Virus record (IMG/VR): IMGVR_UViG_2681813261_000015
DNA: 5,567 nucleotides
Direction: 5' to 3' (one strand)
Origin: a virus
Taxonomy: Duplodnaviria; Heunggongvirae; Uroviricota; Caudoviricetes
Shown here: piece by piece, positions 1 through 5,567 of the stretch
Position numbering within the stretch: position 1 is the first letter of the stretch
Layout of the letters: each line of letters starts with the position of its first letter
Notes under the pieces: generated by a model
Seen by the model: the letters and a program-made list of their open reading frames with translations, nothing else
Databases searched by the model: none
What the model was told of the DNA's origin: nothing
Translations under genes and position numbers: made by a program

Positions 1-131
1 CTTATTTAAGTGATACTGGTTGTCTGGAGATTCAGGGGGCCAGTCTACGGACATTTTCTGCCTGTGGACCAGGAAAGTGCACGGGTGCTTTCCACTCCCA
101 TGAAGCCCGGCAATCCGCGCAGATACAGTAA
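1..131 (+). CDS. 3' end of an upstream gene (partial, Cys-containing C-terminus); function unknown
   Basis: Frame 3 is open from the window edge to TAA at 129-131 (...YLSDTGCLEIQGASLRTFSACGPGKCTGAFHSHEARQSAQIQ*). Same orientation as the downstream genes. Absent from the ORF track because it is truncated. Competes with antisense ORF 45..326. Confidence 0.3.
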   Translation, partial: YLSDTGCLEIQGASLRTFSACGPGKCTGAFHSHEARQSAQIQ

Positions 132-167
132 TAAACGAACTGACAGCAGTAAGATGGAGCGTTTCTT

Positions 168-425
168 TTGAACAACCAGACAATGACTTTTACCCCTGAA
201 CAATTGCGTAAACACGCGCAGGAAATGCTGCGTCATGCTGAACAACTCGAAAAAACGGGCATAACAAAAGACGCTATCCGTAAAGATATGGTACCCGCGC
301 TTCGGGAACTGATGCAGGCGAAGCATCGCGCACAGAAAGCAGTAGATGAGCTGGTGGACTGTGTGGCAGAGCTGGAAACCAGAGTCGGAAAGTTTGAAAA
401 ACTGGTGCAGGAGGTGCTGCGCTGA
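168..425 (+). CDS. hypothetical small phage protein (nin-region), predicted helical
   Basis: 85-aa ORF starting at TTG 168 with GGAG at 157-160 seven nt upstream; alternative in-frame ATG at 183 has no obvious SD. Stop TGA 423-425 overlaps the rusA ATG at 425-427. No family recognised from memory. Confidence 0.55.
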   Translation: MNNQTMTFTPEQLRKHAQEMLRHAEQLEKTGITKDAIRKDMVPALRELMQAKHRAQKAVDELVDCVAELETRVGKFEKLVQEVLR

Positions 426-799
426 TGCGCCATGAGTTTATTTTACCTTATCCGCCGACGGTGAATACTTACTGGCGACGTCGTGACAACACATATTTTG
501 TATCAAAAGCCGGTGAGCGTTATCGCCGGGATGTGGCGCTTATTGTCCGTCAGCAGCGACTGAAATTAAGCCTGTCCGGAAGACTGGCGATAAAGATTAT
601 TGCAGAGCCACCGGATAAGCGCCGTCGTGACCTGGACAATATCCTGAAAGCACCACTGGATGCACTGACACATGCGGGAGTGTTAATGGACGATGAGCAG
701 TTTGATGAAATCAATATCGTTCGTGGTCAGCCAGTATCTGGTGGACGTCTGGGGGTGAAGATTTACCCCATAATGCATGAAGAGCAGGTCAAAAAATGA
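425..799 (+). CDS. rusA: crossover junction endodeoxyribonuclease RusA (Holliday junction resolvase)
   Basis: 124-aa product carrying LPYPPTVNTYW, RRRDLDN and DALTHAG...DDEQ motifs, which match the RusA family as I recall E. coli RusA (..LPWPPSNNRYY.., ..[20 protein letters not shown]..). Stop TGA 797-799 overlaps the Q start ATG 796-798. Confidence 0.9.
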   Translation: MRHEFILPYPPTVNTYWRRRDNTYFVSKAGERYRRDVALIVRQQRLKLSLSGRLAIKIIAEPPDKRRRDLDNILKAPLDALTHAGVLMDDEQFDEINIVRGQPVSGGRLGVKIYPIMHEEQVKK

Positions 800-1617
800 A
801 ACTGGAAGATTTACCGAAATACTACTCCCCAAAATCCCCTTGCCTGACCGATGCATCGGCCTCAACGTCAAAAGATGCGCTGAGTATCACTGATGTGATG
901 GCCGCGCAGGGCATGACACAGAATCGGGCTGAGATGGGGTTTTCTGCGTTCCTGGGGAAAATGGGCATCAGTATGAATGACAGGGCGCGGGCAACAGAAT
1001 TACTGGCAGATTATGCACTCAGTCGGTGCGATCGTGTGGCGGCGTTGAGAAAACTTCCGGCAGAAATAAAACCGGTAGTGATGCGCATTATGGCTTCGTA
1101 CGCTTTTGAGGATTATGCCCGCAGCGCAGCGAGTAAAAAGCAGTGCCCTTGTTGCTATGGGGAAAAATTTATTGAAAGCGTAGTTTTTACAAACAAGGTC
1201 CAGTATCCGGATGGTAAGCCGCCGGTATGGGCAAAGTGTACGAAAGGTGTGTATCCGTCTTACTGGGAAGAATGGAAAAAAGTCAGGGAGGTGGTAAAAG
1301 TTGCCTGTCCGGAGTGTGGCGGAAAGGGTGAGGTTTCCACCGCCTGTAAGGATTGCCGTGGGCGTGGTGTCGCCATTCATCGTGAAGAGTCGGTAAAACG
1401 TGGTATGCCTGTTATCAGAGACTGCCAGCGTTGTGGTGGTCGTGGCTATGAAAGACTACCATCAACGGAGGCATTTAATGCTATATGCGAGGTGACAAAC
1501 CAGATAACACGCGCGTCATGGGAAAAAACAGTTAAGAAATTTTATGATGCGCTGGTGACCCGGTTTGATATTGAAGAAGCATGGGCTGAGCGGCAGTTAA
1601 AAAAGGTAACTAGGTAA
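796..1617 (+). CDS. Q: late-gene antitermination protein Q (lambda Q family, enlarged variant)
   Basis: 273-aa product. The N-terminal half aligns with lambda Q as recalled (MKLEDLPKYYSPKSP...SITDVMAAQGM... versus MRLESVAKFHSPKSP...SGTDVMAAMGM...), and the C-terminus carries the conserved ...LYDALV.. region. Four CxxC pairs are present (CPCC, CPEC, CKDC, CQRC). It sits directly upstream of a pR'-like promoter. Confidence 0.88.
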   Translation: MKLEDLPKYYSPKSPCLTDASASTSKDALSITDVMAAQGMTQNRAEMGFSAFLGKMGISMNDRARATELLADYALSRCDRVAALRKLPAEIKPVVMRIMASYAFEDYARSAASKKQCPCCYGEKFIESVVFTNKVQYPDGKPPVWAKCTKGVYPSYWEEWKKVREVVKVACPECGGKGEVSTACKDCRGRGVAIHREESVKRGMPVIRDCQRCGGRGYERLPSTEAFNAICEVTNQITRASWEKTVKKFYDALVTRFDIEEAWAERQLKKVTR

Positions 1618-1622
1618 CAAGG

Positions 1623-1662
1623 TTGATTTTTCCGGAATCTGTGGTAAATTCGTCATAACGAT
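1623..1662 (+). promoter_or_regulatory. late promoter pR'-like with sigma70-dependent pause element (candidate Q-utilisation region)
   Basis: -35 TTGATT (1623-1628), 16-nt spacer, -10 TAAATT (1645-1650), 6 nt, then the -10-like AACGAT (1657-1662). The -10 hexamer, the spacing to AACGAT and the AACGAT element itself match lambda pR' as I recall it (TAAATT-TGACTC-AACGAT). Lies immediately downstream of Q. Confidence 0.6.
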
Positions 1663-1697
1663 GGGCGTTTTATGCCTGACGTTAGAAGAGTTTCTAC

Positions 1698-1723
1698 AAC
1701 CCGCCGCCGAGCGGGTTTTTTAT
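1698..1723 (+). terminator. Rho-independent terminator (tR'-like, ends a short pR' leader transcript)
   Basis: Stem CCCGC (1700-1704) / GCGGG (1711-1715) with 6-nt loop, extended by two A-U pairs, followed by TTTTTTAT (1716-1723). Lies about 65 nt downstream of the predicted pR' start. Confidence 0.6.
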
Positions 1724-1841
1724 GACTGAAATCGCGTCAGTACAGTAAACGCGCTGGTGGCGGTGAATACCTGTCTTTCAGCTTGCTGGCTTTTTCGACA
1801 AGAGTTATTGGTGTGTCACGTTAACCGGAAAAGGAAAAGAC

Positions 1842-2039
1842 ATGCTAAAACAGCAGGATATGACAGAAACCGCCAGAGTGGTGTTTAATGAATTAAGCGT
1901 TACCGAACCGGCGACAGTCGGGGAGATAGCGCAGAATACTTACCTTTCACGCGAACGCTGCCAGTTAATACTGACCCAGCTGGTTATGGCGGGTCTGGCA
2001 GACTATCAGTTCGGTTGTTACAGACGCCTTCCGCAGTGA
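1842..2039 (+). CDS. small hypothetical protein, possible winged-helix/HTH DNA-binding protein
   Basis: 65-aa ORF with ATG at 1842 and SD AAGGA (1832-1836) 5 nt upstream. The segment ...PATVGEIAQNTYLSRERCQLILTQLVMAGLA.. resembles a helix-turn-helix. The stop codon sits inside a terminator stem. Confidence 0.5.
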   Translation: MLKQQDMTETARVVFNELSVTEPATVGEIAQNTYLSRERCQLILTQLVMAGLADYQFGCYRRLPQ

Positions 2040-2053
2040 AGGCTTTTTTATTT
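2026..2053 (+). terminator. Rho-independent terminator
   Basis: Stem GCCTTC (2026-2031) / GAAGGC (2038-2043) with 6-nt loop, followed by TTTTTTATTT (2044-2053). Overlaps the stop codon of ORF 1842..2039. Confidence 0.6.
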
Positions 2054-2066
2054 GTGGTAAATGGGC

Positions 2067-2097
2067 GGCTGGTGGGTGTTAGGGGCACCCACCAGCC
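2067..2097. repeat. perfect 12-bp inverted repeat (stable hairpin or protein-binding palindrome) in the leader of the methyltransferase gene
   Basis: GGCTGGTGGGTG (2067-2078), 7-nt loop TTAGGGG, CACCCACCAGCC (2086-2097). All 12 pairs are Watson-Crick. No U-tract follows. Confidence 0.5.
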
Positions 2098-2189
2098 ATC
2101 TGCTCATGCGTTGGGTTCACAAGCAAACCTCAGGCCCACTGCTTTGCGCAAAAGCAGAATGAGCCTATCAGAGACAGGCTTAATGATCC

Positions 2190-3248
2190 ATGCTTAATAC
2201 TGTAAAAATATCCAGTTGTGAGTTAATCAACGCCGACTGCCTGGAATTTATCCGGTCGTTACCCGAAAATTCTGTTGACCTGATAGTCACGGACCCGCCG
2301 TACTTTAAAGTGAAGCCTGAGGGCTGGGATAACCAGTGGAAGGGCGACGATGATTACCTGAAGTGGCTGGACCAGTGTCTGGCGCAGTTCTGGCGGGTGC
2401 TGAAACCTGCCGGAAGTCTTTACCTGTTCTGTGGTCATCGCCTGGCATCTGATATCGAAATCATGATGCGTGAACGCTTCAGTGTGCTGAACCATATTAT
2501 CTGGGCGAAGCCGTCCGGACGCTGGAACGGATGCAACAAGGAAAGCCTGCGGGCGTATTTCCCCGCCACAGAGCGCATTCTGTTCGCGGAACATTATCAG
2601 GGGCCGTATCGTCCGAAAGATGCCGGGTATGCGGCGAAGGGCAGTGCACTGAAACAGCATGTGATGGCCCCGCTGATTTCTTACTTTCGTGATGCGCGAG
2701 CTGCCCTGGGGATAACGGCAAAACAGATTGCAGATGCCACAGGAAAGAAAAACATGGTGTCGCACTGGTTCAGTGCCGGTCAGTGGCAGTTGCCGAATGA
2801 AAGCGATTATCTGAAATTACAGGCGCTGTTTGCCCGGGTGGCAGAAGAGAAGCATCGGCGTGGTGAACTGGAAAAGCTCCACCACCAGCTGGTGGATACG
2901 TATACCTCACTGAACCGGCAGTATGCGGAGCTGCTGAGTGAATATAAACATCTGCGGCGGTATTTTGGCGTGACGGTGCAGGTGCCGTATACCGATGTGT
3001 GGACGCATAAACCGGTGCAGTTCTATCCCGGGAAACATCCGTGCGAAAAACCGGCAGAAATGCTGCAGCAGATAATCAGCGCTAGCAGTCGTCCGGGTGA
3101 CCTGATTGCAGATTTTTTCATGGGGTTGGGTTCGACAGTGAAAGCGGCACTGGCGCTCGGGCGTCGTGCAATTGGCGTTGAGCTGGAGACTGAACGTTTT
3201 GAGCAGACGGTTCGGGAAGTACAGGATTTAGTCAGCCAGAACGGATGA
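2190..3248 (+). CDS. DNA methyltransferase, beta-class (N6-adenine/N4-cytosine family; DPPY motif suggests N6-adenine)
   Basis: 352-aa product with catalytic motif IV (VTDPPYF) near the N-terminus and AdoMet motif I (DFFMGLGST) near the C-terminus, i.e. the circularly permuted beta-class order. A ~150-aa central insert contains an HTH-like segment (ITAKQIADATGK) and is probably the target-recognition domain. No restriction endonuclease gene is adjacent. Confidence 0.88.
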   Translation: MLNTVKISSCELINADCLEFIRSLPENSVDLIVTDPPYFKVKPEGWDNQWKGDDDYLKWLDQCLAQFWRVLKPAGSLYLFCGHRLASDIEIMMRERFSVLNHIIWAKPSGRWNGCNKESLRAYFPATERILFAEHYQGPYRPKDAGYAAKGSALKQHVMAPLISYFRDARAALGITAKQIADATGKKNMVSHWFSAGQWQLPNESDYLKLQALFARVAEEKHRRGELEKLHHQLVDTYTSLNRQYAELLSEYKHLRRYFGVTVQVPYTDVWTHKPVQFYPGKHPCEKPAEMLQQIISASSRPGDLIADFFMGLGSTVKAALALGRRAIGVELETERFEQTVREVQDLVSQNG

Positions 3249-3288
3249 TATTGAAGAATTAATTACGCGTCGTTATTATGCGGCTCCC

Positions 3289-3364
3289 GGCCCTTTAGCT
3301 CAGTGGTGAGAGCGAGCGACTCATAATCGCCAGGTCGCTGGTTCAAATCCAGCAAGGGCCACCA
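3289..3364 (+). tRNA. ileZ: tRNA-Ile2 (anticodon CAU, ileX/ileZ-like; formally Met by anticodon)
   Basis: Hand-folded cloverleaf: acceptor GGCCCTT/AAGGGCC, D-stem GCTC/GAGC, anticodon loop CTCATAA, T-arm GCTGG-TTCAAAT-CCAGC, encoded CCA. Near-identical in layout to E. coli tRNA-Ile2 as recalled. Symbol assigned from the Q-tRNA gene order known from Stx phages. Confidence 0.85.
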
Positions 3365-3371
3365 TCACATA

Positions 3372-3448
3372 CCGCCATTAGCTCATCAGGAAAGAGCGCC
3401 AGCCTTCGAAGCTGGCTGCGCGGGGTTCAAGTCCCCGATGGCGGTCCA
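3372..3448 (+). tRNA. argN: tRNA-Arg (anticodon UCG)
   Basis: Hand-folded cloverleaf: acceptor CCGCCAT/ATGGCGG, D-stem GCTC/GAGC, anticodon stem CCAGC/GCTGG with loop CTTCGAA, T-arm CGGGG-TTCAAGT-CCCCG, encoded CCA. Symbol assigned by gene order only. Confidence 0.8.
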
Positions 3449-3461
3449 TTATCTGCATCAT

Positions 3462-3538
3462 GCGTTGTTAGCTCAGCCGGACAGAGCAATTGCCTTCTAA
3501 GCAATCGGTCACTGGTTCGAATCCAGTACAGCGCGCCA
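3462..3538 (+). tRNA. argO: tRNA-Arg (anticodon UCU, decodes rare AGA)
   Basis: Hand-folded cloverleaf: acceptor GCGTTGT/ACAGCGC (one G-U pair), D-stem GCTC/GAGC, anticodon stem ATTGC/GCAAT with loop CTTCTAA, T-arm ACTGG-TTCGAAT-CCAGT, encoded CCA. Symbol assigned by gene order only. Confidence 0.8.
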
Positions 3539-3648
3539 TATTCATTCTTCCAGATTCCTTCCGGCAGAGCCTTATACTGAAATATACCTGGCTCAGGATA
3601 TTGTTGAAAATATTTTATGTTTGTCAAAAATAAAAGTTCTGTTAAGTA

Positions 3649-4002
3649 TTGATTGAGTGTTTGTTATACGGTCTAATGGTTTTTTCAGCATTAAATATTT
3701 ATCATTCATATGGTGTGGGTAGAGTGAATATTGATGAGGCGTCGGGGTGTTTCATCCTTAGGCAGCGTATTGATATAGTCAATGCAGCACGAGCAAAGGC
3801 CTTCAGCCGTTTGACAGTTTTGTTCTGTACTCCTGATCGTCTTTCGGGAAGAGACGTTATTATTCTGAATAGTGATGCTATACAGAGGGTTTGCGATGAG
3901 TTCATGGTTGCTAATTCAGAATTATTTGCTCTTGTTCAGGAGTACAACAGAATAGCCAGGACCTGTGGTATGGATGAACTTCGGATTACTCATCTGGGGT
4001 AG
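3649..4002 (+). CDS. orphan hypothetical protein in AT-rich cargo DNA (start uncertain)
   Basis: 117-aa ORF whose first codon is TTG at 3649; first in-frame ATG is at 3676. No convincing SD at either. The region is visibly AT-rich compared with the flanking phage genes. No domain recognised. Confidence 0.35.
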   Translation: MIECLLYGLMVFSALNIYHSYGVGRVNIDEASGCFILRQRIDIVNAARAKAFSRLTVLFCTPDRLSGRDVIILNSDAIQRVCDEFMVANSELFALVQEYNRIARTCGMDELRITHLG

Positions 4003-4322
4003 ATACATATCTGGATTATCACCTGTTACGGTAAAAAGTGATTGCTTACTGTTTTTGTGAATGGCATTGCAGCAGCCGGATAATGTCAGTGCTGGCTGAC
4101 GGTGTGCTGGTGGCGGGTGTGGTGGTTGTTGCTTTCCCGTTGCTGAAAAAGAAAACGCCAGACTGTTAGCCGGGTATCAGTTAGCGGGAGAAATTTTTAA
4201 ATACTTCACAATTCAGGCGGTTGACTGTTGTCTGGTTTGCGGGGAGTTTGTTAAAAGAAACTGGCATGGTGAATCCCCCTGTGCGGAGGGGCAATCAGCG
4301 AGTAGGTATATGGGATAATCGC

Positions 4323-4420
4323 GGATTCAGGTGCTGGTACTGAATTCACCGGGAGGCACCCGGCATCATGCAATGGCACATAGCGCCACTCTCCAGCCCT
4401 CTCCGGAGGGGCTTTTCTGT
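4323..4420 (+). ncRNA. candidate small structured RNA, unit A of a tandem paralogous array
   Basis: Hairpin 1 at 4323-4347 (8-bp stem with one G-U, 9-nt loop); hairpin 2 at 4349-4363 (CCGGG/CCCGG); terminator stem-loop CCCTC-TCCG-GAGGG at 4397-4410 followed by CTTTTCTGT. An extended -10-like element TGgGATAAT (4311-4319) would place the transcript start near 4326. No ORF of 60 aa or more overlaps. Confidence 0.35.
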
Positions 4421-4547
4421 GCCGGATACATCACAGTTTCTGGAACCTTAGGTACTACAGTATCAGTCAGGGTGCTATATTTTCAGATGTGATGAAAGCC
4501 TGTCAGCAGGCAGGGCGTATCGGAAATGACCCAGTAGAGAAAACGTT

Positions 4548-4635
4548 GACTCAGATACCGGTGCTGAGTTACCGGGAAACCGGCATCACATGACCGCTAT
4601 CCTTCCAGGCCCATCCGCTCCGGTGGGCCTTTTTA
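4548..4635 (+). ncRNA. candidate small structured RNA, unit B (paralogue of unit A)
   Basis: Hairpin 1' at 4548-4570 (7-bp stem, 9-nt loop); hairpin 2' CCGG-GAAA-CCGG at 4572-4583 (GNRA tetraloop); strong terminator GGCCCA...TGGGCC at 4608-4629 followed by TTTTTACTG. The arms align with unit A and show one compensatory base-pair change (T-A in A, C-G in B). No clear promoter upstream. Confidence 0.35.
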
Positions 4636-4676
4636 CTGCAGAAAACAGGTTCCCCGTTAAATGCTATGTTGCTCAC

Positions 4677-4757
4677 AATTCAGNNNNNNNNNNNNNNNNN
4701 NNNNNNNNNNNNNNNNNNNNCCCTCTCCGGAGGGGCTGTTTATATTGATTTTGTCAG
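4677..4757 (+). ncRNA. candidate unit C of the same array, core masked by N-run
   Basis: Starts with AATTCAG (4677-4683), the same left arm as hairpin 1 of unit A. It is preceded by an extended -10-like TGcTATGTT (4662-4670). After the Ns comes CCCTCTCCGGAGGGGC (4721-4736), identical to the unit A terminator hairpin, followed by a T-rich tail. Confidence 0.25.
4684..4720. other. run of 37 ambiguous bases (N); masked or unresolved sequence
   Basis: Literal n characters in the input. Falls inside the repeat array, consistent with an assembly gap or collapse caused by the repeats. Confidence 0.95.
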
Positions 4758-4769
4758 ATGTGAGTAAAC

Positions 4770-4803
4770 TCCTTATGGACTTTGTTGTTTTAGTCCATAA
4801 GGA
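4770..4803. repeat. perfect 12-bp inverted repeat with 10-nt loop at the 3' end of the minus-strand ORF
   Basis: TCCTTATGGACT (4770-4781), loop TTGTTGTTTT, AGTCCATAAGGA (4792-4803). All 12 pairs are Watson-Crick. Overlaps the stop codon (TAA, complement of 4773-4775) of ORF 4773..5108. Confidence 0.5.
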
Positions 4804-5108
4804 CATATTTGCAGAGTGCAACGGTTATTAAAGCATTCATTCAATACGTTATCTGTATTTGTAGGGCATTCCTGGCTATTTTTGATTGAATTCCAGAATG
4901 TTTTATTGAATGGTACTACGTTGTAAATGGTTACAGGTAGCACTTTGTTATTGAGCATGATGCCTGTGTGAGTCAGTGTAAATATACTTTCAGGAGGTAA
5001 GAAAGCATCCGATTGATACCAGATTATTAATTTTATTTTACTCCATATGACTGAAAAAGATATTCCGCATGATGGCTGGATAACTGTATCAATCACAATC
5101 CACTTCAT
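4773..5108 (-). CDS. orphan hypothetical protein in AT-rich cargo DNA
   Basis: 111-aa ORF with ATG start (complement of 5106-5108) and a good SD, AAGGAA, 5 nt upstream on the minus strand (complement of 5114-5119). AT-rich codon usage. Convergent with the upstream cargo. No domain recognised. Confidence 0.4.
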
Positions 5109-5353
5109 TTAGTTTCCTTGTTTATGCCTTGCTGGTGATGTTCTGAAAAGTATAAATGATATTTTTGAATGTAAACCATAGAGCAGAATTATTTTTCTGA
5201 TGTTGTTTATTGTTTATTTAAATGCAGGGTGGTTTATATCTCGTCTTGTAGTTTATCCATGCATATCTGCTTGATAATCAGGTTTTTATTTAAGGTATGG
5301 TTTTGTGTTTTTTCTGTATTACATGTCAGGTATTTTAAAGAATTATTTTTCAG

Positions 5354-5542
5354 ATGGTGGAAAGAACCATGGCATTTAAACACTATGATGTTGTCAGGGC
5401 GGCGCCGCCGTCAGATCTTGCGGAAAAGCTGACACATAAACTGAAAGAGGGCTGGCAGCCGTTTGGTAGTCCGGTGGCCATAACCCCTTATACCCTGAGG
5501 TGTACTGGCAATAGCGGACACTACCATTTGTTCTTTTTTTAA
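5354..5542 (+). CDS. small conserved lambdoid late-region protein that typically precedes the lysis cassette (DUF1737-like, from memory)
   Basis: ORF with ATG at 5354; a more likely start is the in-frame ATG at 5369, with GGTGG 8 nt upstream. The motif ...KHYDVVRAAPPSDLAEKLTHKLKEGWQPFGSPVA... matches a small protein I recall immediately upstream of holin genes in E. coli lambdoid prophages. The C-terminus looks atypical. Confidence 0.65.
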   Translation: MVERTMAFKHYDVVRAAPPSDLAEKLTHKLKEGWQPFGSPVAITPYTLRCTGNSGHYHLFFF

Positions 5543-5567
5543 GCAGCCATCTGATGATATTTTTCCC

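Follow-up and report, generated by a model that had tools for sequence, protein, structure and literature searches.

Late-gene antiterminators related to lambda Q are grouped in Pfam family PF03589, named the Q-lambda family, with the Q21 and Q82 families corresponding to PF06530 and PF06323, respectively (PMC9388147). The structural and mechanistic work that we found on the Q-lambda family (PMC9388147) all uses lambda Q itself. In lambda Q, the N-terminal residues 1-44/60 are disordered in the free protein and, on loading, form a torus (nozzle) at the RNA-exit channel. Residues 110-112 contact the zinc-binding domain of the RNA polymerase beta' subunit, residues 114-152 constitute the arm, and the helix-turn-helix (HTH) is formed by body helices H4/H5 (PMC9388147). 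We found no description of a long-form insertion, of a second zinc ribbon or of QuuQ/YdfT in the searchable literature, and an article on the pR' regions of Stx phages (PMC6266700) contains nothing on Q architecture.

Here, we describe a long-form member of this family. The window (the whole stretch of DNA analysed, 5,567 nucleotides) carries an open reading frame (ORF) whose start ATG overlaps the rusA stop codon as ATGA (Table 1). Its 273-aa product matches the Pfam 'Antiterm' model PF03589 at 183.7 bits, against a cut-off of 26.7 (E=6.2e-55). It also matches PHROG 127 ('anti-termination protein Q-like') across aa 1-273 at 1.4e-110, and lambda Q (7UBM_Q) at E=1.5e-40 in phmmer. No Pfam match at E<=0.1 was found to the Q21 or Q82 family. 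The AF2 model of the protein (pLDDT 90.2, pTM 0.77) has Q-lambda structures as all of its top eight PDB fold matches in Foldseek, the best being chain Q of the engaged loading complex 7UBN (target-normalised TM 0.82, E=9e-16). A Foldseek search of BFVD returned nothing significant (best E=6e-3). Family match, homology and predicted fold all agree with the initial identification of the protein as a lambda-type Q.

We consider it highly probable that the following hold together: the ORF belongs to a lambdoid prophage and encodes Q, its antiterminator of late-gene transcription, it contains a tandem zinc-ribbon insertion, and this insertion serves as an accessory contact. As a gene, it is an ordinary, already catalogued and very common prophage late-gene switch protein. 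At least 1000 contigs already carry the exact 273-aa sequence under the annotation 'antitermination protein', and the phage record mEp460_ev081 encodes a protein 98.9% identical to it. The matches to the query also include records of Stx2c-converting phages; in Stx phages, the toxin genes sit downstream of Q.

Table 1. Coordinates of the Q gene, the segments of its product and the downstream late-transcription signals, numbered from the first letter of the window.
Feature	Position	Strand	Basis
Q-lambda-family late-gene antiterminator gene, long form, 273 aa	796..1617	+	ORF listing, Pfam, lambda Q homology, AF2 model
N-terminal segment, aa 1-60	796..975	+	50% identical to lambda Q 1-60
Helical Q body, first half, aa 61-113, ending in the conserved DYxRSAA motif	976..1134	+	aligns to lambda Q 61-113
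Insertion, predicted second zinc ribbon, aa 114-181	1135..1338	+	gap against lambda Q, between lambda residues 113 and 116
Lambda-type zinc-ribbon arm, aa 182-218, ligands C184, C187, C210, C213	1339..1449	+	aligns to lambda Q 116-152
Second half of Q body, with helix-turn-helix DNA-binding motif and C-terminal helix, aa 219-273	1450..1614	+	aligns to lambda Q 153-207
pR'-type late promoter	1623..1650	+	parallels lambda pR', P22 pR' and the annotated phi80 pR'/Q site, position by position
pR' -35, TTGATT	1623-1628	+	parallel to lambda, P22
pR' spacer, 16 nt, TTTCCGGAATCTGTGG, candidate Q-binding element	1629-1644	+	parallel to lambda, P22, phi80
pR' -10, TAAATT	1645-1650	+	identical to lambda
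AACGAT, putative sigma-dependent pause element (-10-like)	1657..1662	+	analogy with lambda and P22 pR'
Intrinsic terminator tR'	1698..1723	+	terminator scan: 7-bp stem, 5 GC pairs, then T tract
Second terminator-like hairpin, at the end of a 65-aa ORF, in the late transcription path	2026..2049	+	terminator scan

The extra length of the protein is internal. Query residues 1-113 match lambda Q 1-113 and residues 182-273 match lambda Q 116-207, in phmmer and in a seven-protein alignment throughout which G39 is unchanged. Since both flanks align collinearly to lambda Q, all of the extra length is accounted for by one insertion of 66-68 aa at the junction of the body and the zinc-ribbon arm. The preliminary description had given the lengths correctly, at 273 aa against 207 aa for lambda Q, which has two CxxC pairs and one zinc ribbon; alignment confirms that the additional residues are at neither terminus. 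Predicted helices in the AF2 model span residues 60-80 and 92-108 in the first half of the body, and 223-231 and 239-272 in the second.

Four CxxC pairs are present, at aa 117-120 (CPCC), 171-174 (CPEC), 184-187 (CKDC) and 210-213 (CQRC). The protein contains 13 cysteines, and only 116 of 100,000 residue shuffles yielded at least four CxxC. All eight cysteines of the four pairs are conserved in long-form homologues. The earlier count of four pairs against the single zinc module of lambda Q was correct. C184, C187, C210 and C213 align to lambda Q C118, C121, C144 and C147 and are invariant in 64 sequences; CKDC and CQRC are, from this alignment, the counterparts of lambda Q's own zinc ligands. 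The other two pairs had been described as spread across the central region and the zinc-binding module. They are indeed additional and conserved, but they are not scattered: both fall within the one contiguous insertion, which adjoins the N-terminal side of the lambda-type zinc ribbon.

Judging from its sequence and its modelled fold, this insertion most likely represents a second zinc ribbon in tandem with the first. It consists of a CPCC knuckle (C117, C120), a hairpin (125-136/159-170) and a CPEC knuckle (C171, C174). Secondary structure assigned by DSSP to the AF2 model predicts that the hairpin is a long beta-hairpin, which brings the two extra knuckles together. When the insert profile is compared with the arm profile in hhalign, the two align with a probability of 90% (E=1.7e-6), the first motif with the third and the second with the fourth. 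The four insertion cysteines are kept in essentially all long-form representatives, while hairpin length ranges from approximately 0 to 50 aa. It is thus very probable that C117, C120, C171 and C174 hold a second zinc, at the foot of the sequence-variable hairpin; the zinc count and cysteine pairing are read from the secondary structure of the model.

The sequence downstream of the gene has the anatomy of a late promoter unit. A pR' had been proposed at 1623-1662, and we find a -35, a -10 and AACGAT at the expected places within it. The pR' regions of lambda and P22 have this AACGAT hexamer too, likewise 6 nt from the -10. By analogy, the transcript probably starts at the first base of AACGAT; the 5' nucleotide of the late RNA is marked in the P22 record. 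We assigned pR' by alignment to lambda, P22 and phi80. A generic sigma70 promoter scan of 1500-2300 called no promoter, missing pR' because only 8 of its 12 hexamer positions match the consensus. Terminators are annotated at positions equivalent to tR' in phi80, ES18 and P22, and similar stem-plus-T-tract sequences occur at that position in mEp460 and mEp237. The late region under Q carries a DNA methyltransferase gene, three tRNAs, an IraM-like gene and an sRNA. We also searched for a paQ-like CII site (TTGC-N6-TTGC) in and near the gene. This candidate was rejected: there were two one-mismatch matches, fewer than the approximately eight expected by chance, and none lay inside the gene.

Homology with lambda Q suggests how the protein could act. 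The HTH body and the zinc-ribbon arm would bind the candidate Q-binding element (QBE) in the adjacent pR' spacer (1629-1644). The arm would carry two Zn(Cys)4 centres, with C184, C187, C210 and C213 keeping the zinc site of lambda. Q would then engage RNA polymerase stalled in a sigma70-dependent pause by AACGAT (1657-1662), and the conserved N-terminal 45-60 residues would fold into a nozzle within the RNA-exit channel. The polymerase so modified would pass tR' (1698-1723) and the terminators after it, and go on to transcribe the methyltransferase, tRNA and lysis genes. The insertion lies within the stretch that in lambda Q touches the beta' zinc-binding domain of RNA polymerase, and an accessory-contact role is therefore favoured. 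By this analogy, the extra module most likely makes an accessory protein or DNA-backbone contact during loading and is not a base-specific determinant of the QBE.

The long form is widespread within the family. It accounts for approximately 35 of the 45 full-length clusters at 50% identity, with phi80 Q and E. coli K-12 YdfT among its members. The insertion site and the cysteine columns are common to the query, phi80 Q, YdfT, mEp237 Q, ES18 gp73 and approximately 35 representative clusters. The preliminary description had presented the protein as enlarged, as if it were an oddity; instead, most of the family has the long-form architecture, and this exact protein is itself abundant.

The insertion could nevertheless be a stable but dispensable decoration, a duplicated knuckle pair at a surface junction that is neutrally gained and lost. 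Lambda Q and P22 gp23 work without it. Short forms occur in at least three lineages; outside the insert, one of them (P0163) shares 82% identity with a long form (P0133). Because short forms recur in this way, the module may be dispensable, and any claim that it is an essential accessory contact is therefore weakened. A natural variant (P0004) persists in 16 cluster members despite having lost the first knuckle, the hairpin is almost absent from some long forms (28-aa insert), and in general it shows little sequence conservation besides its variable length. Against neutrality, the extra cysteines and their adjacent glycines are at least 90% conserved across long forms that are only approximately 25-30% identical to the query, and the long form dominates the diversity of the family. 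Furthermore, the hairpin is 60% identical between the query and phi80 Q, while the remaining protein is only 20-46% identical. This excess of likeness in the hairpin suggests that it has been under selection or has been exchanged. On balance, we regard dispensability as doubtful.

A role for the extra module in DNA recognition was raised in the preliminary description, in which an additional contact would set or broaden QBE specificity or alter the pause requirement. The zinc-ribbon arm of lambda Q contacts DNA at QBE positions 11-13 (PMC9388147), and our hhalign comparison indicates that the insertion duplicates this DNA-contacting arm. The insertion also has a net charge of approximately +4, counted from the sequence, and its hairpin shows the hypervariability often seen in specificity elements. 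However, neither the length nor the position of the pR' spacer differs from that in short-form phages, which leaves no space for an extra subsite between the -35 and the -10. Spacer sequence also tracks the HTH body and not the inserted hairpin, in the two comparators on which this argument is based. The Q of mEp237 is 61% identical to the query in the HTH body and only 28% in the hairpin, and its spacer is near-identical; phi80 Q has the similar hairpin but only 20% identity in the HTH, and its spacer is different. The nearly hairpin-free long forms also speak against a specificity element. Thus, a changed QBE specificity is mildly contradicted by two comparators, and a changed pause requirement finds no support, as lambda has the same AACGAT at the same spacing from the -10. 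We consider a role of this kind unlikely.

A further reading, less probable still, takes the prophage to be decaying and its Q gene to be an inactive remnant that has lost its antiterminator activity. Cryptic prophages are common in E. coli, and YdfT belongs to one of them, Qin; in addition, there is an assembly gap in the window, and at its right end the DUF1737 ORF looks altered. However, the full-length Q ORF is intact and retains every conserved residue, the pR', pause and terminator unit is intact, and the same or nearly the same protein recurs both on those contigs and in mEp460_ev081.

Finally, an xG follows every CxxC, giving the DnaJ-type CxxCxGxG pattern (the first pair reads CPCCYGEK), but it is extremely improbable that the four motifs together make up a cysteine-rich domain of the DnaJ type, in which zinc pairing would be crossed (1+4, 2+3) and the activity chaperone-like or thiol-disulfide. 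The DnaJ_CXXCXGXG model (PF00684) matches at 28.4 bits (E=1.9e-6), below its Pfam gathering threshold of 32.7, and TIGR02349 (DnaJ) matches only locally, at 27.9 bits against a threshold of 377. Foldseek gives weak matches to DnaJA2 and DnaJ CR regions (E~1) and, in BFVD, to small phage DnaJ-CR-like proteins, and one homologue is mis-named 'chaperone protein DnaJ'. Against this, Pfam and NCBIfam show no match in the 273-aa protein to a J domain or to the DnaJ C-terminal substrate-binding domains, and full-length homology is to Q-lambda. We rejected DnaJ membership on the sub-threshold profile score and the lack of both domains. The lambda Q counterparts of motifs 3 and 4 jointly bind one zinc (PMC9388147), and the predicted hairpin brings motifs 1 and 2 together, so that the topology is probably tandem and not crossed. 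From sequence and model, zinc pairing would be 1+2 and 3+4. The two systems are alike in having four CxxCxG(x)G motifs, presumably two zinc centres, and a weak resemblance in sequence and fold; they differ in that the query module is embedded in a Q-lambda fold.

K-12 YdfT (QuuQ, b1559; 250 aa; cryptic prophage Qin), mEp237 Q, ES18 gp73 and mEp460 Q all have two extra CxxC knuckles at the same junction. Their inserts are approximately 45-72 aa, and their hairpins are shorter than or unrelated to that of the query (14-28% identity). By sequence, these hairpins are different alleles of the variable part. The Q of mEp237 is 55% identical to the query overall, and the pR' spacer downstream of it is nearly identical.

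Phi80 Q (gp17, 269 aa; annotated 'late transcription antitermination protein; similar to lambda Q') is likewise a long form with all eight cysteines, and it shares with the query the insertion site and the related hairpin. Its annotated pR', Q-binding site and terminators are at equivalent positions. It differs from the query in overall sequence (41% identical), above all in the HTH half of the body, in its third motif (CxC in place of CxxC) and in its pR' spacer (TTCGCGGAAAAACTGGA). The DNA-binding regions of lambda and phi80 Q were reportedly studied by Guo and Roberts (J Bacteriol 2004).

Lambda Q (PDB 4MO1, 7UBJ-7UBN) and P22 gp23 belong to the same family, PF03589, as the query. Lambda Q is approximately 40% identical to it in global alignment and 28.8% in tblastn. 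The two share the four zinc-ligand cysteines, the predicted body, the HTH, the N-terminal nozzle segment and the gene position; they also agree exactly in the -10 and AACGAT, and their pR' regions are arranged alike (-35, spacer, terminator). In contrast, the pR' spacer that is the candidate QBE reads TTTCCGGAATCTGTGG in the query and TATTGAATAAAATTGGG in lambda, and the transcript before tR' is approximately 65 nt in the query and approximately 190 nt in lambda.

Lambda Q and P22 gp23 also lack the stretch corresponding to query aa 114-181, with C117, C120, C171, C174 and the long beta-hairpin. The sole structural model that we found is thus without a module present in most family members, and the role of the second zinc ribbon would show whether loading as seen for lambda Q holds for the Q proteins in control of late genes in most enterobacterial prophages with a Q of this family. 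More speculatively, and with a rather low probability in our view, the second zinc ribbon and hypervariable hairpin could serve the majority form as a functional module for loading, or could be a surface under diversifying selection by host or competing-phage factors. A loading module might, for example, alter the kinetics of loading or the dependence on NusA through one more contact, be it to RNA polymerase, to NusA or to upstream DNA. If so, the textbook lambda Q would be a reduced outlier, unrepresentative of how most members of its family load.

The window encodes a Q-lambda antiterminator that carries an additional, probably zinc-binding module. The protein scores 183.7 bits against the Pfam family PF03589 'Antiterm' (cut-off 26.7) and is covered end to end by PHROG 127 'anti-termination protein Q-like'. 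Yin et al. (PMC9388147) equate PF03589 with the Q-lambda family and keep it apart from Q21 (PF06530) and Q82 (PF06323); neither of these two matched the protein in the Pfam profile search. A sequence search of the PDB returns lambda Q as the top match (7UBM, E=1.5e-40), and the alignment comprises two blocks in collinear order. Profile, collinear homology, putative zinc ligands, predicted fold and genomic position, which are all the Q-lambda features testable from sequence and model, place the protein in this family. The observation in the preliminary description, which had recognized an enlarged lambda-type Q, is accurate, and its classification is largely right.

The four CxxC pairs of the protein are not a chance pattern. 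Translation gives 13 Cys and four CxxC pairs, while the lambda record and PDB entries give 207 aa and two CxxC motifs for lambda Q, in agreement with the lengths and pair count first reported. At least four CxxC arise in just 116 of 100,000 residue shuffles, and relatives keep all eight CxxC Cys; this is why chance can be set aside. Every pair is followed by xG, forming the CxxCxGxG pattern known from DnaJ. The likeness is real, and lambda Q's own two motifs share it. Membership of the DnaJ domain family is nevertheless rejected, as PF00684 reaches 28.4 bits, below the threshold of 32.7, the J domain is absent from the profile matches, and the presumed zinc topology is tandem, whereas that of DnaJ is crossed.

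The whole length difference from lambda Q is a single internal insertion. Residues 1-113 align to lambda Q 1-113 and residues 182-273 to lambda Q 116-207; these two collinear blocks therefore confine the extra length to aa 114-181 (nt 1135-1338). The body of lambda Q comprises residues 61-113 and 153-207, and its arm is the zinc ribbon 114-152 (PMC9388147). Thus, the insertion lies exactly at the body-to-arm junction. The lambda Q zinc ligands C118/C121 and C144/C147 correspond to CKDC and CQRC. The extra Cys pairs, originally assigned to the central region and the zinc-binding module, are real, but both (CPCC and CPEC) fall within the one insertion.

The insertion is best read as a tandemly duplicated zinc ribbon. 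An AlphaFold2 prediction from a 64-sequence alignment (mean pLDDT 90.2, pTM 0.77) has eight significant PDB fold matches, all of them Q-lambda, the best being 7UBN chain Q (target-normalised TM 0.82), an engaged loading complex containing NusA. In the model, two 12-residue strands (125-136 and 159-170) form a long hairpin, with lower confidence at its tip (pLDDT about 78). CPCC immediately precedes the first of these strands and CPEC immediately follows the second, and this predicted order of knuckle, hairpin and knuckle matches how a zinc ribbon is laid out. Furthermore, a profile of the insertion aligns to the lambda-type arm profile (probability 90%, E=1.7e-6), with motif 1 on motif 3 and motif 2 on motif 4. 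From this alignment and from lambda Q, where motifs 3 and 4 are known to pair, we infer the Cys pairing and metal binding of the insertion, which would give two putative Zn(Cys)4 sites.

A pR'-type late promoter unit starts five bases past the Q stop and corresponds at each position to the pR' of lambda and P22. Its AACGAT has the sequence and spacing of the lambda sigma-dependent pause element. The same arrangement occurs in phi80, with annotated pR', Q site and terminators, and in mEp460, mEp237, ES18 and YeP2. On the upstream side, the Q start ATG overlaps the TGA stop of rusA as ATGA, which suggests that the two genes may be translationally coupled. By analogy with lambda Q, we infer four steps: the protein would bind the spacer element via its helix-turn-helix (HTH) and arm, then dock on polymerase paused at AACGAT; its conserved N-terminal segment would fold as a nozzle in the RNA-exit channel; and polymerase so modified would pass tR' and then the second terminator into the late region. 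The N-terminal segment is 50% identical to that of lambda Q, and G39 is invariant across a seven-protein alignment (A2).

Features of the window and cysteine pairs of its Q protein
Feature	Position	Strand	Details
rusA, RusA-family Holliday-junction resolvase gene	425-799	+	124 aa; Pfam RusA 1.8e-16; overlaps Q at 796-799
Q antiterminator ORF	796-1617	+	intact, 273 aa
CxxC pair 1, CPCC	C117-C120 of Q
CxxC pair 2, CPEC	C171-C174 of Q
CxxC pair 3, CKDC	C184-C187 of Q
CxxC pair 4, CQRC	C210-C213 of Q
-35 TTGATT	1623-1628
16-nt spacer TTTCCGGAATCTGTGG	1629-1644
-10 TAAATT	1645-1650		identical to lambda's
AACGAT	1657-1662		six bases past -10
GGG			after AACGAT
Intrinsic terminator (tR')	1698-1723
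65-aa ORF	1842-2049	+	just past tR'; PHROG 331, unknown function
Second terminator-like hairpin	2026-2049		end of 65-aa ORF
N6/N4 DNA methyltransferase	2190-3248	+	352 aa; PF01555 8e-42
Three tRNA genes: Met-type anticodon CAT, Arg TCG, Arg TCT	3289-3538	+	putative Q-dependent late leader
117-aa ORF	3649-4002	+	PHROG 2873
sRNA STnc100	4235-4424	+	strong Rfam match, 122.5 bits vs gathering score 47
37-N run	4684-4720		masked or assembly gap
DUF1737 ORF	5354-5542	+	62 aa; Pfam 1.5e-15 over aa 8-50

Our preferred reading is that the insertion provides an accessory contact, whether to polymerase, to NusA or to the DNA backbone, or that it is no more than a stabilised, extended arm. Lambda Q residues 110-112, 117 and 122-126 touch the RNA polymerase beta' zinc-binding domain (PMC9388147), so that a ribbon inserted between lambda residues 113 and 116 would project from this interface. 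The SAA motif flanking the insertion is conserved in the alignment. That the insertion is a dispensable decoration is conceivable but doubtful. The initial proposal that the extra module could alter Q-binding-element specificity appears improbable. mEp237 Q is 61% identical to the window protein across the HTH half of its body and only 28% in the hairpin, and its pR' spacer is nearly identical (TTTCCCGAATCTGTGT); phi80 Q is 60% identical in the hairpin and only 20% in the HTH half, and its spacer differs (TTCGCGGAAAAACTGGA). Both comparisons argue against the hairpin as specificity element; moreover, the window spacer does not exceed those of short-form phages in length, and the pause element shows no change. 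It is because of these observations on spacers and pause element that we prefer the accessory contact or extended arm, in a ranking that draws on few comparators and places specificity lower.

Beyond tR', the 65-aa ORF has weak winged-helix matches (e.g., TrmB, E=0.003), and the catalytic profile of the methyltransferase is interrupted by about 130 aa, within which lies a weak HTH_3 match (aa 167-195). In phage mEp460_ev081, tRNA genes directly follow tR'; this ORF and the methylase thus look like an insertion of late-leader cargo. The tRNA cluster of the window resembles that upstream of stx in Stx phages. In the E. coli genomes that match, RefSeq calls the 117-aa ORF 'anti-adapter protein IraM'; it is of a host-physiology type (RpoS stabilisation) and lies within the prophage late-leader cargo. 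CCCTCTCCGGAGGGGC recurs at 4397 and 4721, with diverged copies at 4277 and 4614 (STnc100 and the 4440-4770 region), and ATATTTTCAGATGTGA recurs at 4477 and 4748 (4440-4770 region). These repeats suggest a second, related sRNA-like unit past STnc100, at 4440-4770, which the N run breaks; ORFs called across that run are meaningless. The best E. coli genome matches end at 5498, with the C-terminal end of the DUF1737 ORF and the last roughly 70 bases (5499-5567) outside, and the first roughly 420 bases are likewise unmatched. These ends might be recombination or mosaic junctions. The mEp460_ev081 record also labels a 349-aa protein upstream of rusA (L001 3568-4617) 'Phage antitermination protein Q'. 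Because its position matches that of YdfU beside YdfT in K-12 Qin, the label is probably an annotation carry-over and not a second Q.

The long form is widespread among relatives of the window protein. Searched exhaustively, 1.84 billion representatives at 50% identity yielded 236 relatives. The insertion is present in about 35 of the roughly 45 full-length representatives (28 to 77 aa, with four extra Cys in all carriers), and only about 8 are lambda-like short forms. Thus, "enlarged" is correct in comparison with lambda Q but describes the majority form. The two knuckles make up the conserved portion; the intervening hairpin ranges from near zero to about 50 residues and is little conserved in sequence. 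In one relative (P0004; 272 aa, 88% identical, 16 cluster members), the unrelated stretch KNSALLSRKK takes the place of the first knuckle, and this looks like a compensated frameshift. In another, P0163 (200 aa), the whole module is precisely deleted relative to the long P0133. These two are 82% identical outside the insert, and no other member of the set exceeds 47% identity to P0163; it follows that loss or gain of the module in one piece has happened at least twice.

NCBI lists the identical 273-aa sequence under the name 'MULTISPECIES: antitermination protein [Enterobacteriaceae]', found on at least 1000 contigs, mEp460_ev081 encodes a 98.9% identical copy, and hundreds of complete E. coli genomes, O104:H4 strains among them, match the locus at about 95-96% identity. 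The architecture is common and already annotated. Guo and Roberts (J Bacteriol 2004) reportedly set the DNA-binding regions of lambda Q against those of phi80 Q, work that must therefore have included the long form. Neither the long-form insertion nor a function of YdfT was found described in the literature searched, and the Q-lambda structural papers (including PMC9388147) cover the 207-aa protein only. The insertion occupies the same site in phi80 Q (269 aa; its annotation reads 'similar to lambda Q'), E. coli K-12 YdfT (250 aa, prophage Qin), mEp237 Q and ES18 gp73, whereas lambda Q and P22 gp23 are without it. Since the insertion is common among representatives and the exact protein is widespread, the long form is, judged by sequence, the norm and lambda the reduced form. 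Most members carry a conserved, probably zinc-binding module that is missing from lambda Q, the family's model protein.

Follow-up and report, generated by a model that had tools for sequence, protein, structure and literature searches.

The closest described relative of the locus reported here is the lambda Q/PR'/qut/tR' switch, a textbook device whose mechanism is well understood. The lambda PR' RNA is about 194 nt long, and a −35-like TTGACT sits one base upstream of the lambda pause element, where it serves the repositioned sigma region 4. This repositioning is described in PMC9388147, as are two properties of lambda Q itself: its zinc-ribbon "arm" touches DNA and its N-terminal residues form a nozzle at the RNA exit channel (PMC9388147). 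In Stx phages (933W, Sakai Sp5/Sp15), PR' is a constitutive late promoter whose transcription stops early at tR' in lysogens, giving the short RNA StxS, and transcripts of 933W-type phages have their 3' end 258 nt downstream of PR' (PMC7547250). A further point of reference is M.EcoGII, a non-specific adenine methylase that is silent in the lysogen and harmful if constitutively expressed, and to which the enzyme of phage 1720a-02 has been named as very similar (PMC5778455).

Here we describe a 5,567-nt stretch of Caudoviricetes DNA (IMG/VR record IMGVR_UViG_2681813261_000015), which in its entirety we call the window. It covers the part of a lambdoid E. coli prophage that regulates the late genes, and we put the probability that the locus is a Q-dependent late-gene switch of the lambda-Q type at roughly 80%. 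The switch is ordinary in kind and very common, it adds little to what is known from lambda, and it had been correctly identified in an original prediction made from the sequence, all of whose sequence features lie where they had been placed. The less expected parts of the region are a conserved RNA leader before a methylase gene and a small winged-helix gene; the methylase leader RNA, the leader of the small gene and a Chi cluster are more novel than the switch itself.

Gene order and distribution

The features discussed below are as follows, with positions numbered from the first base of the window.

425-799: RusA resolvase gene
796..1617, plus strand: Q antiterminator gene, lambda-Q family, 273 aa (PF03589)
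1623..1650, plus strand: PR'-like promoter (−35 TTGATT 1623-1628; 16-nt spacer 1629-1644; −10 TAAATT 1645-1650)
1629-1644, plus strand: candidate Q-binding element in the −35/−10 spacer
1657..1662, plus strand: putative sigma70-dependent pause element AACGAT, predicted +1..+6, with GGG next
1657..1722, plus strand: predicted short PR' leader RNA, about 65 nt, counterpart of lambda 6S RNA
1698..1723, plus strand: terminator 1 (tR'), hairpin 1698-1717 and T-run 1716-1721
1782..1818, plus strand: conserved core of the small-ORF leader, CTTGCTGG ... AGAGTTATTGGTGTGTCA
1842..2039, plus strand: small ORF, gene for a 65-aa predicted winged-helix protein (phrog_331; NCBI name "TrmB family")
2026..2053, plus strand: terminator 2, hairpin 2026-2043 and T-run 2044-2053; helix 1 of the methylase leader
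2054..2189, plus strand: conserved structured methylase leader (fold z −3.8)
2190..3248, plus strand: beta-class N6-adenine DNA methyltransferase gene, M.EcoGII family (PF01555, E 8e-42)
3289..3538, plus strand: three tRNA genes, anticodons CAU, UCG and UCU

Downstream of the tRNAs lies cargo that includes an STnc100-type small RNA, followed by a DUF1737 gene of the kind found before lysis genes. The window also contains a masked N-run. Over positions 1500-2200 it matches E. coli strain TOE17 at 99.7% identity, and at least 80% of that part is present in 1053 of 5426 complete E. coli genomes. The segment comprising PR', its leader and tR' is commoner still: a 108-nt stretch (1618-1725) occurs in 2439 of the 5426 genomes, almost half, and among the 12 records listed for this match none has an annotated feature beneath it.

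The Q antiterminator

The window Q matches PF03589 with an E-value of 6.2e-55 (183.7 bits, cut-off 26.7), aligns end to end with lambda Q at 31% identity and matches the solved lambda Q structure (PDB 7UBM) with an E-value of 1.5e-40. These profile, alignment and structure matches identify it as a genuine lambda-family Q. Its N-terminal 44 residues, the nozzle in lambda, are well conserved. Relative to lambda Q it carries an extra zinc-ribbon insertion of 68 aa (residues 114-181) with two more CxxC pairs, located in the zinc-ribbon "arm".

A one-genome-per-species scan found relatives of this Q at 16 loci, 40-99% identical by tblastn, the distant ones being 43-49% identical to the window Q in a MAFFT alignment. 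The extra zinc ribbon is present in every one of these relatives and is the norm in the family, which makes the shorter lambda Q the outlier.

Promoter and pause element

The −35 hexamer follows the Q stop codon at a distance of 6 nt. As a candidate sigma70 promoter the site reads TTGATT, 16 nt, TGgTAAATT, which is invariant in the clade, with the TG at 1642-1643 (−15/−14) inside the spacer and upstream of the −10, and with a predicted start at 1657. The two hexamers match 8 of 12 consensus positions and our scan requires 9 of 12, so the promoter was not called; what makes it credible is homology and conservation, and not the quality of the hexamers.

That homology is close. Lambda PR' reads TTGACT, 17 nt, TAAATT, TGACTC, AACGAT, GGG, and the string TAAATT-N6-AACGATGGG is identical between the window, where CGTCAT (1651-1656) separates the −10 from AACGAT, and lambda. 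The original prediction gave TAAATT, 6 nt, AACGAT as the lambda PR' architecture, and comparison with lambda bears this out. In 17 loci, as in lambda, AACGAT or AATGAT stands in the matching register and the order −10, 6 nt, AAYGATRGG is kept. Fifteen of the 16 Q-relative loci (all except L013) have a −35, 17 nt, a −10 (TAnnnT), 6 nt, AACGAT or AATGAT, and G/A-GG, and the register is retained even behind Q proteins only ~40-50% identical to ours in Atlantibacter, Mangrovibacter, Scandinavium, Kosakonia, Phytobacter, Buttiauxella and Entomohabitans, each with a short leader and a T-run hairpin. In the window the string TAAATT-N6-AACGAT is found a single time, compared with 0.04 occurrences expected from shuffles with one mismatch allowed.

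Variation among eight close relatives is distributed unevenly. No column varies in the −35 or the −10 (6 columns each), and a single one does in the spacer (of 16) and in AACGAT (of 6; a C/T change), as against 4 of the 6 columns that separate the −10 from AACGAT and 20 of 55 upstream. A promoter, a protein-binding spacer and a pause element under constraint would be expected to leave such a pattern. The window spacer, which is conserved in its clade, is unlike that of lambda and is 16 nt long rather than 17 nt.

Two details of the pause region differ from lambda. The −35-like TTGACT beside the pause element is replaced in the window by TCGTCA, which matches it at 3 of 6 positions, and relatives have TTGCCC or TTGCTC (3-4 of 6). 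The sequence TATG at +15..+18 (1671-1674) fits the TNYG pause consensus (PMC9191641), one base downstream of the lambda position, and we infer a pause at about +17. Taken together, the comparisons support reading this promoter as a PR' of the lambda type that carries the lambda pause element.

The short leader RNA and first terminator

The predicted PR' leader folds at −21.4 kcal/mol (z −2.2). Terminator 1, at its end, has a GC-rich 7-bp stem (1698-1704/1711-1717) and a T6 run (−11.2 kcal/mol, z −2.6), and it spans +42..+65, which would give an RNA of about 64-67 nt if the start is 1657. A hairpin with a T-run occupies this place in 51 of the 59 unique contexts upstream of the small ORF, and 31 different hairpin sequences occur among them. 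A position that is kept while the sequence turns over is good evidence of a need for a terminator.

The original prediction called this terminator unusually close to the promoter. It is so by the standards of lambda and 933W, but in the window's own Q subfamily a leader of 56-73 nt followed by a GC hairpin with a T-run is the rule. By this comparison it is the long leader of lambda that is the outlier, and lambda, with its long 6S leader and single zinc finger, is the exception in its own Q family.

A conserved 5' hairpin in the leader RNA was considered and set aside as weak, the changes in it being one-sided with no compensatory pair. Against Rfam, the leader produced an isrK match below threshold (16.2 bits, cut-off 50). 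If the short leader RNA were to act like StxS, it would be a very widespread and unrecognised regulator.

The small ORF and its leader

The 65-aa ORF had been described as HTH-like, and its AlphaFold model agrees: it has H-H-H-E-E topology and a winged-helix (wHTH) fold at a pLDDT of 89.7, and its best structural matches are the wHTH domains of IclR, MarR and SelB and the N-terminal domains of O-methyltransferases (TM up to 0.84). Profile searches are less informative. At Pfam curated thresholds both TrmB (18.0 bits, cut-off 25.6) and MarR_2 (14.7, cut-off 27) were missed, no NCBIfam model matched, and in PHROGs the protein belongs to phrog_331, a family with no assigned function. Searching the literature by protein accession and by sequence string returned nothing on the ORF or its leader.

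Selection on the ORF is strong, with dN/dS of 0.04-0.15 where computable; between genera dN is 0.04-0.14 and synonymous sites are saturated. It has 334 homologues; identity is 81% or more throughout the best 120, which come from Escherichia, Shigella, Salmonella, Klebsiella, Citrobacter and Buttiauxella. The small ORF is thus a real and strongly constrained gene, of the winged-helix type according to its model; its product may bind nucleic acid and may, as the original prediction suggested, be a regulator.

The ORF is not tied to one antiterminator. Together with the methylase gene, it is also found behind a phiP27 Q-like gene, a DUF1133 protein (EDL933), a 250-aa antiterminator (EC24) and a 123-aa "antiterminator Q family" protein (PA11), and behind PF06323 and PF06530 Q proteins in Klebsiella and Citrobacter-like contigs. 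Each alternative Q context has a hairpin and T-run just upstream of the small-ORF leader, in differing sequence. Conversely, mEp460 and L011 share Q, PR' and terminator 1 with the window and have tRNA genes directly afterwards, and in the Kosakonia locus L020 tR' is joined straight to the methylase leader. The cassette is absent in mEp460, L011 and L020 and present behind five Q gene types.

Seen from the other side, at least 109 of 123 methylase-leader copies have the small ORF upstream. Since it comes after a terminator with each of the three Q families and in most cases stands before an M.EcoGII-type methylase, the ORF is to be counted with the methylase cassette and not with the window's Q. 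The region is a mosaic of three modules: Q with PR' and tR'; the small ORF with its leader; and the methylase with a structured leader of which helix 1 is terminator 2.

The core of the small-ORF leader has two parts (1782-1789 and 1801-1818) and is nearly invariant across 24 representative contexts in five genera. Several candidate functions were considered for it, and none was convincing. An RNA structure hiding the start codon folds no better than shuffles (z −0.38), and its pairing shows one compensatory case and several broken ones. As an operator, the motif has no second copy in the window. As a promoter, it reads TTGCTG-17-TATYNG, which agrees with the consensus at 6 of 12 positions and was not called by the scan.

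The second terminator and the methylase leader

Terminator 2 consists of GCCTTC (2026-2031), a loop (2032-2037), GAAGGC (2038-2043) and TTTTTTATTT (2044-2053), that is, a 6-bp stem with four GC pairs followed by T6AT3, as expected of an intrinsic terminator. At −8.9 kcal/mol (z −1.4) it is modest. The original prediction placed the stop of the 65-aa ORF inside a terminator at 2026-2053, and the TGA at 2037-2039 does lie in the hairpin, where it spans the boundary between loop and stem. The description of it as a second clean terminator following the ORF needs amending. The T6AT3 tail is there in the window, but the hairpin is not simply the ORF's own: it is helix 1 of the methylase leader.

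This was established from 123 copies of the methylase-upstream sequence (79 unique, 19 representatives below 93% identity). In the collected copies the hairpin always stands before the motif TGTG(A/G)AAATGGGCGG, including where another gene lies upstream (L032, L051, L076, L102, L120), and in L066 and L107/L020 tR' itself stands in for it. All four of the stem pairs counted across 20 sequences show compensatory changes. Only the E. coli/Shigella clade has the clean T6 tail, which elsewhere is interrupted (YTTYCTGCTGTG); 25 of 27 unique contexts at this site still pass lenient terminator criteria.

The leader as a whole (~150 nt) has a consensus fold of six helices. Its cells are paired in 96.7% of cases, compared with 24-43% when the partners are slid, and its covariation score of 0.136 was reached by none of 500 shuffles, for which the value is 0.070. 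One internal pair is AU in 9 sequences, CG in 7 and UA in 4, and broken in none. Most of the helices are invariant and thus say nothing for or against pairing. The terminator-2 hairpin is helix 1 of this fold, and the element at 2026-2189 is conserved with covariation in prophages of Escherichia, Salmonella, Klebsiella, Citrobacter, Kosakonia and Buttiauxella.

Rfam has no family for this leader, and nothing in the region 1600-2260 reached threshold; the sub-threshold matches to Trp_leader (21.8 bits, cut-off 41), isrK (16.2, cut-off 50) and P26 (24.2, cut-off 36, opposite strand) are treated as chance. The 12-bp hairpin at 2067-2097 consists of two inverted Chi octamers. Chi is not what is conserved there: in Salmonella the hairpin is kept by compensatory changes and the Chi octamer is lost. 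A second copy of PR' at 2054-2068 (GTGGTAAATGGGCG, resembling 1641-1668) was also rejected, since the sequence in relatives is GTGGTAATGG or GTGAAAATGG and the last T is missing from the would-be −10. So was a leader peptide at 2061-2162, for which relatives have in-frame stops after 13-16 codons.

The methylase itself is 95% identical to that of phage 1720a-02, and its motifs are in beta-class order, with DPPY at residues 35-38 and FMGLG (FxGxG) at 310-314. On this similarity it belongs to the M.EcoGII family, and it may share the non-specific activity. Its start has no obvious Shine-Dalgarno sequence.

Proposed mechanism

The transcription start, pausing and antitermination at this locus are inferred from its sequence and from lambda, and they would operate as follows. 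The promoter at 1623-1650 would fire constitutively, starting near 1657. Sigma70 would then re-bind the −10-like AACGAT at +1..+6 and, given its identity with the lambda element, hold the polymerase at ~+16 to +18. Without Q, the polymerase would stop at 1698-1721 and release an RNA of ~65 nt, leaving everything downstream silent in the lysogen. After induction, Q would bind between the −35 and −10, load onto the paused polymerase and render it able to ignore terminator 1, terminator 2 and later terminators. The winged-helix gene, the M.EcoGII-type methylase, the tRNAs, the cargo and the lysis genes would then be transcribed in that order.

The original prediction counted two successive readthrough points. 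Both terminators are present, but two is an undercount: the window contains 15 terminator-like sites (5.6 ± 2.8 in shuffles), and those at 4395, 4607 and 4721 are further ones on the same strand, ahead of the lysis region, so the Q-modified polymerase must pass more than two. It is plausible that a second stop signal and a structured leader before a methylase that is toxic if constitutive make up a double lock.

Alternative explanations

The 2026-2043 hairpin might be mainly the first stem of a cis-regulatory methylase leader acting on translation, stability or attenuation, its terminator character being a lineage-specific E. coli addition and not a dedicated second gate. We consider this a serious possibility, if short of even odds. 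The hairpin precedes the methylase leader whatever the upstream gene, with tR' replacing it in L066 and L107; the ~150-nt consensus structure is conserved and covarying (the pair with AU 9, CG 7 and UA 4) and beats shuffles (z −3.8); and the methylase start lacks an obvious Shine-Dalgarno sequence. What holds us back is that T6-A-T3 is a canonical terminator tail in the window, that 25 of 27 contexts are terminator-like under lenient criteria, and that the majority of the leader helices are invariant and uninformative, with no Rfam family to place them in. A more specific proposal, that 2026-2189 is an undescribed cis-regulatory RNA that silences the toxic methylase until late lytic growth, possibly with the 65-aa winged-helix protein, we think unlikely; if the methylase leader were a regulatory RNA, it too would be a very widespread and unrecognised regulator.

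The small ORF might instead be an autonomous moron with a weak or regulated, Q-independent promoter in its leader (1782-1818), insulated upstream by terminator 1 and with terminator 2 stopping its transcript before the methylase. Such an arrangement would be compatible with Q-driven readthrough in lytic growth. As in morons, the cassette is bounded by terminators, including one downstream, and is present or absent independently of its neighbours; L007 still has its leader, with a different gene in place of the ORF; and the leader core is near-invariant across genera and has a promoter-like geometry, with TTGCTG, 17 nt, TATYNG, a G at −14 and CA 7 nt downstream. As the moron's own promoter, however, this conserved TTGCTG-17-TATYNG matches 6 of 12 consensus positions with an invariant G in place of the critical −7 T, the scan called nothing in the leader, and with the poor T-run outside the E. 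coli clade a constitutive promoter would risk toxic-methylase readthrough. Independent expression of the ORF therefore seems rather doubtful to us. Least probable of all is that the switch is a relic whose parts were inherited by a defective prophage and no longer operate. Cryptic states are common among E. coli lambdoid prophages, the window has its masked N-run, and relatives show decay, with a frameshifted small ORF in PA11 and shortened T-runs in the Qin-type loci L023 and L024. In the window, by contrast, Q, the small ORF and the methylase are intact and the promoter, pause element and terminator are perfectly preserved, and near-identical cassettes occur in the inducible phage mEp460 and in inducible Stx2 phages.

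Comparison with known systems

The Q-dependent switch that we favour shares with lambda Q/PR'/qut/tR' the Q family, the −10 TAAATT, the 6-nt gap, AACGAT and GGG at +1..+9, an intrinsic terminator next, and a location after rusA/nin-type genes and before the lysis genes. It differs from lambda in having a predicted leader of about 65 nt instead of about 194 nt and a spacer of 16 nt instead of 17 nt; the spacer sequences are unrelated, and hence the candidate Q-binding element differs. The window Q also has its extra 68-aa zinc ribbon, TTGACT is not kept and TNYG is shifted by one base. Between the switch and the lysis genes, the window has a winged-helix gene, a methylase, tRNAs and cargo inserted.

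The Qin-type QuuQ cassettes of E. coli and its enterobacterial relatives (L014-L025) have Q proteins of the same subfamily, including its enlarged zinc arm. They share with the window the register of −10, 6 nt and AACGATGGG, a short leader and a GC hairpin with its T-run. Their Q is only about 43-47% identical to the window Q, their downstream cargo differs, and their spacer (ATTCAAAAAAAYTGG) resembles that of lambda and not that of the window.

For M.EcoGII/M.EcoGI, the likeness is in the enzyme: the window methylase is prophage-borne, has DPPY and FxGxG, and is 95% identical to the 1720a-02 relative. By analogy with M.EcoGII it would be expected to be silent in the lysogen. The account of M.EcoGII in PMC5778455 makes no mention of the leader, the terminators or the small ORF.

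Stx phages resemble the window in having toxin or cargo genes and tRNAs downstream in a Q-dependent arrangement. StxS is 258 nt long before processing, and the window's short RNA, itself predicted, is unrelated to it in sequence; a StxS-like role in trans for this 65-nt RNA, with Hfq binding, is hypothetical. The kinship is closest in phage Stx2_EH1910, which has the window's own cassette upstream of stx2, with the same tRNA trio preceding stx2AB in matching gene order. In some phages this cassette controls Shiga toxin 2.

Conserved non-coding sequence between Q and the methylase

The methylase leader, a stretch of about 135 nt (2054-2189) preceding the M.EcoGII-family gene (2190-3248), is more conserved than the coding sequence adjoining it. 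Its fold stands well above those of shuffled sequences (z -3.8), and its consensus structure is covarying across six genera. No Rfam family was matched by the leader, and there is no obvious Shine-Dalgarno sequence at the methylase start.

A second non-coding element, the core at 1782-1818, lies 5' of the small ORF (the 65-aa winged-helix protein gene) and reads CTTGCTGG ... AGAGTTATTGGTGTGTCA, almost without variation. It is retained across genera, and it is also found in a related locus (L007) which has a TerB-family gene in place of the small ORF. We considered this core both as a promoter and as an RNA structure, and neither was convincing.

Of 5426 complete E. coli genomes, 2439 carry the segment (1618-1725) which joins the predicted late promoter PR', its leader and the terminator tR', at up to four copies per genome. 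Its predicted RNA of approximately 65 nt might act in trans in the manner of StxS. Among the records listed, 0 of 12 had an annotated feature beneath the match.

E. coli PA11 (L010, 2146-3193) has a frameshift in the small ORF and a 237-aa helix-turn-helix protein in place of the methylase. In the Citrobacter-like contigs (L032-L034) these two genes are separated by a 110-aa ORF.

Chi octamers

The Chi octamer GCTGGTGG occurs seven times in 5.6 kb, versus 0.21 expected from shuffles, and five of the seven copies are in the orientation of late transcription:

350, 1753, 2068, 2888 and 4106, + strand, Chi
2089-2096 and 2882-2889, - strand, Chi

There are two inverted pairs, the first of which forms the arms of a hairpin at 2067-2097, and the second a CCACCAGCTGGTGG palindrome within the methylase gene. 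Separately, the copy at 1753 is immediately 3' of the point where homology to phages with other Q types starts.

Cargo region

The cargo region is broken by a masked N-run (4684-4720), so features there are unreadable. On either side of it are the following:

4235-4424, STnc100-family small RNA, full, 122 bits
4463-4636, second STnc100 copy, weak, 30 bits
4721-4734, terminator, the third with this sequence (CCCTCTCCGGAGGGG), directly past the N-run

The arrangement resembles a tandem array of small-RNA genes of prophage type, in which every gene has a separate terminator. The upstream tRNA with a CAU anticodon (3289-3364) is called tRNA-Met by ARAGORN, but tRNA-Ile (ileZ type) in the annotation of several related records.

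Comparison with known phages

Q (796-1617) contains a 68-aa insertion (residues 114-181) with two additional CxxC pairs, which give the protein a zinc region similar to the central domain of DnaJ. The insertion is common to all family relatives examined, and lambda Q is therefore the minimal outlier. The lambda spacer is unlike the candidate Q-binding spacer of the window, whereas by hand alignment it matches that of the Qin-type cassettes (QuuQ, from E. coli and related enterobacteria) at 13 of 17 positions. Compared with Stx2_EH1910, an Stx2 phage of like gene order, the window differs 3' of the tRNA trio, where that phage carries stx2AB and the window instead encodes a 117-aa protein (phrog_2873).

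Follow-up and report, generated by a model that had tools for sequence, protein, structure and literature searches.

The window, by which we mean the whole stretch of 5,567 nucleotides that was analysed, has as its longest open reading frame an intact gene on the plus strand (2190..3248), which starts with ATG and encodes a protein of 352 residues. The features recognised at this locus are the following.

796..1617, plus strand: gene for a Q-type late antiterminator of 273 residues (PF03589 Antiterm, E 6.2e-55; PHROG 'anti-termination protein Q-like', E 1e-110)
1623..1650, plus strand: candidate late promoter pR', read from the sequence, with -35 TTGATT (1623-1628), a 16-nt spacer and -10 TAAATT (1645-1650)
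1698..1724, plus strand: hairpin resembling an intrinsic terminator and followed by a T run, candidate tR' (terminator scan: stem of 7 bp, 5 of them GC, then TTTTTT)
1842..2039, plus strand: 65-residue winged-helix ORF accompanying the methylase (phrog_331, E 1.4e-37)
2026..2049, plus strand: second terminator-like hairpin, likewise with a T run, where the small ORF ends (terminator scan)
2040..2189, plus strand: conserved leader with a long hairpin at ~2061-2107, the arms of which carry inverted Chi octamers (locus alignments, fold)
2190..3248, plus strand: gene for a beta-class N6-adenine methyltransferase of the M.EcoGI/M.EcoGII family, 352 residues (Pfam N6_N4_Mtase, identity to M.EcoGI/M.EcoGII)
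2292..2303, plus strand: catalytic motif IV, DPPY, residues 35-38 (translation; invariant in 42 homologues)
2604..2969, plus strand: central helical region, residues ~139-260, a predicted target recognition domain (TRD) and charged linker, within which residues 167-195 are HTH-like (unaligned to solved beta-class methyltransferases)
3117..3131, plus strand: AdoMet-binding motif I, FxGxG, here F310-M-G-L-G314 and carrying Leu313 (translation)
3289..3538, plus strand: three tRNA genes, CAT 'Met', Arg-TCG and Arg-TCT, directly 3' of the methylase (ARAGORN, Rfam tRNA)

In a Pfam profile search the protein matched PF01555 (N6_N4_Mtase) over residues 29-340 with an E-value of 7.9e-42 and a score of 144.1 bits, the curated cut-off being 26.7 bits. 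Since motif IV lies N-terminal to motif I, the motif order is that of the beta class of amino-methyltransferases, as a sequence-only reading of this DNA had proposed. Closer alignment, suggested at the time as a check on the catalytic residues, left both motifs in place: they were invariant or near-invariant in sets of 42 and 128 sequences. The gene is confirmed, at the level of its predicted protein, as a real and intact beta-class DNA adenine methyltransferase, with amino-methyl transfer as the predicted reaction.

For comparison with characterised enzymes, M.EcoGII was represented by the E. coli O104:H4 protein (P0149) that matches the M.EcoGII sequence in supplement file 5 of PMC11551740. 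This supplement sequence was machine-read, with errors; a corrected reading (TYKPVQYY) matched the O104:H4 protein exactly, and two other corrected readings of the printed sequence were absent from the protein collection. The published GenBank accession of M.EcoGII is EGT69837.1, from E. coli O104:H4 C227-11 (PMC11551740). A second O104:H4 copy (L002:5771-6820, WP_000935536.1) is identical to P0149 at 333 of 349 positions. Because this equals the figure of 333/349 given by Murray et al. for M.EcoGI and M.EcoGII (PMC5778455), we took the second copy to be M.EcoGI; the accession played no part in the assignment.

The window methylase aligned without gaps to both enzymes, being identical to M.EcoGII at 327 of 348 positions (94%) and to M.EcoGI at 336 of 348 (97%), and it shares one 90%-identity cluster with M.EcoGII. 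The three proteins thus differ little: the window protein departs from M.EcoGII at 21 positions, of which 14 lie in residues 139-260 and one is Ser313Leu in motif I, and its C-terminus is longer by three residues (352 versus 349); relative to M.EcoGI it has 12 substitutions, Ser313Leu included. The identical protein is deposited on about 1000 contigs, mostly from Shigella sonnei. From these comparisons we consider it highly probable that the gene is an allele of M.EcoGI/M.EcoGII, solitary and prophage-borne, whose product would methylate adenine in any context, without sequence specificity. The enzyme is not new, but a member of a family that has already been characterised. As a discovery the gene carries little weight, given the known family and the roughly 1000 contigs that already hold its exact product. 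Enzymes of this family are widely used as laboratory reagents in methylation footprinting.

The surroundings of the gene are also shared with its relatives, and related loci confirmed its prophage context. M.EcoGII has in common with the window methylase the order DPPY, then FxGxG, and a collinear central region, the predicted TRD and linker; it occupies the same prophage slot, after a Q gene and the small winged-helix ORF and before the esterase and lysis genes, and the leader upstream of it is nearly identical. Its Q, however, belongs to PF06530, whereas that of the window belongs to PF03589, and two additional reverse-strand ORFs separate Q from the cassette in the M.EcoGII locus. The M.EcoGI locus is closer, with RusA, a 273-residue Q, a 65-residue ORF, the methylase, three tRNAs, IraM and an esterase, and with DNA that is ~95% identical over window positions 422-4416. 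The M.EcoGII papers group M.EcoGI with M.EcoGII and describe no separate assay of it (PMC5778455; PMC11551740). The same gene sits in the same slot, as a 'DNA methylase', in Stx-converting and related lambdoid phages (phiP27, 1720a-02 and many Stx2a, Stx2c and Stx2d phages); the order in the Stx2a phage EH1910 is rusA, Q, small ORF, methylase, three tRNAs, stx2A, stx2B. The window differs from the Stx phages in lacking stx, with a 117-residue ORF (phrog_2873) and STnc100 copies in the stx position. Proteins with 80% identity or more to M.EcoGII are encoded in 259 phage records, and no copy in the phage collection was closer to M.EcoGII than 93.7%.

The absence of an adjacent restriction endonuclease gene, claimed earlier from the sequence alone, held up. 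ORF, Pfam and PHROG annotation gave no nuclease-like gene in the window. Since a cognate endonuclease might have lain outside it, as the sequence-only reading had pointed out, the related loci L002-L011 are also relevant: among the genes called there within 4-10 kb of the methylase, several small neighbours being unannotated, no restriction-enzyme Pfam family was found. The methylase has no recognisable restriction partner in these stretches, which supports its description as an orphan.

The placement of the gene between a late promoter and the tRNAs, also proposed beforehand, agrees with the coordinates of Q (796-1617), the candidate pR' (1623-1650) and the tRNA genes (3289-3538). In relatives, the 273-residue Q is annotated as quuQ/antitermination protein, and the CAT tRNA, called 'Met' here, is Ile in RefSeq relatives and tRNA-Ile in the O104:H4 annotation. 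The candidate pR' matches the consensus at 8 of 12 positions, below the threshold of the promoter scan; both relatives that share the Q type of the window keep it, and the M.EcoGII locus, with its different Q type, lacks it. The hairpin at 1698..1724 occurs in all four aligned loci, with a z-score of -3.2 for the fold of 1655-1730, and the hairpin at 2026..2049 in three of the four, being degenerate in the M.EcoGII locus. The promoter scan gave no promoter-like site on the plus strand from 1725 to 2190, and a conserved Shine-Dalgarno sequence is absent ahead of the methylase. Downstream of the tRNAs, relatives carry either stx2AB or esterase, holin and lysozyme genes. The order on a single strand is therefore Q, candidate promoter with terminator-like hairpins, and methylase, with late or lysis genes following in relatives, and the placement of the methylase in the late operon is structurally supported by this predicted arrangement. 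A gene placed in this way, with Q on its 5' side and the tRNAs on its 3' side, is most naturally read as transcribed late and in dependence on Q; we infer the Q dependence, timing and level of its expression from gene order. The high level of late expression proposed beforehand is a prediction, to be set against the two terminator-like hairpins, the structured leader and the missing conserved Shine-Dalgarno sequence ahead of the gene, and against the harm that the expressed homologue does to cells. The two terminator-like hairpins upstream imply that it may be silent in the lysogen.

From gene order and published facts on homologues, the following mechanism can be proposed. In the lysogen, a constitutive late promoter just 3' of Q would fire, and its transcripts would stop at 1698-1724 and 2026-2049, leaving the enzyme silent. 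Upon induction, Q would render RNA polymerase resistant to these terminators, and the winged-helix ORF and the methylase would be co-transcribed with the tRNAs and with the late genes beyond them, which in relatives are those of Shiga toxin or of the lysis cassette. The enzyme would then heavily methylate replicating phage DNA ahead of packaging, and progeny genomes might enter new hosts already protected, m6A being a block to many restriction systems of Types I, II and III. The lysogen does not express M.EcoGII, and cells made to express it grow more slowly (PMC5778455); enzymes of this type are described as harmful upon expression (PMC5778455; PMC11551740). As late as 2024, M.EcoGII was described as having no known biological role (PMC11551740), and our literature searches found no in vivo study of the role of the enzyme. 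The anti-restriction benefit proposed here would have its costs: E. coli is poorly transformed by DNA rich in m6A (PMC5778455), and m6A-dependent Type IV nucleases accept such DNA as a substrate (PMC11037411). In many Stx2 phages the methylase lies directly 5' of the tRNAs and stx2AB, apparently in one late transcription unit, and its regulation may therefore bear on the biology of toxin phages.

The central part of the protein separates it from the solved enzymes of its class. Beta-class enzymes in the PDB match the methylase at residues ~8-114 and ~281-343 only, and its 312 aligned residues span a Pfam profile of 221 positions; the central insert is real. CcrM, M.RsrI, M.MboIIA, DpnA, M.PvuII and the 8urk/9c3u methyltransferase have the same Rossmann core and motif order, but the solved site-specific beta-class enzymes recognise defined sites and have no similarity to the central ~165 residues of the methylase. 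We found no solved structure of M.EcoGII, the best PDB sequence matches covering the catalytic core only. An AF2 model of the methylase, built on an input alignment of 42 sequences of 74-94% identity and used for secondary structure only, was of low confidence (pLDDT 62.5) and placed helices at residues 147-173, 177-184, 204-223 and 231-254. This layout is in agreement with the AF2 model published for M.EcoGII, with which the sequence is collinear and which has a four-helix-bundle TRD at residues 160-237 with an HTH inside it (PMC11551740). Pfam HTH_3 matched residues 167-195 below threshold (E 0.0086), giving weak support to the HTH-like segment. Thus, of the earlier proposal that a central insert of ~150 residues with an HTH-like segment probably sets a specificity not known at the time, the insert stands, being skipped in the PDB alignments, and the HTH-like segment is weakly indicated, while the role assigned to it in setting an unknown specificity is superseded by the identity to M.EcoGI and M.EcoGII.

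What specificity may be expected follows from these relatives. M.EcoGII methylates adenine non-specifically on double- and single-stranded DNA, RNA and hybrids (PMC5778455). All tested reconstructed ancestors were active on DNA and RNA, and Nanopore direct RNA sequencing of M.EcoGII, Anc291 and SUPREM, the last ~69% identical to the window methylase, revealed no sequence motif (PMC11551740). Homologues at ~93% similarity are listed with the predicted specificity 'nonspecific' (Table 3 of PMC6602927). Given the identity of the methylase to M.EcoGII (94%) and M.EcoGI (97%), and given active ancestors without an RNA motif that are ~69% identical to it, no sequence specificity is expected, and by this comparison the enzyme almost certainly has none. 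The same data make it very unlikely that the gene encodes a site-specific orphan methyltransferase with a recognition site set by its central HTH-containing domain. Such an enzyme would be in keeping with the HTH-like element in that domain (the weak HTH_3 match; PMC11551740), with the concentration of 14 of the 21 differences from M.EcoGII in the TRD and linker, and with M.PflMI (CCANNNNNTGG), the nearest site-specific relative, for which a similar overall fold is predicted (PMC11551740). It would also fit the automatic NCBI name, 'site-specific DNA-methyltransferase', but this is a generic family label, and as an annotation it is probably wrong for the whole M.EcoGI/M.EcoGII family.

The non-specific methylase could also be impaired, or act on something other than progeny DNA. 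Of 128 homologues, 127 have Ser at position 313 and the remaining one, of the same sequence as the window methylase, has Leu; residue 197 is Gly here and Ser in 96% of homologues. The identical protein in Shigella sonnei is found in IS-riddled prophage remnants adjoining ompW, and selection on the enzyme may therefore be relaxed there. It is conceivable from these observations that the gene only looks intact and is a relic within a decaying prophage, its activity weakened or abolished by Ser313Leu in the AdoMet-binding loop together with other lineage-specific changes. We consider this unlikely, since the ORF is full-length, the identical sequence is kept on ~1000 contigs, every other invariant residue is retained, and the window has undamaged copies of Q, the small ORF, the leader and the tRNAs. 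Ser313Leu was not upheld as an inactivating change, because at the equivalent position of the GxG loop the active CcrM carries Val, and a T. thermophilus enzyme Thr; full activity of the Leu313 allele would be our expectation from the sequence. As for the substrate, M.EcoGII methylates single-stranded RNA and RNA:DNA hybrids in vitro and slows growth (PMC5778455), and three tRNA genes lie immediately 3' of the methylase in the same predicted transcription unit. The target might then be RNA, namely late mRNAs or the adjacent phage tRNAs, or the host chromosome, hypermethylation of which would shut down host replication, repair or transcription in lytic growth. This appears highly improbable: activity on DNA is far above that on RNA, DNA has been argued by the authors to be the native substrate, and m6A in bacterial mRNA is without known function (PMC11551740). 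The adjacency of tRNAs is, moreover, not universal, the tRNA check having covered a part of the loci, with many from other genera outside it. Methylation of progeny DNA by an active, non-specific enzyme is the reading that we retain.

Some likeness exists to other enzymes that modify phage DNA broadly. The alpha-class promiscuous adenine methyltransferases (Drozdz et al.) and Mom of phage Mu share with the window methylase that they would be phage-borne agents of broad DNA modification, and the likeness is one of analogy only. Their architecture is unrelated: in the enzymes of Drozdz et al. the motifs follow the order of the alpha class, and Mom does not belong to the M.EcoGII family of AdoMet methyltransferases.

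The methylase, the 65-residue winged-helix ORF and the leader of ~150 nt co-travel across Enterobacterales, independently of Q type. The small ORF lies directly 5' of the methyltransferase in 55 of 80 genome loci, and in 67 of 68 viral loci a methyltransferase gene follows it within less than 400 nt; the viral-contig scan returned near-identical E. coli copies only (79 identical, one at 98%), and the latter count speaks for these copies, the reverse association across diverse phages being beyond its scope. The ORF gave weak Pfam matches to TrmB/MarR. Its AF2 model, built with database homologues (pLDDT 91), has an H-H-H-beta-hairpin winged-helix fold; Foldseek returned generic winged-helix matches only, and no DpnI-like m6A reader was among the 50 fold-search matches listed. 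A small winged-helix gene beside a methyltransferase (55/80 and 67/68 loci) brings to mind the controller (C-protein) systems. Classical C proteins are Xre-type HTH proteins of restriction-modification systems. A targeted literature search found nothing on this co-travelling small ORF and leader or on a controller, and the M.EcoGII papers are silent on such control. It is tempting to speculate, although we hold this only tentatively, that the 65-residue protein, the leader and the methylase form a mobile three-part cassette that moves among lambdoid prophages irrespective of Q type, and that the small protein and/or the leader may silence, time or direct a self-toxic enzyme, the small protein serving perhaps to control the enzyme, to partner it or to read m6A. 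The conserved ORF and leader offer a testable handle on how phages might control a self-toxic, indiscriminate methylase.

The leader itself is near-invariant in four E. coli loci and conserved over 24 loci of many genera. Its fold is stable, the minimum free energy having a z-score of -4.06, and RNAalifold gave hardly any covariation (term -0.81, with double changes in 4 of 29 pairs); its conservation might just as well stem from a DNA element or from recent spread as from RNA structure. Rfam gave nothing above noise in the interval between Q and the methylase. Chi octamers are present at 2068 (plus strand) and 2089 (minus strand). A Chi function is not supported as what is conserved in the leader, since the octamers are missing from the Providencia and Rosenbergiella loci and from one Buttiauxella locus, in which different bases maintain the hairpin.

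The longest ORF of the window (2190-3248, plus strand; 352 aa, ATG start) encodes a protein that matches the Pfam family PF01555 (N6_N4_Mtase) with an E-value of 7.9e-42 and 144 bits (threshold 26.7). Its motif IV (DPPY, residues 35-38) precedes motif I (F-M-G-L-G, residues 310-314), which is the beta-class order. The sequence-only reading was thus right to call the enzyme beta-class, and its description of the ORF, of DPPY before FxGxG and of a central insert with an HTH-like segment was accurate. Upon alignment, solved beta-class enzymes (the unnamed methyltransferase 8urk/9c3u, M.RsrI, CcrM, DpnA, M.MboIIA and M.PvuII) cover only residues ~8-114 and ~281-343, and the ~165 residues in the middle have no relative of known structure. 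A sub-threshold HTH_3 match (E 0.0086) falls in this central region, at residues 167-195. The AF2 model of the whole methylase is poor (pLDDT 62.5), with helices at 147-173, 177-184, 204-223 and 231-254.

The lead to M.EcoGII of E. coli O104:H4 came from a literature search. Its sequence was taken from supplement file 5 of PMC11551740, where machine-reading errors are present; one corrected version exactly matched a protein-collection entry from O104:H4, P0149 (AFS73976.1 and others; UniProt A0A0E0Y1D5_ECO1C), which shares one 90%-identity cluster with the window protein. These two are identical at 327/348 positions, and the window protein agrees with the methylase of the O104:H4 locus resembling the window at 336/348. 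Both O104:H4 methylases lie on one chromosome and are 333/349 identical to each other, exactly the figure given by Murray et al. for M.EcoGI and M.EcoGII (PMC5778455). The identity to both indicates that the window gene is an allele of M.EcoGI/M.EcoGII. The methylase is a real and correctly located feature, of an enzyme family that is already known.

M.EcoGII is an adenine methylase indifferent to sequence context: it modifies as much as 96-99% of dA in vitro and also accepts single-stranded DNA, RNA and RNA:DNA hybrids (PMC5778455). It elutes as a dimer, and its AF2 model consists of a split Rossmann core (residues 1-134 and 260-349), a charged linker and a TRD in the form of a four-helix bundle with an HTH (residues 160-237) (PMC11551740). 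Every reconstructed ancestor that was assayed acted on both DNA and RNA, and Nanopore direct RNA sequencing revealed no sequence motif for M.EcoGII or for the ancestral variants Anc291 and SUPREM (PMC11551740); the latter, as machine-read, is ~69% identical to the window protein. Homologues of ~93% similarity have been given the predicted specificity "nonspecific" (PMC6602927, Table 3). A central domain with a probable HTH, as proposed earlier, is present, but the notion that it sets an unknown specificity has been overtaken by experiments on near-identical proteins. Since those proteins are non-specific, the window methylase is itself expected to have no sequence specificity, i.e. to accept "any adenine", and the first reading gains most from being corrected on this point. 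The term "orphan" holds so far as a test is possible: the window contains no nuclease-like gene, and in the related loci examined no restriction-enzyme Pfam family was recorded for any called gene lying 4-10 kb or less from the methylase. It has been proposed that M.EcoGII is turned on at induction and defeats host restriction (PMC5778455), and according to PMC11551740 its role in nature is not yet known.

Could the window carry a weakened or dead allele? Comparison with 128 full-length homologues shows just three sites at which a strongly conserved residue is replaced in the window protein: Gly197 (96% have Ser), Ile306 (91% have Val) and Leu313 (127/128 have Ser). Leu313 (codon at 3126-3128) sits between the motif I glycines, giving G-L-G in place of G-S-G. 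An identical protein occurs in ~1000 contigs, and in the six complete genomes inspected, Shigella sonnei 53G included, it lies in an IS-riddled prophage remnant adjoining ompW. A weakened or dead allele seems improbable to us. Position 313 is occupied by Val in CcrM, which is active, and by Thr in a Thermus enzyme, so that Leu313 need not inactivate. The Leu313 allele is the one that has spread through Shigella sonnei in IS-disrupted prophage remnants. The window is 97.7% identical to the ompW-adjoining locus over 427-3551, and the flanks differ.

The window DNA belongs with the lambdoid prophages found in E. coli and Shigella. It matches 370 phage records, for the most part Stx-converting phages, and at least part of it has a match in 5049 of 5426 complete E. 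coli genomes.

Features of the window around the methylase gene
425-799, plus strand: RusA, upstream of the methylase
796-1617, plus strand: Q-type antiterminator, 273 aa (PF03589, E 6e-55)
1623-1650: candidate promoter (pR') read from the sequence directly after the Q stop codon; TTGATT 1623-1628, 16-nt spacer, TAAATT 1645-1650
1698-1724: good intrinsic-terminator-like hairpin with T run
1842-2039, plus strand: small ORF, 65 aa (phrog_331)
2026-2049: second terminator-like hairpin with T run, at the end of the small ORF
2040-2189: 150-nt leader between small ORF and methylase, with a hairpin at ~2061-2107
3289-3538: three tRNA genes, downstream of the methylase
3649-4002, plus strand: 117-aa ORF (phrog_2873, E 4e-70)
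4235-4424: STnc100 sRNA, full match (122 bits)
4463-4636: second, weaker STnc100 copy (30 bits, below threshold)
Downstream of the methylase, reverse strand: IraM
Downstream of the methylase: start only of a DUF1737/esterase gene

An N run (assembly gap) begins at 4684, 3' of both STnc100 copies. The Stx2a phage EH1910 has the order rusA, Q, small ORF, "DNA methylase", three tRNAs, stx2A, stx2B, and E. coli O104:H4 has the same arrangement followed by IraM, esterase, holin and lysozyme; the window is an stx-less version of this region. The 117-aa ORF stands where Stx2a phages that share the upstream cassette carry stx2AB. The M.EcoGII prophage of O104:H4 (loci L009/L011) carries two reverse-strand ORFs of 182 and 308 aa (3920-5381 of those loci), with no Pfam match, between Q and the small-ORF/methylase cassette, and the window lacks both.

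Only one lead merits pursuit: the methylase gene is accompanied by a conserved winged-helix ORF and leader. The AF2 model of the small protein is a confident winged helix (pLDDT 91), for which Foldseek gave generic winged-helix matches only, among the matches listed. We collected 80 genome loci (L012-L091), one per species, picked by the methylase alone at 62-96% identity and spanning Enterobacterales genera from Escherichia, Salmonella, Klebsiella and Citrobacter through Providencia, Photorhabdus and Xenorhabdus. A small-ORF homologue lies directly 5' of the methylase in 55 of them, with an intergenic gap of 90-200 nt; the same Q family occurs in only 11 of the 80. In viral contigs with the small ORF and enough 3' sequence, the methylase follows within 400 nt in 67/68, and the Q type of the window is found in only 19/77 small-ORF viral contigs, although these contigs are not independent evidence because their small-protein copies are identical or near-identical (98-100%). 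Small ORF and methylase behave as a mobile pair; the Q type upstream of them varies. The leader hardly varies among E. coli loci and shows good conservation across 24 loci of many genera; its fold is stable (z = -4.06), its covariation by RNAalifold is weak, and the alignment of the 24 leaders contains no conserved Shine-Dalgarno sequence before the methylase start codon. As a hypothesis, small ORF and leader could add a layer of control over an enzyme that is self-toxic. A literature search found no published account of the pairing.

Placement of the gene in a Q-dependent late operon draws on the candidate pR', which scores 8/12, under the scan threshold. In the locus alignment it is kept in the two relatives with the same Q type and missing from the M.EcoGII locus, where Q is of another family; a Q-specific pR'/qut region would be expected to show such a distribution. 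Between the first terminator and the methylase, the scan detected no promoter-like site on the plus strand. The pR' of Stx phages fires constitutively, and in lysogens its transcription stops at tR' (PMC7547250); by analogy, the methylase should be silent in the lysogen until Q acts, and we infer this, promoter and Q dependence included, from the structure of the region. The "high-level" expression claimed earlier is not supported, given the stable structured leader and the want of a conserved Shine-Dalgarno sequence. If the candidate pR' is real, it would yield a terminated lysogen RNA of ~70 nt (1657-1724) that forms two hairpins (fold z = -3.2) and recalls StxS, the sRNA arising from pR'-tR' of Stx phages (PMC7547250). 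Just past the methylase stop codon lies another promoter-like site (3251-3279, plus strand; TTGAAG, 17 nt, TATTAT; 9/12), with the first tRNA 10 nt further on, so the tRNAs may have their own promoter too.

The window is also rich in the Chi octamer GCTGGTGG, with 7 copies in 5.5 kb where shuffled sequence would give 0.21 (350, 1753, 2068, 2089(-), 2882(-), 2888 and 4106), and related loci are likewise Chi-rich (8-11 copies per 9-13 kb). The inverted pair 2068/2089(-) forms the arms of the leader hairpin, and the other, 2882(-)/2888, is the palindrome CCACCAGCTGGTGG within the methylase codons for HHQLV (residues 231-235).

Follow-up and report, generated by a model that had tools for sequence, protein, structure and literature searches.

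The region between positions 3540 and 5353 of the analysed DNA (the window, a stretch of 5,567 nt from IMG/VR virus record IMGVR_UViG_2681813261_000015) is the slot for accessory (moron) genes in the late operon of a lambda-like prophage; Stx phages use the same slot for stx. The slot is a mosaic of three parts and not a single island. In the reading that we favour, with a probability of about 0.85, a resident array of STnc100/PasD-family sRNA genes is bordered on the left by a cassette carrying ORF1 and a DUF3927 gene and on the right by a cassette carrying iraL. This reading draws on the identities of the parts, the boundaries of the cassettes and the selection acting on ORF1, all observed directly. 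The region is a known kind of element whose main contents, iraL and the STnc100-family sRNAs, are already known; the outcome is mainly a clean annotation and leaves the current picture of such slots unchanged. Stx, IraL and STnc100/PasD-type sRNAs all occur in one modular exchange site, in which iraL, a general-stress reset of uropathogenic E. coli and Shigella, occupies the same phage slot as Shiga toxin in EHEC and adjoins an STnc100/PasD-type sRNA array.

Layout of the slot and its flanks

An earlier note, made from the sequence alone, had read the order Q, pR', methyltransferase, three tRNAs and cargo in this DNA. This order is confirmed, and the layout matches that of phage 933W.

796-1617: Q gene (basis PF03589)
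1623-1650: pR'
1698-1717: tR'
2190-3248: DNA methyltransferase gene, after pR'/tR' and before the tRNA triplet
3289..3538, + strand: tRNA triplet, left edge of the slot (ARAGORN; Rfam tRNA, 58-72 bits)
3289-3364: tRNA with CAT anticodon, tRNA-Ile by annotation in related RefSeq loci
3372-3448: tRNA Arg-TCG (ARAGORN)
3462-3538: tRNA Arg-TCT (ARAGORN)
5354..5498, + strand: remnant of the nanS-p sialate esterase N-terminus (DUF1737), right edge of the slot (PF08410, 57 bits)
5499-5567: IS3-family end; in the related locus L022 this tail corresponds to one end of an IS that has orfA/orfB

The same tRNA triplet is annotated in CFT073 and 933W. At the right edge, ORF 5354-5542 is the truncated nanS-p N-terminus, its frame entering the IS3-family end at 5499; CFT073 and 042 both have the DUF1737 remnant, entered in their annotation as an incomplete pseudogene. 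The holin gene lies beyond the window and directly follows this region in the same two genomes. All elements that define the slot, namely Q, pR'/tR' and ileZ-argN-argO-type tRNAs upstream and the nanS-p N-terminus downstream, are in the window. The content between them varies among otherwise related phages, with at least seven different fillings in the comparison of related loci, which bears out the earlier suggestion of a variable cargo. The absence of stx was likewise confirmed, as none of the ORFs in 3540-5353 matched stxA, stxB or any toxin family in Pfam, NCBIfam or PHROG. IS ends are present at both window edges (1-47 and 5499-5567) and, together with the truncation of nanS-p, indicate that the prophage is probably defective at this locus; Q-driven late transcription may no longer have any lysis genes within reach.

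Composition and joints of the three parts

The slot had been described as visibly different in composition from the phage backbone, suggesting separate acquisition. This holds for its two arms, since the left arm (3539-4037) has 38.5% GC and the right arm (4746-5353) 32.2%, against 50.5% in the backbone. The centre (4170-4745), however, has 51% GC, so that the region is not one island of uniform composition.

~3551..4193, + strand: left cassette, ORF1 and DUF3927, ~640 bp
~4737..5359, - strand: right cassette, iraL with its own promoter, ~640 bp, 32% GC

The joints were placed by BLAST of the window against all fetched loci, in a comparison that took in ~90 related loci. For the left cassette, 60 alignments stop at ~3550 and 53 start at ~4190; for the right one, 61 alignments restart at ~5360, and the cassette stands in place of the spacer before nanS-p. 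Judged from these alignments, the joints are sharp and each AT-rich flank behaves like a cassette of its own, acquired separately; the sRNA array is the resident part, around which the two ~640 bp cassettes have been added. Separate acquisition, as proposed earlier, thus applies to the flanks but not to one whole island, the array being resident. The left cassette is missing from most related prophages, where the tRNAs run directly into the sRNA array. The 67 IMG/VR loci with the same u2 allele mostly contain the tRNAs, u1, u2 and nanS-p (617 aa), without protein cargo, and 56 of them gave no match to ORF1 or DUF3927; in L020, the sole u2-allele locus scanned with Rfam, a third unit, u3, is also present.

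The central array of STnc100-family sRNA genes

The interval between the two ORFs of the earlier note, described there as a terminator and repeat array, does contain hairpins resembling terminators as well as a repeated CCCTCTCCGGAGGGGC motif (a terminator scan gave 13 terminator-like sites against 4.0 +/- 1.9 expected), but the array itself consists of predicted sRNA genes: it is a tandem of the STnc100/PasD family, with two readable units and a third under a run of N.

4235..4424, + strand: sRNA unit 1, STnc100 family (Rfam RF02076, 122.5 bits; gathering score 47)
~4264-4418, + strand: predicted RNA of unit 1; extended -10 TGtTAAAAG at 4249-4257, intrinsic terminator at 4395-4413
4463..4636, + strand: sRNA unit 2, a diverged paralogue (STnc100, 30.1 bits, under the gathering score of 47)
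~4487-4636, + strand: predicted RNA of unit 2; extended -10 TGcTATATT at 4473-4481, terminator at 4607-4630 and then TTTTT
4672..4737, + strand: sRNA unit 3, incomplete; conserved 5' flank TCACAATTCAG, 37 N at 4684-4720, terminator CCCTCTCCGGAGGGGC at 4721-4736

We infer the expression and the start sites of this array by homology and consensus, the start of unit 1 being the place that aligns with the published start of PasD2 in E2348/69. The fold of unit 1 is no better than that of shuffled sequence (z = -0.5); unit 2 adopts the same multi-branch shape, with z = -2.6. Covariation was assessed on 10 units from 7 sources (the window and six fetched loci), a small sample of related sequences, in which 17 of the 34 consensus pairs still pair in one or more sequences where both sides have changed. 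The secondary structure that characterises STnc100 is therefore conserved and supported by covariation in these 10 units. At the position of unit 3, strain 4/2-1 and L022 carry a full STnc100 copy (132 bits, ~180 nt) with the same flanks.

The RF02076 STnc100 family is related to PasD (bioRxiv 10.64898/2026.05.13.724894). Two sequence elements are common to PasD2 and unit 1, a conserved 5' core (GCATGGTGAATCC) and a hairpin (ACCGGGAGGC). Their location also agrees, with Q and a DUF3927 gene upstream (PasD2 follows the latter in E2348/69) and the esterase downstream. In a comparison with PasD1/2 of E2348/69 that included the seed, only this 5' core aligns; the 3' half of PasD1/2, with the proposed CCUUGUGAG seed region, is unrelated to the window unit. 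An identification of unit 2 as PasD was rejected, its 3' half being different. PasD2 itself is not detected by RF02076 at the gathering score. The window also has tandem arrays of two or three units, whereas the copies checked in the Pas survey are far apart and not in tandem, a statement made explicitly for pasA, with pasD copies >1.5 Mbp apart on average. Over STnc100, PGAP annotates a minus-strand "hypothetical protein" pseudogene in CFT073, 042 and 4/2-1, which is most likely an annotation artefact. The Rfam hits to Plastid-ycf2, Trp_leader, P26 and Yar_3 were dismissed as chance matches, either sub-threshold or overlapping tRNAs on the wrong strand.

The left cassette

The earlier note had recorded two AT-rich, convergent orphan ORFs, at 3649..4002 (+) and 4773..5108 (-). 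Both are present at these coordinates and convergent, but the conserved core of the plus-strand ORF starts at GTG 3724 and not at TTG 3649, neither is an orphan, and a third gene, that of DUF3927, had been overlooked.

3724..4002, + strand: ORF1 core, 92 aa, GTG start (phrog_2873, E 3.8e-70)
4038..4169, + strand: DUF3927 (TciB-like) peptide, 43 aa (PF13064, 95.6 bits against a cut-off of 25; phrog_1470)

ORF1 homologues with ~30-60% identity begin at codon GTG 3724, and the longer frames from TTG 3649 or ATG 3676 are not conserved. Its dN/dS is 0.27 and 0.21, compared with ~1 in other frames; ORF1 is a real conserved gene under purifying selection. It is present in ~22% of complete E. coli genomes, and a distant homologue is likewise preceded by a Q-like gene and a tRNA. 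Of 12 RefSeq genomes sampled, 11 have no feature annotated over ORF1, and this small conserved gene is flagged here. The protein is predicted to form a helical hairpin (AlphaFold pLDDT 84, helices 3-35 and 50-81). Pfam, NCBIfam and PADLOC gave no match to it, a PDB profile search nothing below E 0.2, and Foldseek against PDB and BFVD generic helical hairpins only (E > 0.1). Among 1.8 billion cluster representatives, HMMER found only 20 relatives, all short and unnamed. Paired with DUF3927 at the position of stx, ORF1 could be a new Q-controlled phage effector.

The DUF3927 peptide has a hydrophobic stretch followed by KKK, its membrane topology being judged by eye from the sequence. A DUF3927 family protein is annotated in CFT073 and 042; a search of the literature on DUF3927/TciB gave no relevant result.

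The right cassette: iraL and its promoter

4773..5108, - strand: iraL, RssB anti-adaptor, 111 aa (NCBIfam NF007393, PDB 8twd_A, identity to CFT073)
5141..5175, - strand: predicted iraL promoter; -35 TTTACA at 5175-5170, -10 TATACT at 5154-5149, start ~5141

The minus-strand ORF is iraL. Its product is identical to CFT073 WP_000871291.1 at 110 of 111 residues, in the same context, and scores 162 bits against NF007393, above the curated family cut-off of 121, which places it among the IraL/IraM/RssC anti-adaptors of RssB. The IraL subtype is defined by a coding region that is, over its full length, >=95% identical to that of CFT073 iraL (PMC4045071); besides the protein identity, the window shows 99.2% nucleotide identity over 4721-5498, which covers the gene and its upstream region. 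A profile match to PDB 8twd_A (E 6e-31, residues 1-78 aligned) relates it to IraM of E. coli K-12, a homologous anti-adaptor with only ~59% identity to IraL (PMC4045071).

In CFT073, IraL was found by experiment to bind RssB, stabilise RpoS and lengthen the RpoS half-life, and the iraL transcription start was mapped by 5'RACE (PMC4045071); RNA-seq of CFT073 also detected iraL transcription (PMC12890032). By transfer of this published work to a nearly identical protein, the window IraL is an anti-adaptor of RssB, one that would protect RpoS. Its putative start, read from the sequence, was placed 33 nt before the ATG, following the cloning description in PMC4045071.

Proposed working of the slot

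Each sRNA unit appears to have a promoter-like extended -10 element and an intrinsic terminator, and, by analogy with PasD, the lysogen would produce these sRNAs, which would regulate by base pairing in an Hfq-dependent manner. Once the prophage is induced, RNA polymerase that starts at pR' and is modified by Q would pass the sRNA terminators towards the lysis genes; we infer both this read-through and the expression of the left cassette. The latter lies on the strand of the late transcript and encodes a 92-aa protein, predicted to be a helical hairpin, and a 43-aa DUF3927 peptide, a putative membrane peptide. Since it occupies the position of stx2AB in 933W, its expression is probably strongest after induction. 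On the opposite strand, iraL would be transcribed from its own sigma-70 promoter. IraL would bind the ClpXP adaptor RssB, RpoS would then be spared degradation and the general stress response would be raised during growth. Carriage of iraL would thereby amount to lysogenic conversion.

Alternative explanations

The view of the earlier note, one island of orphan, uncharacterised genes that was acquired separately and occupies the stx position, agrees with the position of the region, the absence of stx and the AT-rich flanks. Its description of the content as uncharacterised also stands for ORF1 and DUF3927, to which no family match assigns a function. However, iraL has been characterised (PMC4045071), and the array belongs to a described sRNA family, is resident in the slot and has 51% GC. 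Moreover, the flanks occur independently of each other: the left cassette is found without iraL in mEp460 and iraL without ORF1 in 4/2-1 and 813R8, and the two flank segments are present in 1186 and 1446 genomes versus 859 with the whole island. A single island is already contradicted by these data and, in our view, very improbable; the finding that the earlier note itself had named as fatal, a conserved backbone segment with annotated functions, was obtained in part, for the central array and for one ORF with a tested function. It is more improbable still that a defective prophage has decayed into non-functional debris here, with the ORFs and hairpins as leftovers. The IS ends bounding the window, the truncated nanS-p, a pseudogene by annotation in relatives, and the RefSeq blank over ORF1 would fit such decay. 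On the other hand, iraL is intact; 1429 genomes carry it and its promoter at 99% conservation, and in CFT073 the gene is both transcribed and functional. Purifying selection on ORF1, the compensatory changes by which the sRNA units keep their structure, and the occurrence of the left cassette and unit 1 in the phage record mEp460 at 96.5-99% identity also argue against decay.

The run of 37 N (4684-4720) lies within the third repeat unit and hides both this unit and the exact junction with the iraL cassette. It could be a scaffold gap over a repeated unit that joins a left half and an iraL half from two different prophages. Near-identical copies of unit 1 do exist in several prophages per genome (the query matched up to 12 places per genome), some IMG/VR contigs show odd tandem late regions (L039, L076), and no locus identical to the window was found in any searched collection. 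None of the complete E. coli genomes has the exact combination (for 4380-4800, the best match reaches 89% coverage at 89% identity), and the two loci with 99% IraL identity in a species-representative scan, in E. albertii NBRC 107761 and E. coli ECMA0423, differ from the window. Yet the run has exactly the start of a unit on one side and exactly the terminator of that unit on the other, L022 carries ORF1, DUF3927, u1, u2, u3 and iraL in order on one contig, and 4/2-1 and 813R8 are contiguous through u-a, a middle unit, u-b and iraL, which makes an assembly artefact improbable. Somewhat better placed, though still unlikely, is the idea that the repeated units are mainly terminator or recombination-linker sequences for the exchange of cargo among lambda-like phages, and not regulators. 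Indeed, a unit follows different cargo in different phages, namely stx2AB in 933W, a TolA-like gene and an ORF1 homologue, each followed by STnc100, in L006, and DUF3927 before PasD2 in E2348/69; similarity to other phages also begins or ends at or in a unit (window 4190-4206, 4372 and 4415). Against this, the compensatory base changes point to selection that acts on RNA structure and not on DNA identity alone. The related PasD is an abundant, Northern-confirmed, Hfq-dependent and Hfq-bound sRNA with many RIL-seq partners (PMC8550237), and vesicles of STEC contained STnc100 RNA by RT-PCR (PMC12370729). The linker and regulator roles are mutually compatible. A combined proposal, in which ORF1 is a new Q-controlled effector and STnc100-type units double as joints for cargo swaps, stx included, is speculative and rather doubtful; if the units did act in this way, the sRNA array would be a recombination scaffold for the toxin slot.

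Comparison with known loci

The three-part mosaic has a close counterpart in the iraL locus of the potB prophage in uropathogenic E. coli CFT073 (Hryckowian et al. 2014, PMC4045071), with the common order Q, tRNA Ile/Arg/Arg, unannotated ORF1, DUF3927, STnc100, iraL on the minus strand and DUF1737 remnant. Nucleotide identity between the two is 97.5% over 3249-4416 and, as given above for the iraL side, 99.2% over 4721-5498. Unlike CFT073, the window has ~300 readable extra bases (4417-4720, the 37-N run included) with unit 2 and part of unit 3, and IS ends at both edges; a methyltransferase module (1724-3248) stands where CFT073 has IS200. Counting genomes with >=80% of the island, it is present at 97-99% identity in CFT073 and in 859 of 5426 complete E. 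coli genomes.

With 933W, the window shares the succession of Q, pR', tRNA ileZ/argN/argO, cargo, STnc100, minus-strand element, nanS-p esterase and holin. The cargo is stx2AB in 933W and ORF1 with DUF3927 in the window; the former has one sRNA unit, located 75 nt after stx2B (207.7 bits), and the latter two or three. On the minus strand, 933W has the sRNA AsxR and the window has iraL, and the esterase is intact in 933W but truncated here. In the stx-less phages phi296 and PPwrbA, the STnc100 element directly follows the tRNAs.

Organization of the late region and its cargo slot

The analyzed window represents the late-regulatory part of a lambda-like prophage and contains the following elements.

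1-47: IS3-family end, with 100% identity to the bases adjoining the IS transposase genes in contig L006
168-425: 3' part of a DUF968/YdfU-like gene (C-terminal portion), cut off by the IS end
425-799: RusA
796-1617: antiterminator Q (PF03589, 183.7 bits)
1623-1650: pR'-like promoter with extended -10 (TTGATT 1623-1628, TGgTAAATT 1642-1650)
1698-1717: tR'-like terminator
1842-2039: small ORF (phrog_331)
2190-3248: N6/N4 DNA methyltransferase
3289-3538: three tRNAs
3649-4002, plus: ORF1 (phrog_2873, E 3.8e-70)
4038-4169, plus: DUF3927 peptide (PF13064, 95.6 bits; phrog_1470 "TciB-like")
4235-4424: unit 1, STnc100 (Rfam RF02076, 122.5 bits; gathering score 47)
4463-4636: unit 2, a weaker STnc100 match (30.1 bits; gathering score 47)
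from 4672: unit 3, with the TCACAATTCAG conserved flank, then an N stretch and a terminator at 4721-4736
4773-5108, minus: iraL (NCBIfam IraM model, 162 bits; cut-off 121)

The IS end at 1-47 is one that we take to be IS2-like. Within 1618-1724, an extended -10 promoter-like element is followed about 50 nt on by a strong terminator, an arrangement reminiscent of the short pR'-tR' transcript in lambda-like phages; a weak Rfam "Trp_leader" match in the same segment is likely spurious. Compared with CFT073, 042 and mEp460, where 1723 joins 3249 directly, the segment 1724-3248, carrying the small ORF and the methyltransferase, is an insertion, and in CFT073 an IS200 lies at this joint. The interval from tR' to the tRNAs is a second variable site.

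At the other end, CFT073 and 042 are similar up to 5498, and the last 69 bases (5499-5567) correspond to one end of an IS3-family element with orfA/orfB. Hence the DUF1737 frame 5354-5542, previously read as a small pre-lysis gene, corresponds to the first 48 codons of a nanS-p esterase continued into the IS. Since this IS end interrupts the late operon in this copy, the element may be defective. The same IS3-family element is inserted within unit 2 in the IMG/VR contig L022.

The earlier note described the slot between the tRNAs and this frame, 3540-5353, as variable cargo without stx, made of two AT-rich, convergent orphan ORFs flanking a terminator and repeat array. Both ORFs are indeed present and convergent, though a third gene, DUF3927, had been overlooked and the plus-strand ORF is shorter than called. 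The array is equally real, with 13 terminator-like hairpins compared with 4.0 +/- 1.9 in shuffled sequences and four occurrences of the CCCTCTCCGGAGGGGC-type motif, and family searches of every ORF in the slot gave no match to toxin families. The deviating composition holds for 3539-4037 (38.5% GC) and 4746-5353 (32.2%) relative to the backbone (50.5%) but not for the centre, 4170-4745 (51%). A run of 37 N occupies 4684-4720. Neither ORF is an orphan, and the content is not uncharacterised: the slot essentially corresponds to the iraL locus of CFT073 with additional STnc100-type units, a widespread and known arrangement.

The right-hand ORF is iraL

Sequence comparison identifies the minus-strand ORF as iraL. 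Its product shares 110 of 111 residues with CFT073 WP_000871291.1 and aligns with IraM in its solved structure (chain 8twd_A, E 6e-31). The island is found, with its gene order unchanged, in the E. coli CFT073 prophage potB, whose DNA is 99.2% identical over 4721-5498. The CFT073 IraL interacts with RssB and raises RpoS level and stability in log phase, and its gene has its own promoter with a start mapped by 5'RACE (Hryckowian et al., PMC4045071); in later work, a shift to 37 C increased iraL mRNA and a fur mutant had higher IraL levels. We infer a putative promoter here from TTTACA (5175-5170) and TATACT (5154-5149), with the start placed near 5141, 33 nt 5' of the ATG, because the cloning coordinates in PMC4045071 imply that spacing. 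A perfect 12-bp inverted repeat with a 10-nt loop, TCCTTATGGACT / AGTCCATAAGGA, spans the last codons and stop of iraL (4770-4803) and could form a 3' stabilising or terminator hairpin of its mRNA.

ORF1 and DUF3927

The DUF3927 peptide is also called in the CFT073 and 042 annotations. As for ORF1, its homologues (~30-60% identity) all start at the position of GTG 3724 (MNIDE...) and the sequence 5' of this codon is not conserved, so the product is likely 92 aa long. That ORF1 is a true gene is supported by its dN/dS of 0.27 and 0.21 against two diverged homologues, with values of 0.8-1.2 and stops in the other two frames, and by the position of a distant member (P0028) in another prophage, where a Q-like gene and a tRNA lie ~1 kb upstream. 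The AlphaFold model is a two-helix hairpin (pLDDT 84), and none of the sequence and structure libraries searched gave a functional lead. Its family is small, comprising 20 representatives in 1.8 billion clusters. The annotation pipeline seems to overlook this gene in most cases: of the 12 RefSeq genomes sampled, 11 have no annotated feature across the segment 3640-4037, and the twelfth has a partial match under "hypothetical protein". In L006 (~4990-5010), the GTG start of an ORF1 homologue directly adjoins an IS end, and the protein called there, P0017, begins with residues translated from the IS.

An array of STnc100-type units

STnc100 is a prophage sRNA related to PasD (bioRxiv 10.64898/2026.05.13.724894), itself an abundant Hfq-dependent sRNA (PMC8550237); STnc100 RNA has been found in STEC vesicles, its gene lying 75 nt downstream of stx2 (PMC12370729). 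Units 1 and 2 have extended -10-like elements (TGtTAAAAG 4249-4257; TGcTATATT 4473-4481) and intrinsic terminators (4395-4413; 4607-4630). Folded from putative starts obtained by alignment to the published PasD2 start of E2348/69, both take the same shape, in which a long closing helix encloses three or four hairpins and is followed by an unpaired linker and the terminator, with folding z-scores of -0.5 and -2.6, respectively. Aligning ten units, drawn from seven sources (this window and six fetched loci), showed two-sided changes that preserve pairing in 17 of 34 consensus pairs. At the place of unit 3, strain 4/2-1 and L022 carry a full STnc100 copy (~180 nt, same flanks, 132 bits). In three loci (L001 4715-4840, L002 5327-5452, L010 23270-23395, minus), PGAP places a partial pseudogene, labelled "hypothetical protein", opposite an STnc100 unit, probably an artefact over the sRNA gene.

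Probable resident array and its cassettes

Related loci have differing fillings, with cassettes present or missing locus by locus, which bears out the slot position and its variable cargo. The Stx2 phage 933W has tRNAs, stx2AB, STnc100 (207.7 bits, 75 nt past stxB), AsxR (minus), nanS-p esterase and holin; the stx-less phages phi296 and PPwrbA have tRNAs, STnc100, NanS and holin. E2348/69 PP2 shows Q, a hypothetical gene, DUF3927, PasD2, esterase and holin, with PasA between the last two (PMC8550237). mEp460 carries ORF1, DUF3927, STnc100, then TolA-like and other genes without iraL, whereas 4/2-1 and phage 813R8 have one tRNA, DUF3927, three units and iraL without ORF1. The order in L006 is methyltransferase, tRNAs, TolA-like, STnc100, AraC-type regulator, IS, ORF1 homologue, STnc100 and DUF1737. 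The exact unit-2 allele occurs in 67 IMG/VR contigs, most of which have Q, small ORF, methyltransferase, tRNAs, units 1 and 2 and a 617-aa nanS-p without ORF1, DUF3927 and iraL; L020, the sole such locus scanned with Rfam, has a third unit ahead of nanS-p. BLAST against all fetched loci, a sample biased towards unit-2 loci, gave sharp joints, with alignment ends clustering at ~3550 (60), ~4190 (53) and ~5360 (61).

The simplest reading of these sequence comparisons is that the sRNA array is the resident feature of this phage type, to which two ~640 bp cassettes were added: ORF1 with DUF3927 (~3551-4193) at the stx2AB position, and iraL with its promoter (~4737-5359) ahead of the now truncated nanS-p. 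The sRNA units might also act as joints for cassette exchange. In 933W, the anti-sRNA AsxR (minus; L087 3985-4037) directly follows STnc100, the relative position and orientation of iraL in the window.

Among 5426 complete E. coli genomes, the Q allele of the window is found in 2479, the iraL segment in 1446, the ORF1 segment in 1186 and 80% or more of the entire island in 859, indicating that each cassette occurs both with and without the other. None of these 5426 combines the methyltransferase module with both cassettes and the unit-2 allele of the window. The order in the window is nevertheless credible, since L022 has ORF1, DUF3927, units 1, 2 and 3 and iraL on a single contig.

In a lysogen, iraL would be transcribed from its own promoter, opposite to the late operon, and IraL, as shown for the CFT073 protein, would sequester RssB and spare RpoS from ClpXP. 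The sRNA units, judging from their motifs, conserved structure and relation to PasD, would be expressed from their own extended -10 promoters to their own terminators, probably as ~150-nt Hfq-type regulators. Upon induction, by analogy with the established lambda/933W model, Q-loaded polymerase from pR' would pass tR' and the sRNA terminators; methyltransferase, tRNAs, ORF1 and DUF3927 would be highly transcribed, like stx2, and the late transcript would run antisense through iraL.

In two further IMG/VR contigs (L039 and L076), a stretch of ~9 kb holds the tRNA set of the late region, with STnc100 units, in two or three copies; late regions of prophages may have recombined in tandem, or the assembly may be chimeric.

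Follow-up and report, generated by a model that had tools for sequence, protein, structure and literature searches.

A conserved 92-codon reading frame at the stxA position of a lambdoid Escherichia coli prophage

The initial annotation of the window (the whole stretch of 5,567 nucleotides analysed here) raised the question of what is encoded directly after a tRNA cluster, at the position that stxA occupies in Stx phages. It described an AT-rich orphan ORF with an uncertain start, running from TTG 3649 (117 aa) or ATG 3676 (108 aa) to a stop ending at 4002, and offered three options: a real small protein, what is left of a degraded gene, or AT-rich DNA that is non-coding and possibly bound by H-NS. 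The ORF was present as described. Our overall best explanation, which we hold with high confidence, is that it contains a real 92-aa cargo gene of the PHROG 2873 family starting at GTG 3724.

The stx slot in the window

In the window, which covers the late-regulatory part of a lambdoid E. coli prophage (Table 1), a cargo region of lower GC content lies between the tRNAs and the lysis genes. The ORF adjoins the tRNAs, its start lying 111 nt past the end of the third tRNA (position 3538). Its assignment to the stxA slot was borne out by the Stx2a phage WGPS2, which has the backbone small ORF, methylase, ileZ, argN, and argO in common with the window and then carries stx2A, starting 92 nt 3' of argO. 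As with stxAB, no other cargo comes between ileZ-argN-argO and the 92-aa gene, Q, a small wHTH-like ORF, and a methylase lie further upstream, and the gene would be part of the late pR' transcript. It differs from stxAB in having no sequence or fold relation and no RIP domain, the window protein being 92 aa long, predicted to be helical, probably cytoplasmic, and apparently devoid of an N-terminal hydrophobic segment. The reported lack of similarity to Stx A agreed with the Pfam searches, which returned no ribosome-inactivating or Stx A match for the ORF; the RIP domain PF00161 gave no match at E ≤ 1 with either the 117-aa or the 92-aa translation. The ORF had also been called the only one of at least 60 aa at the start of the cargo, which is correct for the plus strand but not overall, given antisense ORFs of 67 aa (Table 1) and 66 aa (3427–3627).

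Directly 3' of Q, at 1618–1724, a short region contains a hairpin and T run (cccgccgccgagcgggtttttt, at approximately 1700–1722, read by eye). It looks like a pR' leader followed by the tR' terminator, the site of action of Q, and Rfam returned only a chance-level "Trp_leader" match there.

Table 1. Features of the window, with coordinates counted from its first nucleotide.
Feature	Position	Strand	Evidence or remark
RusA	425–799		
Q antiterminator	796–1617		Pfam Antiterm, E = 6e-55
Winged-helix-like ORF, 65 aa	1842–2039		
N6/N4 DNA methyltransferase	2190–3248		
tRNA cluster: ileZ-type CAU ("Met"/Ile), Arg-UCG, Arg-UCU	3289–3538	+	ARAGORN, Rfam
In-frame 5' "extension"	3649–3723	+	AT-rich; most likely untranslated leader
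Antisense ORF, 67 aa	3702–3905	-	Not a gene; by-product of wobble-locked frame
Ribosome-binding region GGUGUGGGU	3706–3720	+	3-nt gap to GTG 3724; anti-SD duplex -3.8 kcal/mol
Conserved 92-aa protein gene, GTG start, TAG stop	3724–4002	+	PHROG 2873 member
DUF3927 membrane peptide gene, 43 aa	4038–4169	+	PGAP name in locus L001; phrog_1470 ("TciB-like"), E = 7.8e-13; 35 nt past the 92-aa gene
STnc100-family sRNA	4235–4424	+	RF02076, 122.5 bits; own terminator at 4395–4413
Second, weaker tandem STnc100 copy	4463–4636	+	30 bits, below gathering score; terminator at 4607–4630
IraM-like gene, 111 aa	4773–5108	-	phrog_4407, E = 3e-72; PGAP "anti-adapter protein IraM" in near-identical locus L001
DUF1737 ORF, 62 aa	5354–5542	+	L001 counterpart flagged as pseudogene by PGAP (missing C-terminus)

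The conserved core and its start site

We compared the window with two diverged lineages, represented by ETEC4079 (L006) and E. coli O43 RM10042 (L005), the core of the latter being identical to that of the metagenomic loci L003 and L004. A comparison across lineages was used because population genetics within the window lineage had no power, 1162 of its 1186 genomes being at least 99% identical. Nucleotide identity among the three lineages was 67–72%. From the common GTG to the common stop, the 279-nt alignment was free of gaps in the window, L006, and L005/L003/L004, and flanking indels began within 20 nt upstream and within 5 nt downstream of this block. The differences at codon positions 1, 2, and 3 numbered 19, 19, and 39; 24, 23, and 43; and 24, 18, and 40 in the lineage comparisons, third-position changes thus being approximately twice as frequent as those at either other position. 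The ratio dN/dS was 0.25–0.26, with dS of about 1 (Nei-Gojobori, three lineages), and the sense frame was the only one of six that was open in all three lineages. Under neutral simulation, the ORF stayed open in 8–15% of trials per pair, and survival of the open frame is therefore supportive, albeit weakly discriminating and not decisive on its own. As judged from these sequence comparisons, the 92-codon frame is under purifying selection across diverged orthologues.

The suspicion attached to the start was justified, and both starts first considered are probably wrong, the conserved start being GTG 3724. Neither TTG 3649 (best duplex -0.9 kcal/mol) nor ATG 3676 (-2.5 kcal/mol, 14-nt gap) has a convincing SD, as had been recognised, because the 75-nt extension in front of the core is a leader of 31% GC, which carries a frameshift in RM10042 and does not exist in ETEC4079. 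Among the three candidate starts, anti-SD pairing was strongest for GTG 3724, although it is modest there too (Table 1). The homologous site of L006 is a canonical CAGGAGU (-6.9 kcal/mol) with AGGAG 3–4 nt before the GTG; the SD-region block aligned across all lineages, and SDs were weak in L005 and in the plasmid homologues. The 92-aa protein that PGAP annotates as the ETEC4079 orthologue (WP_001017777.1) begins at the equivalent GTG, and the starts of distant relatives fall within about 3 residues of this position. The GC content steps from 31% (3539–3723) to 44% (3724–4002) exactly at 3724; the description of the ORF as AT-rich consequently applies to the leader and not to the core.

A longer product of 108 or 117 aa, from ATG 3676 or TTG 3649, would add a hydrophobic extension (LLYGLMVFSALNIY) that could serve as a membrane anchor or signal, and we consider it distinctly unlikely. 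No stop interrupts the extension in the window lineage or in L003 and L004, its nucleotide sequence is conserved between the window and L005, and numerous database entries of 108, 117, and 118 aa, as well as the 108 positions of the PHROG 2873 profile, would agree with it. These lengths arose because gene callers chose the longest ORF, and the profile and many entries differ from the 92-aa protein by a spurious N-terminal extension of 16–26 residues. Against the longer product, the extension of RM10042 is frameshifted and runs into a stop codon, and L003, L004, and L005 have identical cores yet non-triplet indels between their extensions. In ETEC4079, the upstream sequence is unrelated, no extension exists, and the frame starts at the GTG. 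Moreover, the Met of ATG 3676 is replaced by Asn in two homologues (P0014 and P0015), and the distant relatives are all 91–95 aa long; the lack of an SD at either upstream start and the GC boundary at 3724 also argue against it. The search for frameshifts or stops at homologous loci, proposed as a test of the frame, was accordingly positive for the 5' extension at 3649–3723 only, the core at 3724–4002 being intact. The extension is most likely an untranslated leader that is open by chance in the window lineage; no significant conserved RNA structure was detected in it (z = -0.55, covariation term +0.24). We are very confident that 3724–4002 is a genuine gene with its start at GTG 3724, coding status and start site being taken jointly.

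Coding status, family, and distribution

The ORF is not an orphan. It matched the PHROG 2873 profile at E = 3.8e-70 (ORF residues 10–117 against profile positions 1–108 of 108), and homologues with identities as low as about 33% were found. Positions 17–108 of the same profile were matched by the 92-aa cores of L005 (1e-46) and L006 (4.6e-45). The window protein is 63% identical to the lineage of WP_001017777.1 (92 aa), as measured on P0018/P0019, which are 95–97% identical to that accession. More distant homologues with 33–41% identity included P0023 (95 aa, Citrobacter freundii complex), P0024, and P0028. E. coli IncF plasmids encode PGAP-annotated homologues of 91–94 aa that are about 35% identical to the window protein, among them WP_000662184.1 (plasmid, 91 aa), with the conserved motifs in common. 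These homologues of Citrobacter prophages and IncF plasmids are 91–95 aa long with ATG starts, several of which have good SDs. In an 11-member alignment, M1, R23, V32, P37, N64, Y74, and N75 were invariant and both termini coincided within a few residues; the motifs conserved in the family are FSRLxV..[CS][TP]PD[RK] and AN.EL..LV.EYN.

In the reading as non-coding AT-rich, possibly H-NS-bound DNA, the frame would be open by chance, and the 31% GC of the leader, the lack of a PGAP gene among the approximately 100 records listed, and the 8–15% of neutral trials that kept a frame open are compatible with that view. The core itself has 44% GC and is gap-free in three lineages while its flanks carry indels, its changes are wobble-biased with a dN/dS of 0.25, and same-length homologues with 33–41% identity and their own starts occur in other genera and on plasmids. 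For coding status, these distant homologues of the same length are, as far as sequence can tell, the decisive addition. The non-coding reading is already largely refuted, and we give it very little probability.

The possibility that the ORF is the remnant of a larger degraded gene, such as a decayed toxin or other cargo in the stx slot, seems just as improbable. The surrounding prophages are often decayed, as illustrated by pseudogenes and IS66 in locus L001 and by a C-terminal 44-aa fragment in L007. Every intact member, however, is 91–95 aa long with coincident N- and C-termini, and the 1.84 billion cluster representatives contained no longer homologue that matched well, the best full-length matches being 91–122 aa. 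The only long matches were marginal (P0035 and P0036, approximately 700 aa; E = 1.6e-4 and 3.2e-4, in 10 and 6 separate stretches). The AlphaFold2 (AF2) model is a complete compact fold, and Pfam gave no RIP or Stx match. For the core, the conserved frame and its relatives thus reject both the remnant and the non-coding options. The remaining option, a real small protein, is supported by a core frame free of indels and stops in three lineages, by dN/dS of about 0.25, and by relatives of the same length.

A gene on the opposite strand (the 67-aa ORF, or a 38-aa ORF at 3593–3709 that RAST called in phage mEp460) has a negligible probability: the antisense frame reads through 95 aa without a stop in L006, and its apparent dN/dS is 0.26–0.42, but it contains two stops in the window core and two in L005, the antisense ORF has no PHROG match, and distant homologues are recognisable in the sense frame only. 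The low antisense dN/dS is expected because the antisense frame has its wobble positions in common with the sense frame. Since such a phase-locked frame mimics the signal, dN/dS cannot assign the strand by itself, and the strand was decided by stop codons and distant homologues.

The ORF matched 17 database clusters, and an exhaustive HMM search retrieved 23 representatives among 1.84 billion clusters; the PHROG 2873-type family is therefore real but very narrow. Weak cross-matches to phrog_4827, an uncharacterised family of about 96 aa from phage tail regions, were obtained at E values from 4e-5 to 3e-7, and its members P0033 and P0034 matched the family profile at 3e-5 to 1e-4, P0034 lying among tail genes outside the Q-lysis region. 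Either a remote relationship or coiled-coil bias may account for these matches. Neither the protein itself nor profiles yielded a meaningful match in sequence searches of Pfam, NCBIfam, PADLOC, and PDB, and PADLOC-DB contained no model for the three 92-aa variants or the DUF3927 neighbour. Every public source labels family members as "hypothetical protein".

The window lineage occurs in 1186 of 5426 complete E. coli genomes (about 22%); over the ORF, identity reaches at least 99% in 1162 of them. None of the approximately 100 records listed, drawn from approximately 1,180 carrier genomes, has a PGAP feature over the ORF. Only 1 of 50,697 phage records contained the gene (mEp460_ev081), which suggests that most carriers are prophages that are either cryptic or seldom isolated. 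Databases already contain the sequence at 97–98% identity, as a member of a catalogued uncharacterised family; the new points are modest, namely the correct start, the purifying selection, and the missing PGAP calls in the records listed. The finding is ordinary in kind and will not surprise a phage genomicist. It does call for a correction of annotation, given that PGAP leaves the locus blank in the records listed, and that a false N-terminus of 16–26 residues appears in the PHROG profile and in the output of other gene callers. The corrected start at GTG 3724 matters for expression, tagging, and structural work. The gene is a widespread uncharacterised accessory gene in a slot for virulence cargo, and, with its simple, confidently predicted fold, it could be screened for interaction partners at low cost.

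Predicted fold, neighbours, and possible function

The 92-aa protein has a mass of 10.4 kDa, a pI of 5.7, and a GRAVY of 0.13, which is not strongly hydrophobic. Two AF2 runs gave pLDDT values of 83.6 and 87.6 and pTM values of 0.71 and 0.75. The model is an antiparallel two-helix hairpin (H3–34 and H50–81) capped by a short β-hairpin (β39–41/44–46), and the most conserved motif, FSRLxV..[CS][TP]PD[RK], is carried on this β-hairpin. The protein is accordingly predicted to be acidic and soluble, with a helix/β-hairpin/helix structure. No enzymatic, DNA-binding, or membrane signature was found in it. Foldseek searches against PDB with the two models and against BFVD returned generic, non-significant hairpins only (best E = 0.05–0.08).

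Two resemblances to known proteins were noted. The topology of the better AF2 model is that of the prefoldin β class, whose members were the top Foldseek PDB matches (TMq 0.68–0.73); the Foldseek E values were 0.05–0.4 (best 0.053) at an rmsd of about 8 Å, and no Pfam prefoldin match was found at E ≤ 1. The setting also differs, being that of bacteria and phages. The modelled likeness to prefoldin is thus a resemblance only and would not place the protein in that class. In prefoldin, the oligomer core is built from the β-hairpins, which offers a lead on what the conserved hairpin of the 92-aa protein may do. TraM of Ti plasmids, ANR/Aar-type negative regulators of AraC proteins, and IraM/IraP are similar in size, in having an acidic helical hairpin, and in their origin from mobile elements. 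TraM (2q0o_C) was among the fold matches of the first AF2 model with a TMt of 0.77, at a non-significant Foldseek E of 0.4. The context also recalls anti-activators, in that one lineage (L005) has the gene directly downstream of an AraC regulator and the window has an IraM-like gene 0.8 kb away. The protein differs from these anti-activators and anti-adaptors in showing no sequence similarity to them in Pfam, NCBIfam, or PDB searches.

The family recurs in the accessory region between Q and the holin, in contexts that varied among the lineages. In the window and in phage mEp460, the order is tRNAs, 92-aa gene, and DUF3927. In the Citrobacter loci (L011–L014), Q and, further on, a tRNA-Thr are followed by the homologue, a TerB-like protein (141 aa), DUF3927, and holin, and the homologue is bracketed by hairpin and T-run motifs that we read by eye as intrinsic terminators. 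A further homologue also lies downstream of Q (L015). The presence of DUF3927 after the gene in the window, mEp460, and Citrobacter suggests that the two form a loose recurring module. In RM10042, the gene lies between an AraC-like regulator and a NanS-p-type esterase; the regulator is a 241-aa YdeO/GadX-like protein (L005 3257–3982) encoded 89 nt upstream. According to the literature, the prophage regulators PsrA, PsrB, and PatE belong to this YdeO/GadX-like AraC class. On the plasmids (L008–L010), the homologue (4486–4761) was always tail to tail with an ORF of 71–80 aa (approximately 4829–5071) that had no Pfam or PHROG match, and in L010 the pair is flanked by two identical IS5 copies near fimbrial genes. 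Support for an anti-activator role was sought in the form of an AraC-like neighbour, but none was found in the plasmid contexts, and such a neighbour is also absent from the window and Citrobacter. Guilt by association is weak because the neighbours differ by lineage (DUF3927, AraC-like regulator, TerB-like protein, or convergent ORF).

The gene belongs to the accessory ("moron") cargo and occupies the slot of the late operon that lies between the Q antiterminator/tRNA cluster and the lysis cassette. Regarding expression, read-through from pR', antiterminated by Q, would transcribe it together with the tRNAs. We infer this mainly Q-dependent late expression because no terminator-like site was found between 3538 and 3724, because of the layout of the slot, and because the rare codons of the gene match the tRNAs; on this layout, co-transcription with the late operon appears somewhat more probable than the opposite. 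The codons AUA, AGA, AGG, CGA, and CGG account for 10 of the 92 codons (7 of 10 Arg and 3 of 9 Ile), roughly twice their share in neighbouring phage genes (4–5%), and are those read by the three tRNAs directly upstream. The adjacent phage tRNAs would thus serve the rare codons of the gene. The stx genes are likewise richer in rare AUA, AGA, and AGG codons than their neighbours. A weak promoter-like site lies at 3604–3631 and, as a promoter of its own, may allow expression in the lysogen. We found no report of expression or translation of the 92-aa gene in the searchable literature.

As for the mechanism, the two-helix antiparallel coiled coil with its β-hairpin cap might bind, or oligomerise with, another protein in a stoichiometric manner and would not be catalytic. 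The protein would then act like small phage adaptors or anti-activators, possibly together with the DUF3927 membrane peptide. Such a protein-binding adaptor mechanism, suggested by the predicted fold, is a tentative proposal that we think has a lesser chance of being right than wrong. A bolder version, which is unlikely, would make the protein the first known representative of a novel class of helix/β-hairpin/helix adaptors on prophages and plasmids, its conserved TPDR hairpin forming an oligomer that binds a host regulator (a GadX/YdeO/Psr-type AraC activator or a component of the RpoS pathway). If it were true, the stx slot of non-toxigenic lambdoid prophages would be a locus modulating stress response or virulence in approximately 22% of complete E. 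coli genomes.

Several features further downstream are of separate interest. A 2026 preprint ties STnc100 to the PasD sRNAs of Stx-type prophages; this Pas/STnc100 preprint and a review of EHEC regulators cover only the neighbours of the 92-aa gene. A masked run of 37 N (4684–4720) separates the two sRNA copies from the IraM-like gene, and ORFs spanning it are artefacts. The terminator motif of the STnc100 copies (ccctctccggagggg) was seen again at 4721–4737, right past this run, which may hide a third copy. The IraM-like gene, which has 34% GC and lies on the strand opposite to the late operon, is a prophage-borne homologue of RssB anti-adaptors within the cargo region. In the near-identical locus L001, the cargo and lysis region is decayed, with an IS66 insertion and a truncated lysozyme.

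Follow-up and report, generated by a model that had tools for sequence, protein, structure and literature searches.

A tandem array of STnc100-family small RNA genes with a divergent middle copy in the late region of a lambdoid prophage

What is encoded by the similar units that follow one another on one strand of this prophage, just ahead of iraM, and do they form a family of their own? A sequence-only reading of the window (the whole 5,567-nt stretch analysed here, from IMG/VR record IMGVR_UViG_2681813261_000015) had proposed a candidate novel small RNA family in the stx-equivalent cargo slot. Our analysis places the units at the late-region moron site of a lambdoid prophage and identifies the array as copies of a catalogued prophage sRNA family, STnc100, which is related to PasD and EcOnc27. 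What the locus adds is modestly new, namely a divergent, unannotated middle copy (unit B) and a fixed three-gene array, whereas its first copy (unit A) was already known.

The late region of the prophage and its array

The whole window consists of late-regulatory DNA from a lambdoid prophage (Table 1), with genes in the order Q, pR'/tR', methylase, tRNAs, ORF117, DUF3927, the array A-B-C, iraM and a truncated nanS-p, and with holin, lysozyme and Rz genes next in syntenic genomes. A pR'-like promoter lies 3' of Q, alongside the terminator at 1698-1717. Because Q and pR' lie 5' and the lysis genes 3', the array occupies the 'moron' region of the late operon, where each unit combines a gene with a terminator and a promoter-like element of putative activity and is thus, by definition, a moron cassette. 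The same position in Stx phages holds stx and then sRNA genes, one Stx-type phage carries Q, three tRNAs, STnc100 and nanS-p in that order, and the late-operon position of the units is kept across lambdoid phages. The neighbouring genes thus uphold the cargo site that had been proposed. The stretch 4003-4772, previously taken to be ORF-free, contains a real gene, that of the 43-aa DUF3927 protein.

Table 1. Features of the window (positions are those of the whole stretch; cells are empty where nothing was assigned).
Feature	Position	Strand	Basis or remark
RusA	425-799		Pfam
Antiterminator Q	796-1617		Pfam PF03589
tR', strong terminator	1698-1717		Terminator scan; 3' of Q and pR'-like promoter
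DNA methylase	2190-3248		Pfam
Three tRNAs	3289-3538
DUF3927 protein, 43 aa	4038-4169		Pfam
Unit A flank and putative promoter	4174-4263	+	TCACAATTCAG at 4206-4216; -35-like and -10-like elements
Unit A TTGTCT (-35-like)	4228-4233	+	Putative promoter
Unit A TTAAAA (-10-like)	4251-4256	+	17-nt spacer from -35-like; 7 nt to G4264
Unit A, STnc100-family sRNA gene	4264-4421	+	Rfam, custom covariance model, covariation, amplicon
Unit A P0	4264-4271/4364-4371		Closing helix; 5' strand GCAUGGUG; G4269.U4366
Unit A P1	4276-4280/4287-4291
Unit A variable linker	4292-4322
Unit A P3	4323-4330/4340-4347		Hairpin 1 of the sequence-only reading; 9-nt loop
Unit A P4	4349-4353/4359-4363		CCGGG-AGGCA-CCCGG
Unit A seed/spacer	4372-4394		Ends in GCGCCACUCUCC
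Unit A terminator	4395-4413		Tail UUUUCUGUG
Unit B extended -10-like TGcTATATT	4473-4481	+	5 nt before A4487; putative function
Unit B, divergent STnc100/PasD-superfamily paralogue	4487-4636	+	Rfam (sub-threshold), profile, custom model, fold
Unit B P0	4487-4494/4584-4591		5' strand AUGUGAUG
Unit B P1	4499-4504/4509-4514
Unit B P3	4547-4554/4564-4571		Hairpin 1 of the sequence-only reading; 9-nt loop
Unit B P4	4572-4575/4580-4583		CCGG-GAAA-CCGG
Unit B seed	4592-4606		GACCGCUAUCCUUCC
Unit B terminator	4607-4630		UUUUU tail
Unit C upstream flank	4651-4683	+	TTAAAT, then TGcTATGTT 4662-4670, then TCACAATTCAG 4673-4683
37-N run over most of unit C	4684-4720
Unit C terminator CCCTCTCCGGAGGGGC with interrupted T-tract TGTTTATATT	4721-4745	+	Repeat search, terminator scan
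B-type promoter/5'-end-like remnant, cut at iraM island junction	4748-4768	+	81% identity to 4477-4497
iraM (anti-adapter IraM)	4773-5108	-	RefSeq annotation in genomes matching 4721-5360
DUF1737/nanS-p esterase, gene start	5369-5542		Pfam; nanS-p truncated

Family membership and fold of the units

Unit A is a member of STnc100: Rfam cmscan matched 4235-4424 to RF02076 over the full length of the model with 122.5 bits (E 2.2e-27; gathering score 47), and a custom covariance model scored it at 116.6 bits. The published 93-bp STnc_100 qPCR amplicon, whose primers come from work on Shiga-toxigenic E. coli and which was detected by RT-qPCR (PMC12370729), corresponds to window positions 4265-4357 with zero mismatches, and this exact identity together with the Rfam match makes unit A a known RNA. 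The claim of novelty thereby falls, and by the very check that the sequence-only reading had put forward, since it had proposed giving up the idea of a new family upon a match to one already described. The RF02076 model starts 29 nt 5' of the putative start of unit A, so the true 5' end of the unit is uncertain. Folded alone, unit A gives a minimum-energy z of -0.4 that is uninformative because P1 and the terminator are able to cross-pair.

Unit B is a diverged STnc100 relative and no formal Rfam member, scoring 30.1 bits against RF02076 over 4463-4636 (E 9.5e-4), which is under the 47-bit gathering threshold; the B-type units of two other loci (L001 and L004) also went unreported at that threshold. 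A profile containing no B sequence nevertheless detects unit B at 4545-4637 (E 5.8e-6), so the homology is not circular, and the custom covariance model gives it 58.5 bits. All units can be aligned over ~215 nt, with a 5' domain common to PasD2; the homology of A and B starts at ~4174 and ~4460, respectively, 4174-4202 recurs 5' of unit B with 72% identity, and unit B is without the ~47-nt promoter segment of A-type units. The minimum-energy fold of unit B is the family architecture (z = -2.7), and compensatory double changes set it apart from A at three pairs of P0 and two of P3.

Each unit measures about 150-215 nt: a promoter-like element comes first, P0 then closes off three hairpins, and a short single-stranded seed leads to an intrinsic terminator. 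This extent differs from the boundaries first drawn, which began at 4300: homology begins about 60-130 nt 5' of there, with the flank alike from ~4174 and the RNA running from 4264, and only the 3' half of each unit had been caught. Likewise, the 'single-stranded spacer' with CATCA(C)ATG is actually the 3' strand of P0, and it covaries.

For covariation, 131 unit copies were recovered from 101 loci (62 unique full-length sequences, from one IMG/VR scan and four annotated genomes), and the primary test scored 43 aligned, distinct 5' domains on the Rfam-type fold (P0, P1, P3 and P4). This revealed 97.4% of cells paired and 12 pairs changing on both sides (five of eight in P0, six of eight in P3 and one in P1), values reached by 0 of 500 column shuffles, with slid-partner controls at 37-48% paired. 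The custom covariance model, built from the same alignment, found 110 copies in 100 of these sources, and the model-fitted alignment had 16 of 26 pairs changed on both sides, including all eight of P3; as a model-fitted alignment leans to structure, the 43-domain alignment was taken as primary. Across 43-48 distinct copies, the helices in A and B are supported by covariation.

Much of what had been noticed about the fold was borne out. Hairpin 1 with its 9-nt loop is P3 in both units, its compensatory change is real (T4326-A4344 in A versus C4550-G4568 in B, with a G.U pair kept as G4324.U4346 and G4548.U4570), and the outermost P3 pair covaries too (G4323-C4347 versus U4547-A4571). The GC hairpins CCGGG-AGGCA-CCCGG (4349-4363) and CCGG-GAAA-CCGG (4572-4583) are the P4 stem-loops. 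Selection on RNA structure rather than on coding holds as well, in that substitutions track base-pairing and ORF conservation is absent, and the alignment of homologues supports P0 and P3. The P4 stem-loop, with loop GGGAGGCACCC, is near-invariant, and so are loop and junction bases where the helices meet; conservation of P4 and the 5' scaffold beyond simple stability need hints at an additional function.

Upstream of most A-type copies, TTGYCT-N17-TTAAAA is conserved and ends 7 nt before GCAUGG. PasD-type copies have TTGAYT-N17-TTAAAA before a 5' end that was placed by RNA-seq coverage together with Northern size, and the PasD2 5' end falls at the GCAUGG equivalent of the unit A start. From such elements we infer the promoters and transcription start sites of the units. 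The extended -10-like elements pointed out previously, TGGGATAAT (4311-4319) and TGCTATGTT (4662-4670), are both present, but the first was rejected as the main promoter of unit A: it sits inside the RNA, 3' of the P0 5' strand, and the covariation of P0 means that 4264-4271 must be part of the functional RNA. A sigma-54 promoter near TGGCAC in the seed region was also discarded, inspection by eye having found no properly spaced GG-N10-GC.

Terminator-like sites number 12 in 1600-5400 against 3.6 +/- 1.6 in shuffles, and those at 4395-4413, 4607-4630 and 4721-4734 agree with the Rho-independent terminators that had been described for the units. Single-stranded C/U-rich segments adjoin the terminators, and the U-tails are short (UUUU then CUGUG in A; UUUUU in B). 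As judged from their sequence, these tails are shorter than those of typical strong Hfq binders, making another chaperone (ProQ, for example), or none, possible. The short U-tails and the near-invariant P4 stem-loop are features that a base-pairing sRNA model leaves unexplained.

Unit C, the A-B-A array and its reassorted seeds

That three homologous units stand in tandem had been recognised correctly insofar as the repeats are real and far beyond chance, but unit C had been misread and lies mostly behind Ns. The duplicated 16-mer CCCTCTCCGGAGGGGC was found at 4397-4412 and 4721-4736; however, the 'ATTCAG' at 4678-4683 that had been assigned to hairpin 1 of unit C belongs to the repeated flank TCACAATTCAG, whose copy at 4673-4683 exactly repeats 4206-4216. 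In 316 complete genomes, the counterpart of 4467-5000 exceeds it by 139 nt, which means that the 37 Ns take the place of ~176 nt, a full unit. In the other fetched loci, 179-205 nt separate the flank motif from the terminator core, and an exact 37-nt version of unit C had no match in IMG/VR. In strains 2D and DA33133 the flank runs into a complete third unit at this place, which in strain 2D folds into the family architecture; the junction from unit C terminator to iraM occurs also in DA33133 and in E. coli 042, the latter having just one unit next to this iraM flank. Short-read assemblies break at three-gene arrays, and probably did so at the N-run, which is most simply explained by an assembly break in the repeat, with a unique deletion as a conceivable alternative.

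The array is common in E. coli. Part of 4200-4683 is matched in 2718 of 5426 complete genomes, with 670 covering A and B, and A-B-A arrays are present in 673 of the 5426 (~12%). E. coli ATCC 11775 (DSM 30083) and NU14 are 99.6% identical to 4206-4683, and ATCC 11775 has unit B at 100% identity. Throughout IMG/VR, unit B is almost always the middle of A-B-A (at least 94 contigs; 94 clean cases), the exceptions being mostly truncated at the end of a contig. Arrays of two and of four A-type units also exist (loci L081 and L010), and unit B appears in five phage records as well. Seeds vary among the flanking A-type units, in various combinations. The Rfam threshold admits these flanking units, unlike B and PasD2; RefSeq annotates nothing at unit B in the 673 genomes matched. 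A scan of genome contigs with a 14-base pattern returned chance matches from unrelated phyla only.

The copies sort into ~25 classes by linker and ~20 by seed. For two of the linkers and two of the seeds, all four combinations were seen, which shows that recombination reassorts seed-plus-terminator modules onto the scaffold, and PasD-like 3' modules sit on STnc100 scaffolds elsewhere.

Such a setting could also hold a relic, with unit B, and possibly the whole array, being a decaying STnc100 duplicate between functional copies. Consistent with this, B-type units score under the Rfam threshold here and in L001 and L004, only two major B alleles (~100% and 90.6% identity) occur in the 673 complete E. 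coli genomes, unit B lacks the A-type promoter segment, and its near absence outside A-B-A is compatible with hitch-hiking in a recently spread module. We nonetheless regard decay as unlikely, given that all B helices are kept through compensation, as the five double changes in P0 and P3 attest, and that the family fold is its minimum-energy state. Furthermore, the two alleles differ mainly in P1 and the terminator and still form a hairpin at each, they are identical in seed and in TGcTATATT, and the best -10 element and the strongest terminator of the array are those of unit B.

Probable mode of action and relation to known systems

Our preferred reading, which we hold to be likely, is that the array comprises three independently transcribed, trans-acting base-pairing sRNAs with a shared scaffold and different seeds. 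Each gene would be transcribed from a sigma-70-type promoter-like element to an intrinsic terminator of its own, and because pR' transcripts should end at tR' in the lysogen, each unit would there yield a discrete RNA of ~150-180 nt, whereas upon induction Q-modified polymerase would read across the whole array. Holding the 5' end in P0 would stabilise the RNA. The C/U-rich single-stranded segment before the terminator (...GCGCCACUCUCC in A, GACCGCUAUCCUUCC in B), placed like the PasD seed, would pair with purine-rich sites, for example ribosome-binding sites, of mRNAs or other sRNAs with the help of Hfq, the roles of seed and Hfq being modelled on the relatives PasD and EcOnc27. It is by analogy that we infer start sites, Hfq dependence, trans-acting function and targets. 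Within the window, a seed-target scan predicted one strong duplex, between seed A and the SD/AUG of rusA (-29.1 kcal/mol), but the pairing did not recur in two other prophages that carry this seed, which leaves rusA an unconfirmed lead.

More tentatively, and as an extension that we consider possible rather than favoured, STnc100/PasD may be a modular platform in which a four-helix 5' scaffold receives recombined 3' seed-terminator cassettes, A-B-A being a fixed three-gene module and B an undescribed subfamily with its own promoter and targets. The P4 stem-loop of such a platform could possibly bind a protein or confer stability.

From pR'/tR' to the lysis genes, three intrinsic terminators follow one another, the position of the units in the late operon is conserved among lambdoid phages, and the near-invariant bases of loops and junction resemble those of a binding domain. 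These features would also suit units that act mainly in cis on the late operon, as a terminator stack or as processing, stability or sensor elements with the sRNAs as by-products. We think this quite improbable: tR' already lies 3' of pR', a promoter-like element on every unit would be needless for a pure terminator, and the relatives are stable RNAs that accumulate in association with Hfq and have trans partners. The sole alternative pairing, that of P1 with the terminator, is predicted in unit A and has no such complementarity in B and PasD2; a riboswitch-like switch was accordingly rejected as not conserved.

The original proposal of a previously undescribed small-RNA family has become very improbable. 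The Rfam threshold does miss unit B and PasD2, and RefSeq is blank at unit B, but unit A clearly belongs to RF02076, unit B is homologous to A by sequence and structure, this type of locus has been on record since 2014 and the link between PasD and STnc100 since 2026. Small protein genes on either strand (the 5'-proximal AUG ORF MVNPP..., a 53-aa ORF at 4331-4492 or a RefSeq minus-strand pseudogene frame) are hardly credible, for although an AUG stands at +3 in most copies, one EDL933 copy has elevated ribosome coverage in a RIBO-seq study and PGAP's minus-strand call is a partial pseudogene ('hypothetical protein'), conservation of the 5' ORF is confined to P0/P1 nucleotides, after which the frame continues for 8-59 codons or without a stop, its AUG is gone where P0 covaries (GCGUGG), A and B have no ORF in common, the 62 unique units have 56 different longest minus-strand open frames, and substitutions follow base-pairing, not codon patterns. 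A conserved coding gene in relatives, which would have told against the RNA interpretation, was searched for among the unit copies on both strands, and no conserved ORF was found.

For base-pairing sRNAs with exchangeable seeds, as we read the array, the practical value of these observations is limited but real, and the picture of the field is unchanged. Prophage sRNAs of this slot (AgvB, AsxR, StxS and PasD) rewire core regulation in pathogenic E. coli, and STnc100 is among the sRNAs most often annotated in bacterial genomes (PMC9029176). The widespread, unannotated B-type copy escapes Rfam-based annotation, and the apparent swapping of the 3' targeting cassette tells which segment to mutate.

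Transcription of relatives is documented. EDL933 has 11 transcribed STnc100 copies, STnc100_4 being Northern-positive (PMC5331693), and an STnc100 prediction 3' of stx2B overlaps EcOnc27/sRNA103, which is positive by Hfq-CRAC and Northern (PMC12711010, PMC7873438). In at least 8 Sakai prophages, Tree et al. 2014 described pairs of Hfq-binding sRNAs in the interval from PR' to the lysis genes (PMC4104026). Unit A has the same closing helix, hairpins and terminator as STnc100 (RF02076), and the family including EcOnc27/sRNA103 occupies the same slot, from late promoter and cargo to nanS-p and lysis genes, on the same late-operon strand. In contrast to the single copy with a convergent anti-sRNA of STnc100/EcOnc27, the window holds a same-strand three-gene array whose middle copy is too diverged for the Rfam threshold, and unit A may carry another seed than the stx2-linked copy does.

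PasD of EPEC is a structural homologue of STnc100 (2026 preprint, doi 10.64898/2026.05.13.724894), and PasD2, of 172 nt, was validated by Northern and RIL-seq with Hfq-dependent stability (PMC8550237). PasD1 and PasD2 (EPEC E2348/69; homologue of EcOnc13) share with the units a homologous 5' domain (GCAUGGUGAAUCC...), P1, P3 and the closing helix, and their synteny is identical, from DUF3927 gene to sRNA to SASA/nanS-p esterase gene downstream of Q, with PasD2 of E2348/69 lying between the DUF3927 and esterase genes as the window units do. Like unit B, PasD2 is under the Rfam STnc100 threshold. Unlike the window units, PasD is without P4 and has its own 3' region (seed UGUGAG) and a long-U-tail terminator, a module absent from the window, where the alignment with PasD is lost past the closing helix; PasD copies reportedly lie scattered, whereas those of the window are in tandem.

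The suggested kinship with EHEC prophage sRNAs and sponges stood in part, as the units are related to Hfq-bound prophage sRNAs but are not sponges of the AgvB/AsxR type, whose models (RF02702, RF02703) have no match in the window at E<=1. AgvB and AsxR share the moron site, the association with Hfq and the division into a conserved body and a variable targeting end. However, they are 51-60 nt long, lie convergently on the opposite strand and have a variable 5' and a conserved 3' end, whereas the units measure at least 150 nt on the late-operon strand; a convergent partner is absent from the window because the iraM island occupies its place. In OmrA/OmrB and PrrF1/PrrF2, too, paralogues sit side by side on one strand, and each gene has a promoter and a terminator to itself. 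They are core-genome pairs whose targets are largely shared, in contrast to the prophage-borne array described here, in which a 5' scaffold carries a variable 3' targeting part.

Array length and the iraM junction

Four tandem STnc100 units lie on one strand and adjoin tRNA genes in one IMG/VR contig (L010, 2265-3380), all four exceeding the Rfam threshold (77-132 bits), and arrays can therefore exceed three units. At a second IMG/VR locus (L044, 2748-4963), the B unit is cut off at about model position 116 and is followed after 1.9 kb by the next A-type unit (one resembling unit A of the window), an arrangement that suggests an insertion within the array, possibly of an IS element.

Our comparison of units revealed a short remnant at the array's 3' end that resembles unit B over its promoter and 5' terminus, and that, judged by this similarity, looks like a B-type unit cut off where the iraM island begins. 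This AT-rich island (4773-5350) is placed after the sRNA array and before the truncated DUF1737/nanS-p start (5369-5542), and its junction with the remnant is also found in E. coli 042 (L003, about 5515-5545). At the island's site, strain 2D has an intact esterase gene instead.

Features in the window and in strain 2D (locus L001)
Feature	Coordinates	Strand	Context
pR'-like promoter TTGATT-N16-TAAATT	within window 1621-1722		immediately after Q
Strong intrinsic terminator	window 1698-1717		after Q
117-aa ORF	window 3649-4002		between tRNA trio and DUF3927 gene
B-like remnant ATTTTGTCAGATGTGAGTAAA	window 4748-4768		directly 3' of unit C terminator; 81% identity to 4477-4497
iraM (anti-adapter protein; RefSeq name)	window 4773-5108	minus	
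Short sRNA-like gene, 3' end GCCCGCGTCTCCCAGCGCGGGCTTTTTTT	L001 5705-5760	minus	strain 2D

P4, the unit A allele and a predicted rusA pairing

Among about 40 distinct copies, the P4 stem-loop CCGGGAGGCACCCGG (4349-4363), one of the hairpins inside the closing helix P0, was near-invariant, including its loop, a constraint on the sequence itself; it contains a GGAGG motif, and further GGAGG motifs occur in P1 and the terminator. Unit A of the window carries a C-to-T change at 4366, giving a G.U pair in P0, together with a 1-nt deletion at 4397 in the terminator 5' arm (CCCTCTCC in place of CCCCTCTCC) that shortens the stem, and this same allele recurs in L044.

The unit A seed (4372-4395), the single-stranded segment between P0 and the terminator, is predicted to pair with 409-434, spanning the Shine-Dalgarno sequence and the AUG start codon of the prophage's own rusA gene. 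This duplex (-29.1 kcal/mol) was the top site in the window and was equalled by 2 of 2000 shuffled seeds. Because the pairing was not found in two other prophages with an identical seed (L001 and L003), it may be due to chance.

Flanking genes and known counterparts

Directly downstream of Q, Rfam gave a weak Trp_leader match (1621-1722; 21.8 bits, E 0.58), which probably reflects nothing more than the intrinsic terminator there. The 117-aa ORF, which had no match in Pfam, may be a cargo gene; it occupies the position that stxAB takes in Stx phages.

The sRNA-like gene of strain 2D is convergent with that strain's third unit and drew no Rfam AgvB/AsxR model call at threshold. This gene resembles the EPEC RIL-seq sRNA E2348C_1409.E2348C_1408.IGR, a homologue of EcOnc08/21/42; the window is without a counterpart.

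Follow-up and report, generated by a model that had tools for sequence, protein, structure and literature searches.

The best described relative of the locus analysed here is iraL of the uropathogenic E. coli strain CFT073, whose product has 58.9% amino acid identity to IraM of E. coli K-12 and whose gene lies in a differing genetic context (Hryckowian et al. 2014, PMC4045071); its locus tag, c1429, derives from a later paper. Deletion of iraL lowers log-phase RpoS in both CFT073 and Shigella sonnei and shortens the half-life of RpoS from about 5 to about 2.5 min, with stability being restored by iraL under its native promoter, while a plasmid carrying iraL raises log-phase RpoS also in K-12 (PMC4045071). 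The protein is expressed in log-phase CFT073, His-IraL and CBP-RssB co-purify, and two-hybrid analysis indicates that IraL binds only RssB's N-terminal domain (PMC4045071). The iraL mRNA increases upon shift to 37 °C (PMC12890032), and IraL levels are higher in the absence of Fur (PMC7157518). Membership of the iraL subtype has been defined as at least 95% identity to CFT073 iraL across the coding region, and the promoter with its upstream region is at least 96% identical among iraL carriers (PMC4045071).

The paralogous IraM of K-12 (YcgW/ElbA, b1160) differs from IraL in being induced by Mg2+ starvation and in contacting both domains of RssB rather than the N-terminal domain only. In the structure of the IraM-RssB complex, the residues of cluster I (I4, I6, W22, K26, and I42) cover the receiver domain's α4-β5-α5 face, to which RpoS is expected to bind, while contacts with the C-terminal domain and the helical linker are made by clusters II and III (PMC10844676). 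Two other proteins deserve consideration. RssC, an IraL/IraM-like anti-adaptor that is 47-49% identical to iraM and iraL (gene ClustalW), is present only in Salmonella and is likened to IraL by the description of the same paper (PMC4045071). PmrD, the connector protein of polymyxin resistance, is the only other solved protein having the IraM fold and binds the receiver domain of a response regulator too (PMC10844676), but it targets PmrA instead of RssB and is devoid of the Cys-rich tail typical of the IraM family.

The window, which is the whole stretch of 5,567 nucleotides that we have analysed from a virus of the Caudoviricetes (IMG/VR record IMGVR_UViG_2681813261_000015), contains on its minus strand a frame of 111 codons plus stop running from an ATG at 5108 down to 4773 (4773..5108, -). 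The ORF listing and direct reading of the sequence returned the same limits and translation that had been implied by the first-pass annotation, a reading of the letters without database searches. Its remark that this gene is oriented opposite to every other one is equally sound, for all other identified genes of the window lie on the plus strand, as is its mention of AT-rich DNA, the GC content being 0.31-0.35 across the gene and its upstream region versus about 0.5 in the window's left part. The same annotation called the frame an orphan with no recognisable domain, and both descriptions have to be abandoned. The protein matches the curated NCBIfam model NF007393, 'anti-adapter protein IraM', scoring 162 bits where 121 are required (E 4.7e-48) and aligning its residues 1-110 to positions 1-113/114 of the model, aligns by phmmer with the solved structure PDB 8twd, 'Anti-adapter protein IraM', over residues 1-78 (E 6.3e-31), and matches PHROG 4407 (E 3e-72), which is still listed in PHROGs as of 'unknown function'. 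RefSeq, too, labels the locus 'anti-adapter protein IraM', and does so in over 1,400 complete genomes of E. coli.

Comparison with the described systems leads us to conclude, with high confidence, that the minus-strand ORF is iraL, the prophage-borne paralogue of iraM encoding an RssB anti-adaptor that stabilises RpoS, and that it forms a self-contained antisense cassette in a cargo slot of lambdoid prophages, such as those harboured by E. coli and Shigella. The protein shares 110 of 111 residues (99%) with CFT073 IraL, the sole difference being S74 in the window in place of L74, and the coding region differs at 2 of its 336 nucleotides, well within the definition of the subtype given above; DNA identity along the CFT073 locus is 99.3%. 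The likeness to CFT073 extends to a near-identical promoter, leader, and Shine-Dalgarno sequence and to the same position and orientation between Q with its tRNAs on one side and the DUF1737 and holin genes on the other. The differences concern the surroundings: between Q and iraL, the prophage of the window has a DNA methyltransferase, orf117, and one more STnc100-like unit as additional cargo, and the IS200 of CFT073 is absent from it. The family model, the interface residues, the coding identity, and the promoter region all place the sequence in the IraM family and in the iraL subtype, and we have found no evidence contradicting this identification. The identity and function of iraL are already known, having been characterised in 2014, and the window adds no new biology.

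Since the curated names in RefSeq and NCBIfam both read IraM, it has to be considered whether the ORF might be iraM proper, namely the PhoP-activated gene whose product protects RpoS when Mg2+ is scarce, and not iraL, its log-phase paralogue. The window protein and K-12 IraM do share family, length class, probably a PmrD-like core, the five residues contacting RssB's N-terminal domain, and four cysteines in the tail. Moreover, a weak lead to PhoP control as in iraM comes from a PhoP-box-like sequence, TGTTTATTGTTTATTTA (5204-5220, +), which precedes the -35 hexamer of the ORF by about 30 nt, has one mismatch to the pattern KGTTTA-N5-KGTTTA, and is kept in 92 of 94 loci. This match is not significant, however, because at least one such site arises in 31 of 200 shuffled sequences, and the whole intergenic region around it is conserved anyway. 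Against iraM proper stands also the level of identity, which is 61% with K-12 IraM (65 of 107 residues) versus 99% with CFT073 IraL. BLASTN similarity to the K-12 iraM locus begins at the ATG (query position 121), while the upstream DNA cannot be aligned, and the genomic positions differ: the Q-lysis slot of a lambdoid prophage here, the site beside the e14 remnant and ycgX in K-12. We thus consider it very improbable that the window contains iraM proper, and retain its identification as iraL.

The regulatory region of iraL has features that can be compared directly with those mapped in CFT073. The first-pass annotation had proposed a -35 element TTTACA (5170..5175, -) separated by a 15-nt spacer from a -10 element TATACT (5149..5154, -), and both hexamers and their spacing are exactly where it placed them. 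By 5' RACE, the iraL mRNA of CFT073 starts with ACATCACCAGCAAGGCATAAACAAGGAAAC..., given in full as 5'-ACATCACCAGCAAGGCATAAACAAGGAAACCA (PMC4045071), and this string is found on the minus strand of the window from position 5141, one base differing near its end. The start so located follows TATACT by 7 nt, which shows the proposed promoter to be correct, and it defines a 5' leader of 33 nt (5109..5141, -). This leader has one base different from that of CFT073 and agrees in length with the '+33' end of the fragment that was cloned as promoter for complementation in PMC4045071. The Shine-Dalgarno sequence AAGGAA, read directly at 5114..5119 (-), is followed by the 5-nt spacer ACTAA and then the ATG, as had been claimed, and is invariant in 94 of 94 loci, as is the -10 hexamer. 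The -35 hexamer is instead TTTACA in 74 loci, TTTATA in 9, and affected by a 1-nt deletion in 11; these variants echo the second iraL copy of strain JJ1886, in which the -35 is a point mutant (PMC4045071). Both hexamers are the same in the window as in CFT073, and only 2 bases differ within the 120 nt upstream of the ATG. The AT-rich intergenic region between the divergent iraL and DUF1737 genes (5109..5353, 245 nt), which holds these elements, has a mean identity of 98.4% over the 94 loci; together with the RACE start at 5141 and the hexamers of CFT073, this places the region within the range described for iraL-type promoters. A generic σ70 scan did not list the TTTACA/TATACT pair because it accepts only spacers of 16-18 nt, the 15-nt spacer of iraL being suboptimal.

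The 94 loci just mentioned all contain the whole cassette and come from complete genomes, deposited phage records, IMG/VR contigs, and public assemblies carrying the exact protein, a sample that is biased to close relatives, with the best 80 viral matches kept. They bear upon the possibility that the ORF is a chance, non-coding frame in AT-rich DNA, in which promoter-like hexamers are easily generated (GC 0.33) and the generic scan indeed finds no more promoter-like sites than in shuffled sequences. Among the grounds for dismissing the gene, the first-pass annotation had named the absence of homologues with a conserved frame and disruption of the frame in relatives; the frame is intact in 94 of the 94 loci, which encode four protein variants. 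Among these loci, biased as they are to close relatives, there are 13 segregating changes, 10 of which are synonymous at third positions and 3 non-synonymous, corresponding to a pN/pS of about 0.08. Hence, iraL is under purifying selection. Given also the match to a curated family, the solved structure of a homologue, and the published transcript, protein, and phenotype of iraL (PMC4045071), the probability of a chance ORF is practically negligible.

The family encompassing IraM and IraL is small. At 90% identity it resolves into 20 clusters, all the named ones being from Escherichia, and the distance between the iraL and iraM groups is now spanned by intermediates of 65-75% identity, while E. 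albertii carries a copy that is 99% identical. The genome of a Citrobacter sp. (L020, 6001-6330) encodes an intact member of 109 aa with 54% identity, which lies outside any prophage between genes that we judged by eye, from their translations, to be of the histidine-acid-phosphatase-like and outer-membrane-protein-like types; this intact member therefore extends the family past Escherichia, Shigella, and Salmonella. Another candidate relative, with 32% identity in E. coli ECGI0523 (L021, 6001-6318), was rejected as a family member, for it contains no intact ORF; lying between ycgX/bluR and mcrA, it is probably a degraded iraM locus of the K-12 type.

For the ORF and for K-12 IraM, a scan with the local Pfam library returned only a sub-threshold match to Nairovirus_NSm, but the impression of a missing domain depends on the version of the library. 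Its model PF11183.13 is a PmrD-only model that gives 159 bits to a PmrD sequence and misses both the window protein and K-12 IraM at a limit as loose as E<=10; in precomputed annotations, all members of the family bear the label PF11183.15 (PmrD). The latter label raises the question of whether the ORF could encode a PmrD-like connector, whose partner would be the receiver domain of some regulator besides RssB, such as the response regulator PmrA, the phosphorylation of which it would alter. Structurally, IraM superposes on PmrD at about 1 Å r.m.s.d. and both proteins raise the net phosphorylation of their partners (PMC10844676). However, direct binding to RssB and stabilisation of RpoS have been demonstrated for IraL (PMC4045071), and the failure of the PmrD-only model to recognise either the window protein or K-12 IraM indicates that the sequence relationship is remote. 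A connector of this kind is consequently a very improbable reading.

As an anti-adaptor, the protein of the window would act in the following way. The lysogen would transcribe iraL leftwards from its own σ70 promoter (TTTACA and TATACT, with start at 5141), independently of Q. The product, predicted to consist of a PmrD-like β-barrel core followed by a Cys-rich tail, would bind the N-terminal receiver domain of RssB; once bound, RssB would not deliver RpoS to ClpXP, and the consequent stabilisation of RpoS would keep the general stress regulon partly switched on during exponential growth. All five residues of cluster I (I4, I6, W22, K26, and I42) are identical in the window protein, whereas cluster II is identical at 3 of 5 positions (T13S, L75I) and cluster III at 2 of 4 (H63N, I64V), P66 being kept. 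From its sequence, this pattern of a retained cluster I with altered clusters II and III would fit the binding to the N-terminal domain only. The single substitution with respect to CFT073, S74, adjoins the interface residue 75, at a position where both CFT073 and K-12 have L74; we infer that the S74 copy probably acts like IraL of CFT073. For the IraM family, the expected fold of residues 1-78 is a PmrD-like antiparallel β-barrel with a β-hairpin and a single α-helix. An AlphaFold2 model built on a 16-sequence alignment shows seven strands and, after them, a helix (69-76), but it is weak (mean pLDDT 59.9), and in Foldseek searches the only significant PDB match of this weak model is 8twd_A (E 7e-6), with a TM of just 0.37/0.46. 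Because the model is weak, the agreement on the fold mostly depends on the alignment of the primary structures.

The C-terminal tail of the protein (residues 81-111, 4776-4868, -) contains the motif E-C-P-x9-C-x4-C-x4-C-P-Y-G, the four cysteines of which, C81, C92, C97, and C102, do not vary among 16 members of the family, whose identity to the query ranges over 53-97%; the Citrobacter relative has them too. In IraM, this tail was cut off for crystallography and has been called less conserved and flexible, and the full-length protein was reported to be unstable or insoluble (PMC10844676); the words 'zinc' and 'cysteine' are absent from the text of that structure paper. The Cys-rich tail, strictly conserved in the family, could be a metal or redox site.

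Downstream of iraL, 32 nt past its stop codon, there is a GC-rich hairpin, CCCTCTCCGGAGGGGCT, followed by a T-rich run (4721..4740, +), which emerged from terminator scans, from a repeat family (D1), and from alignments. The full hairpin, CAGCCCCTCTCCGGAGGGGCTG, is visible when the window is aligned with CFT073, phage 640R1, and the carrier of the exact allele L008, and the homology of the window to loci of the CFT073 type stops at this hairpin and its T-rich run on the plus strand. The hairpin terminates an STnc100-like unit on the plus strand and likely marks the 3' boundary of the iraL cassette. Two such sRNA units stand in tandem to the left (4235..4636) and are convergent with iraL: unit 1 (4235-4424, +) matches Rfam RF02076 with 122.5 bits, above gathering, and unit 2 (4463-4636, +) with 30.1 bits, below gathering. 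Both finish with an intrinsic terminator on the plus strand, formed by a hairpin of the CCCTCTCCGGAGGGGCT type, and the terminator scan finds a terminator-like site at 4607-4630. The number of these units varies among related prophages and their hairpins coincide with breakpoints of the mosaic. STnc100 has been related to the prophage sRNA PasD in a 2026 preprint, which mentions neither iraL nor iraM.

The left arm of the boundary hairpin is covered in the window by a run of 37 N (4684-4720) lying directly 3' of the iraL cassette, which also conceals the downstream junction. In CFT073, phage 640R1, and L008, a complete STnc100-like unit of about 185 nt stands in the place of the N-run, while in most loci having the gene order of the window, position 4416 is joined straight to 4721. 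E. coli 2D shares the left flank of the window and then continues into a NanS-type esterase, with no iraL. The flank of this strain and the direct joins of 4416 to 4721 therefore locate the N-run at a repeat or at a joint of the mosaic, where either masking or a gap in the assembly of a repeat could account for it.

The arrangement at the 3' end invites a more elaborate interpretation of iraL, as a possible switch of lysogenic conversion that is coupled to the prophage's state. During lysogeny, its own promoter would keep the RpoS of the host partly stabilised, and the stacked plus-strand terminators of STnc100 type that abut the 3' end of iraL would shield the gene against convergent transcription; upon induction, Q-modified polymerase would read through these terminators and run antisense across iraL, which would thereby be turned off. 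In addition, C81, C92, C97, and C102 could form a metal or redox site tuning the stability of the anti-adaptor. We regard this combination of prophage-state switch and tail site as unlikely.

The cassette occupies a well-defined place in the prophage genome. On the plus strand, the window encodes RusA (425-799), the Q antiterminator (796-1617), and three tRNAs, Met/Arg/Arg (3289-3538), with the DUF1737 gene (5354-5542) on the other side of iraL. The order RusA, Q, optionally the methyltransferase, optionally orf117, iraL on the opposite strand, DUF1737, optionally a NanS-type esterase, holin, and lysozyme is found in 93 of the 94 loci. CFT073 has this same layout within a lambdoid prophage containing replication, hokD, Q, lysis, terminase, and portal genes, and so does the deposited phage record vB_EcoS-640R1 around iraL. 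The closest locus overall, IMG/VR contig L083, is 98-99.7% identical, but the order of its segments differs.

Other small passengers accompany iraL in this part of the window. An N6/N4 DNA methyltransferase of 352 aa with an HTH-like insert (2190-3248, +; Pfam PF01555, E 8e-42) and a winged-helix-like ORF of 65 aa (1842-2039, +; PHROG 331) are cargo between Q and the tRNAs that only some related prophages possess. The AT-rich orf117 (3649-4002, +; 117 aa), directly after the tRNAs, occurs in roughly every second locus with iraL; it matches PHROG 2873, of unknown function (E 4e-70), and nothing in Pfam or NCBIfam. The following ORF of 43 aa (4038-4169, +) matches PHROG 1470, 'TciB-like inhibition of cell division or resistance to colicin' (E 8e-13), and is annotated as a DUF3927 family protein in relatives, constituting another small cargo gene of the same slot.

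In Shiga-toxin phages, the slot after Q and the tRNAs is occupied by stx. As autonomous cargo cassettes in the same position, the stxAB genes and the nanS-p esterases are the morons most comparable to iraL, bor and lom of lambda being general examples of the class; related prophages have a NanS-type esterase in the slot either instead of iraL or alongside it. The difference lies in expression, for Q-dependent late transcription runs in the direction of stx and nanS-p and drives them, whereas iraL is antisense to it and has its own promoter of constitutive type. Being bounded by the hairpin on one side and the DUF1737 gene on the other, iraL is a discrete cassette and hence a moron in the classical sense, with its own mapped promoter, a hairpin boundary, a slot conserved in 93 of the 94 loci, presence or absence among relatives, and a GC content of 0.33 versus about 0.5. 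The first-pass annotation had suggested a moron expressed in lysogeny, having a fitness or exclusion function. The class it proposed agrees with the σ70 promoter of the gene, its log-phase expression in CFT073, and its effect on RpoS stability; for exclusion we have found no support.

The latter point bears upon the possibility that the selected role of iraL is centred on the phage, the rise in RpoS stabilising lysogeny or lowering spontaneous induction, or the protein excluding other phages, with any benefit to the host as a side effect. Lambdoid phages do bring the gene along, always in one slot for cargo and opposed to late transcription, and relatives of IraL are encoded by 292 viral contigs of IMG/VR; the biochemical mechanism would be the same as in the explanation that we prefer. 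However, neither the data nor the literature that we examined link IraL to induction frequency or exclusion, and iraL is kept in prophage remnants riddled with IS elements, which cut the DUF1737 gene and the flanks, where no phage can benefit from it. This retention therefore points to selection at the level of the host, and makes a phage-centred role unlikely as the reason why the anti-adaptor is maintained.

The distribution of the locus is wide. A DNA search recovered it at a coverage of at least 80% in 1,427 of 5,426 complete E. coli genomes, in every one under the IraM label, and among public assemblies 4,016 indexed blocks contain the exact protein with S74. One carrier of this exact protein is HE616528.1, which we take to be Shigella sonnei 53G. 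The site of iraL has been named only as the 'potB genomic island' (PMC4045071). We have found no description of iraL as cargo of lambdoid phages in the literature that pairs it with the term 'prophage', nor did any turn up in a limited search of the literature for IraM together with 'lambdoid'. The missing description is a gap of presentation, not a discovery. It is nonetheless worth stating that iraL is phage cargo in a fixed slot, carried by deposited phage genomes and hundreds of viral contigs. In biological terms, IraL helps to explain the high levels of RpoS during growth in many pathogenic E. coli and Shigella, and thereby affects their stress resistance and adaptation to the niche.
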